The notes: generated by a model not told the origin, from the letters alone. DNA of 64,000 bases from Mizuhopecten yessoensis (GCF_002113885.1 NW_018408821.1:1077676-1141675), one strand, 5' to 3'; counted from the first letter of the stretch, positions 1 through 64,000 are shown. Translations and numbers: made by a program.

Positions 1-222
1 CACAACTCTAGGGACCTAGTTTCTGAGTCAAAGCTTGGAAACAGTTGAGATCCCCACCCCATAACCATACATAAAATTGCTGGGCATGAAAAATGTAATA
101 TAGCTATGCTACAAGGATTGGCCTTGGGGTCTGGCATATTCCCTTGATCTCATTTGGAGAATAGTTTGCCATGATTGCTTAGGTATCCAGGTGAGCGATA
201 CAGGCCCTCTGGGCCTCTTGTT
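1..222 (-). mobile_element. End of a Helentron-associated (HINE/pearl-like) non-autonomous element
   Basis: Terminus caggtgagcgatacaggccctctgggcctcttgtt (188-222) matches the termini at 6842 (reverse complement) and 23465-23499. Confidence 0.7.
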
Positions 223-1041
223 TCAAAAGCCTATAGGTAATTATAGCAAACGCTCTTGCGTGAGCCTGCAAGGCGGGCGCACAAAGTGAGCTTCATTGGT
301 AACAAGTAAAAGAAATCCCAGTCAAAATCTACCATGAAATCCCATAGACCTAGCAAGTCAATTCACTTGCATTGCATACTTTGGGAAATCACCCATGCAC
401 AAATTCCGTTTATGAATTAATCTATTTCAATACAGAAACATGTGGTCTCCGATAATGTTTCTTTTCTTTTTCAATTTTAACGATTTCTACGACATAACGC
501 CAATTTCCTGGCCCATTTCTAACTTTCGAGACCAAATTTAAAGCCAGCACATATAGATAAAACCTGCATACAACGTCATCAGTCATTGTGACGTCATAAT
601 CAATATTTCCTTGGTATATATTTTATACTGATTTTAAGTGGTGTGGTTTAGTCAGACGGTACATGTTATAAAGAATATATGTCAGGCGTCGTTGTTTTGT
701 GATTCTGCTGTAGGCTACCCAATGTGTATGAATATCGTAACATATGAAATACATGTAGTTTCAAATAGAAAATTCACAATCATGAAGTTTTTAATCAAAT
801 TCAGTATGAGATCAGGTCGTAAAAACAACAACACCATTATCATAAAAAAGTATCGCATAAGAAATTCGGTCTTGGGTCTATGTAAAAGAGACACATTACG
901 CAAGACACATATGTCAGGAGTAGGGGTGAAGGTTGTATTTCTTTCCATTTTCGAATCTAGTCTACAAACTCATGAAAAGCCAAATTGATCTATATCGTAT
1001 ATAAACTGTACGCATCAAATAATAGAAAAAGGAGAGAGGAA

Positions 1042-1169
1042 TGTAGCGGAACTGGACTGAGTCGATCGTCGGCGACTAGATAGCTCAATTGGTAGAGCGT
1101 CCGTCTAGAGTTCGGAGTGTCCCAGGTTCGAACCCCAATCTGGCCTTGCATTTTTCCTCTTCTGTTACA
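1042..1169 (+). mobile_element. Short repeat-like element containing a tRNA-derived cloverleaf (1074-1146); pseudo-tRNA/SINE head
   Basis: GACTAGA-TA-GCTC-AATTGGTA-GAGC-G-TCCGT-CTAGAGT-TCGGA-GTGTC-CCAGG-TTCGAAC-CCCAA-TCTGGCC. A and B boxes are intact, but acceptor, anticodon and T stems carry mismatches. Bounded by imperfect inverted ends TGTAGCGGAA / TTCTGTTACA. Confidence 0.65.
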
Positions 1170-2135
1170 TTGAATCGATATACGTAATTAAATTGGCTAA
1201 CGTCCTCTTTAACATTATATACCGTAATATATCGTAACGCATATAGTCATTATGATACAAATTAAAATATGGTCCATAATACATTGCATAGGGATACAAT
1301 GTACATGTCTATTCCATTGAATTATATAATGTACCAGCGGCTTTCAAAACAAACCTTTGTGTGCGATGCAATATCATCTAAATTATAAATTCTTACTTTA
1401 AAACTATTATCAGGTAGTTACACTATTTTATTCAATAGATTACAACGTATACAGTATACTTTTTTTTAGCGTTCACCTCTAGGTAGTGCCTATTTCATTA
1501 TTTTTTTTATGTATCTGTAAGAGGTTTCAATTGGAGGTACCAATTCTATGGGATTGATTGAAAATTCATAATCGATGACTGGGTCAATGAGATCTTCAAT
1601 CTGTGTTAGTGTGTAGTCCATGATCTACAATCCAGCTTAACAAAAGACACTTCTGAAACTTAAGCAACATTTAAAAAATTACACTTTTTCAGATGACAAT
1701 ACATTATAATAGTATTATATCGCAATAACTTCCTTCTGGATTACAAATATATATCATGGTCATTAAAAGGTTTTGCCCATCATTGCTATAATTAATTAGT
1801 CTCATTACTTTTAATAATCATCATAAACATTGATATTCATCATAAATATTGATACATGTAGTTACCAGTAATTTCTATATGGCATTTAATTTTGCATTTT
1901 TCAGGAGAGATGGTCTTGCTGAATTAATATCCTGTGAAAATGTATATATTCAGACACAAAAAAATACATCCAATATGTTTTTTAGCTTAAATTCCAATTA
2001 TGGGTATCTAATATACCTGAATATGAAGTGATTTATAGTAATACACATGTATATGTAGTATGTATGTACATATGTATCAGTCATTCATTGTATGAAATTA
2101 TTTACTATAACCACCATTTTTATGTTTTCTTACAG

Positions 2136-4078
2136 ACAGCAAAATTAAAGAAAAACAAAAGCACAAAAACTCTAAGATGGCTAAGCAGAGAAAGCAGAAA
2201 ACTGATGCTCGATTGCTCAACATCATCACCCCTCGACAGGAGGACCTGCAGCAGAAACTCCGGGCAAGGATAGAGGAACTTCAAGGTGTGTGATTTATAT
2301 ATACAACTAATAAGCTTTTTGGTTGTGATCAAATTGGTAAGAAAGTTGTGTTGGGAACCTTAAGACGGAAATTATAATCGCAACATCCAAACTGGTAAAT
2401 CTATTTGAAATATGTGTAATTACGATGGTGTACCACTTAGAAATGGGATTTGCAGCATAATTTTGCCGTGTAAAATCGATCGCTGGCTTGGTATATCCAT
2501 TTGACAGTCTTTTATGCTTTTACACTTTTAGCTTTGACCTACTACTAGAATTTGACAGTAAATCTGACAGATATCAAAAGAAAACGTCATGCAACATTTA
2601 AACCAATTAATCAATTATGAAATGTATCAATCGGTTAATTTGAATTGGTTGTACAATTGATTGATTTTCGATTATAATCAATTATCGGAACAACACTATC
2701 AGAAAGTGTTCACAAAATGTGTGTCAACTTAGTTGTTGCTTTTGAAATTCTCACTGATCTACTTTGCTGTGCAGTGCTACAACAAAAGTGAATAATTATA
2801 GTACACTAATCTACAGTACATGTATATGCAGCATTTGATACTGGTCTGATTACAAACCAATGTATAATGCCATCCTGGAACTAGACTTTTTCCATGATGA
2901 AAGATGAGGTATTAAAGACACAAAAATGTAATCCATTAACTAGAATTTATGTGAATAAGTCATGTCTTATAAAGCTGATGTATTTAATAATTTTAAAAGC
3001 ATGTGACCATTAAAAATATATATTCAAATTTTGATAACAAAATCTATTATAAAGAAATGAATCTGTTCATCATTTCATAGCACTGTATAATCATAAGTGA
3101 AGGATAATATAGTACTATTTGATGTCCAGATATTTCAGCCTTGTAGTTATACTACCATTAAAAGTCTGATCGTTTTGAAACAGTTGTATAAAGTAAATTT
3201 TCGAAAACACTTCAAGGGATATTTTTATATTAAAAAAATGTTTAGTATATCTTGGCTTCAGTTGGGTGTTTTTGGATCCTTTTTATGTCACATTTCAGTT
3301 TAGAATTTCAATCTTTTTGAAAATATTCTACATTAAATTTGTGTGAAATTTAAAGTTGTTAATGTAGTCAAACTCTCCACATATTGGTTTCTGGATGTAA
3401 AACAAGCCATTTTAACCAATGTCTTCTTTTTCAGGCAAAAGAGGACTTAGTGTTGATGAGCAGAAAGAAAAAAAGAAATTAAAAAGAAAAGAAAGTCTCC
3501 TCAAACTAAAGCTGAGAAAAAAATTTGAAAAGCAGAATAAAAACAAAGGGAACCTAGCTGTTCAGAAGGAAACAGTAGTGAATGGAGCAGTAGGAAGTCC
3601 AAACTCTAAACCAGTGAAACCCATCTACAATAAGGAGGGTAAACTGGTGTTCAGTAAATTTGACTTCACTGAGGCAGGTGGGAAAGATAGGGGTAAAAGT
3701 AATCTGTCGGGCAAAGACTATAAAAGACTGCTTGAAAAATTAGAAAAACGGAAGGAACATGTAGAAAAAGTGAAAGAAAAAGATGCAGAAAAAGGAAAAC
3801 AAGTAGAGACCAAGATGGCATGGGAAACAGCCATACACAGAGCTCAAGGTCAAAAGGTCAAAGATGATCCTGCTCTTGTTAAGAAAGCCCTGAAAAAGAA
3901 AGAAAAAATAAAGAAGCAAAAATCGAAACAGTGGTCTCAGCGAGACTCACAGACAAAAAAGAGGATGGAAACTAAGATAGAAAAACGTACAAAGAATATT
4001 GAGGAGAGAAAACAGCAAAAGAAGGACAAAAAAAATAAAAGAGCTAAGAAAAAGGGTCGACTTATAGCAGGATTCTGA
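2136..4078 (+). CDS. SURF6: Surfeit locus protein 6 homolog (nucleolar, Rrp14-like); 5'-partial; exons 2136-2285 and 3435-4078
   Basis: Exon 2136-2285 (ttacag| ... g|gtgtg) reads SKIKEKQKHKNSKMAKQRKQKTDARLLNIITPRQEDLQQKLRARIEELQG and joins in phase 1 to 3435-4078 (tttcag|). That exon encodes the SURF6 C-terminal domain: KPIYNKEGKLVFSKFDF, GKDYKRLLEK, AWETAIHRAQGQKVKDDPALVKKALKKKEK..KSKQW, KKKGRLIAGF*. Upstream exons not identified. Confidence 0.95.
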
Positions 4079-4368
4079 TGTCATCTGCTTGTTCAGTGAA
4101 TTCTAACAGAACAGTTTTTTTTTTTAATCATAGGCCTGTTTAAAAAGAACATTTAGACCAATATAGAACAATGAACTCCATTGTGTTACTGGGTTCTAGT
4201 ACAGAGGTGTTGACCTTTCATTGTTAATTTATCTGTCAAATTTTCAGGTGCTACATAGCTACATTTCTCTAGATGTTTTTAAGAAATGAAAACAACGTTT
4301 TTTATGATATAGTTGATGACATTTACCTTAAATTGTAAAGTGTTGGGGGAAAAAAATGTGCTGAGATG

Positions 4369-4374
4369 AATAAA
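4369..4374 (+). promoter_or_regulatory. Probable SURF6 polyadenylation signal
   Basis: AATAAA ~290 nt after the stop codon, followed by a GT/T-rich tract (ggttgtgttctgcttttactgtttgtcttt). Confidence 0.55.
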
Positions 4375-5167
4375 TGTATAAGAATCAGTTTTTACATGTA
4401 CATGTAATCTGGTTGTGTTCTGCTTTTACTGTTTGTCTTTATAATTGAAATATTGGCAGTGAGAACATTCCTTTTTGTATTGACCTGTTAATGATGCAGA
4501 GTATTAAGTTTAAGGGGAAAAGGTTATATGTTTTCTTTGAGAGATGAATGGAAATTGTATTCTGGCCTGTGTGATCCGGAATATATGCCATGGATGCTTG
4601 TCTTCCATCATTTATGAATGTCAGATTTACTTTCCCCAATTCAAGTATCTCTAAATCAAGCCATTCTAAAATCTACAAGCTTTGACAGGGAATTGAAGTG
4701 ACTGGAAAACATATTTTCAACTGGATTATTTTAGAATGTTAATTAATATAGGGATGTTTCGGAGCCCGGGCCTCTGTGATTTGTTTCTGTTCTGCTGGTA
4801 CAGTAAAACTGTACAGCTGTGTTGATGTTGTAATTACAGCATGGTTGATATCAACACTTTCTGCATTGTTGTAACTGGTTACATACGACAAAACGTCTAT
4901 AAATCAAACTTTGAAGATATTTTTTCCCTTTTAATAAAAACAATAATAATCAATTCATAAATGATTTTTTTCTGTTTAGAAGTATGATTAAGGTTTAATG
5001 ATTGATTGATATAGGCCTAGTTTGTTATCTTATCCATTTATATATGTTAATATATATATATATAATAAAATTTGTTAAAACAAAAATGATTAAGGTCCTT
5101 TCGTGATGAAAACATTGAAAATTACATTAAATAAACGTCAAATTTGATTAAATCTCCATGCAAACTA

Positions 5168-5377
5168 CAGTCAGTGTATAAATAAACATGCTATTCTCAT
5201 TACTGCAAATCTAATAAATATAATTTTTAATTAAATTTCTTAGCCACTATTTCATCTTTCAGGAATCCCATTTGGTCTTGTGTTCAATAATGTTTAGCAT
5301 TTGTGAGTTGAAGTCCTGGCATTTCAAATGATTCCTGATCATGGTCCCGCAAAGTTGGAAACATCAAAGTTTGACTG
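5168..5377. mobile_element. Degenerate Tc1/mariner-type MITE
   Basis: TA|CAGTCA ... TGACTG|TA ends; only a short inverted match survives. Confidence 0.35.
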
Positions 5378-6841
5378 TATATTCTACTGATGTTGACTTT
5401 CATGCTTCACTGCCTGAAAATAAATATGTAACATGAGCCTCATGTTTTTGTCATAATTCAGATAGTTTGTTACAGTTGATGATAATTTATGTGCTGCACA
5501 AAATATGAATTATTCAATTCGCTGAAGGTAAATACAACTGAAAGATCAGTATAATTAAATCTATACAGTATTTAGAAGTGATTTTGTCAGTCTTCTGATA
5601 TAGGTACAATGTGTGGTAATACTTTATATATGGAGATACGAAAGAGAAATTCTACACTTGATATTAGAATTTTTATATCCCCTATATGTAGGTGCAATGT
5701 CATGATTCACTCTTCCACCTCTTACCATGGATTACGGATAGAAAAGTCATCAGTCACAGGGACCCAGGAAATAAGTTTGGACGTTGCCCAAAATTTTAAC
5801 CTCAGAAAAAGAGATTTTTGCACTTATCAGTATCTAGAACTAATAAATTAGAATTGTCCTGTCGGTTTTACATGTTCTGCTTTCTGCAACAAAAAAATAT
5901 ATAGAATTTATTTTTATCTGAAGGTGTAATACTTAACTATTTCAAGTACTGCCAAGCATAGAAAGCAAGAATTTATCGGACATTATTTAAGCTCGCCTTG
6001 ACAGATTTTGATGAAAGTTTATGCATAGTAGCTACTTCATTTCCTGAAGTTTATGCACAGAATACCCGGGACATCGTTTTTGTGTGTCAGGGTTCCAAGG
6101 TATAGTGCCCTATATAATTTGTAAAATTACTCTAAAGCACTTTACAACATATGGATAATAGTAATGGTTATAATTGTGAAAACAAAAAACAAAGGCTTAT
6201 AATCAAGACCAACATATTTCATGGTATCGAGATCAAATTGGTATAACTATTTATAGAACATCAAACACTGAAACTTCCTTCACATGGCAGTCAGGGCATT
6301 CATGTCTTACAGACATTTTCTAGTTTTAATTGAAACCGTGCCTAAGATACTATGCTCCTTAAACCAATGTTATAATGACATGACCTTGCTTAACTTTTGG
6401 TACACAAAACAACAATTTCTCATGATGATCCTGCATATAGTTCAATCATACAGTAAGACAGTGGTAGAGATATGCTCCAGGAAACTAGGTTGACTTCAGG
6501 TCAAATGAGGTTGTAATGACCTTTCGGTGAAGGACTATATAAGCATCTTTGTTTTATGCATACCACATATGCATGACATCCATACATGAAATAGTGGCCA
6601 ATTTGTACTCTATTAACTTAAGGGACTCGTATCACACAAGACAAATATTCTTCAGACTGTGTCAATGTGGTGGATTAAAGAAGTGTAGTAATTTGGAATT
6701 TATTTGCGCGATTGTTGATTATTCACTAACTAGTACTATAGGAAATATCTGTAAGTGGAGATTCTGTGAGCTACATGAAAATCTCGTACCTCAATCTTTG
6801 CATTACAGAATATCCTGTAGATTGTTTTCTAGTGTTTTACA

Positions 6842-8083
6842 AACAAGAGGCACAAGAGGGCCTGTATCGCTTACCTGAATATTAAAGCAGTCATAGCAAA
6901 ATATTCTCATAAAATATCATATTGCACTAAAAATATTTCCCTCGCAAACTTTGTTGGCTCCATATGTTGAAACTACCAGCAAAATATTATTATAAGATTC
7001 TATGCTTTTTGATTCTTCCTCAGAAGTTGCTTGACATATTTTTCCCTGTGACCTTGTAAGTAGGTCAATGTCATTTTTATTCTCAAATTGGTTAGCTCAA
7101 TTCCAAAATGCTACCAGCCAAATCTTATGAATCCATTCCTTTTGGTTCTTGAGAACAAATCCTTTAAAATGTTGTAGACCTCTGTGACCTCTAAAGTAGG
7201 TTGAGGTCATTTTCATTCGCAAACTTTGGTGAGCTCTATCCCAGGAAGTCACCAGCCAAATATTATAATTTTATGAATTTTAAGTAGTTTGAACCGTTTG
7301 ACATATATGAACACTGTGACCTTGAAAGTGAGTCAAGGTCATTTTCATTCGCAAACTTTGTTTGGCTCTTTCCCAGGAAATCACCAGCCAAATATTAAGG
7401 TTCTATACCTTCCAGTTCTTCGGAAGAAGTTGTTCCAAGCATTAGACATATCTGCCTCATGTGACCTTAAAAGAAGGTCAAGGTCATTTTCATTCGCAAA
7501 CTTTGTTAGGCTTCTTCTCAGGAAATTACCAGCCAAATATTAAGGTTCTAATACTTTCAGTTTTTCAGAAGAAGTCGTTTGAAGCATTTGACATATTTGA
7601 CTCTTGTGACCTTGAAAGTAGGTCAAACTAATTTTCATTCTCAAACTTTGTTGGGCTCTATCTAGGAAGCCACCAGCCAAATATAAAGATTCTATACCTT
7701 TAAGTTCTTCAGAAGAAGTAGTTTGAAGTTTTTGACATATTTGACCCCTGTAACCTTGAAAGTAGGTCAAGGTCATTTTCATTCTCAAACTTTGTTGGGC
7801 TCCATCAGCCAAATATGAAGATTTTATACCTTTTAGTTCTTCAGAAGATGTCATTTGAAGTTTTTGACATATTTGACCCCTGTGACCTTGAAAGTAGTTC
7901 AAGGTCATTTTCGTTCTCAAACTTTGTCGGGCTTCAACCAACAAAGCTTTCAGTTAAATATCATGACTCTAGGCCTCTCCGTTCATCAGAAGAAGTTGTT
8001 TAAAGGAAAAATTGACGGACGAGGACGGACGGACGCCGCACCATGACATAAGCTCACTTGCCTTTCGGGCAGGTGAGCTAAAA
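6842..8083 (+). mobile_element. Near-complete HINE/pearl-like element with internal tandem array
   Basis: 5' end aacaagaggcacaagagggcctgtatcgcttacctg; seven ~130-145 bp units each with tgaccttgaaagtaggtcaaggtca; (GGAC)n microsatellite ~8013-8034; 3' hairpin agctcacttgcc-tttc-gggcaggtgagct then A run. Explains the repetitive ORFs at 7289-8046. Confidence 0.8.
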
Positions 8084-8806
8084 ATAAAGACCAAGTTTGG
8101 ATATTCCCTGCTGGGAACGTGTGCAAGAGTTATGTGGCCATTACAACAACGGACACAACTAATGCTTTGTAAGCTTAATAAATGTCCCCTAAAGCTGAAT
8201 TTCCAAGTTCCTGGAACCTAATTACAGCAAATACGGTAAGTAATAAAGTTAACAACAAAACAATGTGTGGCACAAAATTATATTTATATCATGATCTTTT
8301 TTAAAACAAAAACAACATAACAATGATGTTTGATATATATTTGGAAAGGTAGATTATCAACAAGCGATAAGTACACAGAAGTCACAAGACCAAGTACAAA
8401 TATTGCTAACATTGAAGGGAACACCAGCTAGACCACAATATCTAATATTAATGTCTGTTTAAATACAATGTTCAAATATTACTGAGTGTCGAGTTTGTTT
8501 CGATCTGTTCCTTATGGTAAAGCTCTTAAATATATTTTAATAAACCAGTGAAGACATTGATAATTCACACACCTAAAATTGATAAGCAAGACATATTTTG
8601 CATTTAAAAGTGATTTATCAAGATACTTGTATACACGTACACGAACATATACATGTATATCACATGTATGCTGACCACCAAATATGATCTATTGATTTTT
8701 GAGCCATTTATCTCGCATCCAAGTGTAAATCAGGCACACCTCATTCCTTTACACCGTATATGAGGGTTTTGCATCATGACTGCTTATAAAGTGACTACAC
8801 CAAACT

Positions 8807-11800
8807 TCAATCATCAGCTGTATCCATGGAATCTTCTGGTACTGAAACAGGTGTAGTTGATGATTTCTCTTTCCTTCCTTTCTGTTTCTTTTCGCTTATT
8901 GGATTCATTTCAACTGAAAAAGTTATGGAAAAAAATGGTGAAATAGTTCATATACCTTTCTATAAAGGGATTTAACTGATGTTAAGTTTTAACATTTAAA
9001 GCTAGATTTATATAATGATGGTGTCCAAGGCCAACTTGACACATTAGCATCTCACCCACATGCATTTTTATCACAATTTAAAATACATGTATGTCTGCAA
9101 GTACACATCTCTGAAATGAAAAGGTAGACTGTAACCAGCAAGAAGCAGAAAGGCTTAAAGATAAAGGTCTCAGCCCAGGTGTTGTTGTTAGGTCAGCAGA
9201 CCATTCCGGACAGAACCTTGTCCTAAAAATACACACACAGGGGTGTTTAATGTTTTTGATGATATCCGAGTATTGAATACATTGAAAAAATAATAATATA
9301 CAGATCTAGATAGCAAAACAAGGATTACAAATAAGATACAGTACCACAAAAATTTCAATTATGTATTTACATTGCGGTTTAATTGTTCTTATTTTCAGGA
9401 AAATAACATTTGATATATTTCAATTCATGGATATTTTGTGACGATACAACTTAATTGTTTCCATACATATTGGATACCAAAAAGACTGGTCTAGGGAGAT
9501 GCTCTTCAATGTATTTCAAAAACTGACAAAAAATCAAAAGGGAGTCAATATTTATTTCATCAAGGAAAACAAAGGTGACAGTTAATAATTACCATCTTGT
9601 GATTCAGTTGTTTTCTTGGCAAGATGCTTCAGTCTTTTTGTCACTCTTCGTTTCCTTTTTCCTGTCACCTTTGAGGCACAGGTAGTGTGTATACTGTTGA
9701 AACAGAATGTAGAAATGTCATTGCTAAAATGTTCAAAGGTCCTGGGATTTGTTTATACCTGACCTCTCTCTCTATATATATCAATCGTCAATGAACAATC
9801 AAAATATCTTTTCTATTTGAGAGTATTAACCATTGTATATATGTATAAGATATAGCAACCTATGTAAACATAGACCTTAAATACGTAAACAGTTTTTTAA
9901 GTTTCTTCCCTTGGCAATGTGTTTATCTTTCATTTTGATACTGAACATTAACAATTCTTGGATAGCAACATTGATAAAGTGAAAGGTCAGTGGTAGATAG
10001 GTCAGAAGTTTAAGCTCAAAATAAATTTACCTTTTTAAGTACTTTTTCAGAATTAATCAACTTTTAAGCCATTAATTTTGCAAAATGCATCATAAGATGT
10101 ATTCATATGGAATAGTAGGAATACATTTGAAGAAAATCACTTTATGGTGCTTTTTACATTAATGTGAGTAAGTGGTTCTATTGTTTCAATTAAACTGAAT
10201 CAGGTTACATTAATGAGGTGATAACTTCAACTGATTACGAGGAAGCATGTTCAACAAAATTTATAGAGAATTTGAGTGTACATGATCAGTGTTGGTCCTA
10301 TAAACTTAAATAAATAGTGAAGTGAACTTTACTCTCATTCATTTCAATATCTTATGATAGGCTTTATCTTCAGTGTAATATTCACTAACACTTCATGGTT
10401 CTATGTTTTATATCAATCATCACAACAGGGATCTTTGGCAATGTGTATATATATATGGGTCTGTAGATCTAGATACAACCTTGTTACTCACAGAATATTT
10501 TTTACTTGTTCTTTAGTTAACATTTCAACATTGTCTATCCTTGCCAGCTTCTTCTGTAGGTTTTTCTTTTTTTCTGCTGTTTTAACCTTCTGTCTCTTCC
10601 GTCTCTTTTTCTCCTAAGATGAGAAAAAATGTTGAAGTAATGTTTCAAGTGATATGACAGAAAGATATCAGTACTCCAATCATTGCAAGATCTCCATCAG
10701 TTCTATATGATCTATGATGATATTTTTTGTTCTTTTCGTTTTCTTATCTGTTGGATCAATAGTCATGTCAACAGTACATTATGTATTTACATGTAGCTGC
10801 AATAACGTACAATGTAGCTTCCGACAACGAGACTTTTTTAGGGCAGAGGAGGCCGGATATTAATATAAGTACAGTTGTGGGATCGCACAACGTTACACAA
10901 TGTGCGATGTGCACATGGTGTGTGAATGATGTGTGCACGAAGTGCGAATGATAAAAAATTGGATGATCATTGCTTGCGCACATTTGTATAAATTGAGGAA
11001 TGCCTTAACAATAAATACGGTTTTGTGCATACATGTGTTTAAACACATAAACTTGATTATTAAGTTTGTTCTATATTTTAGCTACATCTATAAGCTTATC
11101 TTTCTCTCTATACGTTCTTAAATTTAGAAGTGATGTTCTCAGTGATTTTTAAACAACCTAAATCGACACATGTAAAATTACAACACAGTCTCGGCAATAC
11201 AGGTAAACATAGACACTTTATACCTGTACCTGTACCGTAGTTATCCCCCGCCTGGGGCACTTACGTAAGTTGCCAACGGGAAGGTGTGAAAACCAGAGGT
11301 AAAGGGGAACTATACTAATAGACCAAACGAATGCAAATAGAAAATACTAAACATCCAGTTGTGTTTCCATAACGGTCATATGATATCACATATCAGCTCT
11401 ATTTGTCAGGCACAGGCCAGGTAAAACTGGTCACTCATCAAATTGTTATTTACTTGTTCTGTTACCAAGGGGCTAGACCCATTCTTGACAGTCTAACGGT
11501 CACTGTAACACATTGTAAAATTGTACATAATCTTAATTATTGTGATGAGAAATTACAGTAATATAAACAGTGTACATTATTGCATACAAGCCTTCCGTAT
11601 TTATTTCATTCTGTAATATTGATCAACAAATTGTACCAAATCGCATAGCTGTGCGGAGAAAAGCGCACAACGGGGCAAACGATTGTTAAATCGCACAATT
11701 GTGCGCACCATGTGTGAACGATGTATGCACAGTGTGCGCACAGTATTTTTGGTGCGTTGTTCGGTCACACAACTGTACTGGTATGTATTATGTGGTAACT

Positions 11801-12406
11801 TTTAATCAAATTGTCACTCTCCATTGTTTGACAAATTGGTCTGTAAAAGAGTCAGTTTCTGTTGACTTGAATATAGAAATTGTAAAAATATGACATTTCC
11901 CATTTACAAGTCCATTTAAATTTCTTAGATCATGATAAAATTTTCAATGAAATCAACACTAAAAGGCAGATTATTATGATCCCTCGTCGTGCAAGAGATT
12001 ATCCAAAACATGATCAATACATATCAGCTGCCTTATACCCGGGTAATCTGAACCACAAGCATCGGACCTGTCCGATGGATGGCTCGCCATCTCCACATGA
12101 TTTATAGGGTGTGTTTGCATACAATTAGTTGTTCAAGTGTTTACGTTATGGCACGTGTCGTGTTGAAGGCCATATCACTTAAACAACTGTTTCTTCTATC
12201 CCTATGGGCACCTACAGGTGTATACCTACCAATATCTTGTACATGATAAACCCAGTATAATTTTACATGACTACTGATCACAAATATTTGGTTCAACCCT
12301 ACATCGTCACCATCTATAAATATTATTTTTCAAAGAGGACCCGTTCATTATAAGAATTTACAGAATATTTAGTGATTGATTGCCTCACTTTACTCGAGCT
12401 TCCCAT
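8807..12406 (-). CDS. C11orf98: Small basic protein, C11orf98-like (115 aa); exons 12406-12389, 10613-10492, 9693-9593, 8913-8807
   Basis: Four exons with GT-AG boundaries and matching phases (0,2,1) give MGSSSKEKKRRKRQKVKTAEKKKNLQKKLARIDNVEMLTKEQVKNILIHTTCASKVTGKRKRRVTKRLKHLAKKTTESQDVEMNPISEKKQKGRKEKSSTTPVSVPEDSMDTADD*. The gene model is well supported. The family call rests on recalled similarity to C11orf98 (size, K/R-rich N-terminus, (S/T)GKxxR helix, QDVEM, acidic tail) and is less certain. Confidence 0.72.
10872..11775. mobile_element. Non-autonomous Tc1/mariner-type DNA transposon (904 bp) in intron 1 of the C11orf98-like gene
   Basis: TA|CAGTTGTGGGATCGCACAACG ... CGTTGTTCGGTCACACAACTG|TA; subterminal tgtgcg/cgcaca repeats at both ends; no transposase ORF. 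Confidence 0.75.
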
Positions 12407-12760
12407 CTTCAAAGAAATAAAACTGCAATGTTGTATTGTTTACAGTGCCTTCAAAACCACATGGTAGGAAGGACAGGATATGCTAGCCGGAACGTTAATA
12501 AAACAACCGTATAGTAAATGTTCCGGAATTATTTAATTTTGTAGCAATAGGTTTCAACTAATGACACTTTTTTTACAGTAGAAATATCAATTGAAAATTA
12601 CTTTATTTTCCACTTACATGTTATATAATTAAAAGAATCGAACAACGTGTTCTAATGGCACACTTTTTATTTTATCGGGAATCGAATGCACCCAGAATGA
12701 AAAAAATCACCGTCTTTGGAAAGCTTGACGGACTACTGCACATGTGACCATCATCGGTAA
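12407..12760. promoter_or_regulatory. Putative bidirectional promoter / 5' UTR region shared by the C11orf98-like gene and METTL13
   Basis: Lies immediately 5' of the minus-strand ATG (12406). Retains CpGs, has two CCGGAA ETS-type cores (~12488, ~12523), and a + strand donor cg|gtaag at 12757 that could end a METTL13 non-coding first exon (the METTL13 ATG exon is preceded by acceptor ctgtacag at 15111-15118). Confidence 0.5.
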
Positions 12761-13675
12761 GATTGATCACTATTCATAAAATGACGGTCTTGTTTACACT
12801 GTTCAGAATCCAGCACCAAAGGCAATCATTAAAATAACATGAAACATACATTCCCGGTAGCTTGAAAAGCCACGAAAACATCTGACATCTACCAGGTCCA
12901 GTATATTGACCTATACATGTAGCCATCTGAACTGCTGAAATAGGTTTTTGAGCTATTTTCATGTGATTTTCTTGTTTAAGGAAAGCGAAACAAAGTCGTT
13001 TTAAAAAGAAGAATTTATCATTAGGTTGATAACAAAAGACATTAAATATAAGTATTCTTTCTAAAAACAAATGATGTAAAAAATCGGAAATTTTACATTT
13101 ATGAAAAATGAAAATAAACATATAAATGCATGCTTTTTGTAGTCAACATTACCATCAACCTTATTGTTTTATGTGACTTTGCTTTAATTTAATGAAAATT
13201 AAAATCTGGGAAAATAAAGCTCAATACAGCTATAATTTATAGGTGAATATATCTATATAGGGCTCAATCGGCAGAGTGTACTGGATCACTGACATGGGTT
13301 TGCTCATATTGTTTGAACAAAAGGTCATGGACACACTAATACAGATATACTATACCCGTGGCTTGAATGGTAACTGACTAAATCAGGGAACCCTTCAGGA
13401 TTGAAGACGAATCCTGAAGTGTGATAGCATGGGTTTAATTAGTCCAACAATGTTAGAGGTTTTACACAGCGAAAAACTTTTGACAGGCGTCGCAGTCAGA
13501 AAAATCATATCCGATAGAAAAAAGGCCAACCAGCGGCCTCTCATGTTATGGGAATAAGGTTTAATTTGTGTATGTTTGTTAATTACAAATATACGTGTAT
13601 AACATATTTACAGTCTGCAGTTCAGACTCCCAACATGTCCCTTCATTTCCCTTTCCTGTTTATACAAAGTTAGTT

Positions 13676-14192
13676 AACAGTTAAAGTATGGGTATGAGGG
13701 ATATAGCAAGTTTATGATCCCGCGAGGCCAGGACTATTTCCCGAGGCGAAGCCGAGGGAAATAGTCCTGGACGAGGGGGATCATTAACTTAATTGCTATA
13801 TCCCGAAATACCCATACTCAACTGTTTTATTATACCGATACAAACACTCCCTTACAATATTCTAAATATTACTAGACAACAAATTTTTCAACAGTTGGGA
13901 CACTTTATTAACAAAACTACAACAATGCGAGATGAAGGTCGGTCCAGAAAATACCGGCTCTGCTGGCTGGAAATTGCCGGAAATTGCCGACGTAATTTGA
14001 TTGCGCTGATTGGTCAATATTCAGTCAGGCCCCGCCCACGACGTCACTCAATTTCCCGCATTTTCAGAGGGAAATAGTTTCAAAACTATTGCACCCCTTC
14101 AGACGAACCATTTCCCTGGCATGCAGTTAGAGGGGAAATAGCTTGTTTATGTGGTTACTTTTGTATAGTGTAAAATAAGTAGAGGTATAATA
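13676..14192. mobile_element. Foldback element with ~150-bp hairpin (apex CCGAGGCGAAGCCGAGG); possibly Crypton-type non-autonomous
   Basis: 13676-13826 is a long imperfect palindrome (aacagtt..agtatgggtat..gggatatagcaa..ccaggactatttcc / ggaaatagtcctgg..ttgctatatccc..atacccatact..aactgtt). CpG-rich body; inverted ttattatacc / ggtataataa at ~13827 and ~14184. Superfamily assignment is inference. Confidence 0.65.
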
Positions 14193-15119
14193 ATTACATT
14201 TCTAGTATGAGTAGTGTAGCTTTTTTTATAATTTTATAAAGAGCTACACATAAAAGTAGGCTTCTATCAAAGTGGAACAGTGTCTAATTTTTCGCACCAG
14301 CAAATGTTAAAATTGTTAAATATTGTTCTCTCCGGGTGTTACCTCCCTTGAAATAATAAAATGACGAGCAAAATTGTCAAGGACATGATTGATCAGTTTG
14401 CAAAGAAAGGGTAGGCAATCAACAACTCTGTAAAAAGAGGAACAATATTCTGTGGATATACTGTACAATCAGTCCCATAAAACTTAATAACAAAAAAACA
14501 GAAACAACCTAAAAGAAACTTCAAACACTTGTAATAAGTTACATTTGTAACCAACCTTAGGATAAAGTTCCTTTTTTTGATGCAACCTAATATTTATTAT
14601 TCCTTTTTCCAGCTTTTGGATATAGGTGTGTATTAGCTGTTCATACACTAGTACTGTAACTAGTTATATTACAAATGTAGCTCTGGAGGAGATTGTTCAG
14701 TAGCTGATAAAGCTATTTCAATCAACTACATAAATAAAATCTGTCACCTGTAATTGGTGTGGAGTGGGAAAAATTTCACAAACTTTGGGCAATACATGTA
14801 CCTGATATATCTTATTATCTATAACAAAACTATACAGTAAATTGGTTTTGACGCCAAAAATGTTCTCCAGAAGGATTGGATTTCTATATCACACACTTAA
14901 TTCTTCTTCTGCCAATTTTGAGGCTTAATTAACTACTGAATAACAGTGCTTGTAAAATTCGAGCCGTCATTGCAATATTTTCATTAATAAAATCCTAAAC
15001 AATTTTCTTAATTATCTACAAACAATATGTTTTGGTTTTCAGTGTGATATGTGACTTTTCTTGCCTGATATGACCTGTAGGATAACACAAGATCTGATAA
15101 ATTCACTTACCTGTACAGA

Positions 15120-18100
15120 ATGGCTGGTATGAATCTCCTACCAAGGAACCACAGTGAATTCCACTCGCCTCAATATTGGGATCAGTTTTTCCAGAAAAGA
15201 GGAACTAAAGCCTTTGAATGGTTTGTCAGATTAAACTTATACATACAGATTGATAAAGCACATACAATAAGGGGAGATAATTACACCCTCAATTAGACTG
15301 AAATCTCAACAGTCACCATTATTGACAATAAAGTGAGATCTTGATTCCTCTATTATTAGATAATAGTTTCAGCAGTTACCAATGTTGTGATATACAATGA
15401 TACTTGCAGACTTGGGTAAGCATTGATTTTGCCAGAATAGATATGATCTGAATCTCACATTAAAACTACTCAAGAATGCTAAGACATTTTTTTAATCAAA
15501 CAGTATAACTTTAAAAATAACAGGAAACAACAAGATCAGTTAAAACAATTTTGAATTACTGTATTCAATCTATTGATCGTGAATTTTATTAGTCTCACAT
15601 GATACATGTCTAAAATACATTGATGGTTTGTTGTAGGTACGGCGAGTACCCAGAATTATGTGGGATTCTACACAAATACATCAAGCCCAAAGATAAGCTC
15701 CTTATGATTGGATGTGGTAACTCCCAGCTTAGTGAAAATCTCTATGATGTCGGCTACCACAACATCATCAACATTGACATAAGTGACACAGTCATTCGTC
15801 AGATGACCGATAAAAATAAGAAATGTCGTCCTGATATGAAGTTTGTCAAAATGGATGTCAAGAAGGTAAATCGAGGGGAATTTGAGTGATTATTAATACT
15901 AGTAGAGACTTATATTTAGAAATGTCCCAATATTTAACAGTGATAGAAGATAATTTCTAAACAGCTTTTATGATATTTAACACACTGTATAGATCTCTTA
16001 ACTGCCTTTAAATGCCAGCTTTATAATTGATTGCCAACATAGACATCTCTGTAGGATGATATTGATCCTGCAATGTTTAATTTTTCAAGTGAAATACTTT
16101 TGCATAATTTCAATAATTATAATCATTCAGTCTCTAAATTAGTATGTATTGATCATCAGAGGAACCTCATTTCTTGAACTCTTTAGAATATACTGATCCA
16201 GCTGTAGAGTGTAGAACAATCTCATTACCCTCAATTCTTCTCTGTGTTTGCTTTCCTTTTCAAGATGTTTATTTGCAGGATATTAGTGAAAATTCTATTA
16301 ACTGCCAAATTCTATTTCACTGATCTAGAAACACTCCTTATTTCATAGTCTGTTTTCCAAATGGAATTTCTTGGATAAGCAGGATTCCACTCTTACATGT
16401 GCAAAAAAGACTACAGATGTTTTATTTTAAATTTCACTCTCACTATGAAACAAATTAATGGTATATCCTATATTGATTATATGGTGTTTCTTTAGACAGA
16501 TTTTTTGGATGGCGAGTTTGGAGTTGTCCTGGACAAAGGAACCTTGGATGCCCTGATGGTGGATGACAGTGCTGATGTGGTGGCTGATATTGATGCCATG
16601 TTTACAGAAATCGGGAGGGTCCTGAAACAGGGAGGGAGATACATCTGTATCTCTCTGCTACAGGACCACATCATGAACAAAGTCCTTCAATTCTTCCCAG
16701 ACCTGTTAGTCTAAAGAAATCCTAGTTCTAACGATTGCATGAACAATGAAAACAGCTTTATTAGAGTAGAGATACTTTGTCTCTAAAAAGCTATATCTAC
16801 TGTAACTTGAGTTTTAGCATCAATATGAAAAATCATTCCTATTTTTTTCATGTGCTTTTTTTTATTCATGCTGAGGTTCAAAAACTGCTTCTTAACATGC
16901 TGTAATTATTTTCACCTGAAAAACAGTGCAATGCCAGTAATCCTCAGTGTAGTTGAAGGAAAATGCAAAATTATGTACGCTTATATTTTCACAAACATTC
17001 AAGTATTTGGTTTTGTAGATCGGGATAAAATACTATATGAATTTTTTGTTCTAGTGGATGGCCATTAAGGATTCACAAGGTTAACACTGAAGACTCCGAG
17101 AATAAAGACAAGGAATTCAACATGCCTGTATTTGCTGTTGTCCTTACTAAATTCAAGAAGCTACCAAATATGAAACAGGTTATAAGAATATAGCAATTTT
17201 AATGCATTTTTGTCTTGATTTACTTTACTACATAGTAAACTATGTATTATTACACTGACTGAATATTAGTAAACTCTCGTTAAGGATCCCTGTCCCACTG
17301 CAGACAAAACTCTAGAAAATTCCAGAGTACTTTTTCATAAATACAGTAACCTCCCCTTAACTGTATACTGTAGTGGGCTGATCAGCTAAGTGATTTCTAT
17401 TGACCCTGTATCTGTGTAGCACAGTTGGTTATTAGAGTGACTCTATTGTGATAGTTATGGTTCTATTTTCATATATATTTTTTTCTTCATTAATGATATA
17501 TTAAAGCTATTTCCAGCCTGATGTAAAAGTTTCAAATTCATCGATACAGCTTTTGGGCAGTGTTATGGTGGTCCTGAATATAATGGACGTATATCATGAT
17601 CAGTGAACAACAACGTTATTTGTCAATGGATAGAAAGTTAAAGTCAGAAAGTGAATGCCAATGGTCATTGTTCGTATAAACTTAAAAATTTAGACATAAC
17701 TAAGTATTCACTATTGGCAGTAGTATTCTAATTCAGCATAAACAGGGGGCCATGGTGGCCAAGTGGTGAAGACGTCTGGCCGTCTACTATCACTAGCCCT
17801 CCTACATTGGGCAGGTACTGGCCGCAGGTTAGCAGTTTTTCTCCAGCTTTCCTCCACTTCCAAAACCTGTACGTCCTTATTTAAATTATAATAGCTATTA
17901 ATAGGTCATAAAACACAAACAGATAGATAAAATCAACATAAAACAAAATGCTTTCAGATCCTGGAGGTGGGAGCAAGTGATGATAAGGTGGAGCGGATGG
18001 AGTCCACAGAGAAGATGCAAACAGTCTTGAAAGAGATGCAGTACTATGCTTTAATGAGGCAACAGATCAAGAAAAGGTATGTACACTGTATGCACCTGAA

Positions 18101-21100
18101 AATAGCAAAGGAAACACATATCAATTCTCTACTGACCATGTATAGACATGCTGTTTCTGTTCATGATGTGTTAAAATATGTATGCAACTATTGTGAATAA
18201 GGTTCTTCATCTACTCTCTGTCCCTTAGGGCTTTAAATGTCTGTGTCTGTGAGGATGGGAGTTTAGTTAAAACACCATATTGCTGCTAGAATTGTTTCAT
18301 ATACACCCATATGTCCATTTGAAAGAGTATTTCCAAACCAAACAAGATCTTGTGACAAAATAATTGGAAGAGTATTATATTATTTTATTGATAGAAACAA
18401 CGGCAATTTCAGTTTCAGGATTGTTTTTTGAAGGGATATTCCATAGTTGATTGCACCGGGGAAGGAACCTATATTATGGTTAAAACCAGATTTGCCTACC
18501 ATTCCTTATACTAATTATGAAATAAAAATTAAAGATTTTATAGCTAGTGGGGTCTCTGAAAAAGTTCCCCATCCCTCCCTTATGGTTAAATATGGAACAG
18601 CCCTAACAGTATATTGGTTACACTATTCTGTGCTTTATAGGGAGATGGTTGGAGAACAGGTGTCTCTCAGTCTGTACAGTGAAGTGTCCCTTGCCCCACG
18701 CTACACCCTATTCATAGTGGACAGTGCTGACCAGAAACTCGCCAACAAATTCGGAATATTCATTGTACCGGAGGGCAGGTGAGATTTAATAGTCATTTCA
18801 ATTGGTTTGAATATCAATGCAATGTTTTTTGTTCCTCTTTTTTCAGGCGCTGTGGCTAAATGGCCTCTTCAATGGTTTGATTTTTTGTCTGATACCTGTT
18901 TGATTCTTTATAGATTGATACACATTGATACATTTCAAACGAACAAGAAAATACTTTTAAATGAAATAAATGTTACTGATGTAGGTGTCAAAGAAAATAA
19001 TATTAATATTGACAGAGAAACAGAGTGGATGTTTAGTACAGAAGAGGGCAGACAGCAGCTTTCTGAGTCGGCTGGATTTTGTAGACTAGTGGTGATTACT
19101 CTCAACCGAGCTCACACTTATGAAACATTGGATACTATCAAATCAGAGTTATCTCCTCATGTCCTAGAACTGGCACCACCAAATTTCAAATCAGGATCAC
19201 AGGTATGCTTGATAACTAAGATTTATTTTAGATGTAATCACACATCAGACTTCGTTCTATTACACGCCTGATAAAAATCAGGACCTAAATTTTAAATATT
19301 CATGAATTGTTTCCACAAAAAAGCAATAAACCCATTGCCCCAGCTGTAAGAATAAAGTTTCATAAACCATGAGAGTCATAAGGAAACATTTGCATCTACA
19401 TGACTCCTTTTTGTAATGGACGGCTTTAATTTTTCGCTTCACCATGCACCGTTTACATCTCACAGAAGTTAATTACATGATATACTATAACAGATCTTTA
19501 TGCAAAATATTCTTTTTTTTCTGTTTTTCCATTGGACTTAGGTGCCTTACCTATCACTAGGCGATCAGAAGGGCAGCAGGACTGTCAGGTACCAAGGCAA
19601 AAGTCCTACCCTCGGGGAGCTGGTTGTCGAGGATGTTGTCACTGATCCAGGGCAACACAGAAGGAGACTTGTGTTTACGGACAGTCTTCCGTATTGTGAG
19701 GCAAGACTTAAACCAGGTACTTTTAAAATGGTTTGCAGTGAACCATTTAAGGTCATTCAGCTAATTGAGTTATTGATAAACTTTCATATACAAATGTAAT
19801 TATATTTGGTTATTGAAACTGTGTGTATTGTGTTAGACAATAGGTTCATGCTTCCCTCACTGATTATCTCACATACAATTTAAATGCAGTTGGAGTGATA
19901 ACATTGGTCAATAAGCTATTCTCTTACCCTGGACAGGTGTATACACACTTTTACCGGTGTGAGATTTCCTCGTCTCACCCTAGGGTTGAGATGGCAGGGA
20001 TTCCCCTATTCATAACAATGGTATGACTGAATTTAGCCTGTAATTTTTAACATTACATCTTGTATCTGATACACAATTGGGTGAAAATGGGGGAATCTCA
20101 ACCCTCTGGGAAAAATTCTTAAGTTGCCAAACTCTTCACTCTCGGGTTGAGATTCCCGTACCCCAAGGGAGTGAGAGATTCTATTCCTCTCAAGCGGGAT
20201 GCTTTTTCTTAAAAATTGTATGCTGAACTAACAGCTTCAGTGTTACAAAAGAAAATAACATGATGTTGAAATCCAACAAAAAAAGAAACAGGAAACAGTT
20301 CTGATATATATATACATGTAGCAGACAATCTATCTAAGTGCTTGCAATTAGTTAAAATGTTGAGAAACATCCATAGAAACTGTAGGGAAACGGATAGGGG
20401 ATCTTCTGAACTATTTCGATGGAAAAGAAATTGCTGTGTCATATTATTTTGTTATGTTTCATTTCAGAAAAAAAGCAGAAAAAAGGGAAAAATAAAGCAA
20501 AAGAGACTGGAAAATTCCTTTTGGACAAGAATTATTTGGACTGCGATTACCTAACAGCTATGGTGGCTGGTCTATCATTTGTCACGGGAACGACTGATCA
20601 GGCCAAAGGTAAGATATCGGTATAATGTAGGCACCTTTTGATTTATAACTAGATTGACAACCAGGCTAAATGTGGGCTTCCTAGTATTTTTGAATGAGAT
20701 TATGTTATTAATGTGATTTTTGTCTTTGTTTGGACTTAAATATCTCAATATCTAAATTTAACTTACACTTAAAACAAAGAATTCCAATGGCTGTAAGGTT
20801 TGGTATTTTATTTGTCATAGATGGAGGAGTATTTTGAATGCCTATAAAGAGGTTTGTAACTTCACAAGCAAACACATATTTGTTATCAATAACAGAGTTG
20901 TTGTACATGTGAGTGTTTCATTCCCATGATATTGTAAGAAATACTTTACCCTTATTTGCAATTGTTCATAGTACATACGATTCATTAAGCCTTTATTTAA
21001 TATTGAGAACATTTTTTTAAGAAAAAAACCTGCTTTTAAGAAAAAAAACTGCTTTTTATTTTTTCTTCAAAATTAGTGCTACCTTTGTACATTAAACCTT

Positions 21101-24100
21101 GTTATATTGCCACCGTTTAAGTATCAACAAAACTTGTGGCCTTGTGGCATTTGGCAGTAACATAATTGGGGTTGTTAAGAGAAAAATCAGAATCTTGAAA
21201 GATGCTGGTGGTAGATGAGTTGACTGTTGAAACAAGTGTTGATTTATATCAAGCTTATGTTTTGTGTTGTGTCAGTATAAATTGGTGTTTTGAGAAATGT
21301 GTTTTGTGATGTTTGTTTAATTTTTGTTTTGAAATAATCTAATGAAGATTTTCTTTTGTTGAAGTTATTTTTTGTTCTTTCAGAGTGTTATCTGTCAGAT
21401 TCTAAAGTGTTGGTGATAGAGGGGAGGAATGGAGGCCTTCCTACATTCTTGCATCACAACTTCCCCCAGGTATAGTATAGCCTATACTGAAACAAACAAA
21501 CAAAACCCAGTGATATCTGGGTACTCATTCAGTGGCTTCCTGTCGGGCTAAAGTCTTGCTACTGAGAACCTTAAAACCTCTGATTAGTTATTATTTCATA
21601 TATAACATGCTTTTATATTGGTTGATTTGGCTTATATCCCCTCCTGGTATGGGAAAAAGAATGGGCCTTTGGTATCCTACTGCATCTTGATATCTGAAGC
21701 ATAAAGTCTTGGGCTTCAAAAAAATCTAGGATAGTTCTACTTCATCTGCTTATAAGACAGTCAAGAAATCATAAGTGTCATATTGTCCATGATATATCTC
21801 ATATACTGTGTGATCTAATTGTCAAATTATAAAAGTGTGTGTACCTCATGGGATGGCAGTCTGTCACCCACCGAAATTGGGTAAGGTATCCCACTATTTG
21901 CAGGATCAGGGCCCTTTATTTATTGTTCATCACACTAGGTGGGGTAGATCTCATCTGTCATCTCCAATTACATTGTACCTCATTTTCATTGCCATTACCT
22001 CAGTGTATGATGGAGTGTTGCCACTGTTATCAGAGTTATGTCCCTTCGTTCACTGTTCACCACTTTGTCACCTACATATATATATTAAATTTCTTGCGTA
22101 TAGAGATAGCAGATTGAAACTCACTATATATGCATAATTATGACCCTTTGTTCATTTATGATACCAAAGTTTGTTGGGAGGTAGGGGACTATGAATTGCT
22201 GATAACAGTTTGGCTAGTTTGTAATTCTATGATGTAGTTGTAGTGACTTGGTGATCTATTATGTCATGTCTGGATGTTCATGGTTACCGTGTTCTGCTGT
22301 ATTATGCTGGGGACCGATTATTTGGTGTATTATATTGGTTGTGATTTACTGGTGTATTGATATTGGTTGTGATTTACTGGTGTGTCAATGTTTGGTGGTC
22401 ATAGTTATTATATGTTGTATCATGGAAATTGATGGTTGTAATTAATCGGTGTATGGTTGTTGCCAGTTGTTATTAACTAGTGTGTGGATGTTGATGGTAG
22501 TATTTAATGTATGGATGGTTTTGTTTTTATTACAGATGGCACTGACTGTACTGTTTCCTGATACTGTGATGCTACAGGTAGCCACAGACTGGTTCAGCTT
22601 TTTACCAGACACCATTATGCAAGGTCATTGTGATAACCCAACCACATTTATCAGCAGCAGCATAACGCAAGGTACAGTATTCTCCTCAGTTCATTATGTT
22701 TATTAGTTTTAGTTCCAATTGATCACTCCTATAATGAAGCGTCTGTCGTTCGCCCATTCGTTGTCCGGCGTCCAGCGTCAATATTTTACTTTAAACAACT
22801 TCTTCTTAATAACCAAAATGTCCAGGCTATGATATTTGGCCAGTAGCATGCTGGGATGAAGGGCTACCAAGTTTGTGCAAATGAATGACCTTCACTTATA
22901 TACAAGGTCACAAGGGTCAGTTGTCTTAAAAAAACTTTAAACAACTTCTGAAGAATAACCAAAATGACCAGTATTGTGATATTTGGTCAGTAGCACACTG
23001 GGATGAAGGGCTACAAAGTTTGTTCAAATGAATGACCTTCACCCATATTCAAGGTCACAGGGGTCAAATATGTTAAAAACTTTAAACAACTTCTTCTGAA
23101 TAACCAAAAGGACCAGTATGGTGATATTTGGTCAGTAGCATGCTGAGATAAAGGGATACCAAGTTTGTTCAAATGAATGACCTTGAATTATATTCAAGGT
23201 CTCGAGGGCAATTTTTTTTTAAATCTTTAAACGACTTCTTCTAAATGACCCTGAGGCCCAGAATGTTATATTTAGCCAATAGCATGCTTGGGCTATACAA
23301 TTTGTTCAACATAATGACCTTGTTTGACTTTCAGGTTCACAGGGGTGAAATGTTTTAAAATGTTTTAACTGGTTCTTTTGAATGACTTTTAATAATAAAT
23401 ACTGATATTTTGCCTGTAGCTCTATTTTAGATCACTTATAAGTTTACATGTGTGAGTGTTTTACCAGGTGAGCGATGTAGGCCTATTGGGCCTCTTGTTT
23501 ATATGTTCAACTAAAGCAGGATTTAGATCCAAGATCATCTCTCCAAAATTTAAAAAGCGATATCACTAGCCTGGCATTAATTAAAGAAACATTTGCAAAT
23601 TTTCTCAGTATGTGAGTCTGAATGAAAAGGAATATCATCAAAACCTTGTTAGCTTGAGAATGGAAAATCATCAATGCTTTGTTAGCACGAGAAAGGACTA
23701 TCATTAATGCCTTGTTAGCTTGAGAAAGGATTATCATCAATGCCTTGTTAGCTTGAGAAAAGAAATATCATCAATGCCTTGTTAGATTGAGAAAGGATTA
23801 TGATTAATGTCTTGTTAGCTTGAGAAAGGAATATCATCAAGGTCTTATTAGCTTGAGAAAGAAATGACATAAACACTTTATGTGTTTGAGAAAGAAATTT
23901 CTATGTCAAATTTTCTTCAGTATATCTTTTTTTCAGAAGTCATCTTGAAAGGAAATCGTCCTTTCTGAAGCAAGATTATAACGGAGGTTTGTCTAACTGT
24001 TGGGACTTTAGGAGGAGATCCATTGTTTACTGGCCTGTCTAGATGATAACTGGGTTAATACAACATTCGACTGTTCTTTTTGTAGGTTTACAGGTGGATG

Positions 24101-25534
24101 CTGTAGTAATTGATCTGGACTACCTCAAGTCCTCACTTACAATGGACAGTTTCCTGCAAGAATCGTTTTTATCAGATGTCAAAAAGCTACTTTCACCAAA
24201 TGGTATGTGTAAAAAAGTTCTTGGTTTTTCTAGTGAAGCATATTTAAAATGTTTACTGTGTTTTAGAATTCCAGGAAAAGATAATGTGGGACAGTTTGAT
24301 ACTTTACATCATCAATTGTATTTATTTTTGAATGGTCACCATCAAAATTTACCTGCCAGATGGTTTTGGAAATACCTATTTTCAGATAATGATTGTAAGA
24401 AGAAAATGTAGCTATTAATCATTAATATGAAATATCAAGATAATTGATATTTTACAGCCAATTTCATTTCAGAGCACTAACCTGATATAAATATCCCTGG
24501 TATTTGTCCAGGAGATGGATGGAGGGATTGTTTATTCATGCATGATCATTCTAGTAATTGTTTTAGATTACCCCATCCATATACTGTATTATTGATAAAA
24601 AGTTTCTTTCACCTCAGACAGAGATATCTCGCACGTTACCTAGTTCTAGATTTTTCTATCTCGTCTGATTTCGTGGTGATGTATTCATCTGCACGCTAAT
24701 GCAAGTGATACAGTTTTTAAATTCTGTTTTGTTATAATATGCATTGTTTTGGTGTTTTATAGATATCTAATGGTGTAAATAAAAATATAATCTACACTGA
24801 AATGTAATCATTCTTGCAAGGACAGACATTCAAATGAAACTTTAGAAGTGAAGAGGCCATATTCATTTGAGGCCCCGGACAGGATACTTGTAGACCAAAG
24901 CAAAATTGAGTATTTTTACGAATTAAAAGGTGCAAGAAAAAGATTCCATTACCTGTAACTGAACGAAATAGGGTTATCTTAGTCTTGGGCTAATATTCTA
25001 TAACATCCCCACCTTGGCTTACGCCTCTGTTTGGATTTTATGTTACAAAATCCTAGTCCTTGACTGAGGTAACCTGATCTCGCTCAGTTACAAATACATG
25101 TAATAGATTTTATTAGTCTACCGGCCCACAATCAAGCAAATACATTTATATCAATATCTAGCATAGTCCTTCACTAAAACTGCAAACCATTTACCTCATC
25201 TGTTCAACAGTGAATTAACAATCTCAGCTTAATCTTTTACCATCGTTTCATTGCAGGTGTTGTAGTATGCAAGTGTCAGTGTGATCCAAAGGAGACAAAG
25301 AAAACATTGCTTCACAAACTGTCCAGTAGTTTTCCAAACATTTACTCAACAGACATTGAGGACACATCTTACACAGTTGTAATCGCTCTAATGTGTGACA
25401 AGAACAATGCAGATACATTAGAGGCAGCGATGTCAAACTGTAAATACCTGAATAATATACTGGGGAGTAAAGACAAAGACATTGATATAGATTTAGTACA
25501 GACCATGACAGACGTCACATTGTTTGATCCCTAA
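15120..25534 (+). CDS. METTL13: eEF1A lysine and N-terminal methyltransferase (679 aa); exons 15120-15220, 15637-15865, 16496-16704, 17055-17178, 17958-18076, 18641-18778, 19016-19202, 19542-19716, 20468-20608, 21384-21469, 22536-22671, 24086-24202, 25257-25534
   Basis: 13 GT-AG exons sum to 2040 nt in one frame. Diagnostic sequence: [154 protein letters not shown]. Confidence 0.97.
17745..17920 (+). mobile_element. Degenerate tRNA-derived SINE
   Basis: Head ggggccatggtggccaagtggtgaag (A box), central gtttttctcc..ctttcctccac block, A-rich tail. Confidence 0.6.
19850..20200. mobile_element. MITE-like foldback repeat
   Basis: Repeated inverted motifs ggaatctcaaccct / gggttgagattccc and tctcaccctagggttgaga. 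Confidence 0.45.
22722..23499 (-). mobile_element. HINE/pearl-like element with ~145-bp internal tandem units
   Basis: ttaaac(a/g)acttct recurs at ~22791, 22937, 23082, 23226; (cgtc)-rich microsatellite at the left end; terminus caggtgagcgatgtaggcctattgggcctcttgtt at the right end. Confidence 0.8.
23630..23895. repeat. 33-bp minisatellite, ~7-8 copies
   Basis: Unit ~ccttgttagcttgagaaaggaatatcatcaatg; gives the 11-aa periodicity of spurious ORF 23507-23740. Confidence 0.9.
24954..25092. mobile_element. Degenerate foldback hairpin, probably same class as 13676-13826
   Basis: tgtaactgaacgaaatagggttatcttagtc ... gactgaggtaacctgatctcgctcagttaca arms, apex ccttggcttacgcctc. Confidence 0.55.
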
Positions 25535-25794
25535 TTTCGTGGAAGAAGATTACACACATATTAAAAAATGTCTAAAATGTATGTCATGTTTGGTCCTTTT
25601 CCATTACCTGCTGGAAGGGTTAAGCCATTTATGTCATTTGATTTATGATCAATAATCTGGATTAACTATCCATACAAAGTGATTTATTGCCAAGAAGATC
25701 TTGATTCAGTAGTGTGGAAGTCGTAAACACGATTGACAGCAACAGTTGCCATCCTTGTGTATTTCATCTTATTACTGTTCAACTAGTGTTATGG

Positions 25795-26520
25795 ATATAT
25801 CACGGTCTTCAGACGAAAAAGAATTAGAAAGTTTGTGTCTGTCTGTCCACAAACTTTGTTCCTGGCTGATACCTATGGTATTTATTGACCGATTTACATG
25901 AAACTTGGTCAAGACGTTCAGTTCACAAAAATACATACTGAGGTAAAAAGTCCAGGTCAAAGGTCAAGGTCGTTAGGTTCAAAGGTCCAGGTCAAATTTT
26001 GTACCTTTTCACTGATGAACATTTTGTTTTAACACTATGAAGCAATGTTGGTCAGAATTAAACAAGGAGTCAATTGACTAAAGGTCAAGGTCACTGTGTC
26101 AAAGGTGAATGTTAATTTTTTTATCTTTTCCCTGATGAACATTTTGTTATGACATTATGAAGCAAATTAAAGTTGGTCAGAATTTAACAAAGAGTCAACT
26201 AACTGACTTAAAGGTCAAGGTCACTGGGTCAATGTCAATGTCAAATATTGTATCTTTTCACTGATGAACATTTTTTTTATGTTATTATGAAGCAAAGTTG
26301 TTCAGAACTTAACACAGAGTCAACTGACCTAAGGTTACGGGGTCCAAAGGTTTAAGGTCAAGGTCAAGTTTATGATGAACATTTTGTGATGATATTATGA
26401 AGCAAAGTTGGTCGGAATTAAAGAATAAGTCAACTGACCAAAGATCAGGGTCACTGGGTTAAAGGTCAAAGTCGTTTGGATCTCTTACTTTGACACCGGC
26501 TTTTGATGGAGGAGATATTT
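25795..26520 (-). mobile_element. HINE-like element with ~120-bp tandem units just 3' of METTL13
   Basis: (tgtc)n near 25836; tgatgaacatttt recurs at ~26013, 26133, 26263, 26374; multiple aaaggtcaaggtca motifs. Confidence 0.7.
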
Positions 26521-27705
26521 AAGGTGAAATAAACAAATCAAATCTAACAGTATTTGCACCGGTATTTACATTTCTGTTAGCCCAGCAAAGGTGGAGGTGG
26601 AAGGAAACAAGACTCACATCATAGTACATGTAAAATGTATATTTTGCTTCCTTGCTATTCTTTTTGAAGTCCAAATGTCAAACGTCAAGCTCAGCTATAT
26701 GGGCAGATTGTTTCTTGATGATTATTGGGGATGTATTGTCACAAGATGGGGCCCTTACTGACCTCTCAGTGTTCTAGTTTACTCAAAAAAAAGTTATTAT
26801 TTTGGCACATTTGGGGTGTATATATTATTATATTTTTTTTGTTATAAAATGCCGAGGATTTATCCAAAGGAAAAGGAGAGCAAAATCGGACACCAATATG
26901 ACATCACATCAGAAACTGAGACAACATCAGACTAATGAGAAAGACATAAAAGTAATGAATTACCACAGAAAAAAAAAGAGAAAAAGAAAACCAGAGGTTC
27001 CAAAAGGGGTAAACTACTCCTGCAATGCATGTCACGTCTGTATGATGCCGAATGATAACTTTTAACCAAGAAATCCTAATGTTTAAAGTTAGCTCAAGGG
27101 TTGCCTGTTCTTAGACTTCAAACATCTTATCCCAAATGTTCAGATTTCTTCGCCTGCATCATACAGAATCTTTTATGTTCTTCTCCTACATTTTCCTATC
27201 GTAAACATCTGTTGTAAAGGAGACACCAATGCAGCCGCCATCATCACAGGCTGCTGACACGTATGACAAACCTGAGGATACCACCCAGTTTTCACTATAT
27301 AAAGTGATGAGGCGATGGTGACGCTTTTCGGAATGTTAGCGCGTGTTAACTGTCGTGCTCTAGATAGGCTAAGACATTTACCATTTCCCTGGTTCAAAGG
27401 GAATGCACCTGTGAAGTGTTGGAGACAGTTATATATCCTGTCAACTCCATCAACTTATGGTACAAGTGTAGTCAACAGCGATCTTCTATGCAGAAGTCTT
27501 CAATCAAAGAGACATTTCACAGCTGGACATAAAGACATATGATCACGACCGAAAATCTCCTCAACGTAACTTATCAACGGGTAGAAAACGTTGATCAAAT
27601 AGTTTATCGGTCAACAAAACACTTATCTAGAGATATTGACACTTAAAAACAGGCCTCGAACTGTGCTATACAAACTCGGAGAAGGGTTGTATTTTACTTC
27701 TCCGG

Positions 27706-27960
27706 AATGTAAATCATCGAGTAAAACACGTTGATTAGCTAGTTTCTCGGTCAAAAAGACGCATCTGTCTTGTAAATACTAACCCTGACAAATGTAAATC
27801 ATAGAGTAAAACACGTTGATAAGCTAGTTTCTCGGTCAAAAAGACGCATCTGTCTTGTAAATACTAACCTTGACAAATGTAAATCATAGAGTAAAACACG
27901 TTGATTAGCTAGTTTCTCGGTCAAAAAGAGGCATCTGTCTTGTAAATACTAACGCTGACA
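27706..27960. repeat. 85-bp tandem repeat, 3 near-identical copies
   Basis: aatgtaaatcat.gagtaaaacacgttgat.agctagtttctcggtcaaaaaga.gcatctgtcttgtaaatactaac..tgaca starts at 27706, 27791, 27876; a diverged copy lies upstream near 27580-27650. Confidence 0.92.
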
Positions 27961-28104
27961 ACAGACTCCCAAGCTGTGCTATGTAACAGAAAGTTAATAA
28001 CTTCTGCTTTGTAAGAAAAATAAGAAATGCTAGATTTATCCAGTTGATAAGAAATAATAGCGAAAGCTAGCGGCATTGTACCTCTAAGAAATTACAGAAA
28101 ATGA

Positions 28105-28181
28105 TAGCCCGAGTTTCCTCTGGCTCCTCTGTCTGTATCTGTCAAAATGTCTGGTGTCGGGGCCAAAGGAAACAAGGGCTA
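28105..28181. mobile_element. Palindromic MITE, internally deleted copy of the 55286-55403 family
   Basis: tagcccgagtttcctctggc ... tatctgtcaaaatgtc ... gccaaaggaaacaagggcta. Confidence 0.75.
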
Positions 28182-30018
28182 ATGAATTGATGGTAGTACA
28201 TAACACCTCAGTCACCCTAATGTTATGCATTTGGTTTCAAAATTAATCTGAAAATGCAAGCTCAAACCCCCTGTTTTCAACATACAACAAATAATTTTAG
28301 CTTGTTATTATATCCGTTTATTGAAATTATATATTTTGAAGCAGAAGGGTGTCACTACAACACAGCCAAACAGAAGGTACATAAGCGTGATATTGTTTGC
28401 AAATTATTTCAAAAATAAGCCACTGTGTAACTACCTTGACCTAGTGAATTAGGCTAAAAAATAAAAACACAAAAACAATCATGAATACACTAGTCACTAC
28501 GTTTAAAACAGACACGTTATTCTACATCAAAGCATATTCACGTGAACGAATTCCACGACATCTTGCAATGTCGAGTGACAGTTGACTAGATGGAACATTC
28601 CTGAAATTTTAAAATTGAAATGCGATATTTAATGGGACGTACTGTTCTATTTGTAAGATTGTTTCAATTTTAGGTTTTTACCATCTGTAAATATATAGGG
28701 GACAGAACAACTCATTATGTTATGCATCTTTGGAATGGAACTCCTTGAACTAAAAAGAATATATGACAGGCGGTTAAAAGGCCCAATACTACATAATGTA
28801 CTTCTAAAACTATGCCCTATCTGCGTAACAGTAATATATTTCGTTCATTGACTTCTCATCAGCTATATTAAACTGTCCTTTACCAGCGGGAGCTTATCGT
28901 TCTATCTACATATGCCATGCTATTAGAGAAAGGGAGTCTGTCAGTCTCATTGGTGGTTCGTCATATCAGTGGTTTTGCCACATACGTACATTTATGCAAC
29001 CACTCTTCACCCATAAATAAATATATGTATGATATATTTCTACACATGTACATTGTTTTCATAACGATCAGAATATCGCAAAAAGTTCAAGTTATTTCAC
29101 AGAAGGTCGGCTCTTACGGAAACCTTTGTTTTCTATTTCATACTTAAATTAACATGTGAATTGCGAATTATTTCATTATTATTTGTGGTACTACATGATT
29201 TTCGCCTTGATTTACAATGCATTTAAACCTCTCAAGTCAATAAATACACACACACACACTCTCAGTTTACATCAGTTACATTTTATACATACAAAATGTA
29301 CATGTTGGTTAATCATGTGATATTAACGTATCTGCATTATTCTACCAATAGTTATATATTAATATGCCATCATTAATACAGCGAAGACAATACACAGGAC
29401 ATGATTCATTCAAATAAGGTTTACAGTTGCTGAAACAATATGAATCTAAAAAAACCGATCGATTTCGATTTTATCTTTCTGAAAGGTTAGTAACAATTCC
29501 ATACTCTCAATAAATCCTGTTGTTCCTTTTCTATAAAATACGTGTTTTATCTTATTTACTGATATTTTGATATGATAAACTTATAGCATTATTACCAAGC
29601 AATGTTTATCATTATAAAATATAATCGGTGTGTCCAGAGAGTATCCGTTTTCAAATTGGCAACTCGACGTTTAGTTAAAGAAGAAGTATATACCTTAATT
29701 GGTCCATACACGTGGTACATCTATATATACCGCGGGCTAGTTTTATTGTGATAAGCTTGGAGCTTATACAACTGTTTAATTCTAGGTGAAACATACATAC
29801 TGGTATTTAATTGGCACAAAGTTCAACATTCATACAAAAAGTGTTTTTGTTAATTTGCCTAGAGGAGGCGCCCTAATCAGTGATGAACATTTTTAAGAAT
29901 ATGGATGTGGGTAAGAGCTGGTCAGAGGTATGATGAACAAGATCGCTATTTAAGTAGTATAAAAATAGTATTTTAACTTTAACTGAAAGACAAGGGGTTT
30001 GTCATATACGTAAGTAAA

Positions 30019-30200
30019 TACTGTGTACCGGGAATATTTGCGCCGCTGTTTAATTGTCACCTTTATCGTCCTTCGCAGTAGGTTAGTACCAATCATACCA
30101 TATATGGTATTTTAATGTGTAGGGCGAAATTATACCGGGTAAAAATGGATTTTACCGGTGCATGGTGAATATCTGACTTGGCGAACGTTTCCTGGTATAT
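30019..30200. mobile_element. Degenerate Tc1/pogo-type MITE
   Basis: tactgtgtaccgggaatattt ... aacgtttcctggtatata imperfect inverted ends, internal ggcgaa repeats. Confidence 0.4.
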
Positions 30201-32435
30201 AAGACAAAGGTTAAGATGATGAAGGAATGTTTTACACTATTGAGGCTAATTGTGAATAAAACAACCGGGTATAAATATAAACCGTGAACGTTCTGTACAA
30301 AACATCAGTGAAGTATACATCTTTCTATACGCTCATATACACACACTATTGATATCTACACGAATACCGTGATCATTATATCTCAAAACTGAAAATCCTA
30401 ATTACTTTCTATTTAACTATTTGTAAACATATACAGGTAACAAAACGTCAACGCTGGATCTGTAAGTAATATGAGGTTAGTTTGAGGTTGTAACAGCCAC
30501 AGGGGCTGTCTGAAGCATCATTTTGACGGAAGACTGACGAACAGCAATATAAGTGGTTTAAACATGTAGAGACGCACGTAGCACTGGGTGTTATATAAAT
30601 AGGTAAATAGTATAGAATGATTGATGTTTTTCATGTTATCTAACTCGAAACGTCTTAAAAATACTTGGCAAACATAACTAAATTAATGAAATTGAAGGAT
30701 TTAAATTATTAATGGTAAAACAAACTGAATGCTTTCTCATAACTTTTTGACGATCTCAACACGTGATACAATTCATTCAGGTAACACTTGCCACTTCATT
30801 TTGTATATAAAGATAAATCCCTGGCTATTCTTTGTTTGGAATCTCCTTCTTCAGAACTAGCTGTGACACATCATTGTTACAGCCATGTGATCTGATCGAC
30901 CATTTGGTTTGCCTTTTAAGTACATTGTATTAACAAACGTTTCTTTTTATTTGCGTGGTCTTGAAAATACATTAGTTAATAATGCATTTAAGTAGACGAA
31001 CATTTATTTTACAATTTGTTTCTTAGGAATACAAATCAAAACGAAAATTACAATATTATCTTTATTGTTTTTTTAAAGAGTAAATACAACTTAAATCACC
31101 TACACTCGATATGAAGATATTGGCAATTAGCTTATTGTACTGTTAATAACATCAGCGGTCGTAACTTGATGTTAGCTGAATTGTGTATACTCTTGTTTCA
31201 ATTCATAACTAGAAGGCATATGCGTAGCATATATTCTACAATGCTTATCTCGGGAAAAACGTGCAAGTAAATTGGTTTTATGATGTCAGAAAAGTTAGGA
31301 ATATGCATTATGATGAAAATACTTACTTCCATAACAGTATTTTTATCATTTTTATCTGGTTTCTGTTGCTTCATAATTCAGATCAAGCAAAATAACTTTT
31401 TTCGGGAATAATGTAGCGTTTTCCAATATCATTACGTTCTGCTCTGGCCATTTCCGTCAGACGATGTACTTTGATGGGAAACCGTACGAAAATCCCCGTC
31501 AACGTTTAAATTTGACGTCATGGCATGCTTAGCCTCCAATTGTATGACGGAAAGACGCCAGAACAATCTGTAATTGTAAACATTTACATATATATATAGG
31601 TTTTGTTGTTTTGATTCACAACATGTTGTGTTGGTGGGTTAGTTTGGAAGCTGTGCAAAGGGAATGTAGAACGCTGGTGTGACATTCAGCTGTACATGAC
31701 TACAGCGATGTAATATATCATGCCGCACTCCAGAAATATGCCAGGCTATTATGCTAACATCCCGTGTAATATACGGTATTGATAATGAATTTAATAATAC
31801 TTTATACCTATCAATCTATATTTTATATACACCATTATGATAGTATTATCGACTTGTACATTAACTTAATTACTTATGTATTATCGACTTGTACATTAAC
31901 TTAATTACTTTGGTATATATTACTGTAAACATTTATTTATATATATATATCACATTTCATCATCATGCTTCCATTTTCTTCTTAATTATGCCACATATTT
32001 TTCTCCGTGTATTCTTCACATCACAGTTCGCTTGTGTCTAGACTTGGTGCGGACGTTATATCCATATCTGTATAGATGCCCATAAAGGAGCTTGCTTTGT
32101 TTCTTCTCTTTGTACTCGGGAGTTGTTTAATCGTTGATCGACACAAAAAAACTTTCTTTTCATTCATCACACTTAATCCAATATATACAGTTTTTCAATG
32201 AATTGTCTTATGTTGAAACTAATTACGCGTTGCTGGTTCTTGTGGAAGAATTCAAGTATTAGAATGGTTTTACCATTTCACCACTTTCTCCTGTATTATC
32301 TTGTAAACACGTACACTACGTTTCGGATTAATCTGAGCTCATCGGTCTGATTGTGTCATAACGATTTGAAATTTTTCACATTATCAGAAACAGTTTTTGA
32401 GCAACTCATATTTAGTACTTCTGTCATCCGCCATC

Positions 32436-35400
32436 TCACCACTCCATTGACTCTTTCTGAAATGTTAGTTTAGGACTGTTTTCCGTGTAAAATTGTGCGT
32501 ACCACCGTCTATGTTTGGCAATTAAACTATCCTCTTTGGATTTAACGAACATTGGCTTGCTAACAAACGTCTTATTGTTCCATATCATCACGTCCCGTTC
32601 AACCTGAAAAAATAAGATGGTAAATATATTATATAAGACGAAAAAGGCACGAAGTGATAAACAATATGTCTTCTAGATGTACATTATACTAACGAACGTA
32701 TCGTTTTATATTGTGACGACTCTGATACTGTCAATCCTTTCATTTTTGCGAATACCTATTTTCACTTCTAAAATATCTGGGGTTTTGTTTTTGTTTTTGT
32801 TTGTTTATCGTCCTATAAACAGCTAAGGTCATTTAAGGACATGTCTCCATGTGTATTATGAATGCTTGCTTTCGTGTATGCGAGATTGAGACAGGGTATG
32901 CTGGCGTTATTGCCTCTTTGTGATAGCGTGGATCTGATGCCGACTTTATAGTGCTATCTCACTGAAATACCACGCCGAAGGCACACAGCACAGCATTCCG
33001 CCCGGTCACATTATACTGACAGCGGGTGCACCAGTCATTGTCAATTCCTACTCTATCACCATATTAAAATCTGTTTGCTATATAGACGACACTGACGATG
33101 AATTCTATAACAGTTCCGCAAATGTTGTTTGTCGTGAAGTTTACGTCTGAAAATGCAATCTTGATGATCTTTGTACGGAAAACCTAGATATTTCATAAAG
33201 TAACGCAATTTTACAACAGGATCACAATATAATATTGTACAAATATACATGTATAAGCTGAGTACAGTATTCGTGCTCAAACTCAAATTCTTTGTTGAAC
33301 AGCATTTCCTACTTTAAGTGAAATACTTTATTTAAAAAATGTTTTCCATTTTAATGAAGCGTAGAAATCGAGTTTCAGAACAATGTGTGCTGCTAACGTT
33401 TTTGACCTCGCTGCAAAATATAATCTAGTAGCGGTTTTATGAACACAAGATGTATATCATAACTGCCTGGGTGATGTTTACATATGCCCACGGAAACCAA
33501 TAAATAAATAAACAACCAAGAATATAACCATATTGTTACCGCGTTAATGGTACACGATTTCATGTCAATTATTCTGCCTTACCTGGAGTGCCTCTCCAAG
33601 CATGAAGAATTTGGCAATTATCGTCGGTACTTTTCTGTCCATATAGATATTGTGAACTAATTTCTGCACCATTGGTTCGACAGGAGTGAGCGACTGTACA
33701 AATACACCGCTCCCAATTGGCGAATCAAACTCTAAATAAACAATCGCTGGACCAATCTGAAATTAATAATGTTAGACTTGAAAAGAAGAAGATCATCATT
33801 ACGTAGAACAAAAATACATGTACATAGAACTATGTTTTAATAGGAGCGCATTATTGGAATTAAGGGAAAATCTGAAGTTACGTATCTGGTGATGCAGATC
33901 TTATGGGCGTCTTGACTTTGATCGCGTTATAAATTATTTTAAAACTAGCGACATTGTATTAAACGCTTTGCTCACAATTTCATGTGCGAGTAAAAATGAA
34001 TTCGTAATGGGAATCATGCAGAGTAATGAGTATATTCATAACCTTTGTAATATAAAACACAGTTTTTATATTAACATGTTGTTTACATGCATCAATATAT
34101 ATATTGAGTTCATGCAGGGTTGATGTTTGAACGAAATGTATCGCTGACATTCAATAAAAGAGCTGTGAATGCATCGAGCTGGCTTGAGCCGTGCGAGCAA
34201 TGTATTTACCTACCTGTTGTGCCCGAACGTCCATATCGATGAGCGGCAAGTGTTTACCGAACAGGTTTAGACTGTGTGTGAGTTTAAGAGTTCCAATATG
34301 TTTTTCTGGAGCGGGATTCTGTTCCCATGCCGCGGTCCATTTGTGATGTCCAAATGACCAAAATGTGTTCCACATTTCTTTCAGATCTACCCCAGCCGAG
34401 ATCATAGGACCATGTACCTGAGGTAGGTGTGATACGTCAGCACCATTCTCGGGAATTTCCTGGAAAAAAATAGAGACGATAAGTTCATGAGGTGTTAGCG
34501 AACACATGTGAAGTAAACACATGTACATTTTTCGAAACGTACTCACCACAACAGCACAACAAATCATGACGCGGTTGTAATTAAATTTCCAGATGAAACA
34601 TTCCAATAATCATAATTCAATTCGACCATGAAGAAAAAGGAAACCACAATTAAACGCTCTCCAGAAAACCAAGCCTCATGCCCTCATACATGTGCCCTCA
34701 GTCCACCTGTCGTAACCGTCATTGTACGTACCTCTATGTGGGCATTTATGTGGTGCTCCGTTCGCCCTCGGTACGTCCACCTGCCATTGTTGATGTTGTC
34801 CAGATTTGGGATCTCCCACTCGGGCACATCTTTGTGCTCCTTTTCCGCGTGGTGCCATAGATAGATCCAACCGTTTGTTTCCTTGGAAACGTACGCCTTC
34901 ACTTTGGTAAAATCTGGCACTGCAACAATGTATGGTAACACATTTATTCTAAACATGTAACTCACTGTTGTTGTTTGCACTTGTATGTTTGTAATACAGC
35001 ATTGTAACATCTACTTAATGCAGGAAAAATAAAAAATAAAATGACATTTTTGCACACATAATCGGAAAAGCATTTTGAAAGCATAGCGCTGAAATAGAAT
35101 TAAATATCATATTTCACCACATTAATAGAAAGTGTTTATATGGGTAAATTACCAACGTCTACAGGCCTTACTTTACATCTCCATAATTCTAACATGTGCC
35201 TAGACTGGATTCCAGCCCCTAAGTTTTTATGAAAAAATTCTCAACTGCATTTTACTACTAGCTCGAAATAATGTCAGGTGGGAGTTTATTCCACTCGGGT
35301 ATAGTTCGAAGAATGATGCCCTTCTGGTCTGGGTTTTTGAGTGGGGAATTTGATACGAAAACTGGTGGTTTGTTCGGGATTTTCTAACTGTAGGGATTAA

Positions 35401-38400
35401 TCTGTCTGATTTTACGACAGCGACTTTCTGGTTTACAATATTATGAAGCATGGTCAGACGAGCATACACGTGTAGGTGCATTCAAATGTGTTACGCTCAT
35501 TTTTGACACGTTTTCGTATCCAAATGTACCAAAATTAACTTTATAGCAGTAATTTACTGTAATATATTACAGTATATATTTTGAAATATCAGTTTTGGGT
35601 TTATGATATGAAATAGATATTGTCATTTTGTCTTCTAAAGAAGAAGAATAAACAGGTATATATAATAAATCCATATTCATAGTCAAGATGTCTTCTAAAT
35701 TAGTTAATTCACTGAAAATTCATGTCTGATGAAGCAAAAATATTGAATGATATTTGCTTATCGAAAGTTGTGTTTGATATATAGATAACGAGTTATGGTT
35801 ACATATCCAATTAACAGTTAATGTTCGTTATTGCATGGTTCATTTCTCCTTGGTCGATATGTAAAGTATATGGATAGGTCGCATACGTGAAGATTTTTTA
35901 CAGGGAGTATTCTCCCTTTTTATACAGAAGATTAAGCAGTTATCTGGCTTAAAAGTCATTATCCTTGGGAAAATTGTCAGATGATTTTTTATACTTTATT
36001 TCCTTGCTTAGGTCTTAGGTTTTAATTGATGCTTGTATAAATTTCGCTTTAATTTCGACATAATAGCAAGTCGAATGAATATTTTAACAGACTGTGATTC
36101 TGTTAAATACAAGTTTTGTACCGAATCGATCCATTAAACTGACAAACATTTGATAATAGGTGCAAGTGGTAGTAAACTTCATGGTACCTTAAAGTGTTTT
36201 ATAAGAATCCTATAAAAGCGTTAAATTTTGGTGAGATGTCATTTCGATTTTGTGTGGTTTTACAGAAATTTCAACCACATGAAATATAGCATGTAAAAGT
36301 TTAAAATTTAGTCGTGAAATGTTTCCGCGCCCTCCATCTTAATCCACCACAGCAATGACAAACTTGTGATACAATTAAAGCAAAGCTAAAGGTAATACAC
36401 ACAGAGATTCATATTATATATGTCTTCCATTGATGCACCAAGGGACGCTTGTTTACAAGCCATGTTGTAAACAAGAAAGACGACAACACACGGAGTAAAC
36501 GTATTACAAACATCATCCAAATCATTTACAATCATCATAAAACTTCGTTAAAGATCTATTATGATCATTCTATGTTAAAATCCTCCTGTTGTAAACCGTC
36601 CACATCTGCAGTTTTAATGAAACCTTATGTGCTCTGCATGTTTAATCGTTGTAAATGCTTATCCTAGTTAAAACTAAACCGATTGAACTGTTACTAATGC
36701 AAAACTCTACATGTGGCCGATATGTCTATGACGCGTTTCGTGACAGTTTGCTTAATTTTGAAGAAAAGGCTTTAATAATGGTAATCGGTTCTCTGTTTTT
36801 GTGTGATAAAATAGGATGGTTTGCATATAAAACAAGAAGCTAACAGTAATTGATTCATTCTGTGTAACTTGTTACTGTATTTTAATATGCAGCTTTGATT
36901 TATAATACTGAATAAAAAGATTTGTCAGCTTTACAAGCGGATCAAACGGCGAGTTGTAAATGGGTTGTATACCTAGCAGAAAGCCATCCAACAGATACTC
37001 AAGAACACCAGTCAAGAGACGTGCTTATACGTCTAGCTAAAAGATTAGACGCTCATGCCACCCAGTGGGAAGGGAAGTGTAGTAACGGAGAAGGAAGCGG
37101 GACTTATCTTCCGGTGCACCTGATACCAAGTATTACGGTCAGACTATTGATAATCTAGGGATGTCTATGAGATCATTCAGATAAATCTGTATCAGTATAT
37201 CTACATAACATGTAGTCAAACGAAGGCGTCCATTTATCAATTAAAGGAGATCATGTATTTTTAATGATCCTTTCCGTCCATGCATGAATCACATGGGCAA
37301 TATTTGGCTTCATACTGTAACTGTTTTCACAGTAGTTTACCCGATACCTCATCGTTAAATGTTTAGTTTGGTTACCGAAATCTGCCTTGTAGTTACCTGG
37401 ACAACATGTCACAGTCTGATTATTCAAGTATGTTAATGATATCAACTTAACCCTTTTGATGAACGATGTAAATGTAACCCTAGTGACTGAAACCAGCCAA
37501 ACTGTTACGTTTTTATTAATATTATAAAGCCATTATACATTTGATAAACCAATAGATATACATGCTAGTGTAATCGTAGGTATGATATATATCAACACTT
37601 AGCTCTCCGGAAAGAAACGGAAATAGTGTATTTAGGAGTCGATGATACATGATACAGTATTTATTGCCTTGCTTAGTGTAGCTTGAGCGTTATACTATTT
37701 AGTGACTACATTAATCTTAACAAATTTTAATTCACAAAATCCGGGCAAATATTTTAAAGGGACAAGTACATGAACAATAAATGAGCATGAATTGTAAAAT
37801 TAAATATAAGTAAACTGTGTTGTAATATCATTACGTGCACACTAGATATTACAGTATAGAGGTATTTTAGCATAGTCTAACCTGCTCCAAGAACGTGAAG
37901 CTGATGGCAATAACAAGGAATTCGAAAATCTTATATTGGGAATGGTATTGTAATTTATGTTTCAAAGAAGGGGTTGTTGATTAAAGATAATTTATGAGGA
38001 AAAAGGACCGATTCCATTCTTCATTTTTAATGGCACCGTACTTTTCCTTCCCCTCAGTGCAATACCGCTTTTATTAGTTGTTGTATCACTAGACCGGTAA
38101 TAAAGGTTCTTTCTGGTCTTAAGAGGATATTTAGACATTCTGAGAACATGTCTCTCCTTCATTACAGAGAAATAACCGAAACTTTGCACATGAACTAAAA
38201 ACAGTTGGTTTAAATTCACTAATCATTGATTTGCCCTAATCGCAAACGATTTTAAATCACGATCACCTATTTCAAGACAGAAGTCAAGAGGATTTTAAAA
38301 TAGACGCATGAGTGACTATCATTAATCCCCGATAGATATTGAACCCTTTCAATGTTCTACATATTTACTGATTTAGCGTGTTTGTTTAACTGTTGCGTCT

Positions 38401-41400
38401 TGGAACGGCCTTGGCGTGGAACGTTCCAAAGCATACCTTATTGTAGTGCGTGTGTTTTTCCGTGGTGAAGAGGTATTAACTGCCTAGACTCCTTGGGTGT
38501 GATATTGTACCAGACAATGTGAACTGTATATACACCCGGTTTTATCTCTGTTTTTTTCATTGTCATGATGCTGAATTATTACAAGGTTTAATTTAAGAAG
38601 TTTCAATATTTTACTGATCCTTTTATATATTGATGATGGTCTACCTCGAATAGCGAGCACTTGCTGCATATTATTTATCCTCCAGAGAGGTTTCAATTAA
38701 CGATAGCTCAATTTACTCTTGGTCAGCTTTGTATCCTGATATTAACCTTTAGTATAACAATACTGATCTCCTTACTACCAAACTATATGAAAATTCCGAT
38801 GACTTCAATTGTCTTATATTTCCCTAGTAGTGACACATCAGCTTCCCCTGCCTAATAAGTTTGCACGTCAAGACTAATCCACTACTTAAACTAAGCAGTA
38901 GGGTTGTCTTAACCGATCCATCCTATTGATCATTATCCTACTCTGTCAGGGTTTTCAACCTGACATACCTGCCAAGTGACCCAATTTTGTCGGGTTACAC
39001 CCGGGATTTTAGCCCTTCATCCGCTTTTATAACTTCACCCGCCGGGTTACGATTTTGACCCGGGTTTCGTCAATTTAACCCGTTTTCACCCGGAATCTTT
39101 TCGTATATTAGAAGTAACTGAAGGCACTCGGAATTCTCTAGACTCTTCCATCCTTCTTCACAAGAAAGATTATCTATTTCCTGTTTCCGTTTCTCACCAA
39201 CAGGTAAGTTGTGAGTTGTTTATATACGTACTAGAACTGTTTTTACAAATGTTTATATAAAGACTGTTGTTACTGAATTGCCTACAAGTAATTAGTCAGG
39301 TGTTTTAACGAATAATTGAGTTGTTTTTACAATTGTATTTTCGTAGAATAGATCGTATTTTGAAGGTAACGTTATGTCTTCTTGAAGGAAGAAGTCATTA
39401 TCGGGACTTGCAGGTTCTTCTTCACGAAATGCTAAAAGAAAAGATAATTGTGCACATATCAAATGTCGTAGGAAAATGAGTTATAGTGTATAAAGTCCCG
39501 CGATCATGGACGAAACGCTGCATTCTGCACTCTAGTCAAAAACGTGCACAGACATTTGATGATTTGTTTCTGTCAATCAAAATGATCCTAACAATAAGAG
39601 TTCAAACCCTACTCGTATAAAACTGATATTTTATATGAGAAGGGTACAACTTCTTATTGTCAGGACCATTTTCAATGACAGAAACAAAATGGTATTTTAT
39701 ATGAGCAGAATGTGACATCTTATTGTCAGGACCATTTCAATTGACATAAAAAAATGTCTGTGAAAACACAGTATCATATATATTATCATGAGTTAATTTT
39801 ATAAGTTGTTGTTGACAAATCTTTTTATTTTTCAGCTTTGAATTTGGTATTGTGGATGAGAATAATCTAGCTCTGCTGGAAGAACAGTTCAATGAATGAA
39901 GTATGTAACTTTTACATCATTAAAATATTTAAGTTATAATTTAATATCTATTTTTCTTATATTTCTTGCGAAAAAAAGCCGTCGCGCGCTATGACCCTCT
40001 TTTTTATTTTAAAAAGAGGGTCATCACCCTCTTTTAGTATATCTGGGGTTGGTAGGTATGACCTGAGATACTTCAATCAACGTTGACGTAATGTGTCAGT
40101 CACCATGGTGACATCATTTCTTTATATGAAAAATCAGTCTCCACCATGATGGCATACGTCACGAAATTGTCTACAACAAGTTCCCATTCTTATCGGAAAT
40201 GATAACAGATATGTAACGTATACTAAGTCCTTGAATCTTTATTGTGTGGTTGATATCAGATTATTGGCGACACATTGTGGGATCCGTATGTTGTTTTCCT
40301 TTAAGTTTTTCTGTGTCTTCTTGTTTACGTTCCCTTATAAATACACGGACCACAGAAAATCATTCCACATGTTATTTCGTTTTAAAGCTTCATCGTTATT
40401 TCCTCTTTTCCATAAAACAGTTTTACGACAAAGATAATGAAACCTATCCCACTTCTGATCTCGTCTGTTGCCAATCGACTCGCGTTTGACCAATCATTGG
40501 TTTACTGATGTTAAGGCCTCTTGACACCTGATCCCGTGCCCGGGGTTATTTTGTTGTACGTATACTACATACGATTAACAAGCCCAAGGCGCTGGTGATG
40601 TAGACATGACATATAAAGGGATCAATAATAACTCTCTCCATAGCGCTGACTTCATCCTCTGTTGCCACAAGTGTGCCTAACTAATAAGGTACTCGATGGA
40701 TCGTGTAACACTGTTACGAAAACTGTTTTCGTTATTTAGATTTCTGACCTTTTTTCAAAATTATTAAAATATCAAACATCAAAACCTGTTTTGAATAAAA
40801 AATAAAACGAATTTTTCTTATTGCAGTTCATGTTTATAGTATAACCTTACTTCTCGACCTAACGACAAGTTCGTGCCCGCATAGACTGACCAGTTCATGA
40901 CCACACTGACGTCAATTGGTACATATAAACGGTTTAAGTCGTTGACCAATTCATATATTCTATTTATATAATAGAAATACGTCACAGGGTTTATAGAAAA
41001 ATCTTTTAATTCGGATAAGAATAGCATTTGTTACATTTCCATTGAAAGATATTTTGCGAAAGTGTGATTTGTTCAATGGATGGTCGTATTGAAATAGTTA
41101 AAGGACACTGGGCATGAGACATGTATTATTGTATCAAGTATAACTGTACCTAATACTTAAAAGTACTATTGTCTGAATTAATATTATAGCGTATAGAAAA
41201 GACTTGTTTTAAATTAAGTTAATCCTATCCTCGAACAACGTGTCATGTTGTGATTTTATTTTGTAGTTAAGGAGGTCCCGAATCAGTAATTTGATGAGAC
41301 AAACTCCTTGACATTTTTTATGACAATCCATTAAACAATACGACCTGGGATTTCTCCCATTGAATATTACGACTTAAATCTTTTATGACATTTTCCAGAC

Positions 41401-42165
41401 GTGCTTAAAATAGAAAACAAATAATCGTGTTTGCCATTATCGGTGTTAATATCTAAAATTCCACCATCTTGATATTCTATATCTATTTACTTCATGGGTC
41501 ATCATAATTTTGTAAGGAAATGACAAGCTTCTGTTCATATCTTATATCATGAACGCAAGAGGGGTAAACAAAATGGGGGAGGACAGTATAAGATGACAAA
41601 CACGTGGATTTCGTTTGTTCTAAAAAATTTCATCATTTTACTGTTTGTTTTTGTGATTTTTTTTACACAATTTTACATAATTACATGCCTGTATTATTGT
41701 TTAGGTGGTGTGTGACTAAACTATTAAACGAACGAATGATCCAATATAAAGTACTATATGCCATTTGGTCGCCATGTTTATATACATTGTATGCAAACAG
41801 GACCAAGCACTAAGAAATGAGGAATCAGGTTTTACCATAACTTTCACACAATATGCAAGGAATGCTATATTTATAACACGAGATTCATTGTGTCATCCTT
41901 ATTTGTTCCATATCGTCTTACGTCAGAAAAGGAATATTTTGCACTTGATTTCTTTATTTGAAGTAAAAAACCTTACCTTTCTCAGCATATGGAATTTTGG
42001 TGGCCTTCCCGTCTGTCCCTCGGAACTGCCAGCCGTGGAACGGACACTCGATACAGTTACCAACAACGCGGCCCCCGATCCCTAGGTTAGCCCCCATGTG
42101 GGGACAGTAGGCATCCAGCACGTGACTCTCGCCATCTTCTCCACGAAATACCGCTAAATGAAGAC
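32436..42165 (-). CDS. nvd: Cholesterol 7-desaturase (neverland/DAF-36 Rieske oxygenase); 5'-partial; exons 42165-41977, 34919-34732, 34459-34214, 33756-33583, 32603-32436
   Basis: Rieske motif C-x-H-x17-C-x2-H ([32 protein letters not shown]); [13 protein letters not shown]; non-heme iron motif E-x3-D-x2-H-x4-H ([16 protein letters not shown]); [12 protein letters not shown]; [34 protein letters not shown]. Splice phases consistent. The N-terminal transmembrane/'PPxYPNGW' exon was not found in 42166-64000. Confidence 0.95.
32782..33056 (-). mobile_element. 5'-truncated SINE with Meta-like central domain
   Basis: T-rich (A-tail) end ttttgtttttgtttgttt, then cagctaaggtcatttaaggac, tttatagtgctatctcactgaaata and cccggtcacattatactgacagcggg, blocks I recall as typical of mollusc Meta-SINEs. 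Confidence 0.6.
38964..40060 (+). mobile_element. Internally deleted hAT-like DNA transposon (1097 bp) with 6-bp TSD
   Basis: TIRs CATACCTGCCAA / TTGGTAGGTATG; exact flanking duplication ACCTGA (38958-38963, 40061-40066); subterminal acccg repeats; stop-interrupted remnant ..[14 protein letters not shown] (~39490-39535) resembling the start of a BED finger. Confidence 0.8.
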
Positions 42166-42286
42166 CTGGAAAATAAAAACTAAATAAAAACATGTACAGT
42201 ATTACGTCATTTACGGTAATAGAATGTATGTGGTAAGCCGAATATGTTTAAACATCGCTGGGATTCCTGAAACCCTTTGGTTAAAA

Positions 42287-42660
42287 ACAGAACCATAGAG
42301 GGTCAGTAAGATTTATAGGGGGCGAGGGCGGAGCCCGAGCCTCCTATACATCTAACTGACCCTCTATGGTTCTGTAGAGGGTTAGTAACTGGCTATATAA
42401 CGAATTTATCGCATCGAGGACCCCTTTTGCTTAAAATGAAAATGATGTAATGCATAACATCATTTTCATTTCTGTTCATTTTTGTATCTGTTGTTTTAGT
42501 TTTGAAGCGGTGAGCAATGGGCGGCCATATCGCCCTATAATGGTATCCTACTGACCCTCTATGGAAAATTAGAGGGTCACCACGTGATAGCTCTAAACCA
42601 ATGGTTTTTGGACATTTTTGTCCGAGGTGCGATAATGATACATATGACGTCCTGTCTGTG
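42287..42660. mobile_element. Foldback element with 89-bp hairpin (apex CGAGGGCGGAGCCCGAG)
   Basis: acagaaccatagagggtcagt ... actgaccctctatggttctgt (42287-42375); the arm motif recurs at ~42551-42580. Same architecture as the 13676 element. Confidence 0.65.
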
Positions 42661-45600
42661 TTTTTCAATTCATACGATTAAATATTGGATATTGAAATCA
42701 ATTATAAAAGAGAAATGAGACAAAGTCTTTATACAGAAGTACATTAAAAAAAAGAGAGAGTAATGAAAACTCGTATAAATGAAGTGCTTAGCGTCCCGCC
42801 AGACCCTTGGTACATATGATAAGCGATTTGTTTTTCCTCGATTACTCATCAAGATAGCGATGGAATCTCCCATCAGAATACAAAAAGATCATTTTACATG
42901 AAAAATCTCCCCTGCGATGTCTTCTAGAGTGAAAGGTATGTTGAATTGTAGTATACATAATAGCGATCATTGCAGTAGATACAAGTATAGCTCGGTGTAT
43001 AATTCTTAACACTGTCTACATTCACTATGTACATGAATATAAATACTAGATAAAAATATGAAATGTCATTAAAGTCATTGTGATTGTAAATATATAGAAA
43101 AGAGATGACAAAGATATACTAAGAAGCCCCCTTGTGCTTCCACGGTGTTCAGCAGGGACTCGTTCGTGTTTTCCCTTTATGAATCTCTGAAGAGGTCAAA
43201 GCGCAAGTGAGCTGCTCAGAAACTCTTCGTTTTGTTGAAGCTAACGTCAGCGCTTCAAACCTCTTAAAAACGACACTGATGATCACCGAGGGTATCGTAA
43301 TCTACAACATCTACATACATGCGAACAAGCATACAAGACGAATAGACTCGATGAAAGGACAAACACATTATAAACAGATAAAAATACACGTGGCATTTCG
43401 TTGTAAATGCTAAGGTTATATATCACTGTTATTTAAAACATTTATACTAAAAGCATGTATTTTTAAAATGTATATCCAATACATTTACGATCCTGAAAAG
43501 GGGTTTATTTGAAATTGTCGTTACTTTTTATGAAACCTGTATAACAGGTTTTTTGGTTTTTTTTTGTGAAAGTAGGAAAACTAAATGCATAAATTGTATA
43601 TAACATCCGGCAGACGAGACGTAATGGAATATTTTTGGTTTTATCTAAATGTCATCAAACTCCCTAAGCTAATATGATCCGTCAATACTTCCGACGGACA
43701 ACCTTTTCATCTTTCAAAAATCATATTTTGCTAAATGTGAAACTGTGTAAATGTGAAACTGTGTTGTGATACTAAGTGTAGTTTGGATGTGATACATTAT
43801 CGACTTGACAATCCCTGGCAGCGTTCACGTTGAGTCAGATCACAACGTTCATGTATATCCACACCTGTCCAATCCCATACGTTTGGTCACTGGCATTATG
43901 ATTGATGCCCTTCGTCTCATAGTATTGTATAATGTTATTGTTTAACGTTTGTATTGACAGGGGGGAGTGTGTTACCCCGAAGTCAGAAACAGTTCGTACC
44001 GTTGCCCCAGTATCACATGCACTTTGCACCTATTGATCAAAGGTTTATTTATACACTCTGACACACTAAGTGGGTTTAAAGTTACCCCAGTGTCAGAATG
44101 GTTTTCTTATGTAAAGCCTACCTCACCAGTAACTGGTACACATTAACTACCGTAGTCAAATCAAATAGACGTTTCTGATGGCAACAGGAAAATATTTTGA
44201 TATTGAGATCGACCTCACTTTTCAAGGGTCACCTGATTTCTGACCATGAATATATATGTATATAAGCTATCCAATATTGAAAATAGTTCTTGACTCACCA
44301 TTCTTAATTTACCATAGGTTACAGAGAAGTGACCCAGTTTTCTTATTTACATATTTGTTAAGTTACTTAGTTAACCATTTCTTCCAAACTTCAATAATGG
44401 CCTGCTAATATTCGACCCAAGATCAAACAAGTGTCCACGTGTGAATGCATTTGGTATAGGTAACGGACTGTAAAAATGTTTGATAAATACAAATATTTTA
44501 TACTGATTCTTTCTCACCAATTTTGACCTTTAATAACGTATTTTAGTAGATATAATTTAACGTTGGATCCTGGATCTAAGATGCAAACTTGTATTACTGA
44601 CTGAAGATATTTATGTTACAGAAATAAGTATGATGTCTACAGGTAACTGTTTATTATACGGTACCTACTGGATACTGTTTGTAATGCATAAGCATGTGTA
44701 AATATCCTGAAGAAGACACTATTTTCCTTGCACTAGTACTTTTGGTTGTTAGAGTTCTTACGTCCTCGCAAGAGCCAGGGTCATCCTTATGTATGAGGAC
44801 GAGTGCCTAGGGAGACACTGTCGGAAAGAGAAATTAGATAGGAAAGAACGAAGACAGAATACGCAAAACATTCTAGGTGTTGAAATTGGGACAAGATATC
44901 AATTTTGGTCTGGCTCCTGTCCTCTTCGTAGAAGACAATGAAAAATAACCGCGTTTGTGCAGGGGCCCCCACACCAGCTACCATTTTGCGATACACAAGC
45001 GGTGGGATAGAAGCAGGTCTAATATTTTGAAGACATCAAGATAAGAAATCTAAGATAAATTCTGAGTCACTCCACGTTGTCAAAGTTGTTTGCTAAATTT
45101 AACATGTGTAAACATATTACATAAGATATCTGAAGAATTTTTAAAACAAGCAGGCCACGACTTTACAATTTCATGATATTCTAGACAGGACTATTTGACA
45201 AGGTATATATATTGAACTTGTAAAATGCCAGTCTAAGACAAACAGTTATAAATATATAGCCTTGCAGACGACAAGCCCTTGTTATTTCGATAAAAATAGT
45301 TCACACGGTTGGTCAGTCGCGACGTAGTGTGTCCTTGAACGAAATAAAAAATGATTGGTTCTTTGTTCTTCAAACAAACATACTGCGTACCTCTTCGAAA
45401 TTCACAAGTTCCCTGTGCAGATATAAACATACTACAATTAGTACTAAGTAGACTACAGACTGTTTATAATTAGTAAATTCACAAGTAAACGGTTTCTGCT
45501 CTTTTAATGTAGTGATATGCCCTTCTTCTATATCATGCACTATGTTGAATAATGTCCCACGGTGACATAGAATGATGTTTACATCTCTGTGGAATCGCAA

Positions 45601-46617
45601 CTATATAACCATTCCATGTTTAGATGACATTCATATCGTCCATGACTGCCATGGCACACCTGTTTACGTTATCATTATTATGACGTCAACAAAGATTTCA
45701 CTCTTCAGAATTGCTGATAATTTCATTGAGCAGATATACACGATATTTACACTCATTTGAGCTTAATGGTTTAGTCTTTATTTTGATAAATGCCATTAAA
45801 TATGAAAGTGAAATAAAAATGGTAATGTAAAACAATTAACCGCCTTCACTTGGCACATCCGTGCTTCGTGTTGAATTTTCCACGTTCCATTTGGCATTGA
45901 TATCCACTATGAATGGCAAGTGAGAGCAACAGTAGAATGTGTCATATAACGAAAATCACGTCAAGGGATTGTGTAAATACGATTTTTATGCAATATTTTA
46001 TTCAACGCAGCGAAATAATTTTATACATTTTTGCTTTAGATTACAATATTATGCTACTCAATGTGTTTTGTAATCATGTCCTCTTTTTCAATCTTTTTAA
46101 TGATCGTTATTGCAGCTTTGTTGACACAGATGTGTCAAGCTACCAGATGAAGTGTTCTCGTCAAACAAACAAACAAACAAACAATACCGTCCAACTTAAA
46201 CGTTTATCGCGAAATGATCAACATTAATCAAATGAGTTTAAACAGCATTATGTTCTATGAACATGTTTACGATTACAATCGGTGAACCTCAAGAGCTTGC
46301 AAGCTTTGCAGTCAAAGAAGTCGGGACCGTTCGATAACCATCGTGTTTCTTCCTATCGCATGCAGGCGTTGTTGCCGTTACTACCATGTACCACATATTT
46401 ATTGAATTAAGCACGCGTACATGCTACCGGATCCGGATACGCTACTGCAATGGTTGGCATCAAAGACGGCTGTCGATGAAACGTTTAGGTATCAAAACAC
46501 GCAGTGATGTCTGTGTAAAACTTAAACTCAACAACAGAGAGAAATATTTTGAAGTCAGTCACGTGATAAGCTTGTTCTAACAGATATTTTGCACATATGT
46601 TTATTGTAATGCAAACC

Positions 46618-48335
46618 TAGTCTAAAGTCTAATACCATGGCAAGCCTACAGTGTATAGTCTAGTATGATTATAGGCCTATAGTCTAAAGTCTACTGTGAT
46701 GACAAGCCTACAGTATGTAGTCTAGTGTGATGCGAGCCTACATTATATAGGCTTATGTGATGACAGGTCTACAGTCTGTAGTCTAGTATGATGATAGGCC
46801 TACGGTCTGTAGTCTAGTGTGATGACAGGCCTACAGTATATAGTTTAGTATGATGTCAGGTCTACAGTCTGTAGTCTAGTAGGATGACAAGCCTACAGTG
46901 TATAGTCTAGTGTGATGACAAGCCTACAGTCTGTAGTCTACTGTGATGACAGGCATACAGTCTGTAGTCTACTGTGATGACAGGCATACAATCTGTAGTC
47001 TAATGTGATGACAGGCCTACAGGAGATAGCCTAATGTGATGACAGGTCTACATTCTATAGTCTAGTATGATTGTAGTCAACTGTGATAACAGGCCTACAT
47101 TATATAGCCTAATGTGATGACAGGTCTACATTCTATAGTCTAGTATGATTGTAGTCTACTGTGATAACAGGCCTACATTATATAGCCTAATGTGATGACA
47201 GGTCTACATTCTATAGTCTGGTATGGTGTCAGGCATACAGTCTGTAGTCTACTGTGATGACAGGCATACAGTCTGTAGTCTACTGTGATGATAGGCCTAC
47301 AGTCTGTAGTCTAGTATGATGATAGGCCTACAGTCGGTAGACTAGTGTGATAACAATCCTTCAGTCTATAATCTAGTGTGATAACAAGCCTACAGTCGGT
47401 AGTCTAGAATGATGACAGGCCTAAAGTATATGGTCAAGTAGGATGACAAGCCTACAGTGTATAGTCTAGTGTGATGACACGCCTACAGTCTGTAGTCAAG
47501 TAGGATGATAGGCCTACACTCTGTAGTCTAGTATGATGATAGGCCTACATTCTGTAGTCCAGTATGATATCAGGCCTACAGTCTGTAGTATAGTAGGATG
47601 GTAGGCCTACAGTCTGTAGTCTAGTATGATGATAGGCCTACAGTATATAGTCTAGTGAGATGACAGGCATACAGTCTATAGTCTAGTATGATGACAGGCC
47701 TACAGTATATAGTCTAGTATGATGATAGGCCTACAGTCTGGAGTCTAGTATGATGATAGGCCTACAGTCTGGAGTCTAGTATGATGATAGGCCTACAGTC
47801 TGGAGTCTAGTATGATGATAGGCCTACAGTCGGTAGACTAGTGTGATAACAATCCTTCAGTCTATAATCTAGTGTGATAACAGGCCTACAGTCTATAGTC
47901 AAGTGTGATAACAAGCCTACAGTCTATAATCTAGTGTGATAACAAGCCTACAGTCTATAGTCTAGTGTGATAACAGGCCTACAGTCTATAGTCAAGTGTG
48001 ATAACAATCCTACAGTCTATAGTCTAGTGTGATAACAATCCTAGTCTATAGTCTAGTGTGATAACAAACCTGCAGTTTATAGTCTAGTGTGATAACAAGC
48101 CTACAGTCTATAGTCTAGTGTGATAACAAGCCTACAGTCTATAGTCTAGTGTGATAACAAGCCTACAGTCGGTAGTCTAGTGTGATAACAAGCCTACAGT
48201 CGGTAGTCTAGAATGATGACAGGCCTAAAGTATATGGTCAAGTAGGATGACAAGCCTACAGTGTATAGTCTAGTGTGATAACAAACCTACAGCCTATAGT
48301 TTTGTGTGATGACAAGCCTACAGGCTAAGGTCTAT
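46618..48335. repeat. 31-bp minisatellite, ~55 copies
   Basis: Consensus ~GTCTAGT(A/G)TGATGACAGGCCTACAGTCT(G/A)TA; tacag recurs at 47701, 47732, 47763, 47794. Confidence 0.97.
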
Positions 48336-49390
48336 TGAGAGAGATAATACACGTGACTTGTTGCTGCATTCGATCCCAGATTTGAGCAGTTAACAAGCCA
48401 ATTATAGGAAGCAGTGGCAAGGCGACAAAGCAACAATGGTTAATATATATGTCTTATTGTTTTACTCTTCGTCAATAAAACTATATCGATCGCTCACACA
48501 ATTTAGGTCCACTCTTGGTCACAAGGTTGTAGTGGTGATGCTGAGTTTGAGATATGGCAGGTACGAATGTACTTAACCATATGGGGTTTCCGTGACTACA
48601 GAATACCTCCGTGTTAATTTTCCTGAATTTCCTCGTTTGAAGACCCACAGTTTTTCACCCTGATCAGCCATTGAATACCTTCTAAAGAAGCCGTGCTTCT
48701 TCCTCGTAAAGATAATGAATTTACGTCTTTTAATGGTGTCTCTTCATTCTTTTCTACGTTCTGACGTTTTCATTCGATATAATGTAGTATAAGCATTAAT
48801 GTCACCAGACAAATCAAATTCTGACTCAAATGACCAATCCTTTTCTGTTTATTGACTTCGGTACAAAAAGGTCAGCAGCGTAGATTTATCTGCTCATGTT
48901 ATCTCTACGCTCCGTTGATATCGAGAATTGATAAACATGCAATCGTTCGATAAAACCATTACATTAATAACCTTGCAATAATGCCACCTTTTGTTCAACA
49001 TTGAAAATGATTTTACAAAATAATGAGGGAGACGCATGAAGGAATTATCAAGAGATAAAAGCAATTGCCCTTAATATATTTGGGTGTAAGCGAAATAGCA
49101 AATGAATCGAGGTGCTTAATATTAAATGAAAATACCATGTCACGTAATGTTCAATTTACGGGTTCGAGATAAAGTATCAACCCTACCTGTACAATCAATA
49201 CCAAAGTGCCTGGTATTCGCAATGTCATCGACAATACATGTACATGCTGATGGGATTGTGATTAGTCTCGTTCGTATGGCAATAACTGTACCTACACAAA
49301 AGTAGTAATCACAACGTTCGGCGAGATATTACGTCACCAGCACACGGAAAGAGACTAACACTGGTATTTATTATAGGTACTGCTCCACTC

Positions 49391-49568
49391 ACAAGGATAT
49401 ATCATATATATGTACATTACACAAGGATATATCATAAATATGTACATTACACAAGGATATATCATATATATGTACATTTCACAAGGATATATCATATATA
49501 TGTACATTACACAAGGAGTTGTCATATATATGTACATTACACAAAGATATATCATGTATGTACACAAG
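49391..49568. repeat. 30-bp minisatellite, ~6 copies
   Basis: Unit acaaggatatatcatatatatgtacattac; source of spurious 10-aa-repeat ORFs 49355-49598. Confidence 0.95.
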
Positions 49569-49729
49569 GCCGAACACACATCCCGCATGTCTTTTTAATG
49601 AAATAAAATTATTGCGGACGAAGTTTCTTATTTAGGTATCGAATAAAAGGGTGGTAGGATGATAACGGACAACCGGGACTATGTAAATGTTATTTCAATA
49701 CCAACAATAATAATGCATATGCATGGGTA

Positions 49730-50290
49730 CACAGTATAATACATACACATATGAACTGTGCTACACGTGTGATGATATACAGTATATAATACATACACAT
49801 ATGAACAGTGCTAGACGTGTGATGAGATACAGTATATAATACATACACACATGAACTGTGCTACACGTGTGATGAGATACAGTATAAAATACATACACAT
49901 ATGAACTGTGCTACACGTGTGATGAGATACAGTATATAATACATACACACATGAACTGTGCTAGATGTGTGATGAGATACAGTATATAATGCATACCGAT
50001 ATGAACTATGCTACACGTTTGCTGAAGTGCACTAATGCATACACACACGAAGGGGGATATACGTGTACTAAAGTATACTAAAATGCATACACATATGAAC
50101 TGTGCTACATGTTTGCTGAAGTGCACTAATGCATACACACACGAAGTGTGATATATGTGTGCTAAAGTATACTAGAATGCATACACATATGAACTGTGTT
50201 ACACGTGTGCTGAAGAATACAATATCATGCATACCCATATGAACTGTGCAACACATGTGTTGTGATAAAGTAAATAGAACGAACATACCC
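49730..50290. repeat. ~50-bp minisatellite, decaying rightward into an alternating two-unit form
   Basis: Unit acagtatataatacatacacatatgaactgtgctacacgtgtgatgagat at 50-bp spacing; variant pair (..gctgaagtgcactaatgcatacacacacgaag..) duplicated at ~50020 and ~50115. Confidence 0.92.
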
Positions 50291-50825
50291 TAACAGATAT
50301 AGCTCAAAGAAATCGTAAACACTGTGTATAGGGTTACTTTCCATTGAATTTATTTGTCTGTTTGTTTTTCTCTTGCCAGGGCAACGACGGAAAACTCAAT
50401 CACGTGTAACGGGAAAACATGCAAACTGATTGCTATCGTGAAGTCGTCAACAACAAGATCCCGGAAAACTTACTAGGTCTGCTCACAAAACTGTAACAAC
50501 GGATGTCAACCACAGCATGCCATAAATGTTGAATGCTTATATTAATTCAGCGCGGAAAACGGGTACGAAGTTGTCCTACATCTTGTAAATCGGTTACAAG
50601 CGATAACGTCACTATAATTTACATTTAACTTCGTGTTATCTCGCTAGCTCAGTACAAATGAAGGTAGGGCACTGACTTGGACGGAACTTGGCGGGGGCAA
50701 TATCTGGGATGAAATGCTTCATCATGTTATCAGAAAGCTTCCACCGTAAACAACTATTACGTCGTCTGTAAGTTGTGTGTGTAATCATCATGTTTTTTAC
50801 GGAAAGCATTTGCTAACTGTAGGGT

Positions 50826-51030
50826 GGTCGGGTGGTGCAGTGGATAGCACACTTGCCTTTCACAAAGGCGGCCGGGGCTCGATTCCCCGATCAGACGTGA
50901 AAAGGTTGCGGTCACCTGCCCGACCACGCGGGTTTTCTCCGCGTACTCCGGTTCCCTCACACACTAAGACCCCACGCGCTTCCGGGCCAATAAGAGTGAT
51001 TAATATAAGTGTCATAATTGTTGTAAAATA
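50826..51030 (+). mobile_element. tRNA-derived SINE with V-domain-like core
   Basis: A box tggtgcagtgg, B box gctcgattccc, core gggttttctccgcgtactccggttccctcacaca, followed by an A run at ~51033-51044. Confidence 0.8.
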
Positions 51031-51040
51031 ATGAAAAAAA

Positions 51041-51543
51041 AAAATGAGTCGGATGTGCATACGGAATTTGGTTGAAACATCTGAACAATATCTACAACAA
51101 TTATCACACGAAAACCAAAGAGTGGCCGAGATGGGTGGAAATACAGAGGAACACAAACATTGTAATCAAGTTTGAAGGAATTTGGCTTATATTTGCTAGA
51201 ATTATTAAGCGGAAACTGCAGACAATGACGTTTTTCGGTAATCAAGGGGCCATAACTCTGCCAAATGGAGCCCGATTAAAGTGGTTGTCAAACTTGGCCG
51301 AACCCTTAATGCGTTGAACCCTATTACTAAGTTTGAAGACAATCAGATACTATTTGCGAGAGTTAATGAACAGAAACATCAGATCATGACGTTTTTCTTT
51401 ATTCAAGGGGCCATAACTCCGCTAAATATAGTCCGCTGGAAGTGGTCATCAAACTTAGCCTAGCACTTAAGGCATTTAACCCTGTGGCCAAGTTTGAAGA
51501 AAATCGGTTAACATTTAGTAGTTATTGCACGGAAACGAAGCGT

Positions 51544-51574
<31 letters not shown>

Positions 51575-51624
51575 GGACAAACTCAAATTAATATCCTCGT
51601 TTCGGTGGAAGCGGGGGATAATAA
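51041..51624 (+). mobile_element. HINE-like element
   Basis: Internal ~160-bp units (aagtttgaag..., caaggggccataactc), (GACA)n at ~51544-51579, 3' hairpin atcctcgtttc-ggtg-gaagcgggggat followed by aataaa. Confidence 0.75.
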
Positions 51625-54459
51625 ATTTCATAAACCATGTTTGAAAACAAAAAATGGTGACGTTTATGTATGCGTTAATCGTCTCATTGACTGAATCATG
51701 TTGAACTTATGACACGTTTTAAATGTCAAAACGCAGCTACGAGTATACTTACTGGATGCGTCTTTCGAAATTTGCCAACTGTTAACACGTTCGAATTCAT
51801 AATTTTACATTTCCGTTGCAAATTCCCCATATAAAAATTAACAGAATATATATTGTATTCAAAGGGCTATGAACGGAACTAGATTAATGCCATTTTGACG
51901 ACTCCCCACCCACCTCGCACAACACGAGACTATCGTAAGAAGCCAATATTTAGATGACAATAGGGTTTTCCAGAAATGCCGTTTGCACTGGTGACAGATT
52001 AACTTTAATACTGCAAATATTTTAAGCACAAATGCCGGTATGAACGCAAAATAGTTCTACACAATGTATCTGTATATAACGGATGGATGTAACCGATTTT
52101 CGTCCATGCCGACACGAACGAATCGATACTTGTATCCGAGCACATCGCGGATAACTGACTATACTGCTCAGTCCTTGCTGGAATTCTGTATAGGGTACTC
52201 CTTATGTTCAGTCTTCCAGCTTGTCTTACGAAGAATGTTCGAGGTTTAATAACTCACTGGGTCTATAGAATGTACCTTCTGATTACCGACATGTTCTATA
52301 AATTAGCACATCTACTAATTACATACGCTATTTTAAAGTATGCATAACGAATATATAAATACGTATACGTACAATGTACTCTGGTTCAATATGAAATTCA
52401 ATGCACCGTGATACACTATTACCTCCTTTTCACGTGTGAATACATATCAAATCAATGTTATGAATACGAATGGAAGAGTAATACCCTCTTAGTATATGTC
52501 TCATCACGCCGGTCAATACAGCACCCTAGTTCATAGCGTTGTTGTCAATACAGCACCCTAGTTCATAGCGTTGTTGTCAAAGCAGCGATGGGGTCCATTC
52601 TATCGTACTATTTGTATATAATCTTCGCCTTTCATGACTTCATATATTTCAGTTGTGTGGATTAAACGTGTCATATTTCAACGCCATTTCCCCTTTTAAA
52701 AAATTCAAAACAAATTTGTTTTTCATTTAACGCGTTTTTATAAATGTTCAACGAAGCGGAACGAATAACCAAATTGCAATAAATAGGTGGCGACGGACAG
52801 GTTTCCAAAATAAATAAAGCAGAGTCCAAATTTGATCCATAATTAGAAGCATACACATGGACAGGGGTGTGGCTTGCCTTTTAAAGAGAAATCTCGAAAA
52901 CGTTTTTTTAAAAAAGGTATACTTTAATCAGGCAAATAGTGACGTAGGCATATTTAATCGTGAAAGTTGAATGCGTTTTACATATTTATAAAATAATTGA
53001 TCTGGCCGTGAATAATCACTCTTTATAATGTAGATCGATAACTGGTCTGATTAATTACATATCGTCACGTTTACGTGTGTAGATGTTCACGCATTCAATA
53101 CGGGCATGTAGGGCGAAATGTAAGCTTCGGTTCGTATGGCAATTATGCGTTGGTTGGCATAAGATCTTTTATAATGATTTTAATAATATACGACTTCAAA
53201 CGAAAGTGTCTCTTCTGTTCGAAAGTTATCAACCGATGTACATGTATAGTATATGTATGAAGGCCACGCTTGAGATGATTTCTGTGAAAATTGTTAATGT
53301 ACGAACCCCATGCATAGATTTGTACGAAACTAAAGCACTTGTTTGTAAGAAAATCAAATATATGTAGAATACGCTTTTAGTGTATTCTCATTTATAATAA
53401 TAACAAACCACTGTCTTTCAACTTTAAGATACGTGTGTTGCGGTTCTCGGTATCGTGTCGACGTAATGTATCTGTACTGTATTTTATCTAGGTGGAGCTA
53501 TACGGCTTTTAATGGTAAACATCGTATACAGAAAACAACAAGGTGTCTTCTGAGAATTTGACAGGCAGTCACAGAAGTTTACTATCTAGCGTTCGTTCAC
53601 TGAAATCAGTTAAAAGAATCCGAAACTACCACTCGAAACATCTCGACCAATTTTATGGTAAAAATGATTCAAAACCAGGACTGATTTACCTGAGATGTTT
53701 GCAATTGTGGAGACCCTCAAAATATTAATAACAAATATTACGCAGATATTTGATAAATCATCTTATCAGCACGATTGAAGTGCAAGGTGTGCGTATAAGC
53801 CATTGGAATTTCTCATTGCGAGGCAAACAATACAAATATTTGTAATTTTTCGGATATTTCTCAATAACCGCATTTTTTATATTTCTCCGAACGACTATTT
53901 ATAAACTAACTATACTTTGAATGACCGTGACGTTGTCTTGACAAGTACATTGTAAGTCAGTGTACCTATTCAGGTCACCTTTATATTACATGTATATATT
54001 GGTGTTCGATAATCGAACTGCTCAAACTGCTGGTTGGTAACGTTACACGATCGGAATTATGTGCAAACAGACGGTTAACTGACAAACAGAGTTTGAGGAC
54101 ACTTTAAAACGGCATAATGCCTTTGCGGGTGGTTTAAATGGTGTGATATATCTTAGTCTTGATATAACCTGTACATTGAAGCACAGTACACAACGATGTT
54201 TTTGTAGTTTACAAATACATGTATTCTTGACTCCAAAAGCCAATATTTACACACATTGAAAATTACTTGGAAACATGAACAAAGTCGACACCCGTATAAG
54301 CCAATAATAGAACACCTCCTGCAATCATAGTCTTTCTTATTGCTTTACGTCCCATCGACAATTAAAGTTCAGGTGCCAGAAAGTCGTGAACATTTACGTG
54401 TTTAATTGGAAATGGGTATAGAGCCCGACATATCACTTGTTTATACATTGACACTCATT

Positions 54460-54900
54460 ATTGACCTTTCACCTACTGACCACGGCATTAACACTGACCT
54501 ACTAACTTACTTAAACTTGTATCTTGACCTACTAATTTACTTAAACCTGTTTCTTGACCTACTAACTTACTTAAACCTGTGTCTCATGAAATCAACATTA
54601 ACCTTTTACCTATTGAAGTCAAGACTTACCTTTTACTTACAATGTATTTGCCCCTACATTGACCTTTTAACTTTTGAACTCAAACCGACTTATTACCTAT
54701 TGACCGCTACATTGACTGTTTAACTATTGAACTCAAGACTGACCTTTTATCTATTTACCTTTATATTGACCTCTACCTATTGGAATCAAGATAGACGTTT
54801 TAGTTATAAACATCAACATAATATTAACCTTTAACCTATAGCTACTGACATCTAAAACACTTGTTTTGCCAACTGACATCACTATTGCTCTTTCACCCAA
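54460..54900. repeat. Degenerate tandem repeat built on tgacct motifs (~30-bp units at left)
   Basis: tgacctactaa(c/t)ttacttaaac x3 at 30-bp spacing (54495-54580), then decayed ttgacct/acctattgaa units. Confidence 0.6.
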
Positions 54901-55285
54901 TGCCATCAAGCTATCCACTTGACACAAAATACGAGTATAACGTTTTAGTAATGTGTTCACGTAGAAACTAAAATTCTTTGTAGTACAGAACATGAATTCC
55001 GGTCTAAAGTAATTGTGACATTGAACTTTGACCATAAGTGTAACCACGATCAATGTGAACAAGAGTGTGATGACTGACTATATTATATAGTATGATAACT
55101 TTTTCACAACTCTTACATAGAATGGCTACTATCGTTATTTTATCAACTGTTGTTTTAAATGATTGTATGTTGTAGTATTAAGGATGAGACGCAAACAAAC
55201 TATTTTAACTTGAACTTCTAGGTTAGTGGTTACCTTACGTGATCCTTTCAGCTGACGCCTAGATCCCGGTCACCTGGCACAATAT

Positions 55286-55403
55286 TAGCCCGAGTTTCCT
55301 CTGGCCCTGACACCAGACTTAAGACATTTTGACAGATAGATGTCACCTAGCTATCTGTCAAAATGTCCAAGTCTGGTGGCAGGGCCAGTGGAAACTCGGG
55401 CTA
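55286..55403. mobile_element. Palindromic MITE (118 bp)
   Basis: tagcccgagtttcctctggccctgacaccagactt-aa-gacattttgacagatag..ctatctgtcaaaatgtc-c-aagtctggtggcagggccagtggaaactcgggcta; second copy at 28105. Confidence 0.85.
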
Positions 55404-57073
55404 GCACTATATTTGATAACCTCACTTCAGTGTCAGGGTCACAGTGATTTTATACGTTACAACTACTGTGCAATACCATTCTTCCTGTTTACTTTTAAAC
55501 ACAAAAAGGTAGATTACATTGCGGAACTTAACCCCGGCTTATCTAACGCGTTCAATATCTTAACCACAAAGGGGCCATTTAAAGGGAACATTCAATCTCC
55601 CTCTGTATATCTTCCTTGTATACACCATATTTTCCGTTCATTTCAAACATACAAACTTCTATTTTCATATCTTTGATTTATCAACCAGATTGCAGGGAAA
55701 GACTTAACAATCCCCAGAAGTGCCCCCACTGTCTATAAAAGGAAATACTACCTTGCTGTATTTCGTCTTTAACCACTTCCTGTCACATCAAAAGCTGCTG
55801 ATAAGGCATTGTGTGATAACACGCGAATTAAGTCGCGAGCTGAAGTACATACATGTATATCTAGCCGACGTACGCCCTAGTTCGGTGACCTCAGATACAC
55901 TATATAGCTACCTTCGAACCAGTTCCATTCATGATTAACATGAAAACTGCAGCAAACATGCTCAAAGTGTTGGAACACGTTAAAACTTTTAAAAAAAGTC
56001 TGTAATGATAATAAATGGTGTCATGTTGTATAGATAAACTGCTTGGGTATGTTTCCGACAATTATTGTATGCTGTATCCCACTATGTGTACCGTAAACGG
56101 TGACTAATGTGGAAACCCCCCGCATAATCAGGGGTTTTCTTTTTTGTCCCCTGCTTAGTGGACAATTGGAAACACTAACATTGATTTGCTGTCGCCTTGA
56201 CAAGACATTTGAACGAACACCTCCTGGTTTGATGGCAAAGTTGTTTTTTTTCTATTGGACCATACAGACCACCTCTTTTCTACCGTAAGCATTTTATCTC
56301 CCTATAAAATATCGAGAATTTGGCAGTTATTCTCTATAGATACATTGATTACATATGTTATATAGATATGTCTTTTTCGTTTAGAAAAAGACATACCATT
56401 CCACTGTACTAAAGGGGTAAAGATTAAGAAAAATTACGAGAAAAGCGCTCAATTTGATATTGTGTAGATCTGTGACGACTTAAAAAGAAATGAGCGTTTT
56501 TACTTTGTTCGATGTGTTTGTTAACGACGGCTTCTGTTTCAAATCGACCTGATGTGAAGTGTGTTTACCTTTGTGTTTAGAGAGTATTTGTGATTGTGCA
56601 GCTTGTATCGTTTATTGTGTGACCTGCCGCGCCGTTCACAGCATACATCGATACTGACATGTGTTCTTAATACGTCATAGTGGTAAAATGAGCATCAGAC
56701 GGCGGAACTCTTCAACCTCCCTGCTCCAGGTACATCACCACACTTGTTTAAACATCAGTTGACACCACGGCTAATATTGACATTGTTTCAATTTCCAATA
56801 TAATCACGTGACAAAAACAAACAGCAAGTGAATTACCTTAACAAACATATCGGCGATCCTGAGAGCTGACGTATAACCTACTAGTGGGGTGTCCTGGTTC
56901 TGTTACGCAAACATTTCCCTACCTGGCTCGTGATTGAAGTATGCAAACTTTGCTTGCCTGTTGATATAGTGACGGTAGTTTTAGTTGGAAGAGAGAAAAC
57001 AATTTCGTAACATAGACCGTCTTTCAATTAGCATAGAATGTATCTGTTTCTTAATCAAATTAAATTTAATCAA

Positions 57074-57159
57074 ATTAAAATCAGATCTTTCATTCCACTT
57101 CGATGTTCAACGTTCTGGAACGTAGATTATCGGAGTGGAATTAAAGATCTGGTTTTAAT
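57074..57159. repeat. 86-bp inverted repeat (hairpin)
   Basis: attaaaatcagatctttcattccacttcgat ... atcggagtggaattaaagatctggttttaat. Confidence 0.75.
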
Positions 57160-58591
57160 CAGATTGTTTCTTCATCTGAATTCTAATTAATCAGATTCTT
57201 CAAAAGATTTGAACTAATAAAGATATGTCTACGAAGCTCGTGAAAATTTGGCCATCTTTCAGAAGAGAGAAGCGATAGACAGTGGTCAGATCACTGAATA
57301 AATCTGATAATCAATGCAACAGCTTTTTCAAACAACTCTTCGCAAGTGCGTCCCAGATTCCGACTGGGGACTGATACATCTGACTTGGCCTCCTTTTAGA
57401 TGAAGTCGGATTATAATCGCTTTTATTTTGAAAAGTCACCGCTTAACAATAAATAGCAAGTCGGTGCCGCCATCTTTAGTAGGATTGCGTCATCAATTTT
57501 GTCACTCGTTTCGCACACAATTGGGTTTGCCACGACATTTTGGAGTTTTTTTTAAAGGTTTTGCTGTTACAGTAAGAGATAGCATCACCGCTACGGTAAG
57601 TTTACGTTGGTATACAGCACATACATTGTCGCGATTTAATGTATATTGGCAAGAACAATCGATTATATATATATATATATCCAGATAATTTCAAAATGCA
57701 AATTTTGCTGAATTGCACTACCGGGTGTACATTCGAAGTCATAAGATACTAAAAACGTGCCATATATGTTAGGTTTGTCTATTAACTATTAAACACCATC
57801 TCATTGTATCGGCTACATGTATCAGTGCCAGTTATAACGCATCACCTAGCTGAGGGAGGTCTAATCAACCTCTCGGAGTCTGGTGTGCGTGTGGAAAAAA
57901 TCAAAAATGAATGATTCGGGCGTTCCGAACGCGAATTGTGCTTGGACAGCATGGAATGAAGCTAAGCCGACTTGGATTCGGAATGTATTTATAGATGCAC
58001 GTCTTTGTTTCTAACCATGCAATAGTCTGACACGGTAAAGCTATGCAGACAGCATATGTTAAAAATCCGATTCAGTTGCTACCGTAAAACTATTATGACA
58101 AACCTAGAGAATAAATAATAAACTGAATATATATACATCCCTGGAGAAGACATCAATATTGAGATCTTTATTTCTCATCCTACCGACATGCCCTCGACAA
58201 CAATGTCGAAACCCTTTTAATCTTAGAAACGTTCTAAAGAATCAGACATGATGCCCTAAACTAAGATTAGATAGCGCCCTGGGGACAAGGCCCGTATCCA
58301 ACGCAAACAGCCGACAGATCTAGCGACCTTCAACCCAGACAAACGAGGACAATATTGCTGCAAGAAGTATGACTGGTTTTTCGTAGAACATACGTTTTTG
58401 CCTTACGTGAAACCTGTATCAATAAATGTATATATTATATTAATATGTTTGTGCAGGTATCACAACAAAAAATCGCACGACCTCGCCAGAAAATCATAGT
58501 TCTTTTACTGGAAACGATATATTAGTCTCTGTGCATACAGAGATCAAAAACGAGAGATGTTCTTTTCTGATGCCTTCCACATGGACCTGAT

Positions 58592-58674
58592 TACATTGTA
58601 TATTTGGACCTAAACTAAGTTATTGTCCAAATATAGATGCAACAAAAACCAGTTTAGGTCCGAATATAGCTGTA
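58592..58674. repeat. Short palindromic MITE-like repeat
   Basis: tatatttggacctaaact ... agtttaggtccgaatata inverted arms. Confidence 0.55.
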
Positions 58675-59774
58675 GCACATTCCTAGGTACCATTGATGCC
58701 TTCAACTGTAGCAAAACATACACATATAAAGGTACATTGATAAAACAATGAAACAGTATTTAGAAAATTCCAATACAGTGTACTTTTAACAGCATTGCCT
58801 GTCAACGCCGCCTAACAATTGTTCATCGCTTCACAAATTTGAGTGTAACTGTAGTCGGACCTAGTGGAACATACATTCATTCAATAATAAACTTTAAATT
58901 CGAGGCCGCCTAAAAAGACGTCAACTTACTAGGCTCCCTTACTATAGAAGTCAGAAATGTATAAATGGCTTACCATGTATTTCGTAGTTAAATGATAGTC
59001 ATTAAATTAATAACACAATCCAGCCTATAACATGTATTTAAAATTGTTCATGTACAAACACTCGATCAAACACACACATTTATATACTAGTACGAGAATA
59101 GATAAGGCCCAAAGTCTGTCTAATAAAGTGTTATCAGACAAAACGATGTTTGACTAAAGTTTGCGGTCATAGTTTTGGTTATGCGTACAGTAACTAGGCT
59201 ACATGAACAACTGTGCGTAACAAGCTAGGAGGCATTTTTGCTCCGCACGAAAACTATATGTATGCCCATATGTACGCTTGTAGTATGGTTTTGGTATACT
59301 TTATAATTGTACATAATACCCTTGTCTATATTTAGATGGACCTGTAACGTTAAACAAAAATCAATTCATGATTTAGTTACGTCATAACTTTAGGAGCTGA
59401 ACATGTTTGTCCAAAGTCTCAGAAATGTGCCCTTACAGAATCCACCATTCTCCATCCCCGACCTAATCCAAAGAGACAAAAGCACAGCTTTCATTGTGGG
59501 AATTGAACACAGTTTCAAGTCCCTGTGAAATTCATCAGATGGAAAACTGGAGAATAAACTCATTCTCCTGGACATGATTCGTTTGTCCATAGTGACCTGT
59601 ATCTGGTTACGTCGTATAATTATAACCTAAACAATAAAATCACGACATTGTACAAATTCATACTGCTAGGTAGTCCGAATTATTTGTAATTCTAACTTCT
59701 GAAAGTTAAAGTTCCTGAGTTAAATTAGTTAAATTAGTTAAATTTAGTTAAATTTAGTTAAATAAGTTAAATTA

Positions 59775-60072
59775 CCAAAGCTCCCTTTTTAGGCCGTACG
59801 AAGCGGTTCTGGGACAAAAGTGACCAAAAGTGGTCATATACTGTAGAATTCCAAACAGTATATTGGTACTCCTCATAATTTAATTTGAAATTGCATACAT
59901 CGCTTTATTACATTTGTAATTTCTGATAAAAACAAACATGGTGATGTAATGTCATCGTCAGTGACGATTTTAAGAGGAGAACCAATATATTGTTTGGAAT
60001 TCTACAGTATATGACCACTTTTGGTCACTTTTGTCCCAGAACCGCTTCGTACAGCCTAAAAGGGAGCTTTGG
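59775..60072. mobile_element. MITE with ~100-bp near-perfect TIRs, TA-flanked
   Basis: TA|CCAAAGCTCCCTTTTTAGGCCGTACGAAGCGGTTCTGGGACAAAAGTGACC...TACTCCTC and its reverse complement ending AGGGAGCTTTGG|TA; few mismatches. Confidence 0.9.
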
Positions 60073-61542
60073 TAATCCTGTAACAATTATTATCATTTGA
60101 ATATCCTCTATACAATATTCTATTACACAGAATTTTGCAAAAATAATTTGTACGTGCTAGTTGTACACAAAAACAAAACACCGGTCAATGGTAGCGTGCT
60201 GTTGTGTTTCATTGGTCGTCTAATTTCCGTGCTGATGAATATAAACCGGAACTTTGTGACGAAACAAATTAGCGTGTTTCTTGGAATCAATAATCGGATA
60301 CAATATGACACTTTTCTCATTCCTGGTGCATCAATAGGCTCTCGTATATGCCGTTAGCAAACCCGGATATAAGATTACGCACGCGCTACTCTAAACAACA
60401 ACAATTGTAATCACTTACATATATCGTTGCAAAGTGGCTCACTGACACTGTATATGACGCAGAACTTGTCAGTCAATAATTAACCTGTCAGCGAATGAAT
60501 TAAATAGCTATTGATTAAATATGATTCGATAGAAGTTACACACATATGGAAAAGTCATGTTTACAATGGGGGAAATGCATAGGCCAGCTTCATCCAGTCC
60601 ATCGCTGTTGTCCGGAGTCGTCCGCAAGGCCCTCGCCAGCGACCTGCTCTTAAATACCATTTATATATTCGTGTATTCGTCTTTAGGTTTGGCGTTAGAT
60701 TGGTGTGATATAGGTTTTAATATTATAGCTGACTGATTTGTGTTTGAAACGCGAGCCTCGGGCGAGAAGTTGTATGAGCCGAGCAGTTTTACAAAGAATT
60801 GACCTCAATAGATCGATTACAATACTTACCATGGATCAGTTCCTACTTGTTTCATAACCTTAAACTATGTGGGGTCTATATTACAGTACATACTCCGTTA
60901 TTTGTTTACTAACGGGCTGCCAGGCCGTCGCACTTTTGGCTTTTATTAGACATCGATCTATAATTGATCCTGTGCTAATTGTACAGCTAATACTTGAGCG
61001 GGGCATGCCAAAACATGCCATTTCAACTCTGAAATAAAAATCTACACATTTAAACTGATCTGGTCAAATCTGACACAATACATGTAGTCCGTTATATCTC
61101 GGATAGCGTACATTTTATACTCTCGACGGGTCAGGTGAGAAATCGCGGAGTAACAGGGTCACTAATGTTATATATTAGGAGTAGAGTAGACTTTAAGGTA
61201 ATAGGATTGTGTCACCATTTCTCAGTAGAGTTTCTTCAAATTTTGTAGTTATATTGCTTTGAAGTAAAGAAAATGTTCTGCCACAAAAAAATACAGGTTG
61301 TCAAAATTTAAGGATTTTAAATGGAAATTTAATGTAAAAAGGAGTAAATTTAGAAGAAAAAAATGAAAGACACAATGTTTTGCAAAATAATGTCAATAAA
61401 AATGATACGGCCATAGATTAGTATTGCATTAATGTATATCAATTTAATAAAGGCTGAAATCGTGTAAAATAAATTATCTACATGTTTAAACGATTAAAAA
61501 TTGACATTTTATAATAAAACCATATACACATAGTAATTGCAT

Positions 61543-61860
61543 CAGGGGCGGGTCCAGGTGAGGGCGTAATGGGCGTACGCCCCCCNNNNNNNNNNNNNNN
61601 NNNNNNNNNNNNNNNNNNNCTATCGTAATCTGCTAATATTGTATTGAATATGGCAATTAATCATATTCATTAATTAAACACATACTCTGATTTCTTTTTA
61701 TACTGACACCCTGACACTTTAACTATAAAAAATATACATGCTCCAAGTCAGGAACCGTTACATTAGTGCATTTCACAATTATTTTATGTTTTTTAGCCAA
61801 AAAAATGTCCATTCTTTTTTATTCTACACCCCTCTTTCAAATATCATAGAAACGCCCCTG
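61543..61860. mobile_element. MITE with CAGGGGCG termini and 5-bp TSD (contains the assembly gap)
   Basis: TGCAT|CAGGGGCG ... CGCCCCTG|TGCAT. Confidence 0.7.
61586..61619. other. Assembly gap (34 N) after a poly-C run
   Basis: Run of n in the sequence. Confidence 0.99.
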
Positions 61861-64000
61861 TGCATGTTATCTGTCTTGAAAAACTTCACAGTAGTGAAAT
61901 AGGAAGCCGGTTTCCTGAAGTACAGAAAAATGGACACATGACTCATTGATAAAAAAACCTGAATTAATGCCTGGATTGCTTTGAAATACTTTAATATTGA
62001 GAGAACACACTGTTCTGTCAATAAAGCTTAAACATTAGAATATGCGGAAATTGTGATACTGTCTCCCTACCTTGGATCATCCTATTTCCGTTTTATCAAC
62101 ACACTCATTCGACCTTGATAGGGAGCGGCTAGTCGAAGGACAGTGTTCCAGATAACTGATATTATGTATACACTTTATAATATAGGGAGAAATAAAACAC
62201 AACAAATATTAATATTTGATGTGTCGTTCGTGATATCGTGTCTAGGTTTAATAACAAGATATTACCAATGGATGTATTTGCGTGTAGTACGGAAATAAAA
62301 TGTCCTTTATCGCCCTAATTGTCACCGGATATCTTTATGTATTTGTTATGTGCAGAACACGTGGTCAACACCGAACTCCAAAATGATGAAACACCTGTCT
62401 GAGCGTTCTCGAAGATATGACGTAATTGCGGAACCCACGGTCCAAGTTACGGTAGGCACGTGACTACAAGGTCCCTGAAACCTGGGCCCGTCATTTGATA
62501 AGAATGCAATGTTGGGGAAGGGAAGTATAACAAGTTTTGTCACCAAATCATCGTTTAAAATGTATGTATTAAATATAAGGTGACACATGCATGGCGGAAA
62601 TGCGTGTTTAGCATTCTTTGACCCAAACTTTGTGTTGCATACCTGTACGTACCTACGCCACATCTATATATATATGTGTGTGTATATAAGTAACACATGT
62701 GTGCGTTCACTTGTATACAGTGGCCACTCACCTGTGTACAATATAAGTATATCTGTATATATGTGCAGCAGAACGTGCTATTTATATATTAGAACAGAGA
62801 CGGTGTACTACTATACAAACACTTATAAATATTGAAATGTGCTTGCACTCGAAATTTATTCACATTAAACATGTATATACTTATAACCATTGATAATGTT
62901 TCTACATTGCTGTTGTAACTATCATGTGTGAAGCAGACTGTCGCTCACTTCTGTTCAACTTTTCCTGTAAAACGCAAACACCCTTTCCCAGTCTCTATAT
63001 ACTTCGACAGATTGCTGATTTTTCACGTTTTGTTTCTTTAGAAATCAGCAGTTTTCCCTGCTACTGGGTTTTTGCTAAAATTAAAGTAATTCATTGCACA
63101 AACCAGCTAACACTTATTCATTAAGACATCACATTCATCATAACTATATCATTGTCATTCTTAAAAAAGTAGTTATTTTGACACATTTTAAATTTCATCG
63201 GGTGACACCCCCTACCCACCTAGGTCCCCTCCACTCACCAACTCTTCCAAAAATTGTAAAGGTTGGCAAACATTGTCCATTGTGTGTCATTACCCGATCA
63301 GGTCACTTTACCTTGATATGTCAATTAACCGGTTTACTTCTACAGGGTTCACTGTTTAAATAGACAAATGAATTAACCGAGTATTACGTGCATGCGTATT
63401 ACACAATGTCAGCTGAGACAACTAGGGAGAGGTCGACATATGAGAGACTCGTTACGTACTTGTATGGTTAAGTGCCTTGTTTCAAGTTTTATACAAACAA
63501 CAAGTGATATTCAAAGTTCCTTGGTAACTATGCTTAGATTTATGAAAGCTGCACGGATACGTGAACCCATAGGGACCAGACATACTTAGACGTTAGAATA
63601 TTTGACTGGTATATTATATCCTACGAACAATAGAGCCTTTAAAAATACAATGCAAATTTATAAAACAGAAAATGCATTTAAATATCTGAAAGAAATCCCG
63701 TACCATTTTCGCAAAGCATTCGAATAACTATAATACCAAATCAATGATAATAAACGTCATCACACAGCCATTCATGGACGTTTTATTAGTAATGATTTGA
63801 TTTGGGTGTTGACGTATTGCGGTCTTTCGGCCTTTCAGCAGACGACAAACAGTGTGTAGGGGAGAGAAGAAGAAGAGAAAGTAGCAGCGGAGAATAGGAG
63901 TCCTAATGGTCCTTGTATGATTTCAGAAAACGGCTCCAGGGCCGAGATAGTATTGATGTCAGTGAGATTATACTTATGTACAGAGGCTATAATTTTAATA

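What the first reader, a model, noticed from the sequence alone, without database searches (positions are those of the whole stretch)
19542..25534. METTL13 C-terminal methyltransferase domain looks catalytically dead but is retained in frame (candidate pseudoenzyme)
Seen: the N-terminal domain (eEF1A K55 methylase) has intact motifs ([21 protein letters not shown]). From exon 8 onward the protein stays collinear with METTL13 but the SAM-binding residues are replaced. Motif I reads [12 protein letters not shown] (exon 21384-21469) versus canonical LLVVGLGGGSLP. The post-I acidic residue is lost: ALTVLFPD versus IDAVEID. DNPTTFI replaces DGLDYI, and [11 protein letters not shown] replaces DVDSKDPTLGMSCPP. 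Structural residues ([29 protein letters not shown]), all splice sites and the frame are preserved. The canonical sequences are human METTL13 from memory. Inference: this lineage has lost METTL13-dependent eEF1A N-terminal methylation, or moved it to a paralog, and keeps the domain as a scaffold or binding module. I saw no alternative canonical exons in the introns or downstream.
Basis: partly seen in the sequence, partly recalled or inferred. Interest (0 to 1): 0.8.

Follow-up and report, generated by a model that had tools for sequence, protein, structure and literature searches.

The report
Scallop METTL13 with dead C-terminal methyltransferase
The Yesso scallop's METTL13 gene, like that of every other scallop examined, keeps a working lysine-methylase half but has turned its second, eEF1A N-terminus-methylating half into a conserved, expressed and almost certainly inactive 'pseudoenzyme' domain, a natural experiment on a protein modification thought to be nearly universal in animals.

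Summary
Window 15120-25534 (+) holds the single-copy, 13-exon METTL13 orthologue of Mizuhopecten yessoensis, identical to NCBI protein P0269 (679 aa). RNA-seq joints confirm all five C-terminal introns and show no alternative exons.

The N-terminal K55-methylase domain is intact (omega about 0.05). In the C-terminal MT13-C domain, the residues shown experimentally to matter in human METTL13 are mostly replaced:
- Lost: G503 to R, E524 to F, D551-G552 to N-P, N647 to Y, plus a 4-residue deletion of the SCPP loop.
- Kept: only the Post II aspartates D575 and D577.

The same degenerate state is shared by five pectinids (Mizuhopecten, Pecten, Argopecten, Ylistrum and one unnamed transcriptome). 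It is absent from 33 aligned canonical orthologues and from all other sequences among the 189 scanned, so it is a scallop-lineage event. It is at least about 130 My old, with a burst of change on the pectinid stem.

The domain is not decaying: omega is 0.21, and omega = 1 is rejected (2dlnL = 155). No second MT13-C exists in the genome. The only animal-type eEF1A N-terminal exon found reads MGKGEK, which breaks the Glu-at-P3 rule of MT13-C.

Best reading: a dead domain kept as a structural or docking module, with METTL13-dependent eEF1A N-terminal methylation lost. I found no published description.

The parts
15120..15220 (+). METTL13 exon 1 (start codon at 15120)
   Evidence: Exact spliced mapping of P0269 onto the window; tblastn at 97-100%.
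15637..15865 (+). Exon 2: MT13-N motif I (MIGCGNS) and Post I (NIDIS), both intact
   Evidence: Pfam Methyltransf_11/25/31 hits above cut-off on P0269 residues 50-163.
16496..16704 (+). Exon 3: MT13-N motif LDKGTLDAL, intact
17055..17178 (+). Exon 4 (end of MT13-N)
17958..18076 (+). Exon 5 (middle region)
18641..18778 (+). Exon 6 (middle region)
19016..19202 (+). Exon 7 (METTL13-specific middle region, [12 protein letters not shown]...)
   Evidence: It finds METTL13 orthologues in the 1.84-billion-protein library.
19542..19716 (+). Exon 8. Scallops carry a 2-residue deletion and changed residues here ([14 protein letters not shown] against canonical LIFLSNxNxVQSEARL).
   Evidence: RNA joint 19716/20468; alignment.
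20468..20608 (+). Exon 9: Lys-rich linker and first helix of MT13-C (YLDCDYL against canonical YLACQHH)
   Evidence: RNA joints; alignment.
21384..21469 (+). Exon 10: degenerate motif [13 protein letters not shown] at 21407-21442. Human G501/L502/G503/G504 correspond to E487/G488/R489/N490.
22536..22671 (+). Exon 11: degenerate Post I (LTVLFPD; the Phe codon at 22554-22556 takes the place of Glu524) and degenerate DG motif (DNP at 22632-22640; Asp551-Gly552 become Asn-Pro). The structural stretch QVATDWF is kept.
24086..24202 (+). Exon 12: Post II reads IDLDYLK. The Asp575 equivalent (24112-24114) and Asp577 equivalent (24118-24120) are kept, SKD becomes YLK, and a 12-nt deletion removes the SCPP loop (117 nt here, 129 nt in Mytilus).
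25257..25534 (+). Exon 13, with stop at 25532-25534. CKCQCD (25268-25285) replaces LNLVCRD, the Tyr codon at 25370-25372 replaces Asn647, and the conserved C-terminal helices follow.

Best explanation
This is the one-to-one METTL13 (eEF1A-KNMT) orthologue of the Yesso scallop.

Its N-terminal 7BS domain, which dimethylates eEF1A Lys55 in human, is intact and strongly constrained. Its C-terminal 7BS domain (MT13-C), which trimethylates the eEF1A N-terminal glycine in human, has lost its S-adenosylmethionine pocket. The glycine-rich motif I carries Arg (Ser in Argopecten) at the Gly503 position. An aromatic residue replaces Glu524, which binds the cofactor ribose. The DG motif is gone. On the substrate side, Asn647 is lost and the SCPP loop is deleted.

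The change happened once, on the stem of the scallop lineage, after it split from oysters, pearl oysters, mussels and ark shells and before the living Pectinidae diversified (at least about 130 My ago). Since then the domain has been kept in frame, transcribed and under purifying selection. It therefore acts as a non-catalytic part of the protein, most likely a fold-stabilising or eEF1A-docking module for the still-active Lys55 methylase.

METTL13-dependent N-terminal methylation of eEF1A is lost in scallops. This fits the altered eEF1A N-terminus, GKGEK instead of GKEK.

Shown: gene structure, expression, orthology, motif loss, phylogenetic distribution, selection regime, single copy. Inferred: no SAM binding or activity, loss of the modification, and the scaffold or docking role.
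For: Gene model and expression:
- Five GT..AG joints are seen in 4 RNA runs, and one contig spans all C-terminal exons.
- The exact 13-exon mapping equals P0269.

Key-residue loss:
- Jakobsson et al. 2018 (PMC6109062) name Gly503 and Glu524 (AdoHcy coordination), Asp551-Gly552, Asp575, Asp577 and Asn647. [quoted passage not shown]
- Alignment to 5WCJ and to 33 canonical domains gives G503R, E524F, D551N/G552P and N647Y, with D575 and D577 kept.
- Of 37 columns at least 85% conserved in canonical MT13-C, 15 are kept in all scallops. These are the structural residues plus D526 and D575. Eighteen are replaced.
- Motif I itself varies among scallops (GRNGG against WSNAG), although it is invariant in the 33 canonical sequences.
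- Pfam Spermine_synth passes its cut-off in mussel, oyster and Solemya but not in any scallop.

Distribution:
- Five pectinids share the state.
- Among 189 orthologues, only these five show substitution-type loss at 3 or more core residues.

Selection:
- ML omega in scallops is 0.049 (N domain), 0.071 (middle) and 0.214 (C domain). In mussels with canonical domains it is 0.023, 0.043 and 0.059.
- Omega = 1 is rejected for the scallop C-domain, 2dlnL = 155.
- The pectinid stem branch is 1.11 substitutions per site in the C-domain against 0.20 in the rest of the protein, a ratio of 5.4 where the typical ratio is about 2.

Fold homology: E = 1e-17 to 5WCJ by sequence. The AF2 model has pLDDT 88 and its best PDB hit is 5WCJ, TM 0.73/0.79.

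No paralogue: whole-genome searches with Mytilus METTL13 and with a canonical MT13-C profile find only this locus. No hidden exon is present in the window.

Substrate: the only animal-type eEF1A first coding exon in the assembly reads [13 protein letters not shown]. Human MT13-C has a very strong preference for Glu at P3, consensus M-[GAP]-[KRFYQH]-E-[KRQHIL].
Against: - No biochemical test exists. Some predicted pseudoenzymes have turned out to be active.
- Both Post II aspartates, one of them essential, are kept, and the new Post II sequence DLDYLK is almost fixed in scallops. This could mean a surviving ligand-binding function rather than mere scaffolding.
- The C-domain evolves faster than the N-domain even in canonical clades: dN ratio 1.8-3.7 in mussels and 2.2 in oysters, against 3.7-9 in scallops. 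The relaxation is about two-fold, not dramatic.
- The confident AF2 model depends on canonical rows in the alignment. With the five scallop sequences alone, pLDDT is 46.
- The eEF1A N-terminus was read in one assembly only. It was not checked in RNA or in other scallops.
- Isolated human MT13-N methylates eEF1A in vitro without MT13-C (text), so a need for the C-domain is not established.
Confidence: 0.75

Rival explanations
1. The domain is dead and has no function of its own. It persists as a passenger, because frameshifts or stops in exons 8-12 would trigger nonsense-mediated decay of the useful N-terminal enzyme, and because a translated domain must still fold. That alone would keep omega below 1.
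For: The residues kept in all scallops are mainly hydrophobic or structural ones. Omega of the C-domain is 3-4 times that of canonical mussels. Three of the four exonic variants seen in RNA runs in this part are non-synonymous: K443N, I530T, M633R and V556V.
Against: Omega of 0.21 has been sustained over at least 130 My in five lineages, with omega = 1 rejected at 2dlnL = 155. Scallop-specific replacements have become fixed (E487, N490, DLDYLK, C-x-C-x-C), which looks like new constraint rather than drift. Annotated shorter isoforms lacking the C-domain exist in other species (for example P0234 and P0186), so truncation is an available route that scallops have not taken.
Confidence: 0.13
2. 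The domain is still an enzyme. Its pocket was remodelled together with its substrate (eEF1A GKGEK), and it binds SAM or another cofactor in a non-canonical way.
For: Enzyme-side and substrate-side changes coincide. Post II Asp575 and Asp577 are retained, purifying selection continues, and the new Post II sequence is fixed.
Against: All three cofactor anchors defined in the crystal structure are gone. E524A alone abolishes activity in human METTL13. The glycine loop differs between scallop species (R489 against S, G488 against W, G491 against A), which is not expected of a working cofactor site that is invariant in 33 other lineages.
Confidence: 0.07
3. eEF1A N-terminal methylation persists in scallops but is done by another enzyme, as Efm7 does in yeast. 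MT13-C became redundant for that reason.
For: N-terminal methylases of eEF1A arose twice independently, MT13-C and the Family-16 enzyme Efm7 (Discussion of PMC6109062). Nothing here excludes a third origin.
Against: No MT13-C paralogue is present. The eEF1A N-terminus has itself changed at the position most critical for recognition, which suggests relaxed constraint on the modified end. No candidate enzyme was identified here.
Confidence: 0.1
4. Artefact: a wrong gene model, an assembly error, or a decaying pseudogene copy while the real gene lies elsewhere.
For: None found.
Against: RNA joints appear in four runs from four studies or samples. Orthologues in three other genome assemblies have the same 13-exon structure and the same degenerate motifs, and the unnamed transcriptome contig shares those motifs. 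The locus is single in the genome, and the frame is open with omega far below 1.
Confidence: 0.01

Closest known systems
Human METTL13 / eEF1A-KNMT, C-terminal domain MT13-C (PDB 5WCJ; Jakobsson et al. 2018)
   Same: Orthologous protein with collinear two-domain architecture. The scallop C-domain matches 5WCJ at E = 1e-17, and the model matches at TM 0.73/0.79. The structural core residues and Post II Asp575 and Asp577 are kept.
   Different: Gly503, Glu524, Asp551-Gly552 and Asn647 are replaced, the SCPP loop is deleted, and NLVCRD becomes CKCQCD. The presumed substrate N-terminus is GKGEK, not GKEK.
Canonical bivalve METTL13 (Mytilus, oysters, Pinctada, Solemya, unionid, heterodonts)
   Same: Same 13-exon gene structure (Mytilus). 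The N-terminal two-thirds are 55-65% identical.
   Different: Their MT13-C keeps every motif and reaches the Pfam Spermine_synth cut-off. The scallop C-domain is only 24-31% identical to them, whereas they are 42-71% identical to Mytilus.
Pseudo-methyltransferases that work as non-catalytic partners (METTL14 with METTL3; DNMT3L with DNMT3A/B)
   Same: A 7BS or MTase fold with an occluded or degenerate cofactor site, retained under selection and proposed to give structural support or substrate docking (summarised in PMC10166787).
   Different: Those are separate polypeptides acting in trans, and their inactivity and role are shown experimentally. Here the dead domain is fused in cis to an active, unrelated-specificity methylase, arose recently in one animal family, and is untested.
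Engineered METTL13 E524A or G58R/E524A mutants
   Same: Loss of the Post I glutamate abolishes MT13-C activity, yet the protein keeps non-catalytic regulatory effects on METTL11A. The scallop protein is in effect a natural E524-null.
   Different: The laboratory mutants change one residue. Scallops have changed 18 of 37 highly conserved positions. The METTL11A interaction maps to residues 1-344, not to the C-domain.
Spermidine synthase family (Pfam PF01564)
   Same: The distant fold relatives of MT13-C are the next-best structural matches after 5WCJ.
   Different: No scallop sequence reaches the family cut-off (best 15.4 bits against 22.9). There is no aminopropyltransferase signature.

Membership tests
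METTL13 / eEF1A-KNMT orthologue (whole protein) | N-terminal MT13-N 7BS domain with intact motif I (GCGNS), Post I and LDKGTLDA | tested here: met
   Pfam Methyltransf_11/25/31 above cut-off. Omega 0.04-0.05.
METTL13 / eEF1A-KNMT orthologue (whole protein) | Collinear middle region and C-terminal domain homologous to MT13-C | tested here: met
   Exon 7 retrieves METTL13 proteins. The C-domain matches 5WCJ at E = 1e-17. Same 13 exons as Mytilus.
METTL13 / eEF1A-KNMT orthologue (whole protein) | Single-copy, one-to-one orthology | tested here: met
   All strong matches (E up to 3e-8) of the whole-genome search lie at this locus; the two hits on other contigs are weak, E = 0.0045 and 7.6. The scallops group together in the protein tree.
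Active MT13-C N-terminal methyltransferase | Motif I glycine loop (Gly503) coordinating AdoMet | tested here: not met
   G-L-G-G-G becomes E-G-R-N-G (E-W-S-N-A in Argopecten).
Active MT13-C N-terminal methyltransferase | Post I acidic residue (Glu524), required for activity | tested here: not met
   Phe in four scallops, Tyr in the fifth. The requirement is from PMC6109062.
Active MT13-C N-terminal methyltransferase | DG motif (Asp551-Gly552) binding the adenine amine | tested here: not met
   N-P here; the position is variable (N/D/G, then P/L) among scallops.
Active MT13-C N-terminal methyltransferase | Post II Asp575 (required) and Asp577 | tested here: met
   D558 and D560 are kept (D577 equivalent is E in the unnamed pectinid). 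Neighbours V-S-K-D become L-Y-L-K.
Active MT13-C N-terminal methyltransferase | Asn647 coordinating the substrate peptide | tested here: not met
   Tyr (Leu in Ylistrum).
Active MT13-C N-terminal methyltransferase | Cognate substrate: eEF1A N-terminus fitting M-[GAP]-[KRFYQH]-E-[KRQHIL] | tested here: not met
   The only animal-type eEF1A first coding exon in the assembly reads MGKGEK, so P3 is Gly. One assembly only; not checked in RNA.
Active MT13-C N-terminal methyltransferase | SAM binding and methyl transfer | not testable with these tools
   Needs the recombinant protein.
Pfam PF01564 Spermine/spermidine synthase domain | Score at or above the gathering cut-off (22.9 bits) | tested here: not met
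   No hit in four scallops and 15.4 bits in Pecten. Mytilus 28.4, oyster 40.3, Solemya 28.2.
Pseudoenzyme (pseudo-methyltransferase domain) | Homologous to an active enzyme fold but lacking cofactor or catalytic residues | tested here: met
Pseudoenzyme (pseudo-methyltransferase domain) | Expressed and kept under purifying selection (not a pseudogene) | tested here: met
   RNA joints. Omega 0.21, with omega = 1 rejected. Five species have an open frame.
Pseudoenzyme (pseudo-methyltransferase domain) | Demonstrated lack of catalytic activity | not testable with these tools
   Inference from residues only.

The most novel reading that the evidence does not exclude
Scallops have dismantled the eEF1A N-terminal trimethylation system on both sides. 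The writer domain lost its cofactor pocket, and the substrate's N-terminus gained a residue (GKGEK) that breaks the recognition rule. The dead domain was then re-shaped under new constraint: a fixed DLDYLK Post II loop, an invariant C-x-C-x-C strand and an aromatic plug at the Glu524 position. It would now be a methylation-independent binding or regulatory module, for instance one that tethers the Lys55 methylase to eEF1A. That would be the first natural, family-wide separation of the two METTL13 activities in an animal.
Probability: 0.3. Interest if true: 0.75.

Novelty: new variant of a known kind. Interest (0 to 1): 0.6.

Why it matters
eEF1A N-terminal methylation evolved twice, as MT13-C in animals and plants and as Efm7 in yeast. 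This has been taken to mean a strong selective advantage (PMC6109062, PMC8624817).

A whole animal family seems to have lived for more than 100 My without the METTL13 activity that writes this mark, while keeping the Lys55 activity. That makes scallops a natural separation-of-function mutant. It allows one to ask what the N-terminal mark does for translation, whether anything compensates for it, and what the non-catalytic part of METTL13 contributes. This is relevant because METTL13 is studied as a cancer target and has reported non-catalytic roles.

It also adds a cis-fused example to the short list of pseudo-methyltransferases. In practice, automatic annotation calls these scallop proteins 'eEF1A lysine and N-terminal methyltransferase', which probably overstates their activity.

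Tried and rejected
- Pfam on single C-terminal exons gave nothing. The exons are too short and too diverged.
- The top hit of the representative search, P0001 (3173 aa), is a repeat protein and a spurious match.
- A search for eEF1A with Pfam PF00009 first led to mitochondrial EF-Tu, EF-G, eRF3/HBS1-like and EF2-like loci. The eEF1A first exon was then found with a degenerate DNA pattern.
- I tried to see whether MGKGEK occurs elsewhere by searching with the 49-aa exon. None of the 120 nearest fragments has it, and 67 read MGKEK. These fragments are mostly unnamed metagenomic pieces, so this says nothing about other scallops.
- AF2 on the five scallop sequences alone gave a low-confidence model (pLDDT 46). 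That is uninformative. It is not evidence of disorder, but it means that fold retention rests on homology.
- IQ-TREE omega values for mussels, and the oyster pair, suffer from saturated dS, so I compared dN ratios as well.
- The organism behind the fifth pectinid transcript (SRR26445938) could not be identified.
- The scan's earlier notes held nothing on this locus.
- I did not run complex prediction. No binding claim here is firm enough to warrant it, and no full-length scallop eEF1A has a reference.
Searches were done exon by exon by reference, or with P0269, the identical database protein that a tool returned. Exons were joined only inside local scripts, from coordinates, to check the frame and for codon analyses.


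Full report
WHAT IS THERE. The window is AT-rich eukaryotic DNA. On the + strand, between 15120 and 25534, lies a 13-exon gene. Its exact translation is the database protein P0269, 'methyltransferase-like protein 13 [Mizuhopecten yessoensis]', 679 aa. The window is therefore from the Yesso scallop. The assembly has 987.6 Mb in 82,659 contigs. The finding's coordinates (19542-25534) cover exons 8-13.

The exon borders of that part are 19542-19716, 20468-20608, 21384-21469, 22536-22671, 24086-24202 and 25257-25534. GT..AG joints confirm them in two transcript-contig sets and two raw RNA-seq runs. One 2248-nt contig crosses all five introns. In the run where the strands differ clearly (X21), the read strand fits a + strand mRNA. 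No alternative joints touch coding sequence; the other joints listed fall in two intronic repeats. The six exons join to 933 nt, in frame, with one terminal stop.

HOW THE C-TERMINAL DOMAIN DIFFERS. Jakobsson et al. 2018 (PMC6109062) solved human MT13-C (5WCJ) and defined the residues that matter:
- Gly503 (motif I) and Glu524 (Post I) coordinate AdoHcy.
- Asp551-Gly552 bind the adenine amine.
- Asp575 and Asp577 (Post II) and Asn647 face the substrate peptide.

The scallop C-domain still matches 5WCJ by sequence at E = 1e-17. I aligned it with 33 canonical MT13-C domains from bivalves, gastropods, a chiton, a nemertean, a horseshoe crab, a hemichordate, amphioxus, a bird and a mammal. The correspondences are:
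- G501/L502/G503/G504 become E487/G488/R489/N490.
- E524 becomes F510.
- D551/G552 become N537/P538.
- D575 and D577 are kept as D558 and D560, within IDLDYLK in place of (F/L)DVDSKD.
- The four residues SCPP are deleted. Exon 12 is 117 nt here and 129 nt in Mytilus.
- NLVCRD becomes CKCQCD.
- N647 becomes Y626.

Of the 37 alignment columns that are at least 85% conserved in canonical domains, 15 are kept in all scallops. These are Gly, Leu, His, Ala, Trp and Phe core positions plus D526 and D575. Ten are replaced by one fixed state, eight are replaced and vary, and four are partly kept. Pfam's Spermine_synth model, which canonical MT13-C domains pass, is not reached by any scallop. The N-terminal domain keeps all its motifs.

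WHO SHARES IT. A search with the N-terminal 460 residues of Mytilus METTL13 brought in the scallop orthologues: Pecten maximus (P0270), Argopecten irradians (P0273), Ylistrum balloti (P0274) and an unnamed transcriptome protein (P0272). All five pectinid sequences share the same degenerate state, including the 4-residue deletion. P0272 is sister to the four named species.

I scanned 189 near-full-length METTL13 orthologues. Only these five have substitutions at three or more of the six core positions. Most of the other deviating entries are truncated isoforms or model gaps, or carry a single conservative change. Two proteins of unknown taxon, P0094 and P0076, differ from canonical around Post II and were not followed up. 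Mussels, oysters, a pearl oyster, an ark shell (partial model), Solemya, a unionid and heterodonts are canonical.

The change therefore arose once on the scallop stem. Published dates put Amusium-Pecten at about 130 Mya and use more than 330 Mya for Patinopecten-Crassostrea (PMC10225492). The event falls between these dates.

IS IT DECAYING OR KEPT? I recovered exact coding sequences for five pectinids, four mytilids and two oysters.
- ML omega (GY+F3X4) in pectinids is 0.049 (N domain), 0.071 (middle) and 0.214 (C domain). For the four named species it is 0.043, 0.067 and 0.222. In mytilids with canonical domains it is 0.023, 0.043 and 0.059.
- For the scallop C-domain, omega = 1 is rejected with 2dlnL = 155.
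- Pairwise NG86 gives C-domain omega of 0.15-0.21 at dS 0.74-1.5.
- Synonymous sites are saturated in the control clades, so I also compared dN(C)/dN(N). The ratio is 3.7-9 in scallops, 1.8-3.7 in mytilids and 2.2 in oysters.
- With the topology fixed, the pectinid stem branch has 1.11 substitutions per site in the C-domain against 0.20 in the rest of the protein. That ratio of 5.4 compares with about 2 on most branches.

The picture is a burst of change on the stem, followed by continued purifying selection that is roughly two- to four-fold relaxed. Several replacements have become fixed in scallops: E487, N490, L559, Y561, L562, K563 and three cysteines at i, i+2 and i+4. This suggests new constraint. 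The glycine loop, in contrast, differs between scallop species (GRNGG against WSNAG). A working cofactor site would not be expected to do that.

IS THE ACTIVITY ELSEWHERE? A six-frame search of the whole assembly with Mytilus METTL13 finds the N-terminal and middle exons only at this locus, and no canonical C-domain anywhere. A profile of 19 canonical MT13-C cores finds only two of the window's own exons, weakly (E = 0.03 and 0.18). A local HMM search of the window's six frames finds only the four known exons, in order. The limits of this are an assembly in 82,659 contigs and exon-by-exon sensitivity.

THE SUBSTRATE. A degenerate pattern for GHVDSGKST finds two places in the genome.
- One, on contig C3184, is an animal-type eEF1A gene. 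Its first coding exon reads [23 protein letters not shown]..., and its second exon keeps GSFKYAW, that is Lys55.
- The other, on C5167, is a divergent paralogue without a start in that exon.

[quoted passage not shown] In the scallop, P3 is Gly. None of the 120 nearest exon-level eEF1A fragments in the protein collection has MGKGEK, and 67 read MGKEK. No paper contains the string.

This fits loss of the modification system on both sides. It rests, however, on one assembly and was not checked in RNA or in other scallops.

STRUCTURE. With the 38-row alignment, AF2 gives a confident 7BS model (pLDDT 88.1, pTM 0.88). Its best PDB match is 5WCJ (TM 0.73/0.79, rmsd 2.7 A), followed by spermidine synthases. 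With only the five scallop rows the model is poor (pLDDT 45.9). Fold retention is therefore an inference from homology and from the conserved core, not an independent result.

MECHANISM, WITH ODDS. Most likely (0.75): MT13-C in scallops cannot bind SAM. Arg or Ser sits in the glycine loop, an aromatic residue sits where the ribose-binding Glu was, and there is no DG motif. It therefore no longer methylates the eEF1A N-terminus. The domain is kept because the full-length architecture is useful to the Lys55 methylase, through folding, stability or docking on eEF1A by the remodelled Post II surface. METTL13 is already known to have effects that do not need catalysis (G58R/E524A mutant; PMC10166787), although that interaction maps to residues 1-344.

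The rivals are a functionless passenger held by NMD avoidance and foldability (0.13), another enzyme having taken over the modification (0.10, compatible with a dead domain), a remodelled but active enzyme (0.07), and artefact (0.01).

NOVELTY. Full-text searches found no paper that links METTL13 with scallops or with a pseudoenzyme state. The METTL13 reviews describe conservation, not loss. The scallop proteins are annotated automatically as 'eEF1A lysine and N-terminal methyltransferase-like'. I rate this as a new variant of a known kind: a lineage-specific, cis-fused pseudo-methyltransferase domain in a well-studied enzyme.

CONSTRAINTS OBSERVED. The N run at 61586-61619 was left alone. Exon references and the tool-returned protein P0269 were used instead, and exon joining was done only in local scripts from coordinates.

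Noticed in passing
G000:C3184 (L031:1422-1568:-), outside the window: The only animal-type eEF1A first coding exon found in the assembly starts MGKGEKTH instead of the near-universal MGKEKTH, an in-frame extra Gly. It puts Gly at the position where MT13-C needs Glu. It was not seen in 120 nearest exon fragments or in any paper.
   Followed up: partly
G000:C5167 (L032, + strand, about 1459-1960): A second eEF1A-like gene with many substitutions in conserved G-domain stretches (for example KLGGIDQPTLERFEKETAE and DAPGHRKIRQ). It may be a fast-evolving paralogue or a pseudogene.
   Followed up: no
G000:C47633 (L020, 369-bp contig): An eEF1A fragment without introns. Its ...[31 protein letters not shown] stretch looks (from memory) more like fungal or protist eEF1A than animal eEF1A. 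It may be a contaminant contig.
   Followed up: no
window 22740-23540 and 19740-20140 (introns 11 and 8 of METTL13): Two intronic stretches are covered at enormous depth in the RNA runs (summed contig word depth up to about 8e5). They carry many variants, loose ends and internal joints, so they are high-copy transcribed repeats (transposon or SINE-like) and not exons.
   Followed up: no
window 25268-25282 (P0269 C592, C594, C596): An invariant C-x-C-x-C on the strand that is L-N-L-V-C in canonical MT13-C. It is conserved in all five pectinids (CSCPC in the unnamed one). All three Cys would face one side of the strand. The meaning is unknown.
   Followed up: partly
window 3419-4078 (+): An intronless 219-aa lysine-rich ORF (…KEGKLVFSKFDF…LEKLEKRKEHVEKVKEKD…) that resembles, from memory, the SURF6/RRP14 C-terminal domain. 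Not tested.
   Followed up: no
window 7540-7944 (-): A 134-aa ORF made of three copies of a unit of about 40 aa (…SLRMKMTLTYFQG.RGQICQKLQTTSSEELKG…), probably a tandem repeat rather than a gene.
   Followed up: no
window 20514, 22615, 24108, 25392: Exonic variants are seen in RNA runs: K443N, I530T, V556V (synonymous) and M633R. That is three non-synonymous to one synonymous in the C-terminal third, too few to test.
   Followed up: partly
P0094 (658 aa) and P0076 (825 aa), proteins: Two METTL13-like proteins of unknown taxon keep motif I, Post I and DG but differ from canonical around Post II in the large alignment. This may be misalignment, or other lineages with altered substrate sites.
   Followed up: no
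   Followed up: no
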